In this document: positions 1 through 64,000 of the stretch, in pieces
How the letters are laid out: each line of letters begins with the position of its first letter
How positions within the stretch are numbered: the stretch's first letter is position 1
Assembly (NCBI RefSeq): GCF_002113885.1
Contig: NW_018408896.1
Span: forward strand, 186,001-250,000
DNA length: 64,000 nt
DNA from: Mizuhopecten yessoensis
Taxonomy: Eukaryota
Direction: 5' to 3'
Position numbers and translations under genes: made by a program
The notes under the pieces: generated by a model
The model's input: the letters and a program-made list of their open reading frames with translations, nothing else
Told to the model about the DNA's origin: nothing
The model's database searches: none

Positions 1-1026
1 ACAATGGTGTGATGTTACTCTCTAATAGCTCCGAGGAAATGCAGCTTCAGTCATAGTTTAGGCCATTCACAAAAATATAATAGCGTATTAGTGTTAACAA
101 GATGGAAACAAAAAGATGGTCTAGGTCTGTAATACAATATAAACGACTATCTTGTCAGAGGCTACATTTACCAATAATAGCCAATGACGTTCATTCCATT
201 ACGAAGTAAATACTTGTCCTTGTTTTCAAAGTAAATGCCACAATTTGATCAATCGATCTTTTTTTCAAATACTTGTAAGAAAAATGATCGTCACATTAAC
301 CCCCTTATCACCCATACACCCACTTCTGTGAACCGTTTGTTCCACGTCGACATCACAGGAAAGGGGATGAAACATGATGGGTATATTTTGATCTTTGGGA
401 TATTTCATTAGATCCCAATTTACCAAAGTGTAGGAACACAGTTCAAAGCATAGCTGTGGACGGGGAGAACGTGGTTGCCAGGTCACAGTTATTAATCAGA
501 AGGATGTTAAGTCAGAAAAGGGCTCACATGTACACTGTATGGGTGAAACTCTCTCTTCCATGGGTCAGCTTATTACATGTCTCAGATGTTGTGTCATTTA
601 TAAAAAAAAACATGCAATCTACACCGTTGCTTAACTTTTAAAACTAAAACACATCACTTGTATACCAATTTACTCATCATACACCACTCAGAACGACATT
701 GTTCACATCAAATAACTTTCTATCTTGAGGACTTGTCTTCATCGCAATTTCCACACATATTATGCTAAAATATAGCCAGTTGTAAAATGTTGAACATTCA
801 CCCTGAATGATCAGACCTGGAAGTTAAAATAGCCGATTATTTTTAAACTTAAAGCTGATGACGCACGCGCTGAAAAACGGGTCGTTAATTTTCCCTTAGA
901 TTCGACGTTAATTGTCGATGAGATAAATGAGATATATCTATTCTTGAAACGTGTTTATATGAATCTGGCAGTAATGTACCAATCATCATCATATTTGATT
1001 GAAAGTTGGACCTTTGTTTCTTTCAG

Positions 1027-4000
1027 AACCCGGATGAAGTAGGACCTGCCTTAAGAGAAGCCATAGATCTGGGGTACCGTCACATTGACTGTGCAGCTCT
1101 GTTCAAAAATGAAAAAGAAATCGGGGAGATTCTTAAAGAGAAAACAACACTTGGAACAGGAACAATTGATCGAGATGACTTCTTTATTACATCCAAGGTA
1201 CATCTGTGTGTATCTACACTAAAATTCTAAAGCACTTATTTTGACACATTTGTATCACCAGTCGATGAAATATTTCCCTCTTTATGACAAGTTGCTTGTT
1301 TTGAAGAACGCACCTTAGTTTCCGAAACGTTATGGATGACCTCAATTGAGATAACAATATCCAAAAAAAAGTCATTGACATAGATCGACAATGAGATATG
1401 TCGTTAAACCAAGATCATCTTTACATATCAAGTAATAGACTGGTATTATACTATAAATACGCGATATGAAAAAGCTATAAAGTAAATAGTGTGACTAGGA
1501 TTACAGATATACCATTCTTTCTAACATTTTTCCGTAGATTTGGGGAACAGATCTTAGACCAGAGAAAAGTCTCGAATCCCTCAAGAAAACACTGGGAGAC
1601 CTGGGACTGGAATACTTAGATCTCCTGCTTATTCAGGTTCCTTTCGGGCTTAAGGTAAGTTGGTATTGGTCCTAACTCGTAGGAGCAGTTAGCTTTTTCG
1701 CATTCAGACACAAGACCAGTAAATAAGGCGTATTAAACAGTTATGCTTTTCCATTGTTTTTCATTCAATGATCTCGTTAATGGATGTGTGGCTTGTAAAG
1801 TGTCACAATGTTTCAACCGAATAATTGCAGGAAACTATGATTGCAATGTCAGGAGGAGAGATATGATTTTAATAAGAAACGACACCGATTGAATGATAGT
1901 GAAATCATTATACTGCCATATGCTTATTTTAGGAAGGAGACGAATGTTTTCCAAAAGAAGAGGATGGAACCTTTAGCTTAACGGATGTAGATTACGTAGA
2001 CACATGGAAGGTTGGTGTATTACTACCTAGAAGTATTAACACTGTAGCTCTTATCAGGATTTTATGAAATATGAAAATTTAAAGAATATTGTATATTTAT
2101 GTGAGGTTCATGAAACGTCGATTCATTAATACATGACACATTTTACTCATCAGTAATTTGGTATTAACCAGTGATCCTCTAATTTTTTAACCTTCATTTG
2201 ATGAATAGGTTTTATGCCTCTCCCCCTCTGTTTCAAAAGACCTATATCAAGATTTCTCTGTCTTTTTGGCCCCTAGCATCACTAGATGGACGAAACGGTC
2301 GTATGGTGCAGCGTACAGTTTCTATCACCAAATTTTATGCAAAATCACATGTTTGTATCTTACGTTCGATATTGAACCAACATTTTCTCTCCAAGGAATA
2401 AATCTAGAACGAAATTTTCCCGTTTTGCATTATATGATAAACGGCTTATTGCATTTCTCACATGTGTTTTGATGGTTCTTAGGTATTAGAGTCACTGGTA
2501 GACGAAGGTTCCGTCAGGTATATAGGTGTGTCCAACTTCAACTGTGCTCAACTTCAGAGGTTACTTGAATCTCCGGGGCTACGGTACCGGCCAGTGTGTA
2601 ACCAGGTCAGTGGATTTTTTTTATTTTTTATGATATGTAGTATATTTTGCATTACAAAGCTATTGCTGTGTACTATTAGCAATAAAGTTCACATCTGCAG
2701 ATGTTTGCTACCATAATTTGTAACCCAGTGTGATAATTTTATTTTTTACACATAAACAAAATATGATAATGGCCCGAGATTTCCTTTATGTCTTTAAGGT
2801 AGAGGTTTCACCTTACTATGTCAACGAGAAACTAGTCCAATTTTGCCAAAGACGAGACACACCAGTAGTAGCATATGCACCTCTCGGAGCACCGGCAAGA
2901 CCATGGTGAGAAAGCATTGATCTAATGTCGAATATTGCTAATGTTGAGAGACACCTTTCGTATTAATGAGTATTCATTGACCCTAGCTATACAGCGAAAC
3001 TATATGGACAATACAGTTGCAATTATAAAAGCATTCTATAATATAATCTCTTTCCCTTATGTTATGTCGATCAATATGATAACTGTATATTACATGCGAT
3101 GACTATAGTGCATGGAAGATCTTAATCCTAATCGTTCAAGTACGCGGTTTTTTTCCGTTATCTTAGGCAGTTAAGTAATATATGGTTGTTTAGTCATTTG
3201 ATAAACATGTAAACTGCATACTTTATACAATGACCATTAACAGGAAAGAGAAGGTTTTTTTTTAATAGGTGTTAAGTTATTCCTCACACTTTAACAGTTA
3301 TTTACTATCTAGTTCTCTGCTTGCTATAACGATAATGTGTCCCTAAAAAAGGAGATTCAAGACCATGTTCCATTCAAGTTTATACCATTTTACAGGGTAC
3401 AAAAAGATGAACCTTCACTTCTCCAGGAACCGGTTATAGCAAAAATTGGCAAATTCCATAGACGAACACCGGGTCAGGTAAATTCACACGTTTAAATATA
3501 AAAAAACGAATTCAAAGGAAAATAGTTTTGTTTACAGAGTTGTAGGTGAACAAACGAAAAATATTCTCATCTTCAATTTGTTAAGAATCATGTAAAATCA
3601 AAACTAACAAAATTTGTAAGGATTCAAAATAAGGTCGTATGTTTGGAAATTTCACAAAAAAAAACTATTTTAAAACAGTTTGCAGTTATGATTCGTTAAG
3701 CTAGTCATATTTGAACAACTGGACCCTGCTATGTAATCACCAATATATGATATAGTGATATCATTCAACCCGTGTCATACTTGCTATGCATTGTTAGCTG
3801 TAACGTTGTTGTCACTGTTATTATCTTTGTTCCAAGACCTTAACGATACTGTCAGCATATATAACAACAAATTATTGTTTCATGTCAAAGGCACCAAACA
3901 AATCTAAATATGAATTGTCAAGTTTATCAATCGAAAGTTATTACATTTATCGTTATCTATTCCGTCTTTGTGTATTGCATAGTTATCTTCTCTTGTGAGC

Positions 4001-5969
4001 AGGTATTGATTGTTACGTCATTGGTTTGTGAGAGTAACGTCAAGAATTTTTGAGGAAACGATGTAATTTTCTCACACAACCAATGACGTAACAATCAATA
4101 CCTGCTCACAAGAGAAGATTACTCTGCAATTGGCAAAGACGGAATTGGGTATGTAACGTTATAACTGTTTATGTGCAGATCGCCCTACGGTGGGGAGTCC
4201 AGAGAGGGTACGCTGTCATACCAAAGAGCTCGAATCCGAAAAGATTAAAAGAAAATTTAAACGTAAGATCATAAGTGTCGTATGCTAGTAATATATGCCA
4301 CGACATATTGGCCTGGAATTCATAACAAGACAATCGTTTGGTATGTGCGTAAAAATATCATCCTTTTTATTAATATTTTTGTGTGTTTTTGCCTCCGGAA
4401 AATATCAGCTGCCACATTTAATTTAGCTTCCAGTGTATGAATGTGTTGACTGATTTTCACAATATTTATCCAATTCCTCCTACTCAACAACATATTCAAG
4501 TAAACAAAATGAAAATACTCAAATAGTAATAAAACATGTTACATCCTAATTACAACAAAGAAATTATATTAAGGGTAATAATGGTACTTCTACATTCCGT
4601 GTCTAGTGTTTTTTGTGGCCGGCGTAAACTGAAAATAGTTAAAATTTGCATCAACGTTACTATTCTCTCTAAAAACAGGAGATACAAAAAAATATCGTGA
4701 TAGATAAGATCATAAATGGGACTCTACATTCGGTTTCGGGATCATGTCGTAAGTATTAATACCAATGCACTGACGAGTGTACGATTTAGGAAAATTTTGA
4801 GAAAGTGGGAATAGAAATGAGTGTATTTTAGTGGATTAAAAAATATTTCTCTTTGATGATTTGCTTAACTTTGATATTAACCTCGCCGTGATTGAGGTCA
4901 AAATTGTCTCCCTTTAGACTGTGTAATGACATAAGTCAGTCAGTCGGCATGAAAGTATACAAATTGATATTATTTGATTAATTAACTAATCCTACCTTTT
5001 TTATACAGATGTTTTTGAGATATAACATTATTTTAACTTGGAAAAGCAAAAAAGTAACACCGTTATGCAGCATACATACAAAGTAACAACAGAGTCAAGT
5101 CTTCGCTACAGTACTTTACATTACAGTACAGTACATTTTGTGTTAGTGAGAAATATAAAAGGATTTTGAATGGAAAAAAATCACAGATGTGTCATACCTT
5201 TAGTCCTATTCAAATGATTTGGCGACAATATCGTACTTATACATACATACCATTATTGTAACTACCTTCTTAAAGATATTATGATCTCAAAAGTGTATAC
5301 CATTTAATTGTTTCTATTGTTTATTAATGAATAAATACAGCCAGAACATTTCTGTTTTGTAGTTATTTGACTTTTCGCTTACTGCCAGAGAAATGGAGCA
5401 AATCTCAGCACTGAACAAAAACCAGAAAGCATATGGATTTGAAGGGTAATAATTAAAAGATAAATCTGCAAGAAATATAGTTTAGTTTCCAAACAAACTA
5501 TACCCGAACCCTCGACCATTGATCGTGATCGGGCTCTAAATAGTACATATATGCACTTCACATTTTATGTTTCTAGACATCAAATAGTCATAATAAATCT
5601 GTATCTTGCAGTTCTATTTTAAAACAGATTAAGAACTATATATTCAATTATTATTTTGTGTAAGGGTGCCATCATTACTGGTATCATTATCTGGTATTTG
5701 TTATGTTCTTAAATGAAAGCTTGAAGTAGTTTTAGTAACATGAAGGGTACATTTCGATTTCTTTTGGTTCATCAAAGCAAGCGTTAATGAATTGTGAAAT
5801 CATGTGTTTTGTTCACTTCAAATTACGATCGACAAAAATAAGCTAATGTTAATACATAATTTCTGTAGCTTATTGAGGTTATTTGTTCTATTTCAGTGCC
5901 AGAAAAAGTCAAAACTACCCATTCAACGAGCCAACCCATATCGAAGAAGGCGGTGCAGCAATCATGTAG
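1027..5969 (+). CDS. Aldo-keto reductase family 1-like protein (exons 2-10; exon 1 not found, probably upstream of window); catalytic Tyr->Phe and His->Gln
   Basis: GT-AG exons 1027-1197, 1538-1654, 1933-2010, 2483-2605, 2799-2905, 3396-3477, 4179-4262, 5363-5445, 5897-5969 join in frame: GYRHIDCAALFKNE...FITSK|IWGT...YLDLLLIQVP...IGVSNFN...NQ|VEVSPY...AYAPLG...IALRWGVQRGYAVIPKS...YPFNE...AAIM*. Typical AKR1 motifs and exon phases. Confidence 0.93.
3959..4145. mobile_element. Foldback/MITE-like palindrome in AKR intron
   Basis: ~75-bp inverted arms: ATTCCGTCTTTG...TCTTGTGAGCAGGTATTGATTGTTACGTCATTGG versus CCAATGACGTAACAATCAATACCTGCTCACAAGA...CAAAGACGGAAT. Confidence 0.75.
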
Positions 5970-6669
5970 AACAGGGAAACATGATAACATTATGTCTATA
6001 TTGGCATGCCTATTGTAGGTTGCATGTAACGATATTCCAAGGGCTAGCTTTCTTATTGGTTTCGCTTACAACTGTTGATGGTGAACATTTAGTCAATGTT
6101 TCTGGTTACAACGATCTGACAACTAAACCAACCAACCAACTGAACTGTTCAGTAACCTGAGTATGCAACGGTCATGTCTTCTGTTTAAAATAATTGCATT
6201 TCCGTATGGTATTTAAATGCAACGCTACGTTTATGTCTTTTTCCACCCACTGACGGTAACAATTCATTTAGATGAAAACTTTCCGACCCGCTAACATATT
6301 TTCAAAGCCTTGGAAATCGTAGCATAAATAAGACGTAGTTCATAAGTAACGATGCCCTAGTGGCTACTTAGATTCGGAATAAACAATTTCACTGTTGTGA
6401 TTCTTCGCCGAGTACCGAGTTCAAGATCAAGTTATTGTCTTGAAATACATTGGTGTTTGCCTTGATATCATCGCCACATTGGAGCACTGTGTACTTTTCA
6501 AATGTGTAAAAGTAGGATTGTTAAATGTTTCTTAGTAATTAAATCCTCTGAAAACCACAGAAAGATGCACTTGCTTAGAAAATGAAAACGCTTACCCAAC
6601 TTCCACATATTTCGGCATCATCAAAAGAATTTTCTTACAACTTGATAAATGGAATAATTCCAATACATT

Positions 6670-6900
6670 TATTTATAAAACCGTTCTTATGCTAAAACTC
6701 AATTCTGTGCTTAAACCAACTTTCTTGTAACATATCAATATCTCACGATGGGTTCAAGTCAACAAATATACACATAACTATAAGTTTAAGCTAATTACCC
6801 ACAACATATATTTCAAGTTAAATAACTTAACCACTTAAAATTAAGAATCGGGTTCCGGAACAGAATCGGGAGTTTTAGTATGAGAACGGTTTTATGAATA
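6670..6900. mobile_element. MITE-like inverted repeat
   Basis: TATAAAACCGTTCTTATGCTAAAACTC versus GAGTTTTAGTATGAGAACGGTTTTATG. Confidence 0.55.
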
Positions 6901-7374
6901 CTTTCGAGACCAACGGAAACAAACGGAGCACTGTTTAAACCAAAAACCATTTTTCTTAATGTTTACACATTGCGAAATGTTTTAGACACTATTTAACACA
7001 AACTCAAATACAACTTAAAGGAAACACATTTTTCTTGTAGGAAACCATCGCATTAACATTTTATCCTTACGCTTTAGCAAATTATTGAGTCAATGGACAG
7101 TGTGTTACCTTGATTTCCGTGGATTCTACTGTCCGGTGATAGATATCCGGTGAGGATTCAATACGGCTTACAAGTTTCATGTGTAAGCAGAATAGCTAAC
7201 TTCTCATCGTGTTTTATTTATACATGTTTTAAACATTGTGATCATTTCCTATTACGTTCGTATCATTACGACATTCAAATAAAAATATATTTATCAATAC
7301 CCGCCGTTCGTCCTTTTCCTCATTGCTATTTCAACTCGAATTTGCTATTGAAATGGAGGGAGTATTTGTCCAGT

Positions 7375-7618
7375 TAAAAATATAAACTTTATTTATTTTA
7401 CAACAATTAAGAAACAAGTTATGTTAACTTATAGTAATCACTCTTGTTGGCCCGGATATTAGCGCGAGAGGGGTCTTTGTGTGGGAGGAAACTGGAGAAC
7501 CCGGAGAAAACCCAGGTGGTCGGGCAGGTGGCCCCATACCTTGTCACGTCCGATCGGGGAATCGAACCCCGGCCGCCTTGGTGAAAGGCAAGTACGCTAT
7601 CCACTGCACCACCCGACC
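7375..7618 (-). mobile_element. tRNA-derived SINE with V-domain core
   Basis: Minus strand: tRNA-like head with A box (GGTGCAGTGG) and B box (GGTTCGATTCC), V-SINE core GGGTTTTCTCCGGGTTCTCCAGTTTCCTCCCAC, AT-rich tail. Confidence 0.8.
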
Positions 7619-10231
7619 ATCCTTGTCCAAGTAAATGGTTTGGAGGTTATACAGATCAGATTTCACCTTATTAGAACAATTCGTTCAAAAGACATCATTA
7701 CAAGAAAAACGAGAAAACAATGCAAATGTTTGTCCAGAGTTGAGGCTATAACAGCATTTTAGTTATAGACACTTTATTTATCATAACACTTGCCTTCATT
7801 GAACAGAGAACATCCAATACACTCAAAATACCGTGGTTTGAAGTTCAACGTGTGTGTTAATTGTAACAATGTAAATCAAGAGCATATTACGAAGTTTTAT
7901 TTAAGCATTACATCTTAAGGTGAGGGCTTTGTGAAATGCATCTTAAGTAATACTTGATAGTTTACAATAGATATTCTGAAAAGTGGATGATATTAAGTGC
8001 TATTCACGTCTACTTTTTTATTTAGTATTCATACAAGGATATTCAAGAAGAGAGATTAATATTTCCACTAAGAATTTGAAATGAAGGCATCACAGACTTT
8101 CTTCACATTGATATTGATATTTATAACAGCAAGACAATAACGGTTTCCTAACAACGATGACAAACGTATAAACTTCAATTCTGTGATTGTTGACAACGAT
8201 TAATAAAGATTTGATAAAAATACATTGTTATGCTGACGAAATGAATTGCAAGAAATCTACTACACTGCAGTAGTCAAAGATCATCGAAGGAAAGGAATGG
8301 ATTCATAATTGTTGTCGTCAGGCCTCCATTTATAAAACTCCCGGAGAAAAGGAAAGGAGGGACTGTGGTTGCAAAAGAAATCAAAATCAAATTAAGGTAA
8401 GTCAGTTACTTCATAGTCTATATTATTGACCGATAGTTAACCCCAATTTTTAACGGTACATGAACATTGGAAGTAAATATTGTCTCCCCGTGAAATTACG
8501 ACACAAATAGGGGTATTGATCCGATGTTACATTACGAAATAATGCAATCATATCGGTGAAAGTGGACAAGATTCAGATAACTGTTTGCTAACAGGTAAGT
8601 GTTGCTTTTTAAATATATCACTAAGCATAAATGGTGGTCCAACTTATTATTATTGATCCTAATCAATTCTAAAAACATTTTCATTATATTTATACTTAAA
8701 TTTAGAGAGAAAAAAATCCCTTATGGTATTTATGCAAAGCTTGAATTTTAACGCATTATATCAGGATGATCGAGCATCAACGAGAATCCATTTTTAATAG
8801 GACCTAGTCCAAACCTACGTGTATGATGTGTGGGGAGTTTTTACCTCATTCATCTATCAATATTTAAGTCATTATAGTTATGTTTTGGGCGAACATGGTT
8901 TGTGCTTAGGATAGAGAAATTATAAAAACTTACCAAATAAAGAGAAGTTCATCAACTAGTGACGGTTTTTATCTTACTCGAATCAGATCAGATAGAACTT
9001 TTGAAAATAAGAGGAACATGATATGAAAAATACGACTGGCAACCGTAACGAGTCGATTAATACACTCTATGTGAATTATTTTTTCCCAAAAAGCAATGCC
9101 TCTTTTCACTTTTTCTCCGCGAGCCGCCATCCATAGCCTTGTCTTTTCATCGTACAGTAATAAAACTCTTCGTTCGACTATTATAACAAAACAGCATTTT
9201 CTCCGTCAATTTCTTTTTTTTATTTCCTTTAGTATAAATAAAGATACAAATGAGGGGAGAAAATGATTAATGCTCTAGCTATGAGTACGACAATACCATT
9301 AAGAATATACTTAGGTTACACTGAAAAAGTCAACATTTAAAAAATGCACTTCATACATCAAAACCATACATGAAATAAAAAAAAATAAAAAATCTTCAAA
9401 AGTGTAGATTTTCGGTTATTTGTGTTTATCACTAGTTTTGGAAAGCGCAGTCTTAAACGAAGAAGATAATACATAGATCGTATAACCGAGTCTAACCAAT
9501 TCTGGAAAATAAAGTTCGTTGCAAAATGAAAATATTGGAGGGAAAATCCTTTAAGTTGAAATGTTAAGATCTCTTTGTTTCTAAATAGTTTTGATTATTA
9601 AATACAACGAGTAGTTACAAACGATAGGTTGCTTATTACGGTTCCTTAAACTATGCCTGCCTCTTCCTGATTAGTAGACTAAAGACGTTATACCATATCT
9701 TGAAGGGAAATAATGGGTAATCTATCTTAAAAGCAATCAAATATAATTGAAAAGTTTAAACAATATTACGGAATGTTTATTATTTCAAAACTAAGGAATG
9801 GCACACAATCTTCATAACACCAATCAATATGTAATTAAAAACTTCACACCAATATTACAAATTATTTACCACTGAAAAAAAACAGGGAATAGAAAACAAA
9901 TCATAACACTAATCAATATGTAATTGAAAACTTCGCACCAATAGGACAAATAGTTTATCATTTTGAAAACAAGGAGCAGAAAACAATTTTCTGACACGTT
10001 CTTGTTATAAGTAAAACGTTAGTCTCTCTGCCTAATAGGATTATATAAAACAACATAGATAAGAGTTCACGTACATCATATCAAAATCTGCGAATTACAT
10101 TCTCCTTCATTTTGTTAAAGTAAGCATTTGTAATAACACTTTGTTCAATGAACTTTGTTCAAATGTATTGATATGTCATATTGAATAAACCTTTAGAAAA
10201 ATAAACAATCACTCTTGTCCCTGTGTTGCTC

Positions 10232-10744
10232 ATGCTCAAGTTTTCAGTAATCATTCTCGCATCTCTCACTCAGTACTCAAAGGAAGCTGTGACGGAATCA
10301 ACAACGACACAGGCGATTTCACCGTACACGAAGATAACATTTGTGTTGGCGAAGCTGTGTACTGAATCAACTTTCCGGTGTACCCTTTTTACAATGTTGC
10401 CAATAATAACATTCATATTGGTGTCTAGTATGATAGTCATCTCATTGTTTATCTTAATCCTGATATGCGTTGCTCTGATAATAATTATGTCAATGGCCAC
10501 CGGAACTATTGTCTCGGTCCTTCTGTTGGCCGCAAGTGTAATCCTCAGCGACAGCGCACTGAGTAAACTGACTGATTTGGATGTTTCTTCGCTCATTGGA
10601 ATAATTGGTAAAGCACGTGTTCTATCTGCGGCTCAAATCAAGGCGAACTTTTGGAGCATAGCCAGTTGTAAAAACTTGACAGATTGTGCCAATACAATGT
10701 TCAACCTAATACACCATTCATTGACCTTCTCTTACTTTAAATAA
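10232..10744 (+). CDS. Candidate intronless hydrophobic membrane protein (170 aa)
   Basis: Open frame from ATG 10232 in AT-rich DNA, with a ~55-residue uncharged stretch (TLFTMLPIITFILVSSMIVISLFILILICVALIIIMSMATGTIVSVLLLAASVIL). Homology not verifiable here. Confidence 0.35.
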   Translation: MLKFSVIILASLTQYSKEAVTESTTTQAISPYTKITFVLAKLCTESTFRCTLFTMLPIITFILVSSMIVISLFILILICVALIIIMSMATGTIVSVLLLAASVILSDSALSKLTDLDVSSLIGIIGKARVLSAAQIKANFWSIASCKNLTDCANTMFNLIHHSLTFSYFK

Positions 10745-11601
10745 ATATTAAAGTTTACAAACGAAGAACTTCACCTTAACTTCTACCATGTCAGCGACAC
10801 ACCGTTACAAATAACCATGAGCGTGTGTACTATTTTTCCTAGCATCGTATGCATACGAGGCGCTCTAACATATGCCTCCCATTACCCAAGTACATAGCGA
10901 ATGAAGTTTACGCAAAAAAAAGTGAGTCGTGTGTGACTTGCCTTGGAAAAATAAGCTTTGGTGTACGGGTACATGCATGTACGTGCATATCTACTTGTTT
11001 TGACAAACATCTATGTTAAAAAGGCAGAAAGGAACAATTTGACAGCAGCTTCGAGAAAGTATGACATCAGTTGTGCATGGCATGCTGGTGATATGAAAAT
11101 GAAGAATAAGGTAGCAAATGTTTGCACGCACTAAAGAATAATTTTGAAACAATTTCACAATCTATGTCATGAGGCCGTATAAGCACTAAAGTGGACAGGA
11201 AAACAAGTCAAATTACATTTTATTTGGTAAATTATGGTGTTACCTACACATTAAAGTTCGAGATTCAAAAATGTTGTAATAGTTTACCTTAACACATGCA
11301 CTATGTAGATTAATTCTGAATTAAATATTGTTTATAATATCTTTATTAACCTGAATTTACATGGTTAAACAAAAAGGACGACTTGCTTTAGCATTGCCTA
11401 AATGGAATTCCAAACTGTTGACAACGACGCATGGTCTCTCTGTCTAATACAAAGCTTTATGCATCTGATCCAAAATTGGTCGCCAGGGTGAATTGCACCA
11501 TGAATGGTGGACATCACTTGAATTGTCTCGTTAAAAGCAAGGCATTATAAGTATTCATGATCAAACGCAATCGAAATCACATAAACAGGCATGTCAATAG
11601 T

Positions 11602-13253
11602 ACAAAGTCTGGTACCGCAGACGGTGTAAACAAAGTCCCGTACCACAGACGGTGTAAACAAAGTCCGGTACCACAGACGGTGTAAACAAAGTCCGGTACC
11701 ACAGACGTTGTAAACAAAGTCTCGTACCACAGACGGTGTAAATTAAGTCCGATACCGCAGACGGTGTTAACAAAGTCCGGTACCACACACGGTGTAAACA
11801 AAGTCCGGTACCACAGACGTTGTAAACAAAGTCCAGTACCACAGACGGTGTAAACAAAGTCTCGTACCACAGACGGTGTAAATTAAGTCCGGTACCACAG
11901 GCGGTGTAAACAAAGTCCGGTACCACAGACGGTGTAAACAAAGTCCGGTACCACAGGCGTTGTAAACAAAGTCCAGTACCACAGACGGTGTAAACAAAGT
12001 CTCGTACCACAGACGGTGTAAATAAAGTCCGGTACCACAGGCGGTGTAAACAAAGTCCGGTACCACAGACAGTGTCAACAAAGTCCGGTACCACAGACGG
12101 TGCAAACAAAATCCGGTACTAGACGGTGTAAACAAAGACCGGTACCACAGACGGTGTTAACAAAGTCCGGTACCACAGACGGTGTTAACAAAATCCGGTA
12201 CCACAGACGGTGTAAACAAAGTCCGGTCCCACAGACAGTGTCAACAAAGTCCGGTACCACAGACGGTGTAAACAAAATCCGGTACTAGACGGTGTAAACA
12301 AAGTCCGGTACCACAGACGGTGTTAACAAAGTCTGGTACCACAGACAGTGTAAATTAAGTCCGGTACCACAGACGGTGTAAATTAAGTCCGATACCGCAG
12401 ACGGTGTTAACAAAGTCTGGTACCACAGACAGTGTAAATTAAGTCCGGTACCACAGACGGTGTTAACAAAGTCCGGTACCAGACGGTGTAAACAAAGTCT
12501 AACAAAGTCTACGACAAAGTCTAAGTCCGGTACCAGACGGTGTAAACAAAGTCTGGTACCACAGACGGGGTGAACAAAGTCTGGTACCACAGACGGTGTT
12601 AACAAAGTCTGGTACCACAGACGGTGTAAATTAAGTCCCGTACCACAGACGGTGTAAACAAAGTCTGGTACCACAGACGGTGTAAATTAAGTCCGGTACC
12701 ACAGGCGGTGTAAACAAAGTCTGGTACCACAGACAGTGTAAACAAAGTCCGGTACCACAGACAGTGTAAACAAAGTCTGGTACCACAGACGGTGTAAACA
12801 AAGTCTGGGACCACAGACGGTGTTAACAAAGTCCGGTACCACCGACGGTGTAAACAAAGTCTGGTACCACAGACAGTGTAAACAAAGTCCGCTACCACAG
12901 ACGGTGTTAACAAAGTCCGGTACCAGACGGTGTAAACAAAGTCTGGTACCACAGACAGTGTAAATTAAGTCCGGTACCACAGACGGTGTAAACAAAGCCC
13001 GGTACCACAGACAGTGTAAACAAAGTCCGGTACCACAGACAGTGTAAACAAAGTCCGGTACCACAGACGGGGTAAACAAAGTCTGGTACCACAGACGGTG
13101 TAAACAAAGTCCGGTCCCACAGACAGTGTAAACAAAGTCCGGTACCACAGACGGTGGAAACAAAGTCCGGTACCACAGACGGTGTAAATAAAGTCCGGTA
13201 CCACAGGCGGTGTAAACAAAGTCTGGTACCACAGACGGTGTAAACAAAGTCTG
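11602..13253. repeat. 28-bp minisatellite, ~59 copies
   Basis: Unit ACAAAGTCCGGTACCACAGACGGTGTAA; explains the stacked repetitive ORFs. Confidence 0.95.
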
Positions 13254-14914
13254 ACGTCATTGGAATGGGGCCCCAGACAGTATGCGAAATAAATGTTAAC
13301 AGCGTGTTTTCTACATTCACAACACCTGCTCCACTGTTGAAAAAAATTCTGTTGTAGTGTCAGGTAAAGGATTAACAAATTAACAAAATATATCTTTTAC
13401 AACAATTGCAAAAACATGCAGTAGGAAACGTTCTAAATAAACCCAGACATCTGCAACAAACAGCTAAAGAATTTACAATCAGACTTTCTTGTTAATTTTA
13501 AATTCAATGAATGACTAGCATCTGAATATTTATAAAAGACTTGATAACTCAAAAACTAATTCCCTACTTCTTACAGACACAAAATAATTGGTTTCTGCTA
13601 AAATCTGTTTATCTATCCCCCCATCCCATAATGTTAAGAGTCACTTTGCCTTTGCTGGGTTACCTATAATTATGTCCTTCAAACGATAACTGGCTAGTAA
13701 TTACTACATTTCAAAATTTGGTGTGCAGATGCATTCTAGAACTTCAAATTCTATTTAGACAAGATGGCTGCCATCCCAAAAATCTGGGGGTCCTGCTCTC
13801 CAAACATATTACTAATCTGCAGTAAAGATGTGTGTATCAAGAAAGGAATCTTTGGATATCGAGTTTGCCTGGCTACTAACTGTCGAACAGAGCTTACATA
13901 TTGCCCAAATATGCTGATCAACATGAAAGAGCTTCTTAGTGCTCTTTTTCGCCAATTGACTCCAAAAGAAATCTTTTCGGGGTGGGAGGGTCTTTATGTC
14001 TGGTGTTTTTTTCTGAAATAAACCTCCTCTGAAGCGGTCCCAGTCTAATATTATTCCTGAAATAAGCGTTCACTGAACAGACAAAATTTGCTGAAACCCT
14101 TCACTTCACCATTATGGTGAGACGCCTGCCCCACCCTAAATTTCTTGACTCCAGACCTAATTTTTATATTTTAACATTCAGGAATCAAATTGATGTGAAC
14201 TAAAACAGATTTTGTTTAAAATGTCAAACAGACCAAATATAATGACCACTAATATAATTAGTAGTTGACTATAATTAGTAGTTGACCCATGTAAAATCTG
14301 ATAGCACTGTTAGTACTTCACCTCGGCACGCAATAGGCCAAATAGCATGACACTAGGACTCAAGTCAAGTGAGCCGCCCGCTCACGTGATAACATAATAC
14401 GTCCCCGTCTTCGACGGGCGTATAAAAACACAGTCATACATACGAATGAGGCGGAAGAGCCATCATCCAGGCACAATTTATTTTTTATCTAAAACAGGAT
14501 ATTTTAGATAAGTATAAGGAAGCTATAAAGGTCAATAGTATTAATAACAATAGCAACAGCTTCTATAATTAGATATACTCAGATAACAGTGACACAGCTA
14601 TGTCAACATGTATCCCCTCTGTCTATATATAGCTAGTCACTATTAAAGGAAGGATTACAGTAATTTACTGTTCATATTATGTTGTTCACAAAGTTTCGTT
14701 GTAATGATAAATTTGCCCTCATTACGGAGGGCAAAAAAGGCGAAAATTAATAGCAGCGAAATTTCCCTGTAAAGTAATCCCTTTATTTTGAGATATAAAA
14801 GATGGGTGCTATTACTGGTATTGGACATGGCATACTACTGAAGTGATGGTTGTTGTTACGAAAATAAAAGTATGTTTTTTGGTATATCTTATATGGGAAC
14901 ATTATATTTCTCAT

Positions 14915-15090
14915 GTCAATCTTAATACATAAGAGAGATTGCATGTACAAAAAAGTGAAGAAATCAGGACATCCAGACCTCAAATCAAAATTTAAAGACC
15001 TAATTAAGCATCAAATTCAAAAACACATCAGACAATCATATTGGCAATATATCGAGGGCGTTTTTAAACCTAGTAAAGACAGTGAACTTT
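14915..15090 (+). mobile_element. CR1-group LINE ORF2 fragment
   Basis: Translates with a frameshift as LIHKRDCMYKKVKKSG...KHQIQKHIRQSYWQYIEGVF, the pre-RT region of CR1-like elements. Confidence 0.55.
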
Positions 15091-15477
15091 AATGTTAATC
15101 TTAATACGTGTAATCTCTCTGATCAGTCCTTACTTAGAAGATCTGACTCCAATATCACATGGCTTCTCAAATATGATATTCTTAAATTTCCACATTACCT
15201 CATAAATAGTCTTGTGTTGGGTTTCCAACAATCAATCCACTGTTTCAAACAGAGATGACTTCTGAACATAAATATTCTTATTAACTTTTGAAGATATCAG
15301 AATTGAGAATTTATTTAAGTTGTATTTCTGGGCTCTTGTAGCTGTAATGTAAATTGAGTGCCTAGCAATGTATATTTTAGTAGGATTAGCTGCAGCTCAT
15401 TATGCTGCAACCGATCTGGTTAAAAACAAATCTAATTACATGTAATACTATGAAATACACCAGAAGTTTTTATGACA

Positions 15478-15912
15478 TACAGTCAAACTTCGATGTTCCA
15501 AACTTTGTGGGACTATCTGGAAAAAGACAGAACAGGACAGAATGTGAATCTTAAAATATGTGACGAAACACAGGCTAATACATTTAATTTTAAATCTGAA
15601 TATTGGAAATCTTATCAAATTCAATATTTCTCTGTCAATTAAATTTCCTTAGCCTATGCTATGTAAACAACCACCAGACACTTCAATGTTCTAGTACAGG
15701 TAATTATTTCACTTTGATTTATCAGTTGTAATTGTCAATGTTTTCATAACGAATGGGCCTTGATAATACTTCGAAACAGCGAGAAATTTGAATTATAAAA
15801 GTTTGATTCATGAGATGAAAATTAGTATAGTGTTAATTGGGGAAAATTCTGGACTTCGACACACAGAGAAGCTTGAATCATCGGAGTTTGATTTATGGAA
15901 GTTTGATTGCAT
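15478..15912. mobile_element. Tc1/mariner (pogo-like) MITE
   Basis: TA-CAGTCAAACTTC at the left end, degenerate GAAGTTTGATTG at the right end. Confidence 0.45.
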
Positions 15913-16212
15913 TTGGATTTCACTTATTTTATTAATATCTAAAAAAAAATATCACATAATCTTAACTCTTATCCAGAGAATATACCCATGTCATATTGTT
16001 TTTGCATATTAACCCATGTAATATGACCTATCAGCCCTGTGATTGGTTGTAAATTTCAATTGTTTCAATTGTGACGTCACTCTCAGGACAAGTACATGAC
16101 GTCACAGACTAACGCACTGGAGTCAAAAAGGCGGCATTTTACATTTCTAGGTTGCATGAAAATTGTCGTTTTACACGAATAAATGCCATCAATCATGATC
16201 ATGTGATAAAAA

Positions 16213-16362
16213 GGATATTACACTCCTTATCATTTCATATGAAATTTATGAAACTCGTCACAAAATTTTCATTTTAGCTTGCCAGAGGCTCGCTAAATTG
16301 AAAAATTCTTCAGAGTTGTTTCATAAATCTCATATGAAATGGAAACTCACGTAAGATCCTGT
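16213..16362. mobile_element. Foldback hairpin of a non-autonomous DNA element
   Basis: CATTTCATATGAAATTTATGAAAC versus GTTTCATAAATCTCATATGAAATG inverted arms. Confidence 0.55.
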
Positions 16363-16389
16363 ATATACAAATGTACACAATTATACAAG

Positions 16390-17388
16390 TTACTCCAGTC
16401 CAATCCAACCCGGGTAGAAGTGTTCTGTGGTGCTGTCATGGAACTGCTTGCTAAAGGGTGATCCTTCAATATATGGATGTTTGTAGTATACTGTTGTTCC
16501 ATTGGTCAGAAAGGCGGACCACCAACCAAAAGTGCCAACAGTCATAATTGTATGGTTTGTGGATGAGAGCAATGCCATGTCTGTATCAGGGGCGTTTCCC
16601 TCTGCAAAGTACACATCACTGAATTTCCCAAGCGCTGTTCGTGCCCAGGTAAAATCATTTGAGCAAACTATGAAAGTTGGGTTTTTATAACGTTTTCGAA
16701 AAAATTGAGTAGCTTTATGTAAATACTGTTCAGTGGCAGTTGTATATCCGTATTCAGTAAAAACTGCCTTGTTCACATAATCACCTCGACGAATATGTAC
16801 GCCTACAAGAATATCACCACGGGCCGGACTACTGCCACTTTTCTGTATGATGTTTTGTAAAACTGCTTGAGCAGATATTTTGACATGTTCTTGAAAGTGA
16901 AAGTTGCTTCGTATTTCATTTTCATAATGTTTCCAGTATTTCCAGGATTGAAAATAGCCATACAAATAACTGTCTTGTCTTTTCTCAATTTCTTCAAACT
17001 GTTTATCATAAGCACAATCCCAATCATCTTCATATTTTTGGAAGCAGAGGCAATCTCCTTTTCCTAATCCAAATCCATAATCATTATTTAGACCGAATTC
17101 AATTTCAAATGTTGAAGAGAGTATGTTACTTTCCTTTGCCTCTGACATCATGATAACCAGTTCCTTGTCCCTGGAAAACGCATACATGAATGCGTACTGA
17201 AACATCTGGTTGGCCAATCTGCCCTGAAAAGGCATGCATGCAAAATGTGGTCTTTCAATTCCATTCCAGTCGTTCCAATACAGCCTTATGCAAGAACTCC
17301 ACCTTGCAATGATCACAAAAAGCACAACCACTATGATACCCAGGCATACTGAAAATAGAGAATAAACATTGCTATAGCAAATAAACAT
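16390..17388 (-). CDS. Alpha-1,2-fucosyltransferase (GT11, FUT1/FUT2-like), type II membrane protein, uninterrupted coding exon
   Basis: GRLANQMFQYA, GYFQSWKY, VGVHIRRGDY and DMALLSSTNHTIMTVGTFGWWSAFL motifs, plus an N-terminal TM helix. A splice acceptor (tttcatactcag) precedes 17423, so the start is ATG 17388 or an upstream exon rather than 17469. Confidence 0.93.
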   Translation of the reverse strand: MFICYSNVYSLFSVCLGIIVVVLFVIIARWSSCIRLYWNDWNGIERPHFACMPFQGRLANQMFQYAFMYAFSRDKELVIMMSEAKESNILSSTFEIEFGLNNDYGFGLGKGDCLCFQKYEDDWDCAYDKQFEEIEKRQDSYLYGYFQSWKYWKHYENEIRSNFHFQEHVKISAQAVLQNIIQKSGSSPARGDILVGVHIRRGDYVNKAVFTEYGYTTATEQYLHKATQFFRKRYKNPTFIVCSNDFTWARTALGKFSDVYFAEGNAPDTDMALLSSTNHTIMTVGTFGWWSAFLTNGTTVYYKHPYIEGSPFSKQFHDSTTEHFYPGWIGLE

Positions 17389-17454
17389 TCCAATATTATA
17401 GCCTCGAGGGTCTTCAACGTCAACTGAGTATGAAATAAATGAATAAAAATGTTT

Positions 17455-17650
17455 AATAATAGAATCCATCCCTGATGTGAGTATAGATAGGGATGATGTG
17501 AAGTATAGATAAGGTCATTCAAACCCAGGGGATACAATATTGAGCAGGACCCCCAAGGCTTCGCCGAGGGTCTTTTGCTCAATATTTTATCCTGAGGATT
17601 TGAATAACCTTATCCCTTCCTCACATCTGGGATGGATTTTATTTCTTGCT
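17455..17650. mobile_element. Foldback element with GGCTTCGCC apex
   Basis: AATCCATCCC...AATATTGAGCA...GGCTTCGCC...TGCTCAATATT...GGGATGGATT inverted arms. Confidence 0.65.
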
Positions 17651-17999
17651 TATTACCTAAAACCCATTAAAGTAGCTGCTCTCCTAGTAAAGTTGTAAAC
17701 TGTCCACACATTTCTCATTTGCATATGATGCCAATGACCCGGACTGACCCCAAAGCAAAGCGATCCAGACCCATGGGTCGGATAGAATTCTCCAGCACCA
17801 CCGGAAATGCAGATATCTCGGTCTAGTTCTAGTATGCAAGAATATTTACATTATGTTGCAAATGAGAAAAATCACAGGGGGGGTTAACATCCTGAAGTAA
17901 GTAAACCCTACCTCAAAAGCCAAAGGGTGAGACCAAGGGGCATAACTTTTATATTTTTTCATGTTAGTTCAATATCCTAAGGCCTCAATATATGTACAT

Positions 18000-18232
18000 C
18001 CAACACTTATGTAACAAGTGTTTCCAGCTTTTATTAGTCACTCTTGTTGGGCCATATGGAAACTCACATGGAGTCTAAAAGTGGGAGAAAACAAGAATAT
18101 TCTGAAAAAATCTACTTGGATGGGCAGTTGACCCAATTATAACTACTTCTCATTATTTGATTGGAGGATCGAAACCCAGCCATCTTGGTGAAAGGCAAGA
18201 AAGCTATGACCACTGTGCCACATGACAGACCA
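18000..18232 (-). mobile_element. Degenerate copy of the V-type SINE
   Basis: Shares CACTCTTGTTGG, GTGGGAG and CTTGGTGAAAGGCAAG with 7375-7618. Confidence 0.6.
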
Positions 18233-18269
18233 CCTAACTAATTAGGTTGAAAATTTATTTCCAAGTACA

Positions 18270-19060
18270 TTTCATGAAAAGAGGCCAAAACTGGACTTGT
18301 GCTGCTTACCTGTTAATTATCCATACATAGCAGGTCTTTGTTGGGAGATTTTATTACCCTTACTCTACGACTTCAGAATCTTTATTGGAAGATTTTAACT
18401 TATTTTGATAATCTGACCTTCAAAGTTGGTCTAGGTCACTCATTCGGATAAAATACCTCATAGCACTAACACCATTAAGCTACAGACCAAATATCATGAT
18501 CCTATAGGTCTCTTGGTTATACATGTATAGAAAAAGTTGTTTAATTATTACAACATATTTAACCCTATTGACCTTGATACAGTGTTGAGGTAATTTATTG
18601 GAATAAACATGATAGCCCTTCATCTTAGCATTCAACTGGCCAAACATCTCCCATGCCTCGGTTTATTCAGATGCTGTTTAAAAGTTTTGACACTTTTAAC
18701 CCCTCTCACCTTTTAAAAATGGCCAAGGTCAATCCATTGAACAAACTTGATAAACCTCTAATCTAGCAAGCTACAGGCAAAATTTCATCACTTTGGTCTT
18801 TTGGTTATTATTCAAAACAAAAATATTTAAATGTCTCACACATTTGACCCCTGCAACCTTGAATATGATCAAAAGGTTATTCATTTCAACAACCTTGATA
18901 GCCCTTAATCCCAGCATGCTACTGGCAAATATTATCACACTAGGCCTCTTGGTTAATCAGTAAAAGTCACTTATATGTTTCCACACATTTGACCCCTGTG
19001 ACCTTGGAAGTGGGTGAAGAACATATATTTGAACAAACTTGATAGCCTTTCATCCAAAAC
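18270..19060 (+). mobile_element. Degenerate pearl/CvA (HINE-like) element with ~150-bp internal repeats
   Basis: Recurrent TTTGACCCCTGTGACCTTG...GGTCA...AAACTTGATAGCCC units, the same family as 46595-51777. Confidence 0.6.
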
Positions 19061-20339
19061 AACTATACTATCCATACAATTAATCACAAATTGTCTTCAT
19101 GTAGGTATACAAATAGGGAAAGTGATGTATACATGCAGCCACGAGGCCACACAAGGCCTGTTGGATTTGTGCTCACTAGGCATCTGAAAGTACAAACAAA
19201 TTAGGCAGATGTTTGCTTAATTTTTTGGATCATCATTCTTTTGCCATGTGGCCCTATATTTTTCAAGCCCCTAAGCAGTGCAAAGCGCTGCAGGGATTTG
19301 ATCTGTACTCTGTCCACTTCCGATGCTTCCCCATGCATAAAAACCTTTTGGGAAATTGAGGCTACATACTACCTACAAAATATCATAGAGAACACCTACA
19401 AAATTCAATTTTATATTACATTTTAAATGCGAAATGTCATGAATTCTCCGTTTGATATATGAAATGTAATTTCTTCACATGTGAATGAAGACATCACTAT
19501 TAGTATTGTCCGATCAGAACAGTACTTTCTATTCACTGCGTAGATTTTCATTTTCAAGTTTAGGTGAAGCAACGGCAGAATAAGGGGTTGTTTTGTTCTA
19601 CATTGCAACAAACATCATGGTATTTGCATAACTACAAAATTGATATAACTTTTGTTTGAAAATCTTTCCAAATAACAGCAGCAAACAGCAGAATTGCATA
19701 TAGAAACCCATTCAAAATGGTGCTCTGCATTGTTGTCAAGCTTAAAGGCATTAGAACCTGGCGTCCAATATAGCACGTAACAAATTCCAGCACTTTTCTG
19801 ATGGAGCAATATTTGCAACACATTACTCAAAAACATGTATTAAATAGAAAATTGAATTGTTTTCCCATTTAGCACCACACATATATACGGGGTATTCCAC
19901 TTACAAATATGCCAAAACAGCCAGAAAACCAGCATTATGGCGAAGTGTGTCTTCTTAGAAGTCTAATATACTTCTTTGACAAGTATAAGCAACCAGATAC
20001 CTATTAACTTTTTATATGTTATTCGAGGATTGACACTTTAACCCATATGACAGTTGATATTTTACCCAAAAGTGCATTGTCAAATGAAATATTTGTAAAA
20101 ACCATGACAGGTATAAACAACATTTTATGTTAATCATGAAATGTTTTTACTGTCTCAGAAGATGACGTTATTACTAAGTTGTCGACATTTAAACACGCAG
20201 TTAAAACTGCACATTGTCGTACCTCGTGACAATAAATGAGCGCCTATAGAATTGAGTGAGCATTATGTGATGATATCTAGTGTGAATCTTAATGTTAAAG
20301 TGAAAGATGATGCAGGACAAATGGGCAGATGACGAATAT

Positions 20340-22520
20340 CACATCATTGCATCAATTATACAGTCAATCCAGGCTAACAAATAGGTAAAACAAATATCTC
20401 CAAGAAATTATTAGCCCAGACCTTACTAGTAATCCAAAAAGATTCTGGAGTTACATTAAATAAAAAAAAAACAGACAGTTCAGGTGTTTCCCCACTACCC
20501 AATAATGATGGCCTTCTTTACAGCGATCCACGGACCCTGACTGACATATTGAACCACCAATTTAAGTCAGCATACACACGGGAAAATTTAACATCCAAGG
20601 AATCTAGTCCCAGATATGGACCACATACACGTCACAAAGCGGGGAGTTGAAAAACTTCTACAGGGCTTAAATATCCATAAGGCTACGGGTCCTGACACCA
20701 TTTCTACCGAGGTGCTACACTCACTGTCACACCAATAAGCTCCCTTTATCATGTTCTGATTTCAACTGTCTCTGGACACTGGAACCGTTTCAACTGATTG
20801 GGAATCGGACAATATTGTTACCATCTTCGAAAAAGGTGACCGAGACAAAGCCTCTAACTATAGGCCTGTGTCCCTCACCTCCATCTGTAGCAAGCTAATG
20901 GAACATATTATCCATAGCAGCATAATGACACATCTGGACATTCACAACATCCTCAAGTCTCTCAACATGGCTTTAGACGCAAACAAAATCGTGAATCTCA
21001 ACTAATTACCACACTAGATGACATCACCAGTAACATAGGCAATGGCAAGCAGATTGATATTGTGCTTTTAGACTTTTCTAAAGCGTTTCATAAGGTCCCC
21101 CTTCAACGCTTACTTCACAATCTTGACTACTATGGAATCCCTAACAACTCTCTTCTTTGGACATAATCATTCTTACATAACAGACAACAAAGAGTACTTC
21201 TCAACAACATCTGCTCTCCTCCTCTACCCGTGGACTGGGCGGTTCCACAAGGTACAGTCCTCGGACCTCTACTTTTTCTCCTCTTCATTAATGACCTTCC
21301 TGAATTTGTACTTTCCAACGATTGTTTCCTCTATCGAGTCATCAACACAGTCAGAGACTGTGAGCTACAGAAATGGGAATCTGATTGGCAAATGAATTTT
21401 AATGCAGATAAATGCTTTGTCATCAGAATATCAAAGAAACCACATCCTATTTGCTTCAATTATTCACTCCACCAGCAATCACTCAAAGTTGTTACAGAGA
21501 GCAAATATCTGGGAGTAATCCTGTCACACAACCTGTCCTGGGGCCCACATATAAACAGCATTACAGCTAAGGTGCATAGAACTCTAGGATTCTTATGCCG
21601 CAACATGTCTGGATGCACCAGGCGGGTCAAAACTCTCACTTACTCTGCCCTTGTCAGACCTCAACTGGAGTACTCATGCTCTGCCTGGGATCCATACCCT
21701 GCAGAGCACATCAACCAGCTTGAGGCTGTCCACAGATCTAGAAGAGCGGCCAGATATGTCCACAATCACTTCCATTCCAGAACACCAGGATGTATGTCGG
21801 ACATGGTCAACAACCTTCAGTGGGACTCCCTGCAGAACCATAGGAGGAAGGCCAGACTGGTCAACTTCTATAAGATCACTCAAGATCTTATAGCTATTCC
21901 AGCCGACTGGTACCTCACCAAGGCCGACTCCAGGACACGAGGGGGCCACCGTTATCGTCCTATACAGGCTTCCAAGGACTTTTTCAAGTCATCATACATG
22001 CAAAGGATGATAACGGACTGGAACAACCTTCCTTCCTCACTGGTAGAGGCAGACAGCCTTGAATCATTCAAGGCTGGTCTGAACTCCACACCTTGACTTC
22101 ACTTTCCCCCAACCACCCACCCCCCTCCCTCGTTCTCATGGCAAGACTATCCACAAACAGTACAGCCTCCAATATATCTCCTCTCCATCTGCCCGACTAA
22201 CATAACACCTGTTGCCCCTAAGTCGCCCAGGAGACGAAGTTTAACATGTCTTTGTGCAAAAATTGTGTGACTGTGATGCACTGCACTGCTTTACAAATAT
22301 AATCTCACAGTCATGCCATGGGACACTACATCCCCCCACCCCCACCCCACACACACACCTTTCTACCTTTTAGATAAACATCTTGATTGAAGTCACAGTA
22401 CCAACACTAAATTTATCTTTACAGCACATGCGCGCACAGTATCCAGAGACAGTAATCACTCCATCCTTGGAGATTCAAAGAAGAAGGAGGAGAGGAAGAA
22501 GTCGACGACGAAGAAGAAGA
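20340..22520 (+). mobile_element. 5'-truncated, decayed CR1-group LINE with (GAA)n-like tail
   Basis: NPKRFWSYIK, NYRPVSLTSICSKLMEHII, LDFSKAF, VPQGTVLGPLLFLLFINDLP, LVRPQLEY and ITDWNNLP with frameshifts; the RT FADD motif is partly deleted (NDLPEFVLSN-DCFLYR). Confidence 0.9.
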
Positions 22521-22738
22521 TCATCAAGGTTACAGCTTATTTTTAAATCTGGTAGGGGATCTATACAGTACAGCTACCTTAAATACTCACTTTTACATTT
22601 AGAATGACTTTTCAAAGTGATCCGCATCCCGGCCAATCTCATTTCAGTCGACATCAGAATCTACAACATGAAGATGAATGGTAAAATGTATCTCATCTGT
22701 TTTGAAAATAAACTGGACATGATAAACATTATTGAAGT

Positions 22739-23260
22739 CTCACGATTATCCAGTACTTCCATTAATTCACAGTCACGATTAAATCACGATTATCCAGTAC
22801 TTCCATTAATTCAGTCACGATTAAATCACTATTATCCAGTAATTCCATTAATTCACAGTCACGATTAAATCACGTTTATCCAGTAGTTCCATTAATTCAC
22901 AGTCACGATTAAATCATGATTATCCAGTACTTCCATTAATTCAGTCACGATTAAATCACGATTATCCAGTACTTCCATTAATTCACTGTCACGATTAAAT
23001 CACGATTATCCAGTTATTCCATTAATTCACAGTCACGATTAAATCACGATTATCCAGTACTTCCATTAATTCAGTCACGATTAAATCACGATTATCCAGT
23101 ACTTCCATTAATTCACTGTCATGATTAAATCACGATTATCCAGTACTTCCATTAATTCACAGTCACGATTAAATCACGATTATTCAGTACTTCCATTAAT
23201 TCACAGTCACAATTAAATCACGACTATCCAGTACTTCCATTAATTTACAGTCACAATTAA
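22739..23260. repeat. 42/44-bp minisatellite, ~12 copies
   Basis: Unit CACGATTATCCAGTACTTCCATTAATTC(AC)AGTCACGATTAAAT. Confidence 0.92.
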
Positions 23261-24030
23261 CTTGTTACAGCATCTCATATATTCATGTTCTTGATATTAC
23301 AGAAACAAGGGGCCTAATTAGAATTCTAATTCAAACATATTTACCAAAGTACACTACATGGAATGTTGAATGCAACTGTATTTCTTACCCAGTGATTCCT
23401 TTTGCTAAGCTTTATAGACGAAAACCTAAATAGTGACTTATTTTCCCAAAATGACAAAAAAAATGAGAAATACATTCCCAATTTCAATAAAAATATTGCT
23501 TCATTTTCGCAATTATAAAGAAACAGGTTGTTGAAAAGTTTACCGGTAGGTAAAAACAACACCGATACCACCATATATATGTTAGAAATATGTTTCATTT
23601 TTTTTAAATAAATACATTTGCTTTGCATTGTCAATATGTAAACACAGTCAGCTATGAATTGATTTATGAGACCAAAACTGTAGAGTGATCATCATATATG
23701 AAATTACTACAATAATTTTTATTAATTGTGATGTCATAATGATGATGTTTGAAATTACTGGCCGATACTCATGGCAAATATCTTGATGCGGACAAGGTTA
23801 ACAAAAGTGGGCACATGTATAAAACACTTGACAGCCAATCGTCAGGTGTCTATTGAACCTGAGGTTTCAATCAATCAAGGCCGCTTGAGCAAACATGTGT
23901 ATAAACGCACCTGTCAGGGTATTGATACATATTTAACATGCATGTGATGAGACAAAAATACTTGCACGTCACTGATTAGGTGGGTAAGGTAATTAGATAT
24001 ACCGGCGCAAATCCCAAAATACGGTTTCCT

Positions 24031-24190
24031 AACTGAACTGCTTTCAGTTGGAATTTATAGGTAACATGAATGCCAACTGGACAAAGGAAAATTCAATGAA
24101 ACATGCTAGCATGTACATGTTGGATTTGCATTTTTGTCCAGTTGGCATTCATATTACCTATGAAAGCCAACTGAAAGCATACAGTTCAGT
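24031..24190. mobile_element. Foldback/MITE-like palindrome
   Basis: CTTTCAGTTGG...ATGAATGCCAACTGGACAAA versus TTTGTCCAGTTGGCATTCAT...CCAACTGAAAG. Confidence 0.65.
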
Positions 24191-25458
24191 GCTTAAGTAA
24201 ATTTAAAGTTATATAAAAATAGGGATAGCATATTATAATTGTGTGTAAACTATGAAAACTGACAGACTGCTTTCTAAGGAAATCTTTTAGTATTGTACTC
24301 TAATATGAAATGGAAAGGCAATTTATTTTTTATTTTTTAATATGAAGATTGTTTCTTTACTGATTTAAATACTGTGTAGACTTATTTATTATTTTGACTG
24401 TCAAAAAAAAGAATATATTGTATATTTAAAATGTTGAACCAAATTCATTTCCACTGACTGTTTACCTAGTCTAATTCCATTGATGTCAAGATGTGATAAA
24501 TATTGTTACTTTACAGGAGATGCATGTTCATAATTATGGTCATGTGCCAGGGATGTGTAATGGAGGGATACGCAACTTCCTCTTTGCCTTAGTAAATATG
24601 TTCCGAGTGAGGTTGGCTTATCTCCCTTGATCGGTGTTCTATGATACGGACAAGTTATGGCTTCATCAGAGCGTGGTTGAATCGTGAAATTGGTGTGTAA
24701 ACAAACCAATAATACTGAGTATTACTACATTTTTTTTTTATCTTGTTGCTGTAGGTTGTTTATATTACATCTGGTGGAAGTAGTAGATGGTGTCACAGGA
24801 CCCGATGTATTTTTATTTATCCTCCGTCAGTATTTTTGTTTTTATTGGTCAGGAACTGCACGCTATGTTACGAACTTTTTTGTAAACATTTGAAAAGTTT
24901 GGGTGGAAAAAATCTCATTACCACCCATTTTGTGTATCAAATTTAAGTATTTAATCAAGCTTTTCAAAATTAACGGCAATGTAAAGCTTAATACATTTTA
25001 TTTTGTAGGGGAGTAGTCTTATGACGGTGAGTTATTATTAATGTGTTATTTTTTTTTCAAAAAGAGCTACTGTAATATGTTTGTATCACTTTGCATTTGT
25101 CATTTTCAGTAAAACCATGTTGGCATCTCGATGCTTAGATCAAATTTTCTTACAAAAGGCCTATATTCCACCATTTTTCAAACGTGGGATATCAATAAAT
25201 TAAAAAGAGGAGTAATTTTTTCAGGTGTTATTTGTGGTATGTCAGTGTTTTTGTTTTTATTGGTCTGGAAACTGACCACTACAGTACTGTGGCGGTACCC
25301 AACTGGGACGGTACCCAATCCGAGGCACTTGTGGAAAAGGGTCTAATGAAAATGGCACGTAATACAAACAAGCAATTTTTTATTTGACTGCCGAATCTGC
25401 GCGATTACAGGGGTGTACAATTTAATATAATGAGTACTAGTCCACTACACATCCCTGT

Positions 25459-25997
25459 GCTGACCCTGCAGGTAGGGCGTAAGAATTGTACCTGCTGCCC
25501 CCAATTGCATGATCGTAAGAGGCGACTAAATTTGGGAACTTATCTCTTCTCTCCTTTCTAAATAACTTTCTTCTTCCTAATGTCTCCCTTGACAATGCCT
25601 CACTTTTGGCCATTTGTTGAGCTTTCGCCCCTGTGAGGAAGGCGTTGGGTTCTGTCCCCTGGCGGAGACATACCAAAGTCTTTAAAAATGGCAGTTTCTA
25701 CTCCTGCTTAACGCTCTGCAAATAAGGAGTGGGACAACTGGTTCGCCCGTTGTCAGTATAATGTGACCTGGTGGGGCGTCCTGCTGGGTGTCTTCGGCAG
25801 TATGTTTCAGTGAGGTAGCACTATAAAGTCAGCATCAGTTCCACGCTATTACAAGAAGACAAAAATGAACATATCGCAGCCTCCCAAAATACACACCCAT
25901 ACACTACACGCATGCATCTTGCACACAGGGAGGCCGTCCTTAAATGACCTTAGCTGTTAATAGGACGTTAAACAAAATCAAACAAACAAACAAACAG
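25459..25997 (+). mobile_element. Meta-domain SINE with non-tRNA structured 5' extension and (AAAC)n tail
   Basis: TSD ATCCCTGT at 25451-25458 and 25998-26005; Meta-like core TGTCAGTATAATGTGAC...TCAGTGAGGTAGCACTATAAAG; tail GCTGTTAATAGGACGTTAAAC-(AAAC)n. Confidence 0.8.
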
Positions 25998-26551
25998 ATC
26001 CCTGTCAAAATCGTCGTCTGAAATGTCCGACTCCCTATATTCTGTAATCTCTCCAAACAAATGTTCTAAATCTATGTCATCATCCCAAGACAGAAAATCA
26101 GACGTTGACATGATGTGTGATTCATGATGAGACAATTTCAAAAGCGCTGAAGTATCCGATCGTGAATGCTATGAACCGACTCCATCAGAGTACAAACCAA
26201 AATATAACACAAACTCAAGATACAGACGATAATATCTCCCGACACAACTACTGTACAGCTAGACATGGTGGCAACGATAACATTTCTCCTGTAATAAAAT
26301 GAAGACCTACTAATACACAGTCCAGTAAACGTGGATAACCGCAATGAAAACACTTCGATCAGCGATGTGTTGACATAACACCGGAAGCAAGTGCGAGTTT
26401 AACCTGACACTAGCGCGGAAGCGCAGACCGGCCAGAGTAGTTCCCTCGATGACTTCAAGGTTCAGTGAACAAACAATAAAGCGACGATAAGTGTTCGCCA
26501 CTGGGCTCGGAGTTGTAAATCCCTCCACTACACATCCCTGTCATGTGCACA

Positions 26552-26830
26552 GGTTCCAGAATAAATGTGATATATTTAGGTTTATCACATCACTGTGATA
26601 ATAAATAATTGGGTTCTTGAATATGAATATAATTAATTATCTGTTTAATTGCACCCCACTAGACTAGCTATCACCCCCACCCTTATATTTATTAGTATAA
26701 GGGGATGTGTTAACAGAGACATGTAGATAACGTTTATATTATATATATTCTAGAACCCAATTATTTATTAGCACAGTGATGTGATTAACCTATAGGCCTA
26801 TGTATATCACATATTTTCCAGAACCCGAGC
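26552..26830. mobile_element. Foldback/MITE-like inverted repeat
   Basis: ATCACATCACTGTGATAATAAATAATTGGGTTC versus GAACCCAATTATTTATTAGCACAGTGATGTGAT. Confidence 0.65.
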
Positions 26831-26892
26831 ACCTGTGATGTGAAATTAAGCTAAGGTTACATTGTCATTCCTTCATTGCATCTGAGAATTTC

Positions 26893-27075
26893 TTACAGCT
26901 ATATTTGGACCTAAACAAAGGTGTTCAGAGTAATTTTACATGTTTTCAGGGTTTAGGTCGACTTTCGGTAAAAATGACTCCGCTCTTGGGGGTGGTATTT
27001 TTTTACCGAAAGTCAATCTAAACGACTAAAACATGTAAAATTACTCTGAACATGTAGGTCCAAATATAGCTGTAA
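26893..27075. mobile_element. Foldback/MITE-like inverted repeat (degenerate relative at ~27580-27700)
   Basis: TTACAGCTATATTTGGACCTA...TGTTCAGAGTAATTTTACATG versus CATGTAAAATTACTCTGAACA...TAGGTCCAAATATAGCTGTAA. Confidence 0.65.
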
Positions 27076-28559
27076 CAATTGTCCAGGTCCCTGTGCACGT
27101 GTGCTCCTCAGGGCACGTGGGCACGCAGCTACTATTAATATTGATCTTGTTAATTTAACTAGACTTTCAGTCGATTGTTACGCTAGGCCTCTGACCCAGC
27201 GACAAGATCAGTAGTATTAGTAGCTGCGTGCCCCTGTGTTCGGTAACGGATGCGAGTGTACACCAGTGACTTCCTACCGGGCAGCTTGACGAACACACAG
27301 AGTCATCTAGGTCTACCGTCACAAATAATACAGGCCTGCATGTCCAAGATCTGTGGCTAAACTGTAACAACAAAAGAGTTTAGTTTGCAAAAAAAAAGCT
27401 CACCTTAGTTACCTTTGATTAGGTAATCCTCGGGCACGTGACACAAAAAGGTGTCCTGACTTTGTCCGGAACGTAAGTCTATGCACAGATCTGTTAGAGT
27501 TGTCTTTCCTTGAACATGTTACTAGCACTAGTGACCTGATATTTTGTCACGTTCAGCACAGGCACTAGACGACGCTATAGTGTTCAGAGTAATTATACAT
27601 AAGTTATAACACGGACTTTGATAGCAATCGACTTCCGTGCATATTTAATTATTATATCATCAGCGGGGTGGTATTTTTACCGAAAGTAGATGACCCTTTT
27701 CAACTTCAATGTATTTCACCACAAATTCAATATATCGCAGGAATAAATGCTAGCTGCGTTAGGCTCTTGTTAGCTAGGTCTAATATGTGTATTCATACTT
27801 GTGCAGCTGTGATTATGGACATGATCGATATTTTTGACAGTACAAATCTATGTTGTCATAACGCATCATACATACAATTTGCATAAATTTATATCAATTC
27901 TATAGGTTTTTTTTAAATCCAACTCTTAACATAATATAAGATTGAGAGGGTGCATCATAGCATGAAAAAAGTGCCGTTTAAATATATTTCGGACAATCAG
28001 GACATAATTTTATTCTTCTTCTATTCTAATTCAGTTGGGAAAAAATGTTTTCTTTCAATAGACCTATGCGTATGTATTTGCCAGTTTCTCTACTCAAATA
28101 GGCGATAACTAGCAGTAATCAGAATCCAAATATATTTATTTATTTACATGGTTATATATTATATTACAGCGTTAGTTAATTAACAATGTTCATATGAGGC
28201 TATATCTTTATCTGTATAATACTGGGAGAAACCTCCAAATCTAGTATATTTCCAGGGCTGGAGGAGTGCGCTTTGCAGTTAATTCGTTGATAATAAAATT
28301 TCAAACGTTTTTACCAGATCCTCTGGGAGGTTGTTCTGGTCAGTGATGGTACGTGGACAGAATGAGTTCTTATATGTGTCAGTATTACACTGAAACTACC
28401 GAAACTTTTCACCGTAGTTTCCTCTGGTCCGATTATTTGATGCAGTCGAGACTTGGTTTACCTTCGAAATCAGCCGTGTGTATCTGACGATGCAATATCT
28501 GCCGGGAAAACTGAATATATAAAATCTCATAAATATTGTAAGTATATTATATATGACAG

Positions 28560-29107
28560 TTTTATCTAAATTCGGTATAGTTACAAACTACAAAACATAA
28601 GCTCTAATGAGCTTTTAACCGAATACATACAAGCATAATTATACAACAACATAAAATCAAAATCACGAAGGCAAACTAAAAATAGAGAAAGCACACATAA
28701 AAAATAAGCAAGCACTAAAAATGGCAGAGCAATTTATATGCAATATAAATGGACAATAATAACACAAAGGCACATTGAAATTAACTGAAAGCTTATCTAC
28801 ATGCAGAACAGCGGCATTCTGAACCATTCCAGGACTGTATAAGAATCTTGAAATGAGAGAAACTGTTTTCCGTCCTGACATGGTCCGGAAGACTGTTCCA
28901 CAATGTAGCAGCAGCAAATTAAAAACTTTTCTTACCATAGGTTGTAGTTCTTATATTTGGAATGTCCAATATATTATTATATCTGAAAAAATATTTAGAT
29001 TGTTTTACCTTTAATAAATCTTGTAAACATACAGGTGACAACTTATTTACAATTCTAAAAGTTTCAATTGCCATTGTTCTCATTCTTCTGACTTGCAGGG
29101 AAGGCAT
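28560..29107 (-). mobile_element. LINE 3' fragment (CR1/L2 group) with C-terminal CxCxxC
   Basis: PSLQVRRMRTMAIETFRIVNKLSPVCL...RTTTYGKKSF / AAATLWNSLPDHVR...WNGSECRCSACR*. Confidence 0.75.
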
Positions 29108-30049
29108 CAGATGTCACCAGATCAAAATCCAACGAATGGCGACTATGTGTTCGACAGGGTCCGAGGTATTGTTTACACAACACACGTGTTTTCTTCTTAA
29201 TTAATAAAGAGATATTCCATTCTCTGTTTCAAAGTTTGAAATCGGTGCCGAATGAAGACGTGCTCAACCAGGAGACGACTACAAGTGGCTACAAATAGTT
29301 AGGACTGTATATTAAAAAATACATATTTTGGAGTCTTTTTTCTTTGGATTCCCTTCTTTTATCTGGGAAAATAATGCACTAAAACAGAAACGTGACCAAA
29401 GTCAACATTTACGTTACGTGTTTCCCAAGTGATGTGATCCCTTATCCTCACATATCCCACCCTTTTCTTTCGTAGCTTTTCTTTAATTAATCCTTTAAAA
29501 TCCATTTATAGTAGTTAAAATTTGAACATCTACAATAACGTACACAAATTAACCATTATTATATACATGCATTCATGTCTTTGGATTTCCTAAGACTTGA
29601 AGATATTCCCCTCGAAATTTAAGCCAGCTGATGCAATTACAGTTTGTAAAAGGTCTGATGACATTGTTCCCATCAAAATCCCACGAAACAAAAATTGGAA
29701 TCTAGAGTATCTTTGTTAGAAGCTACAATTATAAAACCATTTACAACGTATCTGTTTGCAACGTATCTGGTCGTCAAAACTGTTTACGTTAGCAAAGTTA
29801 AATTCATTCGGTATTCGCTTTAAATTTACACATTGTACAGCAATGTTATACTTCAGTTTTATCGTATTAGCTATAAAAAGTTCCCACGACAATGAGTAGT
29901 TTTATTAGACAAATACAGGTCACGGATCTGTTGAAATTTTAACGGACAAACCACGAATACTGAGTTTCATGCAGAACACTAGATATACAATGTATGCTTA
30001 CGGAATTAATGTCGATGGATTTATATGCGATGCTAGATGACACAAATAA

Positions 30050-30810
30050 CAGATAACAGGACCAATTTGATATGGAATATATCTGGGTTTCATGAATGCC
30101 CTCGATAAGGTGCCACATCAGAGGCTATTACAAAATATCAGCTTAATGGCAACCAAGTGTTGATTCTCAGCAGCAGTCGCCAAAAGTGATAGTCTTTGGC
30201 CATATTTGGATATATGGTGCATTATCTGGAAAATATTCGGTTTGGAGTGGCTTTCCCCAGGCAAGTGTATTTGGTCCAGCCCTGTTCGCTGTTCCTTTTA
30301 ATGAACCGACAGAAATTATTGTATCCCTGTCGATACTATATGAAGACGACACCGTGAATATTAGATAGGCAGACAAAGAGAAGGAATAATATTCAAATTA
30401 TGCAAAAAGATCTGGATGAGCTTCAAAATTGGTCAAATCTAGAAATTAGATTAGGTGGAAGTCCGTGGTCAAATATATGGTTACTAAAGTTCCATCCAAG
30501 TAAGTGCGAAATACTATCAGTTAAACAACAGAATTAGATTATCTAAGTCCGTGGTTTAACCCAAAGAAAAGAGGAATTATATCATTTCTTCTTCTTCTTT
30601 TTCTTCTTCTTCTTCTTATGGTGTACATCAGTCAAGTACATTTCAAGACTGGGAGAATATTCAGTTCGAAAATATATCATCTGAAATGACGACCTGTATG
30701 TGACTATAAGCATTTAAACTTTCGTGCTCGTATACTGTCAATTGCCAACAAAGCGAACAGTACAACAGGATTAATCAGAAGAACATTTGCATATTTAAAC
30801 GGAACACCTA
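30050..30810 (+). mobile_element. Highly decayed CR1 RT fragment
   Basis: DKVPHQRLL and SGFPQASVFGPALF...LYEDDT resemble RT motifs; many stops and frameshifts. Confidence 0.65.
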
Positions 30811-31239
30811 ACATGTATTTAATGTCACGAACGATATATACGATCAAACGTCGTCGCTTAGACGTGATGAAACATTACTTCACTTAACTGATTTGCAGAT
30901 GTAGGGTAGGCCTATAGTATAGATTTGCTTAAACACGTTATAAAATTGAAATGCTGCTTCAGTTTAACAGTTTGAATTCGATTCTAGTTGAACATTGGGA
31001 AAGTAGACAAAAACTCAATAATTTAATACTTTTCATGAAATTATACACCTAAGATTTTATCATGATATTGATAGGGACAAAGGGGCTTTCAAACTGCGTC
31101 AGTCGTGTTTCTTATATCAAATACGATGAAATTGTAGAAAATATCTTTTTATCTTTTTCACTCTTGACCTGCAAATATTACTGGTGTGTCACCTTTGAAA
31201 CACTGACTCAGCGTTACCTCCCTTAGAACCGCTCTCAAT

Positions 31240-34200
31240 ATGGCGTCAAGCTCACTTCTTCGTGGTTGCGGAGGTAAATTATGTTGTGATAAGACAATTT
31301 TGCGCTTTTAAAAAAGTCGTCACACTAACTGGTTGTGATATATATGAAATGCTTATAATGCCAAACTTTTCTCGTCCATTGTTATACTCGTAGAATCAAA
31401 ATGCCGGTCATTTATTTCATGTCTAGCAAGAAAGTTCAAGGTCATGTTTTCCAAAATGAATCCCAATGCAGACGTTCAGCTGTCGTTTCGGTTCATAAGC
31501 AACTAGTAGTTTATATTATAAATATGCATGTGTGTTTGGATGTGTCTGAGCCCTGAAGTGAGATTTGCAGAATAAATGAAACATCAATGTTCTATACATT
31601 GCTTATCAACAATGCTTTAATAGATTTAATTTCATTGATGATCTGATCATCTCAATATCATGAAAAGTCAGTTTCCAATCACTTCTTTTTCTCAACAATG
31701 ACAACATCAATTGTGTTCAATCTCATCGTTGAACGACACTACTACGTTATCTGTTTCTGTGTCCATCTTTTTTATGACACACTGCAGTCACACTATATTT
31801 TATTTATTTACTCTGATATTACTACAATCTATAGTCCAAAATTATTTCAGTATGTGTATCTGCTTCATTTTATTATCACAACAAAATGTTTGACATATAA
31901 ATTATTTACATTTAGAAAGAGTAAAGAAGGAAATCGAAAGAAAAAAGACTCAAAAAGATGTAGTTTTTAATGTATACAGCCCAAACTATTTGGTGCCGCT
32001 TGTAGTCGGACAAACGACCAGACATTATGAAAATTACTTTATGGATTTATATTTGGTCCTTACACAGACAAGCCCCTATGTATAATTAACTTCAATCTTG
32101 ATAAGATCTGCTGATTTATCACGGGCTAGGTCATGAATATTTCAATTTCATATTTAAATACTGTTTCAGATAGTTAATTAATATGATGCATTATCTTAAA
32201 TTTCAGGAGCAAGACAATTATTCTTCAGGCCAAATTCAGTACAGAAGGCCTTATCTTGCCATATTCGAAAAGACATATCTGCTAAAATCTTCTCAACCTC
32301 ATCATCAGCTTCAAGTCTAGAATATTTCCGTGCAAGAAGAGGGCCATTTACACCAGGTAAATATATTACAGGACTTGTCATCAATGTTGAATATATTAAA
32401 TATTATGTCCATTAAGATAGTAGTGCCAATTTTTTAAGCCATTTGCATGTGGGAGAATCTTTTCTACAGTGGAACTTCAATGAATTGTTTAAATGATTTA
32501 TTCTGACATGGGCAACTAGACTGTATACTACTTGCAAAAATGCATTTACCGTCATAGTGTATCCATGTGAGCAAATTATCATTTGATTACTTATAATTAA
32601 AAGAATTCATCATAGAATATTGATTTTATCTTGGAAAGGGACATAACAATAGAATTTTCATAATTTAATATTTAAGGTGGCTCCACACATCGTCATCAGC
32701 GTCCTTTTTCGTGATGTACTTCCGGAAAAAGTACACCTCGGACTCGATTATCTTGATCGAAATGTGCATGTACACCGTGTCGTCATTTCCGGTATCGGGC
32801 ATTCAATATCGTAGTGCAAAATATAGTTACACCTGGGCTGTTTTCGTTTATTAACGTTCAAACCGATCGGACCCCTGTTGTTCGTTTATCAAATAAGGTC
32901 AGACCTAGTAATCTGATGCTGCTTTCAGGCGAGCCTTGAGAATGCCTTGCAAGGCCTGCATACACATTTGCAGGTTTGCCAGGATTTATACCCAAAATTG
33001 TTTCAATTTATAAACGGTCAAACCGGTTGTTCCGCATAAACGAACAGGCCCCTGGTAAACAATAGGACATGTGCGTGCCGATGATATGTCAACACCCGAT
33101 ATCAAGATTTTACCGGGAAATGTAAAATCACACGTACTTCAGGAATAAAGCTTTCCAATTCATAGACACAAACAGACTCACGGGAAGACAGTGAAATGAG
33201 ACCAGATGACCTCAAGAAGGTCATATAGGAAACACATGGAATGCGGACGTACCGACCTCACATGTGCATATCACGTGCTTACACGAGGTCATAAGCTCGA
33301 GGTCGTTATAATTTTCGCTGTTGAGATAGTTGCGCTCTGTCGATTAAATCGTGTTTACAAATGTTGTCTGCTTACTCTGTGAAAATAATGTTTTGTAAAA
33401 TATCAAGATCCCTATGAAATGCGTGTGTGAGTGCGATAGCCTCTGGTCACATATGTACCTGACAGGTATTTATATCTGGTCACATATGTACCTGACAGGT
33501 ATTTATATCTGGTCACATATGTACCTGAGAGGTATTTATATCTGGTCACATATGTACCTGACAGGTATTTATATCTGGTCACATATGTACCTGACAGGTA
33601 TTTATATCTGGTCACATATGTACCTGACAGGTATTTATAAATATACCGTTAGTTAGCAGACTGTGGAATGATGTCCAAAGTGTACATGACTGAGGGTAAT
33701 TTGGTTCTATTAAAGAACAATAAATTGATAATTTTGATATCATATTTTTGATTTATTTCCATCATTTTTGTTATATGTAAACAGAGACAACTGTCATTGT
33801 GTAAATTTCATCCCTCTGCAAAGAGTTCCGATTTTTTTCAAGGAAGATAATTCTCACCCGGATCAAAGTGATTGTAAAATGTAAAATAAATTAATTATAA
33901 AGCCATTGTGTATATTTTGTTCAATTTCCCACTCTCTATGTATAGATCTTTGTGTCCTGTTTGCATTTAGCTTGTAGATAATCACTTTTATCCGTACAAA
34001 TTCAATAAAAAACACTTTGTGTAACATGTGTTACATATTTTGCGATAAATAATATATTTGAAGAATTAATTAGTAATGCTTCTTTTCATTTTTTGATTGT
34101 TGTTATTTTCCCGAACAATGCCATTCACAAAAAAAACGGAAAATATTAAAATTGACGAAAATTCAATTTTTTGGTATTTTTTCCAAAAAAGTCCCAAAAA

Positions 34201-35935
34201 TATTGGAATGTTTAGATTTTCATAAAATCAACTCTACATAGTTGCATAACCATTATATGAAAGTTTCAACGAATTTTGATGGTTAATTGCGAAAGTGTGG
34301 AGCCACCTTAAGATGGGATTACAGTTAAACCTAAACCTGCAAGCACCTGTATAAAGATTCCACTTTCAAAGTTCCTCGTTAGATTGATTTCATTGTCAAC
34401 TTAACCTGTATTAAATTATAAGAGACGTACCACCTGTGTTAAGAGACCTCTTTTTTTATTGGTCTTTAAATACAGATTTGCCCGTATATATTGCAGTATT
34501 TATTTTTAAATCAGACAGCAGTCTTTCCAAATAGTAATACTTCACACCATTATGGCTTAGTACATGTATACAAAATTTACTATCACCCATAATAAAAGGT
34601 TATGAATGTTTGAGAAGACATTGGATGATTGATGTAAATGAAACACTGATACCTCTTGATTTAGTGGTACTGTGCACTGCATGCGTATCCATCCATTAAG
34701 TTAAGTTTGAGGTTTGGTCATGATATTGATATGATTGTTCCAGTCTAAAACAGGCAAGCTTAAGGTGAAATTGCCCAAAATGGGTGGGAAAATGTATTTT
34801 AGACTGCTAATTTTCCTTTCTTTTCTTTTTTTTTACAGAGGAGAAACAGCATGGACACTCCATGTTGGCCTCCACTCACTGGAAGATAGAAAGAGTGGTA
34901 GCCATCTCGATGTTACCAATTCTGCCTGCCTGTATCTATCTTGGAGGCCCAGTCTCCGACTTCATCATAACTACCACAGTGTTAGCTCATGGCCATTGGT
35001 AGGTTTCCATTAATTTATACATGCAGTTATAAACTTAGGTTAGAAGTAAATCTAGCTTTGATCTTTTACTGCATACAGCTTTGAATGTTTTGTTCTGTGG
35101 TAGTTTGTTTCAGTTTGTCTGAATGGGTGCCTTGTTTATTTTAGATTTGGAAATTCTTCATACCGTAATTATTTGTAAACAATTTTTGTTCTCTGATTTT
35201 TTTTCCTGAATTTAAATTTATGCAAATATATTCAATAAATTTTTGTGTTATTTCAACTTTCCTGGTCTCTGACACAGATTCAGCTGTTACTTCCTTTTCA
35301 GAAGTAGATATTTGGCCAGAAAGTTCATTTAAGCTAAACATTTGCTTGTAATCTCAGTTTTTCAGAGAGTTTTATCTTCTATATTAGACTTAATTTATGC
35401 ATTTATCAGCACTTTTTATTTATAATATTACTTACTTTTTGAATACGTGAAGTATAGTCTCAAGGTAAGAATTGATCAGGCCTCTTTTTGATTATTAGTT
35501 TATTCTTTTCAGTTGTTGACATATGTAAAATGGTTTAATTGATTCTTTTTTCTCAGATGTTTTTATGACCATAGCTGTTAAAAGAACTTAAAACACAAAC
35601 AAACCAAATCTCAGATGTTTCCATTTTAAACGCTCAATGTTTGTTTTGAGCACAACTTAATTTGTTAGCTTTCCAACACATTTTTTTCCTTTGCAATGAG
35701 TGGAAATGCATTTATTATTCATACTTTTTCCAACCTGATGAATCACATTCAAAATATGTTTCCATTTCCTTCCAGGGGTGTTCATGGAGTGCTAACAGAT
35801 TACGTTGAGAAGTTCTTTCCACCTGTCCAGTACTTATGGTACATTATTTCGATCCTGGGCTTTGCAGGCATGATGCATTTTAACTACAATGATGTTGGAA
35901 TCACCAAGGCTATTGCCATGTTCTGGTCCCTGTGA
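31240..35935 (+). CDS. SDHD: Succinate dehydrogenase cytochrome b small subunit, mitochondrial (167 aa)
   Basis: Exons 31240-31273, 32207-32356, 34839-34998, 35776-35935 (all GT-AG, 504 nt): Arg/Ser-rich transit peptide, ASTHWKIERVVA, LAHGHWG, LTDYV, YNDVGITKAIAMFWSL*; AATAAA at ~35955. Confidence 0.95.
32676..34307. mobile_element. Non-autonomous Kolobok-type DNA transposon in SDHD intron 2
   Basis: TTAA|GGTGGCTCCACAC...GTGTGGAGCCACC|TTAA: 13-bp perfect TIR, TTAA TSD and purine-purine start. Confidence 0.85.
33443..33638. repeat. 33-bp tandem repeat x6 inside the Kolobok element
   Basis: Unit TCTGGTCACATATGTACCTGACAGGTATTTATA. Confidence 0.95.
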
Positions 35936-37485
35936 TAAGACTTACTGACATAATAATAAACATGCTTGTATTCAGTGTAAAAACAAGGCAAATGTGATGA
36001 AAGGAACGGCATTTTCTAGAAAGACAGAAGACACTGCATCAAATTAGGGAGAAATCCATAAAAAATGGATGTTACTTTTCAAATTTCACATGACTTTTTT
36101 GCAATCTGTGGCAATAGAGGCTATTTTAAGATTGGAAAGGTCACTTGCATTCATCATGATGTATCCACCTGGCCATGATAAAATGTAACAAGGAATTTTG
36201 ATATGCAAACAATGCATTGTTGTACATGTACTGGCCATGCTTTTCCTTTGCTGTTTATGAGGAAATAATTAGTGGATTTTTTTGTGCAAATCTGATTATT
36301 TCTAAGCTTTGCAGACTTTGAATGATTTTGGGATCTGAAATACATATAGATCACACCTAAACTGAATAAAACTAGGATTTTTGGGACTAACACACTTTTA
36401 AATATACATAAATTTTAAGAAAGAAGTTATTGTCCTTTTCACAATATCTGATTTGGTTATTTATTATAAATGCCATTTGTAGAATTCCAGTCTGAATTCT
36501 AGTTCCGTGATTTTCTGTTGGACAAATAAAATTTGTTCTCTAACTATATGTTGTACATAATAAAGGAAATTTAAGTATCTATGTGTTGTCTCATTTATTG
36601 AATTGTGTACACCATTAATACATGAAGCACCTTTTTGTATCGTCCACAATCGATTATAAGATCACGTTGCCAAAGACTAGTTTCTTCCAACTCTTTCTCT
36701 TCCTGTTAATCTATTTACCATGGATGCAAAGAATGATTAAAACACGTCACTTTCATTAACAACATACATTGTATGGCACTCGGATCAAGTCAAAAGACTT
36801 AATTCAGGATTACTGAAGACATTTGTAATGAATTTGGTATGTGACAACCCCGGACAAGGGGTTTAAATTTGGATGGTGTGCCCCAACCCCCTGTGAGAAT
36901 GTCCCAATAATGGAAATTGAGGTGCATATATAAGCTTTAAAATTATGGTTCTTCTAATGCGATTGACCATTTATTGGGCAGAATTTGACAAAATTTGATG
37001 AGAAGAATCGTTGGACCAATGGGATTAAACTTTGTACAAAGAGTATCCTTTTTTTGGATTTGAAGGGTAGTGATAAGAAGAACATGTGCATTCATACAAC
37101 TGAATTATTTAGTTTTAAGTATGTTCTTAAATAGTTTATTTGTTCTTTTGAAGTTTTTATCTGACGTAGGTACACAAAACAGAGCAGTTTAAGCTTATAT
37201 GTATGACCCCAAAAAAAGGTATGTGGTTGAGACTTAAAAACAATTTCTCTGTGGAACTATAGTGATGGTGTGTGCCCTGTAGATGGCTGTAATAATGGCC
37301 TTCCGAGTTGGTTCAATATTGATCACTGGACCACTTTCAAAGCCTCTTAACACAATTAACCCCTATGACTCTAAACATTGGCCATGGTTATTTATTGCAT
37401 TATATGATCGGGTAACAAGTAATCCTTTGACCAAGAAAGTCATTACCAACCAGTATACAGGGCGATTGAAGAATAGGGGAAACTA

Positions 37486-37722
37486 AGAATAGGTGTCAAT
37501 CCCAACAATCAGGGATCAGTTGAATTTTCTTTATTAGGATACGTCTAGCGGTTCACGTCACAATCAACAATAAAAATGTGCCCCAAATTTTAGTACTTCA
37601 GGGGACAAATTCTGTCATTTAATCGTCCTGAAGAAGTCCACTGTTCGGGTGAAACCGGTAGACTATCCTTATAAAGAAAATTTAACTGATCCCAAGCTTG
37701 TTGCGGTTGACACCTATTCTAA
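37486..37722. mobile_element. Penelope-like element remnant with inverted arms
   Basis: AGAATAGGTGTCAA...GGGATCAGTT...TTTCTTTAT versus ATAAAGAAAATTTAACTGATCCC...TTGACACCTATTCT; contains a minimal hammerhead motif. Confidence 0.6.
37625..37663 (+). ncRNA. Minimal type I hammerhead ribozyme motif (Penelope type)
   Basis: GTC-CTGAAGA-A-GTCC-actgttc-GGGT-GAAA-CCG-GTA^GAC: stem I GTC/GAC, palindromic stem III. Confidence 0.55.
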
Positions 37723-37859
37723 GGATATATATTATTACTCTTTGCATCAAAAAACACAGAAGAGCTTAAATACTACCTGCCAAGGGGCACAACCTGTAAA
37801 AGGGATCATCTAGCTGTCAAGAGAAATAACATGTCTTAAGATATCATCCTGTTTTAAGA

Positions 37860-38560
37860 AATCAAGTCGAGAGATACACCTATCTGAAGAGATGAGCTGT
37901 TTATAGATATCACTTGTCTGGAGAGATCACCTGTCTATAGATAATACCTGTCTAGAGAACTCACCTGTCTATAGATATTACCTGTCTAGAGAGATCACCT
38001 ATCTATAGTTATTACCTGTCTAGAGATCTCATTTGTCTAGAGTGATCACCTATATATATATTACTGTATAGAGAACTCACCTGTCTAGGGTGATCACCTA
38101 TCTATAGATATTACCTGTCTAGAGAACTCACCTGTCTATAGATAATACCTGTCTAGAGAGATCACCTATCTATAGATATTACCTGTCTAGAGATCTCATT
38201 TGTCTAGAGTGATCACCTATATATATATTACTGTATAGAGAACTCACCTGTCTAGGGTGATTACCTGTCTAGAGAGATCACCTATCTAGATATTACCTGT
38301 CTAGAGTGATCACATTTCTCTAGATATTACCTGTCTTGAGCAATCACATGTCTATATATATATTACCTGTCTAGAGAGACCACCTGTCTATAGATATTTC
38401 CTGTCTTGATAAAACACCTTCTATAGAGATCACCTGTCTATATATATATCACTTGTCTAGAGATATCAACTGTCTAGAGCAATCACATGTCTAGAGATAT
38501 CACCTGTCTAGAGTGATTACCGGTCTATAAACATAACATTGTACCTGCCTATTAGAAATC
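37860..38560. repeat. Degenerate ~19-bp tandem repeat
   Basis: Recurrent ATCACCTGTCTAGAG / ATTACCTGTCTATAG units. Confidence 0.85.
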
Positions 38561-40728
38561 ACCTTTCTGGTCAATATAATACCAATCTGAAGAGATCTCT
38601 CGTTACAGATCACCTGTTTAATTAGATCACTCCTCTAAAGAAATCAGCTGTCTACAGGAATCACTCATCTGGAACAATCTAAATCTGTAGAATTTCAACT
38701 TTAAGATAATTGCAGCCGTTTCAGTTGACTGTGATAAGCCTCCTTAAGTTGACAAAGGACAGACTCCATGCTAGAGGTGCACTTTAACCCATTGTACTTG
38801 TAGTCAATGATCTCTTATCACCTTGTTCTGCTGTTCTGTCGCAAAGAAATAATAAATCAGTCCAACATTGATATCCTTGGTTAATATTTTATTGTTAACA
38901 AAACAGATCACATGAAGCAGTCTGGTAAGATTAATGCCTAATTTCTATATCATTGTATTTAATGGTTCATCACATCATCCTCATGCTTGTGGTTGCCTGG
39001 AAGAACAGTTAGTACAATTACATTGTACACATAAATTAACAATACTAACATAGAGATTCCACAAGTGACGGTTGTGTGTCACATTTACCTAATTCATTCT
39101 TTAATTTTCAAATTCCAAAATGGGGTTTATTGAGTGTCTAATTGAAATTTAAAAATTAAATAACAAGAGTTAGATAAATAAATATGATAACAATTGTTAC
39201 ATGCTAACTATCACTGTGTGAAAAAAGAATACCATCAAATCTCAATTTTATGAAATGTGCCAATTTCATTGGGGTTTTTTACGTTTAAACGTAATACATG
39301 TAAACCAATTTGATGATATTCACAAAATCAGTTCTTCCAATAGCATAACGTGTATGCTTTAAGATATTACAAACACTGAAGGCTGCTGTGATAAACCGCC
39401 TAATACTATAAATGTTTTAAGAGGCTCAGATCACAGCAACTTTCAATGGTTTTAAATAGACATTTAGATAAACTGGCTTTGTCCTGTGCTTTCTATAAAA
39501 CAATTAATCAATTTAAGTCACAGGGATTTGACTTTGCATTTGGCAATTAATGATGTAATTGTATTCGCTGTAAAATAACATCAAATGATTGTATGAAAAT
39601 TAGATAACAATCAAAATAATCTTTGATTATGACACTTAAAAAATATCTGATATTGCTTAGATAATGAACTTGTTATTAAAATTGAAGTGTAATTATATTC
39701 ACATCCTTGATATATTTCAGGGGTTACATTCACTTAGGCTTTCTGCGAAGAATATGTAGGTAGACCGGAATGCAACCCTTGGCCAGGGAAGATGTATTAT
39801 ATTCATGGAGGATTCATTTTTGCTAAAAACATTCATGGCCTGAAAAAATACACAATGATACAAATTTTTACTCATTGCTTTTCTGTTTGAAAACTGGTAT
39901 GAACTACTGACATTTAAATCTGGCAAATTTGTGTCAGAAACAAAATGAGAAATTTTGACACTGTTTTACACTTCAAACAACACTGAAGTTAAAAACCTGC
40001 ATGTTTAACTTTGCTTTCATACCTGTGATTTCCATGGAAACACAGCGTCATCATCAAAGAAAACAGTCTTTGTTTTATAATTAAGGAATATGACCTTGTC
40101 TGTTACATTACTTTATGCGAGGGACAAAAATAAATTATATCAGTGTCATTCCTAAGTAAGTTGTAACAGTTCAAGTAAAAACACTACAAAATATAGGGTT
40201 GATATATGAGTTTGTTAATATATTAATTTTTATATTAATGTGTATGCTTGGTTAATAATATACTGTGTTCATTTTAAAGATGTTCCACATTGCAATTCTG
40301 TTTTGAAAATATATTTGATTTTAAAATGTCAATGAGTTTTATAACCATTATCTATAAAATCATACCACTATTTTTCTAAAGATCATGATTAATCATATAT
40401 ACACTGAATATGTACATTAATGAAATGTATTTACGAATCAGATCTATATCTCTTGAGATTAATGTTACACTGGCTTGTATCGAGTGCAATAATCATTCAT
40501 GAATGATAAAAAATCCAAAAGAAAAGCACAAGTTCTGGTGACAAGTTTGTCTTCCTTGAAAGATCACTTAATGACGCATTTGTGCTCACTTGGTACATGT
40601 AACAGTTTAGCTGAATTACTTGTCAATCTACACTTCTGTTTATTGCAATAAAATTTGTTGATCCACTTAACAAAAAAAGCAGAGGCACTGCAGCACTTCA
40701 TGCCAACATTAGGCTTCAGACAAACTAT

Positions 40729-40884
40729 TGTAACAGGAAAGAGAATAGTGTCCTTCCACTGGGGATCGAACCCTCGATCTCCAGGTTCCTAGTCGGACGC
40801 TCTACCACTGAGCTAAAGGGAGATTCCCTCTAGCTCGAAGCTAGAAGGCGACCTTAATCCTATGTACAATTGAACCCTGCCACA
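40729..40884. mobile_element. Solo LTR (TG...CA, 4-bp TSD) containing a tRNA-like cassette
   Basis: CTAT|TGTAACAGG...CCTGCCACA|CTAT; minus strand reads TAGCTCAGTGGTAGAGCG...GGGTTCGATCCC. Confidence 0.75.
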
Positions 40885-42239
40885 CTATCATTACTTTAGG
40901 TCTTTTGGTTTTAACTTCTTCAAATGAAATTGTTCAAATGCATTAACAAATTCGACTCTTACAACCTTGATTACATATCAAGGAGTTTTATTTTCCCAAC
41001 TTGGTAGTACATGTACTCGATGTCAATAAGCGATGGATATACATGTACTAGCGATGTGTATCATGGCTATATAGGCTTCTTGGAGTCTCAAAAAAAGCTT
41101 TTTGATTACTTAAAATAAAGCCACAGTATTTTCTTGTTTGAAACTTTGTAGTACTTCATGCCACCATGCTAGCTTCTAGTTCTTCAGGAAAAGCTATCCG
41201 AGTGTTTAAGGGATTTTTTTAATTCTATAAACCTCATTGCTAGTAATTCTAGGCCTCTTGGTGTTTTAGAAGGTTCAGTTTGAGTGTTGACATCTTTGAC
41301 CCTGTGACATTAAATAATGGTCAAGGCCGTTTATTTTCTCAAAATCTGTGGTACTTCATGCCTGCAGCAAGCTATCAGCCTTATACATGTATACCATAAC
41401 TCTAGGTCCCTTGGTGTTTCAGATAAAGCTGTGAGCCAAGGTCACAGTCACATTTTCCCACAAAATTTGTAGCATATATGCTAGAAAATTAGTCAAACAT
41501 CATGGCGCTAAGCCTTTTGGTCCTTCAGAAGAAGGCAATCAAGTTGCATTGCAAAGCAGCGTAGGTGAAGACCTCTCTATAGACATATTTTGTTTTGCTT
41601 CACAGAAATTGCAGTTTGTTTTCTGGTTGCAATGGCTTGGCTTTACCGTTTGGGTCAGTGAGCTACAAATCTATCAGTCTATGGAATAAACATCATTTAT
41701 ACCACACTCAGCTAACACAAAGGTGAACATTGGATATATCCTTAAAAAACATAAATAATAGAAATAAGCACATTTTGGGCTGCCTTCAGATGTATAAACA
41801 AAGTTCGGTCAGAAGATAGTGGTCTTCGTTCTCACTGGTCATTCAAGTACATGTACTTATGTAGGGGATTCAAAAGAACAATTATGAGTCTAGTCAAAAT
41901 GGCGGATCATTCAAAACGTCAATATCTGATAGCATACTGTGCAGGTATTTGTCAAGAAAATATGCCTTAAGCAGGCCAAAAGATTATACTCCAATCAAAT
42001 GAAAAATAGCAATACATTGTAATATAAGCATCAGTTCAGTCAAAAAATGGAAAACAGATGATGAACTGTGCACCATGGCATAATCACTATTAGCCCTTAA
42101 GGCAAGGTATCGGGTAAATGTTAGATGACTAATATCCATATTTCACCATGATGATACTCTTGCACCACTCATTAAATATGAAATCATTAATTAGCATCAT
42201 TTGCATTGAGCTGGAAATCCACAGACCTTTTCTAATCCC

Positions 42240-42656
42240 GGAACTGGATATGACCAAAATTTCATAATATTACAGGTAATTGGTTTCGGAACACGATATG
42301 ACCAAAATTTCAAAATATTACAGGTAATTGGTTCGAAACCAGATATGACCAAAATTTCAAAATATTACAGGTAATTGGTTCGGAACCAGATATGACCAAA
42401 ATTTCAAAATATTACAGGTCATTGGTTCGGAACCAGATATGACCAAAATTTCAAAATATTACAGGTTATTGGTTCGGAACAAGATATGACCAAAATTTCA
42501 AAATATTACAGGTAATTGGTTCAGAACCAGATATGACCAAAATTTCAAAATATTACAGGTCATTGGTTCGGAACCAGATATGACCAAAATTTCAAAATAT
42601 TACAGGTCATTGGTTCGGAACCAGATATGACCAAAATTTCAAAATATTACAGGTAA
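42240..42656. repeat. 47-bp minisatellite, ~9 copies, just 3' of the LHPP stop
   Basis: Unit GGAACCAGATATGACCAAAATTTCAAAATATTACAGGTMATTGGTTC. Confidence 0.93.
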
Positions 42657-42832
42657 CTAGCTAAGATTTCTATTTGTCATTACCAGGTAGATCATTCTCC
42701 AGAAGGAGTTGGGCTACAAATCAGTCATATGGCATCATTAGAGACAGATTGAACAACTCAAGTCCTTGATGTGATATGGTAACAACACCAGCAGGGAACA
42801 TGGTTAAGAATCAGGTTAAAAAACAACAGGGG

Positions 42833-45800
42833 TTAGGCAAGTTCTGCAAGGCCATCCCAGGGTTTTCTTGATTTAATCAAAATATCTACTGCCTCTGCCA
42901 GATTCTTCACAATAGCTGATGGTTTGACTGTGGGATGATTCTCATCTTTGGATCTGAAAAAATATATTAAAAAAAAAAAAACAACATTTTTGATAGAAAT
43001 TGCTCAGGGTAGTGACTATTTTTTTTAGTATCAGTGGTTTAAAGTAGACCTTTTGTTGTAACACATAACTTACAATCAACCTTAAAACCCTCTCAGCACT
43101 ATAGTCACCACATAAACATGATTTAGTAAAAACATGTCAGATATAGCTTATAAATTTTGCATAAATGTCAATCAAACTTTTCTATTTTTCTATACGAGAA
43201 AGGATCTGCGATGTTTTATTCCTAACTTTTACACATATTTAATTTAAACACTTTACATCCCCACAACTTCACTATGAATGGCATCACTAACAAAGCCTAT
43301 ACAGCATTGTATTGTCTGTGTGTACCTGCACTCCTCTCATTAAAAACAGAGTCCCTCGCCCCTACTACAAGAATATCACTCAAAAAGTCTCTCTAACCTA
43401 CCTGTATTCGTTTGTGCGGATCAGCACCCTCTCATCCTAGATTCCAGTGCCCCTTTTACATCACTCACAATGTCTCCCTTCCCTGCCTGTATTTACCTGT
43501 GTGGACCAGCACCCCTCTCATCCCAGATACCAATGCCCCCACATCACTCACAATATCTCCCTTACCTACCTGTATTTACCTGTGCGGACCAGCACCCCTC
43601 TCATCCTAGATTCCAGTGCCCCTTTTACATCACTCACAATGTCTCCCTTACCTGCCTGTATCTACCTGTGTGGACCAGCACCCCTCTCATAGCAGATTCC
43701 AGTACCCCTCCTACATCGCTCACAATGTCTCTCTTACATATGTACCTACCTGTATTTACCTGTGTGGACCAGCACCCCTCTCATACCAGATACCATGCCC
43801 CTTTTACATCACTCACAATGTCTCCCTTACCTACCTGTATTTACCTGTGTGGACCAGCACCCCTCTCATAGCAGATTCCAGTACCCCTCCTACATCGCTC
43901 ACAATGTCTCTCTTACATATGTACCTACCTGTATTTACCTGTGTTGACCAGCATCCCTCTCATACCAGATACCATGCCCCTTTTACATCACTCACAATGT
44001 CTCCCTTACCTACCTGTATTTACCTGTGTGGACCAGCACCCCTCTCATACCAGATACCATGCCCCTTTTACATCACTCACAATATCTCCCTTACCTACCT
44101 GTATTTACCTGTGCGGACCAGCACCCCTCTCATCCCAGATACCAGTGCCCCCACATCACCCACAATGTCTCCCTTACCTATCTGTATTTACCTGTGTGGA
44201 CCAGCACCCCTCTCATCCTAGATACCAGTGCCCCCACATCACTCACAATGTCTCCCTTACCTACCTGTATTTACCTGTGTGGACCAGCACCCTTCTCATC
44301 CCAGATACCAGTGACCCTTAATCACTCACAATGTCTCCCTTACATACCTGTATTTACCTGTGTGGACCAGCACCCTTCTCATCCCAGATACCAGTGACCC
44401 TTAATCACTCACAATGTCTCCCTTACCTGCCTGTATTTACCTGTGCGGACCAGCACCCCTCTCATCCCAGATACCAGTGACCCTTAATCACTCACAATGT
44501 CTCCCTTACCTACCTGTATTTACCTGTGTGGACCAGCACCCCTCTCATCCCAGATACCAGTGCCCCTCCCACATCACCCACAATGTCTCCCTTACCTGCC
44601 TGTATTTGCCTGTGCGGACCAGCACCCCTCTCATTCCAGATACCAGTGCCCCCACCATCACTCACAATGTCTCCCTTACCTACCTGTATTTACCTGTGTG
44701 GACCAGCACCCCTCTCATCCCAGATACCAGTGCCCCTCCTACATCACCCACAATGTCTCCCTTACCTACCTGCATTTACCTGTGTGGTACAGTACCCCTC
44801 TCATCCCAGATACCAGTGCCCCCACATCACTCACAATGTCTCCCTTATATTACCTTCCTGTATCTACCTGTGTGGACCAGCACCCCTCTCATCCCAGATA
44901 CCAGTGCCCCCACATCACTCACAATGTCTCCCTTACCTACCTGTATTTACCTGTGTGGTACAGCACCTCTCTCATCCCAGATTCCAGGCCCCTACTACAT
45001 CACTCCCAATGTCTCCCTTACCTACCTGTATTTGCCTGTACGGACCAGCACCCCTCTCATCCCAGATTCCAGGCCCCTCCTACATCACTCACAATGTCCC
45101 CTTACCTACCTGTATTTGCCTGTGTTTACCAGCACCCCTCTCATCCCAGATTCCAGTACCCCTCCTACATCACTCACAATGTCTCCCTTACCTACCTGTA
45201 TTTACCTGTGCGGACCAGCACCCCTCTCATCCCAGATACCAGTACCCCTCCTACATCACTCACAATGTCTCCCTTATATTACCTACCTGTATTTGCCTGT
45301 GCGGACCAGCACCCCTCTCATCCCAGATTCCAGTGCTCCTCCTACGTCGCTCACGATGTCATCTCCTACCATGACGACCTGTAAAGGAACGGGAGCATTT
45401 ATTACCCTCTACTGAAGTGTAGGGCGTACATCCACACCACATGGGAATGTAACATGGATCTAAGCTTGCATCTCCTGTAGTACACAGACTTAAGCTTGGC
45501 ATATACTATAGGGGATGCAAGAAGCATGCTACTCTTCCATGTGGTACATGGCATTATTTAACCTTGAAGATTAAAATTAAGATCTATTGCTTGTCTTGAT
45601 TTATAAAACTGTTACTGAGTTAAAGACAGTCAATTTTATGAAATGCAATAAAGTGAAACTTGTATTATCTGACACTTTGTAAGACACAATATATATCAGT
45701 TAGATTAACCTGTCTAATCTGACACCCTTAGAGACACTATATATATGGGTCAGATTTACCTGTCCACTCTTAAAAATTGTGGTACACAATTCCGTATAAT

Positions 45801-48800
45801 GGTAAAAGTAGACAGGAAGTTTGAACATTTTAGTCTTAATTGCAAGTTTTATTACAAATGAAATTAAAGCATTATGTTATAAAGAACAGGATGTTGGAAT
45901 ATTCAGGATTAACTGCTTATGGCAGTTTCATTGTAAATCTATTTACCACTAAGGGTTTTCATGAGTTCAAGCCTGCCACACATTGCCCACAGTTTAAAGT
46001 TACATGCATAGCCTGACACAAACAGTACCATGAAACATGTATACATGTTATTTTCAATAGTTAAAAACAAAAATCTATTCATTTAATTTCTTGCCATTTT
46101 GATCTCACCTTGTCAGCACTGAGGCCCATGTTCTTCACAGCAGTGTTGAAAAAGATAGCAGATGGTTTTCCTACAATTTCAGCTTCAACATCACAGGCAT
46201 ACTGTAATGTAAACAATTACAAAGTTACCTCCCCTTTGTGTAACCTTTTAGAATATGATAAACAAAAGCAAATTTACTAAACATGTACGTACCTAGTACA
46301 TTTCCTTATATTGTATTTGATATTACCTCAAAATACAACTTGAATTTGTAATGGGGCTCATATAAGTTATCCACAAACATTGTGTCTAGTGCTTGTGATA
46401 TATACACAGTAAACATTTTAATCAAAATATCTTCAAATAGGTAACAAGTGAACAAGGGTTCCAAATGCCCTGTATCCCTCACATGTTTTTCAAAACACAC
46501 ACATCAGACATACTCGGTGAGTGACTTTCACAGTGGCACAAGATTAGATTTACAGCAAGCCACAGGCCAAATGTAACTCCTTTAGGACTTTTAGACAATA
46601 GGCCCAGAGGGCCTGTATCGCTCACCTGAATATTATACTGTACTACAAATATTTCACTCGCAAACTTTGTCCGCTTCATCTGTTAAAATATTATTATAAG
46701 ATTCTATGCTTTTTGGTTCTTGTTTGACATATTTTCCCCCCTGTTACCTTGAAAGTAGGTCAAGGTCATTTTAATTTTCAAACTTTGTCAGGCTCTATCC
46801 CAGGAGGCCACCAGCCAAATATGAAGATTCTATACCTTTTGGTTCTTCAGAAGAAGTCGTTTGAAGAGTTTGACATATTTGACCGCTGTGATCTTGAAAG
46901 TAGGTCACTACGACAGGGTAGATACCGATGGAGGCACGACAACGTCTTGCGGGTCCTAGCGGATATCCTTGAAGTGGAGAGAAGGAAGAAAAGAACTGGT
47001 GTAAGAACAAACCAGGCTGGTATCAAGTTTGTGAAACCAGGGGAGAAAGCCACAGTGAAGCCTCGAAGCACCTCATCCATCTTTGAACGGGCGTCAACAT
47101 GGGAGATGAAGGTTGACCTTGACAGGAAGCTTGTGTTTCCAGGAATAGTGGAAACAACACTGAGGCCTGACATGGTAATCTGGACAGAGCAATCCAGACA
47201 CCTCATCGCCATAGAGCTCACCGTACCATGGGAGGAAGGCTGCGAGGAAGCTCACGAGAGGAAGAAAGCCAAGTATGATGAGCTGATGGAAAAGTGCAGG
47301 AGCAGAGGATGGACAGTATGGCTCTTTCCAGTGGAGGTTGGCTGTAGAGGTTTCCCCGCACAGTCAGTGTGGAGGACACTACGGTCAATAGGACTCACTG
47401 GGAGGGCAAGAGCTACCGCCATCAGACGATTGGGAGAAGCTGCAGAGAGAGCATCGTGCTGGCTATGGCACAAACGAGATGAGCCGATGTGGAAGCCGAC
47501 ATAGACGAGTAGTGGTTTGGCCACCACTACTGACCCACCAGCCGGAGGATGTAGTGATTAAGGGTCGAAACATCTGAAGAGGGCTGGCCATCACCTGATG
47601 ACGTCAAATGAGGCTTCGCGACTAGAATGACAGCAGTGACGGACTACAAGTCAAGGATGTCACAAGATGCAGAATCACCATCATCTGTAAGCAATCATCA
47701 TTTTTCTGAGAAATCAGTGACTTCCAGGAAAGGCTGGATGGAAACTGGGGAAGACCAGTGACGCTGGAGAGACAGATGACATCCAGAAACAGACTGGAGC
47801 AGGGTACTTTGTGTCAGCAACTCGAAGTATAGCTCCCGCAAGGGGGCACCTATATCAAGCTACAGAACAAAGAAAAGAGCAACACCCCCAGAGCCTCCCG
47901 AGAGGGGGGGAGGATGAGAGGCTCACTCGGACAGATCAAACGGAAACGACCAGGACACGGACAAACACAACGATGATCCAAACAACGTTAAGTGGAGAGC
48001 CAGTCGAAGCACGATGCCATTGTGGAAAGATATGCAAGAACAGCAGAGGGCTGAAAATCCATCAGGCAAGGACCAAATGTGGCCATAGGGAGATACTAAC
48101 GCAGCGCACAGATATCAGCAATGAATCTGGTGAGACGCAGGAGGAACTCAGTCAGGAGTCAAACCATAGTACAGAGAGCCTCCAAGCTTCGGTGTCGCCA
48201 GATGGCAGCATTGGTAACTTGAATGAAGCGAGCGCCCATGGTGTTCAAGCAGTGAGGGACAGGAGATTAGACAAAGTGCAGTGGCCCAAGACAAATGACG
48301 AGGCAGCTTGGCGAAATCTTGATCAGGACCTGGAGGCTATTTTGGAGACCACTCTACAGGGGAATGTGGAGAGGAAAGTAGAAGCACTGACGTCAATTGT
48401 GTACAGTGTATGCAAAGAGCGATTCGGAGTGGAAACATCCAGAACACAACCCAGAGCAAAGACAACAAAGGAGAACAGGAGGGAACGTAAGATCAAACAA
48501 CTACGAAAGGAGCTGAGGGAATTAGGAAAGAGGTTTAAAACAGCACCAGAGAGTGAAAAAGTTGGGATACAGCAGATAAGAGACGACCTTAGGGAGACAC
48601 TTCGCCGCCTAAGGAATGCAGAAAGACTAAGGAAGGGAAGGAAGGAGAGAGCGAAGAGAAGAGCAGATTTTGTTAAAGATCCATTCCAGTTCTCAAAAAC
48701 TTTGCTAGGAGCAGAGAGATCAGGCCATCTGGAAAGCTCGAAGGAGGAAGTGGAAGCTCATCTCAAAGGTGTCCATTCAGACAACAGGAGAGCAGAACCT

Positions 48801-51800
48801 TTAGGATATTGTCCAAGAATCTTAGAGGTAGAGGCCCCAAGTGCACCATTGGATACCAAACTTCCTACCTGGAAAGAGATTCAAGATGTGGTGAAAAAGG
48901 CAAGATCAGGATCAGCCCCAGGACCAAGTGGGATAACGTACAGGGTTTACAAGAAATGTCCAAGACTGCTAAGAAGACTGTGGCAGCTAATCTGTAAAGT
49001 ATGGAAGAAAGGGACCATACCGGCGTGCTGGAAGAAAGCAGAGGGAATCTTTGCTCCTAAAGAGAAAGACTCCAAGACAGTTGAACAATTTAGGACCATA
49101 TCGCTGCTGAGTGTCGAAGGAAAGATCTTCTTCTCGATACTTGCCAAGCGCATGACAGCCTACATGGTGGAAAACAGTTACGTCGACACCTCAAGTCAGA
49201 AGGGAGGAATCCCTGGGTTTTCAGGATGCGTAGAACATACAAGCGTCATCAGCCAACTGATCAGAGAAGCCAAGCAGAAAAAAGGTAACCTGACAGTGGT
49301 ATGGTTAGATCTTGCAAACGCCTATGGATCTGTACCACACAAACTGATTGAGGCAGCCCTGGACCATTATCATATTCCGGAGCACATCCGGAAAATGATA
49401 ATGAGCTACTTCGGAGGGATACAGTTGCGGTTTACAGTTGGGGAAAGCACTACAGCGTGGCAAGACCTGGAAAAGGGAATAGTTACAGGATGTACCATTT
49501 CACCTATACTCTTCATCATGGGAATGAATATCATCATCAAGGCAGCAGAGAGAGAAACCAGAGGACCTAGAATGGAGTCTGGCATCTACCAACCAGCCAA
49601 TAGAGGCTTCATGGATGACCTAACGATCACTACCACCACACATGTACAGGCCAGATGGGTCTTGTCCGCGCTGGAGGAGGTAGTTACATGGGCACGGATG
49701 CAGTTCAAACCTCGGAAATCACGTTGCATGATTATGAGGAATGGCAGACTCAGCCGACAGTTTGTACTGAAGGTCCAAGAGGAGGAGATACCTTCAATCA
49801 TTGGCAGCCCCATAAAGTGCCTAGGGAAATGGTTTGACGACACACTCAGTGACAGCCAGAACCACAAGAACACCCAAAGCCAAGTGCGCCAGTGGATGAA
49901 GAAGATCCACAAGTCGGGACTTCCTGGAAAGTACAAAGCATGGATATACCAGCATGGCATGCTACCAAGGCTCACATGGCTGCTGCTACTGTATGAAATA
50001 CCAACCTCAACAGTAGAAGGGTTAGAGAAGATGGTGAATGGGTACCTGCGGAAGTGGCTTGGGGTCCCACCAAGTTTCACATCAGTTGGGCTGTACAGTT
50101 GTTCGGCAGAACTACAACTACCATTCAAATCGGTCGTTGAAGAGTTCAAGGTAGCAAAATGCAGGCTGGTGATGACTCTGAGGGACTCCAAAGACGTGAA
50201 AATCAGCGAGGCAGGGATACAGACAAGAACAGGGAGAAAGTGGTCAGCAAGCACTGCAGTTGGTGAAGCAGAGAGTATGCTCGAGTTGAAGGATATCATC
50301 GGGAATACCTGCGTCGGAAGACAAGGAGTTGGCTTCTCTCATTTCCAGCAGTGGGAGAAAGCAAATACCCAAGAAAGACGGCAAATGGTGCAGAAAGAAA
50401 TCAGAAGGATTGAGGAGGAAAGGAGGAGAGGGAAATCTGTAGAACTCAGCAAACAGGGTGCGTGGACCAGATGGAATCTCCCAGAGAGGAAGATGACGTG
50501 GGCTGAAATATGGAGAATGGAGCCCTTCCGGATATCATTTCTGCTACGATCCGTGTATGACACGCTACCATCTCCTGTTAACCTGCATCAGTGGGGATTG
50601 ACGGAGGATCCTTGCTGCAAGCTATGCGGAGGAAGAGGAACAATGGCTCATATCTTGTCTGGTTGCAAAGAAGCACTACGACAGGGTAGATACCGATGGA
50701 GGCACGACAACGTCTTGCGGGTCCTAGCGGATATCCTTGAAGTGGAGAGAAGGAAGAAAAGAACTGGTGTAAGAACAAACCAGGCTGGTATCAAGTTTGT
50801 GAAACCAGGGGAGAAAGCCACAGTGAAGCCTCGAAGCACCTCATCCATCTTTGAACGGGCGTCAACATGGGAGATGAAGGTTGACCTTGACAGGAAGCTT
50901 GTGTTTCCAGGAATAGTGGAAACAACACTGAGGCCTGACATGGTAATCTGGACAGAGCAATCCAGACACCTCATCGCCATAGAGCTCACCGTACCATGGG
51001 AGGAAGGCTGCGAGGAAGCTCACGAGAGGAAGAAAGCCAAGTATGATGAGCTGATGGAAAAGTGCAGGAGCAGAGGATGGACAGTATGGCTCTTTCCAGT
51101 GGAGGTTGGCTGTAGAGGTTTCCCCGCACAGTCAGTGTGGAGGACACTACGGTCAATAGGACTCACTGGGAGGGCAAGAGCTACCGCCATCAGACGATTG
51201 GGAGAAGCTGCAGAGAGAGCATCGTGCTGGCTATGGCACAAACGAGATGAGCCGATGTGGAAGCCGACATAGACGAGTAGTGGTTTGGCCACCACTACTG
51301 ACCCACCAGCCGGAGGATGTAGTGATTAAGGGTCGAAACATCTGAAGAGGGCTGGCCATCACCTGATGACGTCAAATGAGGCTTCGCGAATAGAATGACA
51401 GCAGTGACGGACTACAAGTCAAGGATGTCACAAGATGCAGAATCACCATCATCTGTAAGCAATCATCAAGGTCATTTTAATTTCAAAACTTTGTCTGGCT
51501 CTATCCTAGGAAGCTACCAGCCAAATATGAAGTTTCTTTAGATTTTAGTTCTTCAGAAGAAGTGTTGACCCCTGTGACCTTGAAACTAGGTCAAGGTCAT
51601 TTTTGTTCTCAAACTTTGTCGGGCTCCTACCAACGAAGCTTTCTGCCAAATATTATGACTTTAGGCTTGTCTCAACTTCAGTTCTTCTTCAGAAGTTGTT
51701 TAAAGGAAAAGTTGACGGACGACGGACACCGCACCATGACATAAGCCCACTTGCATTTCGGGCAGGTGAGCTAAAAATGCAAACAGGTTTTCAAGTATTT

Positions 51801-54800
51801 GGCCTCTCTGAGCAAGAAAGAACTGTAGGCTAAAGTCATCTTTTAGGGCAAACTTGCTTGCTGTCCGTTTGTGCAAGCAATTTGTTACTGACTGAGTAGC
51901 ATTACCCTCAGAAAACATGATTCAAAGCTTTTGACACATTTGACCCTGTGACACTGAAATCATGTTAAATTATGGTCCATCAGTCCAACAGAGTTGATAG
52001 TTCTTCACCCAGTATACAACCAGTAAATGTAGCTAAGCAATCTAGCTGCTTATGCAGCAGAAGATGCTTTATCATCTATTGACATTTGACCCAATGTGGG
52101 TCAAGGTCAATCATTTAGATTTATTGGTAGTGCTTCATCCAAACACTACTGGCAATACATCCTGACCCTAGGCATTTGGTTATTCAGACTTATTTGTTTG
52201 AAGTTTTTTTACACATTTAATTACAGATGTAATCCCTGCGACCTTGAAAGTGGGTCAAGGTCATTCATCTGAATACATTAATAGCCCTCCACCTTTAGAA
52301 TACTACAAACCAAATACCATGATCCTAGATCTAGACCTCTTTGTTATTCAAAAGATGTTGTTTAAATGTTTTCACACCATTGAGCCCTGGGACCTTGAAA
52401 ATAGGTCAATTTCTTTTATTTGAAAAACGTCATAACCCGGCCTCCAACCCATTATAAAATGTACTACTGGTCATCTATTACCAGTATGACCCTTTGCCAC
52501 TTTTATTACCTCCAGAGCACGACTGAATGACCCCACATCTAATACTAAGTTTCCTCCATCTTTGTAATATCTCCTGTCAAAACAAAACATGTAATTATTA
52601 CTTTCCTGTCGGAGTGCATTTTCGGAAAATATCTTTTAATTTTCATGAAGAACATTTTTGAAGTCGATCATGTCTGCTGAATTTTAGTATCTGGTTATAT
52701 TTAAATTATAGATTTGTTTTCGTCCTGATTTAATTGGATCAACAAAAACCTGTCAGTTGACAAAAATCTTTTAACTCATCTTTTGAAATCACTTTTCAAT
52801 AAAAGACACAATCAAAACAGAACAAAAACAATTTGTTTGCTGATTATATTAAAATCAAACTTAAAAATCAAGCAAAAGTTCTGAGTTGGAGATATGTTCA
52901 ATTTTAGGCTCAAATACCCAGTCATTATTCAAGGTTTATCAAAATTCACAAATAGTTATTGTCAGCTAGTTTAAATGCAAAACAGTCAATTGCATGCACT
53001 TATCTGACCATACCCTTTGCCCAGGGAGAAGAGGATGGGCTTATCCAATGATATCAGAGTCTGAAAGGTCTTGTTTAGGTTTGCATAGGAAAACTCATCA
53101 ATGGCATCCCCCACTACCACACAATTGGGATTATCCGTCGCCACATCGCCAAAATCTGCTAATGCACCTGACAGACCCGAAGTTCAGTTAAATGTTATCA
53201 ACATCAATGTTTTTAGTATTCAATAATATATACTTTAGCTGCCATTAAACCCAGTATCCATCCCTAGTGCTAGAAACCCAGTATCTATCCCTAGTGCTAG
53301 AAACCCAGTATCTATCCCTAGTGCTGGAAACCCAGTATCTATCCCTAGTGCTGGAAACCCAGTATCTATCCCTAGTGCTAGAAACCCAGTATCTATCCCT
53401 AGTGCTGGAAACCCAGTATCTATCCCTAGTGCTAGAAACCCAGTATCTATCCCTAGTGCTGGAAACCCAGTATCTATCCCTAGTGCTAGAAACCCAGTAT
53501 CTATCCCTAGTGCTGGAAACCCAGTATCTATCCCTAGTGCTAGAAACCCAGTATCTATCCCTAGTGCTGGAAACCCAGTATCTATCCCTAGTGCTAGAAA
53601 CCCAGTATCTATCCCTAGTGCTAGAAACCCAGTATCTATCCCTAGTGCTGGAAACCCAGTATCTATCCCTAGTGCTAGAAACCCAGTATCTATCCCTAGT
53701 GCTAGAAACCCAGTATTTATTCCTAGTGCTGGAAACCCAGTATCTATCCCTTGTGCTAGAAACCCAGTATCCATCCCTAGTGCTGGAAACCCAGTACCCA
53801 TCCCTAATGCTAGAAACCCAGTATCTATCACTAGTGCTAGAAACCCAGTATCTATCCCTAGTGCTAGAAACCCTATATCCATCCCTAGTGTTAGAAACCC
53901 TATATCCATTCCTAGTGTTAGAAACCCAGTATCTATCCCTAGTGTTAGAAACCCAGTATCCATCCCTAGTGCTAGAAACCCAGTATCTATCCCTAGTGCT
54001 GGAAACCCAGTATCTATCCCTAGGGCTAGAAACCAAGTATCCATCCCTAGTGCTAGAAACCCAGTATTTATCCCTAGTGCTAGAAACCCAGTATCCATCC
54101 CTAGTGCTAGAAACCCAGTATCTATCCCTAGTGTTAGAAACCCAGTATCCATCCCTAATGCATGAAACCCAGTATCCATTCCTAGTGCTAGAAACCCAGT
54201 ATCCATCCCTCGTGCTAGAAACCCAGTATCTATCCCTAGTGCTAGAAACCCAGTATATATCCCTAGTGCTAGAAACCCAGTATCTATCCCTAGTGCTGGA
54301 AACCCAGTATCTATCTCTAAAGTGCTAGAAACCCAGTATCCATCCCTCGTGCTGGAAACCCAGTATCTATCCCTAGTGCTAGAAACCCAGTATCTATCCC
54401 TTGTGCTGGAAACCCAGTATCCATCCCTAGTTCTGGAAACCCAGTATCCATCCCTAGTGCTAGAAACCTATTATTCATCCCTAGTGCTAGAAACCCAATA
54501 TCTATCCCTAGGGCTAGAAGCCTAGTATCTATCCCTAGTGCTAGAAACCCAATATCTATCACTAGTGCTAGAAACCCAGTATCCATCCCTAGTGCTGGAA
54601 ACCCAGTATCCATCCCTAGTGCTAGAAACCCAGTATCTATCCCTAGTGCTAGAAACCAAGTATCTATCACTAGTGCTGGAAACCCAGTATCCATCCCTAG
54701 TGCTAGAAACCCAGTATCTATCACTAGTGCTAGAAACCTAAATTCCATCCCTAGTGCTAGAAACACAGTATCTATCCCTAATGCTAGAAACCCAGTATCT

Positions 54801-57800
54801 ATCCCTAGTGCTAGAAACACAGTATATATCCCTAGTGCTAGAAACCCAGTATCCATCCCTAGTGCTGGAAACCAAGTATCTATCCCTAATGCTAGAAACC
54901 CAGTATCCATCCCTAAAGTGCTAGAAACCCAATATCCATCCCTAGTGCTAGAAACCCAGTATCCATCCCTAGTGCTAGAAACCCAGTATATATCCCTAGT
55001 GCTAGAAACCTAGTATCTATCCCTAGTGCTAGAAACCCAAAATCCATCACTAATGCTAGAAACCCAGTATCCATCGCTAGTGTAGAAACCCAGTATCTAT
55101 CCCTAGTGCTAGAAACCCAAATTCCATCCCTAGTGCTAGAAACCCAGTATCCATCCCTAGTGCAAGAAACCCAGTATCTATCCCTAGTGCTAGAAACCAA
55201 GTATCTATCACTAGTGCTGGAAACCCAGTATCCATCCCTAGTGCTAGAAACCAAGTAGCTATCCCTAGTGCTGGAAACCCAGTATCTATCCCTAGTGCTA
55301 GAAACCCAGTATCTATCCCTAATGCTAGAAAGAAACCCAGTATCTATCCCTAGTGCTAGAAACCTAGTATCTATCCCTAGTGCTAGAAACCCAAAATCCA
55401 TCACTAATGCTAGAAACCCAGTATCCATCGCTAGTGTAGAAACCCAGTATCTATCCCTAGTGCTGGAAACCCAAATTCCATCCCTAGTGCTAGAAACCCA
55501 GTCTCTATCCCTAATGCTAGAAACCCAGTATCCATCCCTAAAGTGCTAGAAACCCAATATCCATCCCTAGTGCTAGAAACCCAGTATCCATCCCTAGTGC
55601 TAGAAACCCAAATTCCATCCCTAGTGCTAGAAACCCAGTATCTATCCCTAATGCTAGAAACCCAGTATCCATCCCTAAAGTGCTAGAAACCCAATGTCTC
55701 CCTAGTGCTAGAAACCCAGTATCCATCCCTAGTGCTAGAAACCCAGTATCCATCCCTAGTGCTAGAAGCCTAGTATCTATCCCTAGTGCTAGAAACCCAG
55801 TATCCATCCCTAGTGCTGGAAACCCAGTATACATCCCTAGTGCTGGAAACCCAGTATCCATCCCTAGTGCTAGAAACCCAGTATCCATCCCTAGTGCTAG
55901 AAGCCTAGTATCTATCCCTAGTGCTAGAAACCCAGTATCTATCCCTAGTGTTAGAAACCCAAATTCCATCCCTAGTGCTAGAAGCCTAGTATCTATCCCT
56001 AGTGCTAGAAACACAGTATATATCCCTAGTGCTAGAAACCCAGTATCTATCCCTAGTGCTAGAAACCCAGTATCCATCCCTAGTGCTAGAAACCCAAATT
56101 CCATCCCTAGTGCTAGAAACCCAGTATCTATCACTAGTGCCGGAAACCCAGTATCCATCCCTAGTGCTAGAAACCCAAATTCCATCCCTAGTGCTAGAAG
56201 CCTAGTACCTATCCCTAGTGCTAGAAACACAGTATATATCCCTACTGCTAGAAACCCAGTATCTATCCCTAGTGCTGGAAACCCAGTATACATCCCTAGT
56301 GCTAGAAACCCAGTATACATCCCTAGTGCTGGAAACCCAGTATACATCCCTAGTGCTAGAAACCCAGTATCTATCACTAGTGCTAGAAACCCAGTATCCA
56401 TCCCTAGTTCTAGAAACCCAAATTCCATCCCTAGTGCTAGAAACAAAGTATCCATCCATAGTGCTAGAATCCTAGTACATGTATTCATCCCTGGATAACA
56501 ACCTTTTTACTTTTCATATAGCTGGAGACTGGGCAGTGTGAGTTAATATATTTTCCACATAAGAAAGTACATTTTGGAATAAGCATTTTCTTTTCAAGCA
56601 CTTGGATAAACTCCCAAGCTTTTCACAGCTGCTCCTTTGACATACATTGTATATATAAAGTATGAAAACTAGTCATTGCAAAATTAACAACATCTTCGGG
56701 CAACTGTGTTTTACTTAACTTGTCTTTGCATGTCTCTATAAAACCCTAAGTGTACTCACTGGGATGTATAAGTAGATGTGGGCGGAGTCCTCTCTCCTTC
56801 AGCACCTGGCACATAGCAGGGATTGGTGGAAAAACTTCCTCTGGTTTCATGTCAGTGAATCCAAGACGTTTCAGTTTGTCCACAAGTACCTGTCTGGTGC
56901 AAGTCGTTTCATTGGTACAGAACCGTACTGGCAGCCCAGCATCTTTTAGTCTGCAAAAAATATCTATAATTAATCAATTGTCTCATGATCGGATGACAAG
57001 ATAAACTGTCAAATATGATTGGCCTGTAAGGTCAGGTAACATCTCTTCTGATAGACTGTCTAACATGTCTGGTCTCTAAAGACAGGTTGTTTCTCCTGAT
57101 AGACTGTCTAACATGTCTGGTCTCTAAAGACAGGTTGTTTCTCCTGATAGACTGTCTAACATGTCTGGTCTCTAAAGACAGGTTGTTTCTCCTGATAGAC
57201 TGTCTAACATGTCTGGTCTCTAAAGACAGGTTGTTTCTCCTGATAGACTGTCTAACATGTCTGGTCTCTAAAGACAGGTTGTTTCTCCTGATAGACTGTC
57301 TAACATGTCTGGTCTCTAAAGACAGGTTGTTTCTCCTGATAGACTGTCTAACATGTCTGGTCTCTAAAGACAGGTTGTTTCTCCTGATAGACTGTCTAAC
57401 ATGTCTGGTCTCTAAAGACAGGTTGTTTCTCCTGATAGACTGTCTAACATGTCTGGTCTCTAAAGACAGGTTGTTTCTCCTGATAGACTGTCTAACATGT
57501 CTGGTCTCTAAAGACAGGTTGTTTCTCCTGATAGACTGTCTAACATGTCTGGTCTCTAAAGACAGGTTGTTTCTCATGATAGACTGTCTAACATGTCTGG
57601 TCTCTAAAGACAGGTTGTTTCTCCTGATAGCCTGTCTAACATGTCTGGTCTCTAAAGACAGGTTGTTTCTCATGATAGATTGTCTAACATGTCTGGTCTC
57701 TAAAGACAGGTTGCCTCCCCTGATAAACTGTCTAACATATAATGTCTCTTAAGACAGGTTGTTTCTCCTGATAGACTGGCTAACATGTCTGGTCTCTAAA

Positions 57801-60800
57801 GACAGGTTGCCTCCCCTGATAAACTGTCTAACATATAAAGTCTCTTAAGACGGGTTGTTTCTCCTGATAGACTGGCTAACATGTCTGATCTCTAAAGACA
57901 GGTTGTTTCTCCTGATAGACTGCCTCATGTCTGATCTCTTAAGACAGGTTGTTTCTCATGATAGACTGTCTAACATGTCTGGTCTCTAAAGACAGGTTGT
58001 TTCTCATGATAGACTGTCTAACATGTCTTGTCTCTTAAGACAGGTTGTTTCTCCTGATAGACTGGCTAACATGTCTGGTCTTTAAAGACAGGTTGCCTCC
58101 CCTGATAAACTGTCTAACATATAATGTCTCTAATGACAGGTTGTTTCTCCTGATAGCCTGTCTAACATGTCTGGTCTCTAAAGACAGGTTGTTTCTCATG
58201 ATAGACTGTCTAACATGTCTTGTCTCTTAAGACAGGTTGGTTCTCCTGATAGACTGGCTAACATGTCTGGTCTTTAATGACAGGTTGCCTCCCCTGATAA
58301 ACTGTCTAACATATAATGTCTCTTAAGACGGGTTGTTTCTCCTGATAGACTGGCTAACATGTCTGGTCTCTAAAGACAGGTTGTTTCTCCTGATAGACTG
58401 CCTCATGTCTGGTCTCTTAAGACAGGTTGTTTCTCATGATAGACTGTCTAACATGTCTGGTCTCTAAAGACAGGTTGTTTTTCATGATAGACTGTCTAAC
58501 ATGTCTGGTCTCCTAAGACAGGTTGTTTTTCATGATAGACTGTCTAACATGTCTGGTCTTTAAAGACAGGTTGCCTCCCCTGATAAACTGTCTAACATAT
58601 AATGTCTCTACAGACAGGTTGTTTCTCCTGATAGACTGCCTAACATATATTGTCTCTAAAGACAGGTTGTCTCCCCTGATAGACTGTCTAACATATATTG
58701 TCTCTTAAGATAAATTGTCTCCCCTGATGGACTTTCCAACATATCTGGTCTCTATAGACAGGTTGTCTCTCCTGATAGATTGTCTAACATATATTGTCTC
58801 TTAAGATAAGTTGTCTCCCCTGATGGACTTTCCAACATATCTGGTCTCTATAGACAGGTTGTCTCTCCTGATGGACTGTCTTACATATCTGGTCTCTGAA
58901 GACAGGTTTTCACTCCTGATATGTGGTCTAACAAACCTAGTCTCTTAAGACAGGTTGTGTCTTCTGATATGTGGTCAAACGTGTCTAGACTCTGAAGACT
59001 GGTTGTCACTCCTGATATGAGGTCTAACATGTCTGGTCTCTGAAGACAGGTTGTCTCTCCTGATATGTGGTGTAACGTGTCTGGTCTCTACAAACAGGTT
59101 GTCTCTCCTGATATGTGGGGTAACGTGTCTGGTCTCTACAGACAGGTTGTCTCCCCTAATAAGTGGTCTAACATGTCTGGTCTCTATAGACAGGTTGTCT
59201 CTACTGATATGTGGTGTAACGTGTCTGGTCTCTACAGGCAGGTTGTCTCCCCTGATAAGTGGTCTAACATGTCTGGTCTCTATAGACAGGTTGTCTCTCC
59301 TGATAAGTGGTCTAACATATCTGGTCCCTACAGACAGGTTGTCTCCACTGATAAGTGGTCTAACATGTCTGGTCTCTACAGACAGGTTGTCTCCCCTGAT
59401 AAGTGGTCTAACATGTCTAGTCTCTACAGGCAGGTTGTCTCCCCTGATATGTGGTGTAATGTGTCTGGTCTCTACAGACAGGTTGTCTCCCCTGATAAGT
59501 GGTCTAACATGTCTGGTCTCTACAGACACGTTGTCTCCCCTGATAAGTGGTCTAACATGTCTAGTCTCTACAGACAGGTTGTCTCCACTGATAAGTGGTC
59601 AAACATGTCTTGTCTCTACAGACAAGTTGTCTCCCCTGATAAGTGGTCAAACATGTCTTGTCTCTACAGACAAGTTGTCTCCCCTGATATGTGGTCTAAC
59701 ATGTCTGGTCTCTACAGACAGGTTGTCTCTCCTGATATGTGGTCTAACATGTCTAGTCTCTACAGACAGGTTGTCTCCACTGATATGTGGTCTAACATGT
59801 CTAGTCTCTACAGACAAGTTGTCTCCCCTAATATGTGGTCTAACATGTCTAGTCTCTACAGACAGGTTGTCTCTCCTGATATTTGGTCTAACATGTTAGG
59901 TTTCTGAAGACATATAAGTAGTAATGAGAGATATCATCTACCTTCAAGTTTGAAATTCAGGGCAGGAAACTTAAAGCCTCTGTTCTGGCACTATAACTTT
60001 AAAAACATCACATTAAGTAGCCACATAATTTTGTTACCATGCAATTGATAGGATACTGAAAGTTCAACTGTTATCTATAATATACCACAACTTCAGATTC
60101 TTACATCGTTAAGGTGACAATCTCAGCTTGTTAGTCTACTAGAGTATCTTATCTAGACACTCACTCTACAAACTAGGCCATATAATATAATCTATAGTCA
60201 CTGGCAATTGTTCAAGCCCAGGTCCACTTCACAATTTGTGTAGCATAGTGCAGAGGTAGAACATTTATATACATACAGACAGAAATGTTAAGGGTAAAAA
60301 ATAGAGATACATATGTAATAGATTTTTGTCCTTACGTTTTTTCACAAATTTCTGTTTTAAGAAGATCAGGGTCATCTCCATTTGATGGGAAAATATAAAT
60401 ATATAGATTTCTCATATGATAGTGCAAGTCTGTGTTTAGCTGCTTGGGGACCCTGTGATACCAAGGGGCTTGTGGGAGTATATTTGCAATTTAATGCTTG
60501 AAATTTTGCTGGCTTTTGTGGTACAATTTTGAATAAATTAATCCTTATAGGGAAAGCATGTGTGCAACTCAGTTTGAATAAATTTTCCTATATGTGGGCA
60601 AATTTCTTATTTGATATTTCGGATGACATTTGTGCTGATCATATATATATGCTGTCGGCATTTTACAGCAAGGTAAGAAAGCACCTTTTTGAATTTGCTG
60701 ACAAAATCATTCAAATGTTTATTTAACTTTTTTTACTTCTTATGCTAATCCATTTGCTAAAAAAAGATTATACTACATGTATAATATTTTTTACTCTCAT

Positions 60801-62383
60801 ACGTCTATTTCAATCATTGGTTACCATCTTGTGTGCTAGCTTTTCCCCATCACTCCAAACCTATATGTATATATGGGAATTCATGCGGAGTGATCACATT
60901 TACAAGACAGTCAAGTCAATGTGGCACCTAGCGAAATCAAACTGTCAGAATTGCCAAACCAGAATCAAGTACACCTTATAACTCTTTAAAACTTATATGT
61001 GTAGGGGAACTCGACAGGGTCGATCGTCAGCAACCAGCAGGCAGCTCAATTGGTAGAGTGTCTGTCTAGAGTTTGGGATGGGTTCAAATCCTCAGGCTGG
61101 CTGTCCATTTTCTCTCTCCTGTAACAGTGAAGCCAGTACCTGTAACCAATCTTTGTCTTAATTACTACGTGGTGAATGCTTGGCAAGGAGATATATCTGC
61201 ACGTGTACACACTGTCGGTTGTGTAATATGTCTTCAAAGGCATTGAAAGTCACTTAGAAATCGCAAGAGGAATTAGCGGAAGTGAACTGGGTCAATCACC
61301 AGTGACCAATTGCAAGTAGACCAATTGGTTTAGTGTCTGTTTATAGTTATGAGGTCCTTGGTACAAATCTTGCCAGGGCATACATGCATTTCTCTCCCCT
61401 AGCTGTTACATCTTCTTCTTCTTCTTCTTCCAGGTAAGGAACCGAATTCAATAAATGAATGTATTTGGTTCCGCGAGAACTTTGCGCAGTGTCGGACAAC
61501 ACAGAAAGTATTCTCTTGGCTATTTACATTAAAACGTTCTCTATATGTATACAATTAAAATTATGTACAGGATGTTACTGTCTAGATTTTAGAGCCTTCA
61601 GGGCCGCTCTGAATCCTTCAACTGTGTTGGCTGATGTCGCTGATGTTGGTAGTTGGTTCCAGTCCCTGATGGTCCTTGGGAAGAATGATAGGCCGAAGGC
61701 ATCTGTTGTAGCCCTTTCTTGGTCGAAGCGGTTTTTACCTCTGGTCCAGCTATCATTTGGCGTCAGATATTGTTGCCGATCTATGTCTATTAGATCATGT
61801 TGTATTTTAAACAGCATGGATAGCCTATTTTGTTTTCTGCGGTCTTACATATGTTTTGGAATGAAAAGGAAGTGAATTAAAAACAGCAAAATGAACTAAA
61901 CGACATACCAACTAGAAGTAAAAAATATATCTAAAATATTAACAATGATGACTCCAACAACAAGATCCTTCTGAGGAACCAGTGCTGGAGAATAGCACAC
62001 TATGCATGATTGAATCTACTTCTTGTTTTGAAAATGAAATATTCCCTTAAAACAAAATGGTGGCCCATTATTTAGAAATACAATGGCTTTGGCAACAGAT
62101 ATCATATACATACAGCTTTTGGGGTGAAATTCAAACAGAGTGGACATTGGGGGTGGGGGGGGGGGGGGGGGAATACAGTATCAGACGCTGAAAGTGAAAG
62201 TAGAATACGTTACTCGACACAACCACGCAACTGGACTGCGTATGGAAATTGAATGAAAACTTGCCTCTTGACTGCATCTATAGATCCTTGTATGGCTTCT
62301 GACTCTCCACTTTCGTATAAAACGCCTGTTATGTCCAATAAAACACCTTCAACACCGTCTGTCCATTTCCTACCACTTGTCAT
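42833..62383 (-). CDS. LHPP: Phospholysine phosphohistidine inorganic pyrophosphate phosphatase (HAD family, 277 aa)
   Basis: Minus-strand exons 62383-62265, 56950-56760, 53167-53014, 52573-52510, 46201-46109, 45378-45287, 42953-42833 (834 nt): [72 protein letters not shown]. Intron 1 is GC-AG. Confidence 0.95.
43375..45286 (-). repeat. ~83-90-bp minisatellite (~22 copies) derived from LHPP exon 6 plus its 5' splice site
   Basis: Minus-strand unit GACATTGTGAGTGATGTAGGAGGGGCACTGGTATCTGGGATGAGAGGGGTGCTGGTCCRCACAGGTAAATACAG|GTAGGTAAG matches the exon 6 codons [25 protein letters not shown] and its donor. Confidence 0.93.
46906..47700 (+). mobile_element. 5'-truncated HERO-type retrotransposon copy (RLE domain + 3' UTR), head-to-tail with the full copy
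   Basis: Matches 50674-51468 (offset 3768); the only difference I could see is C47622 vs A51390. Confidence 0.95.
47532..47601 (+). ncRNA. Putative permuted hammerhead ribozyme with kink-turn (copy 1)
   Basis: GACCC-a-CCAGCC-g-GA-GGATG-TA^GTGAT-taa-GGGTC-GAAA-CATCT-gaa-GA-g-GGCTGG-cc-ATCAC-CTGATGA: four complementary helices plus the full core. Confidence 0.65.
47811..51272 (+). CDS. Retrotransposon protein: zinc finger, reverse transcriptase, CCHC knuckle, PD-(D/E)xK restriction-like endonuclease
   Basis: [22 protein letters not shown]; [39 protein letters not shown]; [17 protein letters not shown]; [25 protein letters not shown]. First in-frame ATG at 47973. Confidence 0.95.
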   Translation: MSATRSIAPARGHLYQATEQRKEQHPQSLPRGGEDERLTRTDQTETTRTRTNTTMIQTTLSGEPVEARCHCGKICKNSRGLKIHQARTKCGHREILTQRTDISNESGETQEELSQESNHSTESLQASVSPDGSIGNLNEASAHGVQAVRDRRLDKVQWPKTNDEAAWRNLDQDLEAILETTLQGNVERKVEALTSIVYSVCKERFGVETSRTQPRAKTTKENRRERKIKQLRKELRELGKRFKTAPESEKVGIQQIRDDLRETLRRLRNAERLRKGRKERAKRRADFVKDPFQFSKTLLGAERSGHLESSKEEVEAHLKGVHSDNRRAEPLGYCPRILEVEAPSAPLDTKLPTWKEIQDVVKKARSGSAPGPSGITYRVYKKCPRLLRRLWQLICKVWKKGTIPACWKKAEGIFAPKEKDSKTVEQFRTISLLSVEGKIFFSILAKRMTAYMVENSYVDTSSQKGGIPGFSGCVEHTSVISQLIREAKQKKGNLTVVWLDLANAYGSVPHKLIEAALDHYHIPEHIRKMIMSYFGGIQLRFTVGESTTAWQDLEKGIVTGCTISPILFIMGMNIIIKAAERETRGPRMESGIYQPANRGFMDDLTITTTTHVQARWVLSALEEVVTWARMQFKPRKSRCMIMRNGRLSRQFVLKVQEEEIPSIIGSPIKCLGKWFDDTLSDSQNHKNTQSQVRQWMKKIHKSGLPGKYKAWIYQHGMLPRLTWLLLLYEIPTSTVEGLEKMVNGYLRKWLGVPPSFTSVGLYSCSAELQLPFKSVVEEFKVAKCRLVMTLRDSKDVKISEAGIQTRTGRKWSASTAVGEAESMLELKDIIGNTCVGRQGVGFSHFQQWEKANTQERRQMVQKEIRRIEEERRRGKSVELSKQGAWTRWNLPERKMTWAEIWRMEPFRISFLLRSVYDTLPSPVNLHQWGLTEDPCCKLCGGRGTMAHILSGCKEALRQGRYRWRHDNVLRVLADILEVERRKKRTGVRTNQAGIKFVKPGEKATVKPRSTSSIFERASTWEMKVDLDRKLVFPGIVETTLRPDMVIWTEQSRHLIAIELTVPWEEGCEEAHERKKAKYDELMEKCRSRGWTVWLFPVEVGCRGFPAQSVWRTLRSIGLTGRARATAIRRLGEAAERASCWLWHKRDEPMWKPT
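51300..51369 (+). ncRNA. Putative permuted hammerhead ribozyme with kink-turn (copy 2)
   Basis: Identical to 47532-47601; predicted cleavage after A51321. Confidence 0.65.
53248..56490. repeat. 27-bp minisatellite, ~120 copies (LHPP intron 2)
   Basis: Unit AAACCCAGTATCTATCCCTAGTGCTRG. Confidence 0.96.
57040..59900. repeat. 48-bp minisatellite, ~60 copies (LHPP intron 1)
   Basis: Unit GACAGGTTGTTTCTCCTGATAGACTGTCTAACATGTCTGGTCTCTAAA, grading into a GATATGTGGTCTAAC variant. Confidence 0.96.
61000..61126 (+). mobile_element. Degenerate tRNA-containing LTR-like element
   Basis: TGTAGG...AGCTCAATTGGTAGAGTG...GGGTTCAAATCC...TCCTGTAACA; similar organisation to 40729-40884; no clear TSD. Confidence 0.45.
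61411..61850 (-). mobile_element. CR1-group LINE 3' end with (GAA)n tail
   Basis: [12 protein letters not shown]...[14 protein letters not shown], followed by a 3' UTR and (GAA)6. Confidence 0.8.
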
Positions 62384-62534
62384 TTTGACTTTCTACTGAC
62401 GGATGTTCGAAATGCGTGAACCTTTTTTTATTTGATAAGACTTTCGGGACATTTCAGACTTTTCCGTAGCGTTGCCACTGATCAGTTAACCTTGACATTG
62501 TCAACAAAAGATATCGGAACGTTTTGTTCAAATC
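62384..62534. promoter_or_regulatory. Probable bidirectional promoter region
   Basis: 151 bp between the divergent ATGs of LHPP (62383, -) and a + strand exon (62535); locally CpG-rich. Confidence 0.55.
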
Positions 62535-62660
62535 ATGGCGGAGAGGGATGCAGGTAGTAATCAAGAGGACGATCGTATTCCAACCAGCGTTCTCGTTCAA
62601 AATCAAATGAAAGATTTGATCGGTTTGCAAGATTTGACCATCAACAAACTTCAACAAGAT
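62535..62660 (+). CDS. First coding exon of an unidentified gene (possible coiled coil)
   Basis: aatcATGGCG Kozak context; MAERDAGSNQEDDRIPTSVLVQNQMKDLIGLQDLTINKLQQD, then donor GTAAGC at 62661. Confidence 0.6.
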
Positions 62661-63116
62661 GTAAGCAACCACTCACAATCACAAAGAGCAAATTTAAACT
62701 ATACTGTAACTTTGAATTGCAATGCAAGAACCTGTTGTGGCCTGTCACTTGCACAGGCTCCTAGCTAGTTATCGTCAGAGGTCCAGTTTCTTATAGAGAT
62801 TTTTTATATATTGCGTTACAGTTTCTGTGTTTTTATTTTTGCGCATCAGGCATTTTCAACGACGTTATCAGATTTGGGAAGCAATCAGTTGAAAACAAGT
62901 GAAGTCACACTATTTTACTTGGACTTCTGTAGTTTTTTTTCAGTTTTTTTTTGTTGTTTTTTTATAAAATTGGCATAAAAAACAACTGGAAAAGGTCAAT
63001 TTTAATGTGATTTTTTGTATGCCACAACACCTTTATCGTCTGCTAACCAAAATAATGGTACCGTCATGGTTAGTTTATCTGACCATTATGAACACCATCC
63101 AAAAGCATGATTCTTA

Positions 63117-63265
63117 TGTATAATAGGAGAATGAGATATTTAATCTCCAGACTGGGGTTGAACCCGTGACCCTCCAAACTCTAGATGGATCATGCTCTAC
63201 CAATTGAGCTACCTGGTGTTGTCGAAGATTGACCCAAAGTCAAGTACCACTATGTTTCTCCTCAC
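63117..63265 (-). mobile_element. Degenerate tRNA-containing LTR-like/SINE-like element
   Basis: Minus strand GGTAGCTCAATTGGTAGAGC...GGGTTCAACCCC with TCTCCTATTATACA end. Confidence 0.45.
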
Positions 63266-63866
63266 GTGTATTTTACTAAGTACATACATATGTTCCTTTT
63301 TATTGGGTTAGAACTTAGAATACAGAAACACTGAGCAAAATAAATCAATGTCAACTGACAACATCTTCCATCTTTAAATAACTGTTTATATCTAACCTGA
63401 ATAATCTTATGTTTTGTTTCAGATAACTTTACAGGAATCCACTCTGCGAGAAAGCTTCCTACCAAGAGAGGTTTATGATTCTGAACTCCAACAGTTTGAG
63501 GTATCATAGTAGCTCCAAGTCTTTCAAAATATTTCATACCTTGAAATAGATTGAGCTAGCATCTCAAATTAATCTAATCATTTTAGTTCTATACATTTGT
63601 AAAGTATTCCTGTTATTTGGGACATGTGTCCAACTCAAGTGGAACATGTGGGATGCAGGGTATAAATAAGCATAGCTATAGGCCTTTGTTTCTATAGCTA
63701 TACACTTATAATAAGTGTTGAGGGAACAAGATACAGTGAGTATAACACTAGTACTGGAACCCAGGTATCAAACCTTTAATTCAATTTAATACCAAGCTGG
63801 TCTAGATTCCAGATAAGTTTACTAATTATTAATGTGAAAATGGAATCAAGGTTAGTGGATCCTTAA

Positions 63867-64000
63867 AGGGGCATCACGGTGAAGTAACTTTATTTTTTGT
63901 CTTTTTTTCAAATACTACATAAACATATCAAGTGAGACTCCTTATGGAAAATAACGGTCGGATTTGGCTGAAATAGATTCATAAAAATGATTAAATCTAA
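63867..64000. mobile_element. Possible left end of another Kolobok-type element
   Basis: TTAA|AGGGGCATCACGG terminus; the partner TIR would lie outside the window. Confidence 0.3.

What the first reader, a model, noticed from the sequence alone, without database searches (positions are those of the whole stretch)
47532..47601. Hammerhead ribozyme core in an unfamiliar topology, bent by a kink-turn, in the 3' UTR of a HERO retrotransposon
Seen: the whole hammerhead core is present (CUGAUGA 47595-601, GAAA 47567-70, GUA^ 47551-53). The helices are in correct register: stem I GUGAU(47554-58)/AUCAC(47590-94); stem II GACCC(47532-36)/GGGUC(47562-66), giving the canonical G10.1-C11.1 pair; stem III GGAUG(47547-51)/CAUCU(47571-75). 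Stem III continues through a GAA bulge and tandem G.A/A.G pairs into CCAGCC/GGCUGG, the Kt-7 kink-turn pattern. Established: natural types I/II/III are open at one stem and keep CUGANGA joined to stem II. Here the chain is open at the A9/G10.1 step, a 3-nt linker joins the distal ends of stems I and II (where the loop-loop contact normally forms), and 1-2-nt linkers join the kinked stem III to stems I and II. Inference: a pseudoknotted hammerhead that type I-III pattern searches would miss, possibly tuned by L7Ae/15.5K-family k-turn binders. I know of no description of it but cannot search the literature. Second copy at 51300-51369.
Basis: partly seen in the sequence, partly recalled or inferred. 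Interest (0 to 1): 0.93.

Follow-up and report, generated by a model that had tools for sequence, protein, structure and literature searches.

The report
Rearranged hammerhead ribozyme ending a retrotransposon
A jumping gene found in scallops, mussels, lancelets and fish ends in a conserved RNA that has every catalytic part of the self-cutting hammerhead ribozyme, wired in an order not yet described; whether it actually cuts is untested.

Summary
At 47532-47601 (second copy +3768 nt) every hammerhead core nucleotide and stems I, II and III lie in exact register, in a pseudoknotted order. The same motif follows the ORF in about 60 of 64 related elements that have enough downstream sequence, from lancelet, sardine, scallop, zebra mussel and metagenomes. 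All helices covary (92% paired vs 63% shuffled and 34-40% slid). N7 varies freely and H17 is G in 1 of 84.

Non-circularly permuted hammerheads are already published (Eckert et al. 2023, type SGC). The motif is also larger, 47500-47610. The 3' tail after A9 pairs with the ORF end (helix P0), and a hairpin with a palindromic loop sits between P0 and G10.1, which suggests a four-way junction at the chain break. This is type SGC circularly permuted and opened inside its "unbreakable" CUGAnGA block. The k-turn signature holds in 57-70% of members.

Cleavage is untested; only contigs were available. All 12 same-family copies reaching the 5' UTR carry an upstream partial copy with one uniform junction, and 5' ends do not pile up at the cleavage site. 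Templates therefore span more than one unit with the site intact.

The parts
47500..47507 (+). P0 5' strand (CAU-A-GACG). It overlaps the last codons and the stop codon (47502-47504) of the upstream copy's ORF and pairs with the tail right after A9.
   Evidence: P0 is 7-15 bp in relatives and starts at offset 0 after A9. It is 91-93% paired with 3-6 pair types per position. It is weak in this copy: 4 + 3 bp.
47508..47531 (+). Hairpin HP between P0 and G10.1 (stem 47508-15/47524-31). The apical loop holds the palindrome UGGCCA (47518-23).
   Evidence: 81-95% paired. 46 of 83 relatives have a palindrome of at least 6 nt at the apex, against 13% in shuffles, with 12 different palindromic strings on six cores.
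47532..47536 (+). Stem II 5' strand (G10.1 = 47532). It pairs with 47562-47566.
   Evidence: 92% paired, although these were not pairs in the model. G10.1-C11.1 is GC in 58, GU in 19, and never changes on both sides.
47538..47546 (+). Distal helix 5' strand (47538-43) and the non-bulged k-turn strand G-G-A (47544-46).
   Evidence: 94% paired, 6 pairs all covarying. The strand from this helix into stem III ends in GA in 53 of 86.
47547..47553 (+). Stem III 3' strand (47547-52, U16.1 = 47552) and H17 = A47553. The predicted cleavage is between 47553 and 47554.
   Evidence: U16.1-A15.1 is invariant in 79 of 82. H17 is U 36, C 29, A 18, G 1.
47554..47561 (+). Stem I 5' strand (47554-58) and the UAA linker (47559-61) to stem II.
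   Evidence: stem I is 96% paired with 4-6 pair types, and it was not modelled as pairs. The linker is 2-7 nt in relatives.
47562..47575 (+). Stem II 3' strand (47562-66), G12-A13-A14 (47567-69) and stem III 5' strand (A15.1 47570 to 47575).
   Evidence: G12 in 82 of 84, A13 and A14 in 84 of 84.
47576..47589 (+). Bulged k-turn strand (GAA bulge 47576-78, G.A/A.G 47579-80, G47581), distal helix 3' strand (47582-87) and the CC linker.
   Evidence: A 3-nt bulge plus GA, opposite GA, is present in 47 of 83 relatives, and 58 of 83 under a relaxed rule.
47590..47601 (+). Stem I 3' strand (47590-94) and C3-U4-G5-A6-U7-G8-A9 (47595-601).
   Evidence: C3 in 80 of 83, U4 in 83 of 83, G5/A6/G8/A9 in 82 of 83. 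N7 is U 54, C 12, A 12, G 5.
47602..47610 (+). P0 3' strand (CGUC, then AUG after an AA bulge), directly following A9.
51268..51378 (+). Second, identical copy of the whole ribozyme, exactly one unit (3768 nt) downstream, at the end of ORF 47811-51272.
   Evidence: window 51262-51383, 96.2 bits.
46906..51468 (+). Head-to-tail 1.2-mer of the element: a 5'-truncated copy (46906-47700) plus a unit-length copy (47701-51468). The ORF has RT, a CCHC motif and a PD-(D/E)xK-type endonuclease.

Best explanation
This is a hammerhead-type self-cleaving ribozyme in a previously undescribed connectivity. It is built into the ORF end and 3' UTR of an RLE-type (HERO-like) non-LTR retrotransposon.

Shown. The strand order is P0a, hairpin, IIa, distal-helix strand, IIIb-U-H17 (cleavage), Ia, short linker, IIb-GAAA-IIIa, k-turn strand, distal-helix strand, Ib-CUGAnGA, P0b. 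All six helices covary, and the core follows the hammerhead conservation rules.

Inferred. The 3D core is the ordinary hammerhead. Stems I and II are tied at their far ends by the short linker and by the distal helix. The distal helix is joined back to stem III through a sharp bend, usually a k-turn, so the helices close into a ring. The backbone break at A9/G10.1 is the crossover of a perfect four-way junction (GA-domain/stem II stacked, P0/hairpin stacked). It is equivalent to Eckert's type SGC, circularly permuted and opened inside block C. Cleavage after A47553 would give a 2',3'-cyclic phosphate and a 5'-OH.

Likely role (about 40%). The ribozyme cuts longer-than-unit transcripts of the head-to-tail arrays at sites one unit apart. 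The unit RNAs can then be re-joined or circularised, as in retrozymes. Reverse transcription of such templates recreates the 1.x-mer arrays. The stop codon lies inside P0/hairpin, so a terminating ribosome should unfold the ribozyme. That would couple cutting to translation; this is inference.
For: The core and helix register are exact in the window. The motif is present after the ORF in Branchiostoma belcheri, Pecten maximus, Dreissena polymorpha, Sardina pilchardus and dozens of metagenome contigs whose C-terminal protein domain is 40-67% identical. Covariation on a MAFFT alignment gives 84% paired vs 59% shuffled and 32-43% slid. On the model alignment it gives 92.3% vs 63% vs 34-40%, with 0 of 500 shuffles reaching the observed value. 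Stems I and II are 96% and 92% paired, although the model did not treat them as pairs. The conservation pattern is that of a catalytic hammerhead: an invariant core, free N7, H17 = U/C/A with 1 G in 84, and G10.1-C11.1 and A15.1-U16.1 fixed. There were no descriptor hits on reverse strands or in shuffles. Type SGC ribozymes, with the same S-G-C order, linker and bridging helix, cleave in vitro (PMC10085705). Evidence on the role: all 12 same-family copies that reach the 5' UTR carry an upstream partial copy of variable length (27 to more than 1,690 nt). They and one further array share a single uniform junction. Head-to-tail repeats one unit apart also occur in sardine, lancelet, zebra mussel and L038.
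Against: No cleavage data exist. The only public runs holding the sequence are kept as contigs, which cannot show RNA ends, and those contigs run across the site unbroken. No Rfam hammerhead model matches. No natural hammerhead interrupted between A9 and G10.1 has been shown to be active. P0 is weak in this particular family (4 + 3 bp). At most 1 of 71 genomic copies has a 5' boundary at the cleavage site, and most copies read through it, so the templates that were copied were uncut or re-joined there. Cutting 147 nt from the 3' end would seem to separate the ORF from the presumed RT-entry site. The circle or concatemer role rests only on array anatomy, and no array with more than two sites was seen.
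Confidence: 0.72

Rival explanations
1. It is a conserved, non-catalytic structured RNA: a docking site for the element's own protein at the stop codon (cis-preference or TPRT initiation, like the pseudoknotted R2 3' UTR). Its likeness to a hammerhead would be vestigial or convergent.
For: It sits exactly where RLE elements bind their 3' UTR RNA. Genomic copies were made from templates with the site intact. There is no evidence of cleavage. The fold is compact and pseudoknotted, as in the R2 3' UTRs described in PMC12222951 (abstract listed).
Against: A protein site would not be expected to keep precisely the 13 catalytic-core nucleotides, leave N7 free, exclude only G at position 17, and fix G10.1-C11.1 and A15.1-U16.1 across phyla. 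Copies with G12A or A6U changes look like decayed copies. The two roles are not exclusive.
Confidence: 0.15
2. It is an active ribozyme whose job is 5' processing. The copy in the upstream partial repeat would free the downstream element from read-through transcripts, as the HDV-like ribozyme does for R2 and the pLTR hammerheads are thought to do for Penelope-like elements. It might also promote translation of the uncapped RNA.
For: All 12 same-family copies that reach the 5' UTR have an upstream partial copy, and 5' truncation always retains the 3' UTR, so most carry a ribozyme upstream. The site lies about 260 nt upstream of the next ORF start (47554 vs 47811). There are precedents in Ruminski et al. 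2011, as cited in PMC13725137.
Against: It predicts new full-length insertions whose upstream part starts exactly at 47554 (147 nt). The observed upstream parts are 27, 286, about 795, about 988 and more than 1,690 nt, and at most 1 of 71 copies has a boundary at the site.
Confidence: 0.1
3. It is a chance arrangement of short motifs in one young repeat family.
For: Within this genome the family is 97-100% identical, so it shows no covariation on its own. The pattern was found by eye in one window of a very large scan.
Against: The motif is found, with compensatory changes in every helix, in relatives from three phyla. There were 0 hits in controls.
Confidence: 0.01

Closest known systems
Type-SGC non-circularly permuted hammerhead ribozyme (HRIMA-1 motif; Eckert, Friedrich, Weinberg & Weinberg, NAR 2023, PMC10085705)
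   Same: The 5'-to-3' order is the same: cleavage-site block, GAAA block, CUGAnGA block. A short (about 3-nt) linker runs from stem I to stem II. An extra helix ties the other sides of stems I and II together. There are two pseudoknots in the core, and the core nucleotides are identical. Type SGC was shown to self-cleave in vitro.
   Different: Here the 5' strand of stem II lies at the 5' end instead of following CUGAnGA, so their 'unbreakable' block C is split at A9/G10.1. The old SGC ends are joined through a k-turn-like internal loop. The new ends are clamped by helix P0 plus a hairpin. The context is the ORF end of an animal retrotransposon, not metatranscriptome sequences found through their association with hairpin ribozymes. 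The paper mentions no k-turn and no animal or retrotransposon host.
Classical hammerhead ribozymes, types I/II/III (Rfam clan of Hammerhead_1, _3, _II, HH9, HH10)
   Same: All conserved core nucleotides, the G10.1-C11.1 and A15.1-U16.1 pairs, the H17 rule, and three helices in register.
   Different: It is not a simple three-way junction open at one stem. The helices cross (pseudoknots) and the chain is interrupted in the core. No Rfam model matches even at E = 10.
Hammerheads of Penelope-like elements and retrozymes (Cervera & de la Pena 2014, 2016, 2020; Lunse et al. 2017)
   Same: A hammerhead carried by a retroelement that occurs as head-to-tail or partial-tandem copies, so that ribozyme sites lie one unit apart. 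A circular or unit-length RNA intermediate is proposed.
   Different: Those are type I (often minimal, dimer-acting) or type III hammerheads in PLEs or non-autonomous elements. This one is a permuted, clamped hammerhead in an autonomous RLE-type LINE, placed at the stop codon.
HDV-like ribozyme at the 5' end of R2 and other non-LTR elements (Eickbush & Eickbush 2010; Ruminski et al. 2011)
   Same: A self-cleaving ribozyme encoded by an RLE-type non-LTR retrotransposon.
   Different: It belongs to a different ribozyme class and sits at a different place (3' of the ORF, not the 5' end). Copy 5' ends do not coincide with the cleavage site.
Kink-turn Kt-7
   Same: In the window and in 47 of 83 relatives: a Watson-Crick C helix (stem III), a 3-nt bulge, tandem sheared G.A/A.G pairs, then the NC helix.
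   Different: The 3b.3n position varies (G.G in the window). About 30-40% of relatives have another kind of bulge or none. The kinked geometry and protein binding are untested.

Membership tests
Hammerhead ribozyme (catalytic core) | C3-U4-G5-A6-N7-G8-A9 with N7 free | tested here: met
   C3 in 80 of 83, U4 in 83 of 83, G5/A6/G8/A9 in 82 of 83. N7 is U 54, C 12, A 12, G 5.
Hammerhead ribozyme (catalytic core) | G12-A13-A14 followed by the A15.1-U16.1 pair | tested here: met
   G12 in 82 of 84, A13 and A14 in 84 of 84. The A15.1-U16.1 pair is U-A in 79 of 82 and never varies to another pair.
Hammerhead ribozyme (catalytic core) | The cleavage-site nucleotide H17 is any base but G | tested here: met
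   U 36, C 29, A 18, G 1. The descriptor with G allowed found no extra hit. The G17 copy, L078, has further mismatches.
Hammerhead ribozyme (catalytic core) | Stems I, II and III abut the core in register and are supported by covariation, with G10.1-C11.1 conserved | tested here: met
   stem I 96%, stem II 92% and stem III 95% paired, with changes on both sides in 14 of 16 pairs. G10.1-C11.1 is GC 58 and GU 19.
Hammerhead ribozyme (types I-III) | An unknotted three-way junction open at one stem, recognised by the Rfam hammerhead models | tested here: not met
   the helices cross, and no Rfam family matches at E up to 10.
Hammerhead ribozyme | Mg2+-dependent self-cleavage 3' of H17, giving a 2',3'-cyclic phosphate and a 5'-OH | not testable with these tools
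   Only contigs of public runs were available, and contigs cannot show RNA ends.
Type-SGC permuted hammerhead (Eckert et al. 2023) | Block order S-G-C, a short linker from stem I to stem II, and a helix bridging the other sides of stems I and II | tested here: met
   the linker is 2-7 nt, and the bridging helix is 5-9 bp and 94% paired. Definition taken.
Type-SGC permuted hammerhead (Eckert et al. 2023) | Block C is uninterrupted: CUGAnGA is followed directly by the 5' strand of stem II | tested here: not met
   CUGAnGA is followed by P0b. The covarying partner of the stem II 3' strand lies 5' of the cleavage block.
Kink-turn | A C helix, a 3-nt bulge, tandem sheared G.A/A.G pairs and an NC helix | tested here: met
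   The sequence signature is met in the window and in 47 of 83 relatives (58 of 83 relaxed). It is not universal in the family.
Kink-turn | A tightly kinked geometry, or binding by L7Ae/Snu13-family proteins | not testable with these tools
   No RNA 3D or binding tool is available here.
HERO clade of RLE non-LTR retrotransposons | A single ORF with RT followed by CCHC and a PD-(D/E)xK restriction-like endonuclease, and mostly non-specific insertion | tested here: met
   One search shows RVT_1 and zf-RVT. One search shows invariant C..C..H..C and D, E, K columns in the C-terminal 300 aa. The flanks differ between copies. The clade definition is from PMC4640811.
HERO clade of RLE non-LTR retrotransposons | Phylogenetic placement with reference HERO families (Repbase) | not tested
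   No reference HERO sequences were at hand. The host range of relatives (lancelet, fish, bivalves) fits the range reported in PMC9004415.

The most novel reading that the evidence does not exclude
A hammerhead whose backbone is interrupted inside the catalytic core, at A9/G10.1, by a four-way junction, and whose helices are closed into a ring by a k-turn. It is catalytically active and drives a unit-length or circular RNA stage in the life cycle of an autonomous LINE, which would explain why these elements insert as 1.x-mers. The palindromic hairpin loop would act as a kissing-loop dimerisation site that pairs two template RNAs.
Probability: 0.25. Interest if true: 0.92.

Novelty: new variant of a known kind. 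Interest (0 to 1): 0.8.

Why it matters
If it cleaves, it shows that the hammerhead fold tolerates a strand break inside the conserved CUGAnGA/stem II block. The authors of the 2023 permutation paper assumed that block could not be interrupted, so pattern searches built on their three blocks miss this class.

It would also offer a structural answer to a puzzle those authors raised: how the far end of stem III can reach the helix that bridges stems I and II. Here a k-turn sits at exactly that point.

It would add hammerheads to the ribozymes carried by RLE-type LINEs, alongside the HDV-like ribozyme of R2. The distribution is wide, across chordates and molluscs.

Together with the array anatomy, it makes a specific question testable: whether autonomous LINEs can use longer-than-unit or circular RNA templates, as retrozymes are proposed to do. 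The compact, clamped design may also be useful for engineered ribozymes.

Tried and rejected
1. Rfam, all 4227 families, at gathering thresholds on the whole window and at E up to 10 on 47300-47800 and 47680-47960. No ribozyme family matched.

2. I looked for a canonical type I/II/III reading. The second CUGAnGA-like string, CUGAAGA at 47574-80, has no GAAA partner downstream. Rejected by inspection.

3. I asked whether stem II's 5' strand could follow CUGAnGA, which would make this plain type SGC. The tail is not complementary to the stem II 3' strand in any relative, and it pairs with the ORF end instead.

4. Covariation within the window's own family is impossible, because the copies are 97-100% identical.

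5. The hypothesis that cleaved RNA is the usual template end is rejected. At most 1 of 71 genomic copies has a boundary at or next to 47554. The 5' ends of truncated copies are scattered.

6. RNA evidence. All 24 runs offered are Logan contigs with no recorded library type. The contigs cross the site and close on themselves by about 31 nt. That fits either tandem DNA or circles and decides nothing.

8. Literature. No paper in the searchable library joins hammerhead with HERO. None uses 'type-SGC' apart from Eckert et al..

9. The L7Ae/Snu13 idea could not be tested.

10. About 30 loci failed my strict descriptor. Inspection and the covariance model showed that nearly all carry the motif with one mismatch or a mutated core and look like decayed copies. 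Only L067, L110 and L112 show nothing.
Full report
OBSERVATION. The core is CUGAUGA at 47595-601, GAAA at 47567-70 and G-U-A at 47551-53. Stem I is 47554-58/47590-94. Stem II is 47532-36/47562-66, with G47532-C47566 as the G10.1-C11.1 pair. Stem III is 47547-52/47570-75, including A15.1-U16.1. A further helix, 47538-43/47582-87, is separated from stem III by a GAA bulge and two G.A pairs. An identical copy lies 3768 nt downstream. No Rfam family matches, either at gathering score on the whole window or at E up to 10 locally. The minimum-free-energy fold recovers only the nested part, namely the distal helix and stem III.

CONTEXT. The motif starts 28 nt after the stop codon of a 5'-truncated copy (46906-47700). 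That copy is joined head to tail to a unit-length copy (47701-51468) whose 1153-aa ORF (47811-51272) has RVT_1 and zf-RVT domains. Its C-terminal 300 residues carry invariant CCHC and D/E/K columns of the restriction-like endonuclease type. That is the architecture of RLE-type LINEs. The HERO label fits the host range of relatives and the non-specific flanks, but I did not test it by phylogeny. The genome holds at least 71 copies of this family that include the site, all 97-100% identical, so the family itself gives no covariation.

COMPARATIVE TEST. Homologues of the ORF's C-terminal half are abundant. I fetched DNA around homologues from four named species: Branchiostoma belcheri, Pecten maximus, Dreissena polymorpha and Sardina pilchardus. 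I also fetched DNA around four homologues from metagenome or Logan contigs. Separately, 80 metagenome loci were found with the protein alone, without any reference to the RNA.

The same motif sits directly after the ORF in these loci. A descriptor asking only for the core and stems I-III in this order hit 47 of 89 loci. Every hit was on the ORF strand, giving 43 distinct sequences. There were 0 hits on 210 kb of reverse strands and 0 in 4.2 Mb of shuffles.

Of the 64 metagenome loci with at least 150 nt beyond the ORF, 34 pass the strict descriptor. Most of the rest carry the motif with one helix mismatch or a mutated core (G12A, A6U, G17), as expected for decaying copies. A covariance model built from 42 sequences found 92 matches in 100 sources. 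It missed only L067, L110, L112 and L116, and L116 has a descriptor hit. The window's own genome gave 150 matches, which is the cap. Its top matches fall next to the 5' ends of a roughly 75%-identical family, so at least two subfamilies carry the motif.

COVARIATION AND CORE. On the plain MAFFT alignment, 84% of cells pair, against 59% after shuffling and 32-43% with partners slid by 1-3 columns. Thirty-eight of 40 pairs change on both sides. On the model-based alignment (86 distinct rows) 92.3% pair, against 63% and 34-40%. The covariation score is 0.68, against 0.19 and 0.07-0.09, and 0 of 500 shuffles reach it.

The model cannot encode pseudoknots, so stems I and II were not pairs in it. 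They are nevertheless 96% and 92% paired, with four to six pair types per position.

The core behaves as a catalytic hammerhead core should:
- C3, U4, G5, A6, G8, A9, G12, A13 and A14 are each kept in at least 80 of 83-84 sequences.
- N7 is free: U 54, C 12, A 12, G 5.
- H17 is U 36, C 29, A 18 and G only once.
- G10.1-C11.1 is GC or GU and never changes on both sides.
- A15.1-U16.1 never varies to another pair.

This pattern is hard to explain except by selection for hammerhead chemistry.

First, the chain is not simply open at A9/G10.1. In nearly every relative, the nucleotides immediately after A9 pair with the last codons of the ORF, with no offset. This closing helix, P0, is 7-15 bp long and 91-93% paired, and every position covaries. 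In the window P0 is weak: GACG 47504-07 with CGUC 47602-05, then CAU/AUG across a small loop.

Second, a hairpin (47508-31) sits between P0 and G10.1 with no linkers. Read together, the strands are P0a into the hairpin, the hairpin into G10.1, C11.1 into G12, and A9 into P0b. That is the strand pattern of a perfect four-way junction. The tandem G.A domain can stay stacked on stem II while P0 stacks on the hairpin. This is my inference about why a break at that step could be tolerated.

Third, the hairpin loop is a palindrome (UGGCCA here). Across relatives the strings are built on UGAUCA, UGGCCA, UGUACA, UCAUGA, UGGAUCCA or GACGUC, among others. Forty-six of 83 have a palindrome of at least 6 nt, against 13% in shuffles, with 12 different strings on six cores. 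Self-complementarity is kept while the letters change, which points to loop-loop pairing between two RNAs. This is a lead, not a finding.

Fourth, the stop codon lies inside P0a or the hairpin in 37 of 45 sequences whose frame could be anchored, a median of 16 nt before G10.1. A terminating ribosome should therefore unfold the clamp.

K-TURN. The signature is a C helix (stem III), a 3-nt bulge, G.A/A.G pairs and an NC helix. It holds in the window and in 47 of 83 relatives, or 58 of 83 under a looser rule. Some members have a plain bulge on the other strand or none (L049, L100, L094, L101). A sharp bend between stem III and the distal helix therefore seems to be what is required, and a k-turn is the usual solution.

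The geometry makes sense. The distal helix has to return from the far end of stem III to the far ends of stems I and II, to which it is joined by 0-3 nt.

RELATION TO WHAT IS KNOWN. Eckert et al. 2023 (PMC10085705) described and validated non-circular permutations. Their type SGC has the same S-G-C order, the same roughly 3-nt linker from stem I to stem II, and a helix tying the other sides of stems I and II together.

The element's motif is type SGC with the old 5' and 3' ends joined through the k-turn loop, and with new ends opened between A9 and G10.1. That opening lies inside the block those authors assumed cannot be interrupted. They also noted that they could not see how the far end of stem III reaches the bridging helix. 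Here a k-turn sits at that point.

Their paper and supplements mention no animal genome, no retrotransposon host and no k-turn. No paper in the searchable library links hammerheads with HERO, and none reuses the term type-SGC. Within this scan, note s1-528012 describes the same motif on another piece of this genome and reaches the same reading. I saw that note only after my own analysis.

FUNCTION. What the genome shows:
- Copies end at a fixed 3' site (...AATCATCA, give or take a few nt) next to unrelated flanks.
- Truncated copies begin at scattered positions.
- At most 1 of 71 copies has a boundary at the predicted cleavage site.
- All 12 same-family copies that reach the 5' UTR are preceded by part of another copy: 27, 286, about 795, about 988 or more than 1,690 nt.
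- Those 12 and one further array (13 in all) share the same junction...AATCATC(A/G)|TTTTTCTGAG, with no filler.
- No same-family copy starts at unit position 1.
- Head-to-tail repeats one unit apart are also seen in sardine, lancelet, zebra mussel and L038.

The RNA that gets copied is therefore longer than one unit and contains the junction, with the ribozyme site intact or re-joined.

This argues against a pure 5'-processing role of the R2 or Penelope kind. In that scheme, transcripts of a 1.x-mer are cut at two sites one unit apart, the unit RNA is re-joined or circularised, and reverse transcription for more than one round recreates a 1.x-mer. It is equally compatible with the ribozyme acting as a switch that removes RNAs from the template pool. 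I put the first scheme at about 40%.

Public reads could not decide. All runs offered are contigs, which cross the site and close on themselves, as either tandem DNA or circles would.

VERDICT. Catalysis is strongly suggested by the conservation pattern but has not been shown.

Noticed in passing
window 47718-47800 (5' UTR of the unit); also L031 about 60-130, L036 about 4560-4680, L038 about 4810-4900: The 5' UTR begins with a run of three or four tiny hairpins with 3-4-bp stems (CCAG/CUGG-type) and purine-rich hexaloops (GAAAGG, GGAAGA, GAGAGA). They follow a conserved CAGUGAC(U)UCC string that recurs in the scallop, sardine and metagenome elements and, as a partial repeat, in lancelet. No Rfam family matches, and there is no HDV-like ribozyme.
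   Followed up: partly
window 47516-47523 and the equivalent hairpin loops in L034, L036, L040, L042 and others: The hairpin between P0 and stem II has a palindromic loop whose letters change while self-complementarity is kept (UGAUCA, UGGCCA, UGUACA, UCAUGA, UGGAUCCA). This looks like a kissing-loop dimerisation signal.
   Followed up: partly
L039 401-4336 and 4639-4763: A more distant lineage has a NADAR domain (PF08719) fused to the retrotransposon ORF. It carries the ribozyme about 340 nt after the stop codon instead of directly at it.
   Followed up: no
window 46760-46857, 51466-51563, 51591-51688: The 1.2-mer is inserted in a tandem repeat of about 125-130 bp (TCAAGGTCATTTTAATTT...). The element's last three letters (TCA) are shared with the target, so the 3' junction may involve microhomology.
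   Followed up: partly
window 53104-55500, 42191-42748, 43377-45335: Three separate minisatellites lie nearby: 86 copies of a 27-nt unit, 9 copies of a 47-nt unit, and 83-86-nt units. The last of these is already noted by the scan as exon-derived (s1-568242).
   Followed up: no
window 40753-40822 (-): There is a tRNA-like sequence just at Rfam's threshold (29.4 vs 29 bits) with several non-standard pairs. It is possibly a tRNA-derived repeat.
   Followed up: no
window 47903 and 47700: Contigs from four public runs differ from the window in two ways. They carry 3, 6 or 9 extra G after 47903, which is a length-variable G run near the start of the ORF. They also read G instead of A at the tandem junction base 47700.
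   Followed up: no

Follow-up and report, generated by a model that had tools for sequence, protein, structure and literature searches.

An Obligatorily Tandem LINE of the Scallop Mizuhopecten yessoensis with Predicted Hammerhead Ribozymes May Copy Itself from Circular or Longer-than-unit RNA

Introduction

Zebulon of Tetraodon nigroviridis, a LINE for which we know of no reported ribozyme, is said to retrotranspose as a partial tandem. The element described here, from the scallop Mizuhopecten yessoensis, is like Zebulon in combining a reverse transcriptase (RT) with a C-terminal restriction-like endonuclease (RLE) and in occurring as partial tandems, and a Danio relative is a 1.8-mer with the same hammerhead motif. 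By census (19/19), the scallop tandem is obligatory rather than just frequent.

Penelope-like elements also form partial tandems, in which the upstream copy is 5′-truncated and differs in length from case to case (Cervera & de la Pena 2014; Lunse et al. 2017), and they share with the scallop element a hammerhead in the repeated terminal part, which places two sites one unit apart. They encode a GIY-YIG endonuclease and a telomerase-like RT in contrast to the RLE and R2-like RT of the scallop element, and their hammerheads are minimal, of type I, and act as dimers, whereas the scallop motif is pseudoknotted with strand order S-G-C and a split core. In the retrozymes of plants and metazoans, too, tandem DNA holds ribozyme sites at a spacing of one unit (Cervera et al. 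2016; Cervera & de la Pena 2020); their monomers are excised and circularized, and the resulting circles are proposed to serve as template, whereas scallop circles are hypothetical. Retrozymes are small and non-coding, borrow the RT of other elements, and have hammerheads of the classic type III or type I, unlike the 3.8-kb autonomous LINE of the scallop. The analogy with Penelope pseudo-LTRs and retrozymes made in the original prediction holds for the anatomy, a partial tandem with two sites one unit apart.

R2 is the nearest relative among solved RTs, lacks poly(A), and has a 3′ UTR pseudoknot, as does the scallop element; further likenesses are a self-cleaving ribozyme that processes R2 RNA from a co-transcript and an RT that can jump templates. 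The R2 ribozyme is HDV-like and lies at the 5′ end of an element that is 28S rDNA-specific and not normally tandem, whereas the scallop hammerhead variant lies in the 3′ UTR and could have a 5′ processing role only via the upstream partial copy, and the ~65 scallop flanks examined show no target specificity. HeT-A has a similar head-to-tail layout in which the 3′ part of the upstream copy serves the downstream copy; its arrays grow as copies are added again and again at chromosome ends, and what the upstream copy provides is a promoter, whereas the scallop arrays are dispersed single events.

The closest described ribozymes are the type-SGC hammerheads, which are not circularly permuted and which cleave in vitro (Eckert, Friedrich, Weinberg & Weinberg 2023, PMC10085705). 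These have the same order of cleavage-site, GAAA, and CUGANGA blocks as the scallop motif and share with it a linker of ~3 nt between stems I and II, an extra clamping stem, and multiple pseudoknots. In the scallop motif the 5′ strand of stem II is found not after CUGANGA but 5′ of the whole motif, so that Block C is split; Eckert et al. (PMC10085705) assumed that the A9/G10.1 position could not be interrupted. The published examples come from metatranscriptomic circular-RNA-like sequences, whereas the scallop motif comes from an animal LINE.

Results

The window is the whole stretch of 64,000 nucleotides of M. yessoensis DNA that was analyzed, and the features of the array within it are collected in Table I. 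Comparison at an offset of 3768 nt shows that the 795 bp of the upstream partial copy (46906-47700) recur at 50674-51468 with a single mismatch (C at 47622, A at 51390), with identity dropping at once beyond both ends of the repeat. The partial copy meets the full unit at ...AATCATCA|TTTTTCTGAG with zero spacer, as the original prediction had described. Only the downstream copy has A at 51390, with C present in 25/25 other aligned pieces (counted as HSPs, with some loci represented twice), and three further arrays have upstream pieces that match the upstream partial copy without a difference. It comprises the C-terminal endonuclease coding part, the stop codon, the hammerhead, and the tail. 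The host DNA is a ~145-bp satellite with clean boundaries at ...GTAGGTCA (5′) and AGGTCATTTT... (3′), and a search for a target-site duplication at both array boundaries in the satellite found none. The 4563-bp feature is best explained as a HERO/Zebulon-type LINE inserted in a single round of retrotransposition.

Table I. Positions of array features and of the elements of the downstream hammerhead motif in the window
Feature	Position	Strand	Evidence
Upstream flank, ~145-bp satellite, target cut after ...GAAAGTAGGTCA	46739-46905	+	Repeat families D3/D4, sequence
Upstream partial copy, last 795 bp of unit (unit positions 2974-3768)	46906-47700	+	1 mismatch/795
Rearranged hammerhead copy 1, with cleavage predicted 3′ of A47553 (GUA^G)	47532-47601	+	Identical to copy 2; covariation
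147-nt tail of upstream copy, ending ...AATCATCA, adjoining head without spacer	47554-47700	+	Sequence
Full 3768-bp unit, RLE-type LINE	47701-51468	+	
Conserved structured 5′ UTR (head), several hairpins	47701-47850	+	Cross-species compensatory changes
ORF, 1153 codons, first ATG 47973	47811-51272	+	Pfam, translation, RT comparison
Rearranged hammerhead copy 2	51300-51369	+	Alignments, pair counts
Copy 2, stem II 5′ strand	51300-51304		
Copy 2, clamp 5′ strand	51306-51311		
Copy 2, stem III	51315-51320		
Copy 2, H17 (A), predicted cut site	51321		
Copy 2, stem I	51322-51326		
Copy 2, stem II 3′ strand	51330-51334		
Copy 2, GAAA	51335-51338		
Copy 2, stem III 3′ strand	51338-51343		
Copy 2, clamp 3′ strand	51350-51355		
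Copy 2, stem I 3′ strand	51358-51362		
Copy 2, CUGAUGA	51363-51369		
147-nt tail of full unit, 3′ end meeting satellite (AGGTCATTTT...)	51322-51468	+	Census of 3′ ends
Downstream flank, same satellite continuing	51469-51688	+	

The ORF product contains an RT at residues 419-641, a CCHC zinc knuckle, and a C-terminal RLE motif, read in the translation as RHD...RPD...E-L-T...KAKY (PD-(D/E)XK-like). Pfam matches are RVT_1 (9e-21) and zf-RVT (1e-5), and among solved proteins the RT is nearest to R2 (5e-25). Homologues of the ORF are present in amphioxus, bivalves, and teleosts, and the nearest named protein is a Tetraodon "polyprotein" (AAN12398.1, 48% identity over 95% of the ORF), which we take to be Zebulon. 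With RT, CCHC, and endonuclease in a single ORF, no LTRs, and frequent 5′ truncation (~79 tails compared with 13 heads in the genome), the element is an RLE-type LINE of the R2 superfamily, putatively of HERO/Zebulon type. A Penelope-like element was rejected, the GIY-YIG domain being absent, the C terminus RLE-like, and the RT nearest to R2; the retrozyme class was rejected on the 3768-bp autonomous unit and the non-classical hammerhead.

The hammerhead motif is situated in the tail immediately 3′ of the stop codon. Its 70 nt are identical in the two copies, with each predicted cut (after 47553 and 51321) placed 147 nt ahead of a unit end. The strands run in S-G-C order with the stem II 5′ strand displaced upstream of the whole motif, the full order being II-5′, clamp, S, G, clamp, I-3′ plus CUGANGA, with Block C split between A9 and G10.1. 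Across 14 sequences the patterns CUGANGA, GAAA, and GU plus a next base of A, U, or C do not vary, nor do the core columns C3-A6, G8, A9, G12-A15.1, and U16.1, whereas N7 is U, G, or A and H17 is A, U, or C, never G. The four helices covary in the same 14 sequences, 94.4% of cells being paired compared with 34-47% in slid controls, and compensatory (two-sided) changes occur in 17/22 pairs, a count matched by 0/500 shuffles. Stems I, II, and III have 94, 93, and 99% of their cells paired, with two-sided changes in 12/16 pairs. A search of Rfam found no hammerhead model matching the motif, even at E ≤ 10, and the order is not that of type I, II, or III nor of a published permutation with uninterrupted blocks; the chain break between A9 and G10.1 counts against the predicted ribozyme being active. 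On covariation and core sequence, the hammerhead-type sites are real conserved motifs with predicted self-cleavage. The two sites foreseen in the original prediction are real as conserved motifs, though invisible to Rfam; the GUA^G sequences lie at 47551-47554 and 51319-51322, 3768 nt apart, and the ORF falls wholly between the predicted cuts, as had also been proposed.

The head contains a box, CAGTGACTTCCAGGAAAG, that is conserved among relatives, and its DNA is highly conserved across elements only about 65% identical. This conservation is attributable to RNA structure with compensatory changes, the RNAalifold consensus over the heads of 7 elements having 41 pairs, 17 with two-sided changes.

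The census of partial tandems proposed in the original prediction, in which all 31 head candidates were scored and those at least 92% identical were taken as intact, shows a shared junction throughout. All 13 intact 5′ ends of the subfamily in the genome are preceded by the 3′ end of another copy, as are 6/6 heads of three diverged subfamilies (19/19 in total). At 13-14 loci the junction recurs amid unrelated flanks, and the upstream pieces differ in length (26, 103, 137, 286, ~340, 384, ~403, 778, 795, 797, 988, ≥1092, and ≥1650 bp), a range from 26 to over 1650 bp that lends no support to a fixed pseudo-LTR. Three of the 13 pieces, with unrelated flanks, start close together at unit positions 2972, 2974, and 2990 (roughly p = 0.02-0.09 by our estimate after correction for the post hoc window), and this cluster leaves room for a preferred RNA 5′ end. 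Chromosome-scale or Mb-scale records of four other species have upstream pieces of 1662 bp (the amphioxus B. belcheri), 204 bp (the zebra mussel, Dreissena), 3105 bp (Danio aesculapii), and 25 bp (the king scallop, Pecten maximus). Metagenome and Logan contigs wrap around a single unit, and public-run contigs, of uncertain kind and uninformative on RNA ends or circularity, cross the junction. The head-to-tail junction is thus obligatory in the family, in 19/19 cases here and in all four other species checked, and the 1.x-mer is its normal product and no local accident. The census shows that reverse transcription in the scallop family never terminates at the first base of the unit; every copy extending as far as the head continues into a tail and halts at no set position, which produces the 1.x-mers. 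Two complete units were found in none of the arrays, compared with about 1.7 in 13 expected for a rolling template at the first-round fall-off rate, which counts against such a template, and the fall-off rate is about 3× higher past the junction than before it. Each tail carries a hammerhead, and therefore a transcript across an array has two sites 3768 nt apart.

In every young array, whether the junction base is A or G goes together with the alleles at head SNPs 825 and 958, and 10/13 junctions are free of extra untemplated bases. Private SNPs number 2/3528 in upstream pieces and 9/6596 in units (p = 0.35), indicating no difference in age. The predicted cut site is read through in 70/74 tails, and 2 begin there, ± 1 nt (Poisson p about 0.003-0.01), an indirect sign of site-specific cleavage. 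In 17/30 cases (p = 0.002) the base after a complete 3′ end is T, like that of the head, and 3/4 arrays with a complete downstream end continue into TT or TTT, which is head-like (p = 0.003); these Ts could be untemplated additions.

Discussion

The reading that best accommodates these observations, favored tentatively and at somewhat less than an even chance, is that the template RNA had its tail joined to its own head; the element may copy itself from circular or longer-than-unit RNA. If jumping were optional with a probability of 0.8, 19/19 would have p = 0.014, which counts for a same-RNA template. The linkage of the junction base to head SNPs and the lack of an age difference between upstream pieces and units likewise speak for one event and one RNA, and the T after complete 3′ ends weighs on this side too. 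The original prediction noted that the cut precedes the element end by 147 nt, and that a cleaved linear RNA could not be primed from that end. This is answered in part, as 70/74 copies were templated straight across the cut site and the templates were therefore uncut, held together, or re-ligated. Against a same-RNA origin, array C76696 has G as its junction base and A as its own terminal base.

Two routes to a joined template may be envisaged. In the first, the hammerheads would cut a read-through transcript twice to give a cut-to-cut monomer, the ends of which, being ribozyme halves, could re-pair via 17 bp (stem II, clamp, and stem III) in a ligation-ready arrangement and form a covalent circle. 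In the second, both RNA ends would be held in one ribonucleoprotein, with synthesis passing from the 5′ end onto the RNA's own 3′ end. Target-primed reverse transcription would begin inside the RNA, at a set point lying 147 nt 3′ from the cut, and the RT would circle once and then fall off. On a circle the element's own RT, rolling past one turn, would regenerate a 1.x-mer with its upstream ribozyme and so supply what the next round requires. In that next generation the upstream hammerhead would free the element RNA from host read-through and possibly permit cap-independent translation. That an autonomous protein-coding LINE replicates via ribozyme-made circular RNA, in a cycle like that of viroids or retrozymes, is considered unlikely. 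Two ENA contigs joining two different elements (68% identical) tail to head count against the joined template because a circle cannot yield two different elements.

End-to-end template jumping in the manner of R2 is regarded as somewhat unlikely. The RT would reach the 5′ end of a unit-length RNA, jump to the 3′ end of a second RNA, and stop at random, and the hammerheads would serve another purpose, e.g. 5′ processing, translation, or RT binding. The RT of the element is closest to R2 proteins, and R2 RT reportedly jumps end to end in vitro. The variable upstream lengths fit a random stop on the second template, and the rise in fall-off rate after the junction is what a change of template might cause. 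The heterologous tandems also favor jumping, being present in two independent ENA assemblies (L063 and L064), but these are short-read metagenome assemblies that could be chimeric via the conserved UTRs. A jump efficiency near 100% would be required, as heads abut flank DNA in 0/19 cases. The scarcity of untemplated bases also argues against jumping, as does a variable junction base that is lineage-inherited; head type equals tail type in all young arrays, and heterologous arrays number 0/19 in the scallop genome despite its 3-4 subfamilies.

An unlikely alternative to the joined template is a linear partial-tandem RNA, transcribed from the upstream piece through the junction and the unit and copied whole or 5′-truncated. 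The transcript would start inside or upstream of the upstream piece in the manner of a pseudo-LTR or HeT-A, possibly near unit position 2972, where the cluster of starts lies. Inheritance of the junction and the public-run contigs spanning it are in keeping with such an RNA, and Zebulon was titled a LINE "with tandem structure" (Bouneau et al. 2003, Genome Res 13:1686). The three longest pieces (988, ≥1092, and ≥1650 bp), however, extend beyond a start at 2972. Progeny pieces would never be longer than those of the parent and should shrink over generations, but those of the youngest subfamily run from 795 to over 1650 bp, and other arrays have not inherited the SNPs private to the longest one (C5113). 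The TT/TTT run-on in 3/4 arrays would need a two-junction parent, and none has been assembled.

Two separate insertions, in which a full copy came first and a 5′-truncated copy was later targeted to its 5′ boundary by a self-targeting head, are highly improbable. The strong conservation of head DNA and the heterologous tandems of relatives would suit this scheme, but the former is accounted for by RNA structure, the first-step product (a head beside flank) is seen in 0/19 cases although the youngest arrays are 99.9-100% identical, and the units are no older than the pieces upstream of them. An assembly artefact or local segmental duplication has a negligible probability and was rejected as a general cause, for although identical 3.8-kb tandem units could collapse or misjoin in a fragmented assembly of 82,659 contigs, the junction recurs at loci with unrelated flanks and different upstream lengths, in the records of the four other species, and in the independent public-run contigs.

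The partial-tandem structure itself has been published for Zebulon, and what is new here is its link to tandem ribozymes and the tandem census. The scallop motif extends the known hammerhead permutations to an interrupted core block, and does so in animals. How RNA ends are defined in LINEs with no promoter or poly(A) is an open question outside R2 and L1, and the scallop family offers a clean, testable case. If near-100% template jumping is the mechanism, the family would be a natural system for the reaction exploited in R2-based gene insertion tools. If instead templates of unit length or circular form are generated by the paired ribozymes, a LINE would replicate on the same logic as retrozymes, viroid-like RNAs, and Penelope pseudo-LTRs, which would hint that this end problem has been solved convergently, and a circular cycle, if true, would place a retrozyme- or viroid-like cycle in a LINE clade spanning amphioxus, bivalves, and teleosts.

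Structure of the Array and the Element

The array is composed of an upstream 3' piece and a full unit placed tail to head, the head being the 5' end of the unit, the tail its 3' end, and unit positions running 1-3768 (see the table). Comparison at an offset of 3768 shows 50674-51468 to be identical to 46906-47700 save for one base (47622 C versus 51390 A), with identity breaking off sharply at both ends of the 795-bp repeat, and confirms the original prediction of a 795-bp fragment fused without spacer to a 3768-bp copy with a single difference. At the junction the piece (...AATCATCA) directly abuts the first base of the unit (TTTTTCTGAG). Only the downstream copy has the mismatch at 51390, C being present in all 25 other aligned pieces (counted as HSPs, some loci having been fetched twice). 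The host sequence is a ~145-bp satellite with the insertion lying between ...GTAGGTCA and AGGTCATTTT..., and as these two adjoin in the uninterrupted satellite repeat the insertion has neither duplicated nor deleted target sequence. In one search 20 same-organism sequencing runs contain the element, all in the form of Logan contigs whose kind is a guess. Over 47240-51000, the tail-head junction is spanned by contigs from three studies, which carry G at 47700 and have no bearing on RNA ends, strand or circularity; a joint in the contig layout that "goes back 3761" is an artefact of the permuted reference.

Features of the window array, of other arrays and of the predicted ribozyme (C-numbers are contigs of the scallop's own genome, L-numbers fetched loci or contigs)
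Feature	Location	Strand	Detail
Upstream piece	46906-47700		795 bp
Full unit	47701-51468		3768 bp
ORF, single per unit	47811-51272; first ATG 47973	+	translation
Reverse transcriptase in ORF			Pfam RVT_1, 9e-21
CCHC knuckle in ORF			Pfam zf-RVT, 1e-5, slightly below Pfam cut-off
C-terminal region			RHD / RPD / E-x-T / K-x-x-Y pattern, as in restriction-like endonucleases; translation
Rearranged hammerhead motif	47532-47601; 51300-51369
Stem II			GACCC/GGGUC, covarying helix
"Clamp"			CCAGCC/GGCUGG, covarying helix
Stem III			GGAUGU/ACAUCU, covarying helix
Stem I			GUGAU/AUCAC, covarying helix
Strong hairpin	47507-47531; 51275-51299		AGUAGUGG / CCACUACU; between stop codon (51270-51272) and hammerhead
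~145-bp satellite	46739-46905; 51466-52416		unit includes CCCTGTGACCTTGAAAGTAGGTCAAGGTCATTTT; copies 66-94% alike
84-91-bp tandem repeat	45015-45361		4 copies, 70-94% alike; GC-skewed stretch
Upstream-piece start, C5569	window 46906		unit position 2974
Upstream-piece start, L036	C1809:935432-938631		unit position 2972
Upstream-piece start, L038	C4275		unit position 2990
B. belcheri array			upstream piece 1662 bp, 100% identical, period 3805
Dreissena array			upstream piece 204 bp
Danio aesculapii array			upstream piece 3105 bp, period 3896
Pecten maximus array			upstream piece 25 bp

The closest solved proteins to the reverse transcriptase (RT) of the element are the R2 reverse transcriptases (5e-25), and the element has full-length relatives (45-65% identity) in amphioxus, scallops, mussels and many teleosts. 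Judged by domains and motifs, the element is assigned, among the kinds compared, to the RLE LINEs only. It has no poly(A) tail, and no target preference is found among ~65 different flanks. The Tetraodon "polyprotein" AAN12398.1, with 48% identity across 95% of the ORF, is taken here to be Zebulon, a LINE reported to form partial tandems, for which the title of a 2003 paper by Bouneau and colleagues announces a "tandem structure." Literature searches on Zebulon as a non-LTR element and on hammerheads with RLE returned nothing relevant.

Every Intact Head Follows a Tail

The check proposed with the original prediction was a count of genomic copies that are partial tandems with the same junction. 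With the unit's initial 200 bp as query against the scallop's own genome, and all 31 candidates scored, intact heads (≥92% identity) occur at 13 loci and 13/13 have another copy's 3' end immediately upstream, as do 6/6 intact heads in three diverged subfamilies (~75% identity), the tails there being of their own kind. The flanks of the 13 arrays are unrelated to one another, and the upstream pieces measure 26, 103, 137, 286, ~340, 384, ~403, 778, 795 (window), 797, 988, at least 1092 and at least 1650 bp, the longest (C5113 and C1165) having lower-bound lengths only. Copies that do not reach the head, starting for example at unit positions 115, 125 and 151, adjoin flank DNA directly. Two heads one unit apart are found on no own-genome contig, so that every array is a partial tandem of 1.x units with x < 1, with the reservation that a short-read assembly could collapse longer arrays.

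Similar tandems are present in other species (see the table) and in other contigs, with 2.07 units on one JGI contig, one Logan contig that is self-closing by an overlap of 25 nt and six DNA contigs from Tara Oceans that wrap round a 3728-bp unit; wrapping is limited to L061, L062 and the Tara contigs, an exact terminal overlap being absent in L070 and L071. A contig from a sample labelled human gut metagenome (L065) was left out of the analyses. The recurrence of the same tandems at many loci and in other species and contigs excludes assembly error and local duplication as a general cause.

Several loci have individual features. At C5383:99740-100080 (L037/L008) mutations cluster round the junction, the 137-bp upstream piece carrying 4 differences and the head 3 within its first 58 bp, whereas the 1640 bp that follow carry just 1. 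Two independent older copies (L051 and L052/L054, on C4499, C79453 and C483) start exactly at unit position 151 (TATATCAA...), L052 and L054 being one insertion duplicated later, since they have a common flank. The tail pairs at C1374:84721-86139 and C5254:5290-8466, 1.25 kb and 3.0 kb apart with identical flanks, are local duplications of truncated copies and not tail-head arrays.

A Hammerhead Motif with Rearranged Strand Order

No non-coding part of the element is as well conserved as the 70 nt immediately following the stop codon, the ORFs of the elements sharing only ~65% of their nucleotides. The motif boxes are out of order for any type I, II or III three-way junction, with GAAA lying 5' of CUGAUGA, and a chance match was considered on this ground and dropped on the cross-species alignment. 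The alignment contains 14 sequences (amphioxus, three bivalves, fish, five metagenome/Logan contigs and two diverged own-genome copies; an earlier version of the alignment and pair counts had 10), in which standard pairs fill 94.4% of cells compared with 34-47% when the partners are slid, compensatory double changes occur at 17/22 pairs and the observed pairing values are reached by 0/500 shuffles. The hammerhead core positions are all kept (CUGANGA with N = U, G or A; GAAA; the A15.1-U16.1 pair), and the cleavage triplet consists of GU plus A, U or C, never G. The cuts originally predicted after 47553 and 51321 coincide exactly with the H17 positions of the predicted hammerhead. A CACUG box ahead of stem II is also kept in relatives.

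The strand order opens with the 5' strand of stem II and one side of the clamp; next comes a block made up of the 3' strand of stem III, the cut and the 5' strand of stem I, and, after a linker of 3 nt, a block with the 3' strand of stem II, GAAA and the 5' strand of stem III; the other side of the clamp and a block of the 3' strand of stem I with CUGANGA close the motif. No ribozyme family is matched in Rfam (E ≤ 1 on 5.3 kb, E ≤ 10 on the 3' UTR), which given the pseudoknotted strand order is not evidence of absence. Non-circularly permuted hammerheads of S-G-C order have been validated in vitro (Eckert et al., 2023). The element's motif shares with them the S-G-C order, the 3-nt I-to-II linker and the extra clamping stem, whereas its stem II 5' strand sits at the front, which interrupts "Block C" between A9 and G10.1 in the scallop motif.

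In the scallop's own genome the 28-mer immediately 3' of the cut occurs 74 times and the 26-mer across the cut 70 times, indicating that on nearly all templates copying passed the site without a break. The cut is the starting point of two copies, C4657 (unit position 3620-3622) and C1349 (3622/3623), compared with ~0.1 expected at ~1 truncation per 1850 nt (Poisson p about 0.003-0.01), a weak hint that templates may occasionally be cleaved. After cleavage the products would stay paired via stem II, the clamp and stem III (17 bp), so that the predicted cut would be a nick within a stable knot rather than a release, and the two ends of a cut-to-cut monomer would carry the two halves of the motif and could re-pair and be sealed. 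Such an anatomy would bear on the paradox raised in the original prediction, in which the end of the element lies past the predicted cut.

At the other end of the unit, the head forms a conserved multi-hairpin RNA with 41 predicted pairs, 17 of them with compensatory changes (window 47701-47850 compared with L061, L062, L063, L066, L067 and L068), and a near-invariant box, CAGTGACTTCCAGGAAAG, frequently occurs in two copies. The head could be an IRES-like or RT-binding element. An R2-style HDV-like ribozyme at the 5' end was rejected, there being no Rfam match and a multi-hairpin fold in its place.

Nature of the Template

The reading tentatively preferred is a template in which the tail and head of a single RNA are joined, either as a covalent circle or with both ends in one RNP; a true circular RNA is in itself fairly unlikely. 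Several observations favor a same-RNA template. The head is the 5' boundary of the insertion in 0/19 cases (p = 0.014 were the jump optional at probability 0.8), and the junction is exact at 10/13 loci. Its lone variable base (A or G) is co-inherited with head SNPs 825 and 958, so that head and tail types match in all young arrays; as this base follows lineage, untemplated addition is ruled out as its source. Private SNPs number 2/3528 in upstream pieces and 9/6596 in units (p = 0.35), the two showing no difference in age; an age asymmetry that seemed significant in a pairwise count is gone with private SNPs. The 3' ends are ragged (unit positions 3765-3768), and T, matching the head, comes next after 17/30 ends reaching 3768 (background 0.30, p = 0.002), with 3/4 arrays that have a complete downstream end continuing into TT or TTT (p = 0.003). 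These T's also favor the same-RNA template, although untemplated A-addition by the RT would give the same picture.

Other observations count against a same-RNA template or for jumping in trans from one RNA to another, which is somewhat unlikely overall. In C76696 the array's own terminal base differs from the junction base, fall-off is ~three times faster after the junction than before, arrays of two or more units are lacking in the assembly, and in two ENA metagenome contigs (L063:85-7330 and L064:97-7420) two different elements, 68% identical, lie tail to head. The two contigs are either real heterologous tandems or assembly chimeras formed via conserved UTRs; in L064 a third head fragment comes after the second tail. 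A linear transcript that is itself a partial tandem is rather unlikely as the template, its support being three upstream pieces with unrelated flanks that start within 18 nt of one another; the RNA may have a preferred 5' end at these starts (2972-2990), or the RT may pause there. The private SNPs and the tandem census lead to the rejection of sequential self-targeted insertion, and any other explanation of the template is improbable.

Relation to Known Elements

The predicted ribozyme sites one unit apart resemble those of Penelope pseudo-LTRs and of retrozymes, R2 is similar in its anatomy of ribozyme processing and a jumping RT, and Zebulon shares the partial tandems. A tandem structure has already been reported for Zebulon, taken here as a relative. 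What is new is that the junction is obligatory and family-wide, that every junction brings together two copies of a split-core putative hammerhead proven by covariation, and that there is evidence bearing on the nature of the template. The element is of clear interest, as simple experiments can decide among the template readings.
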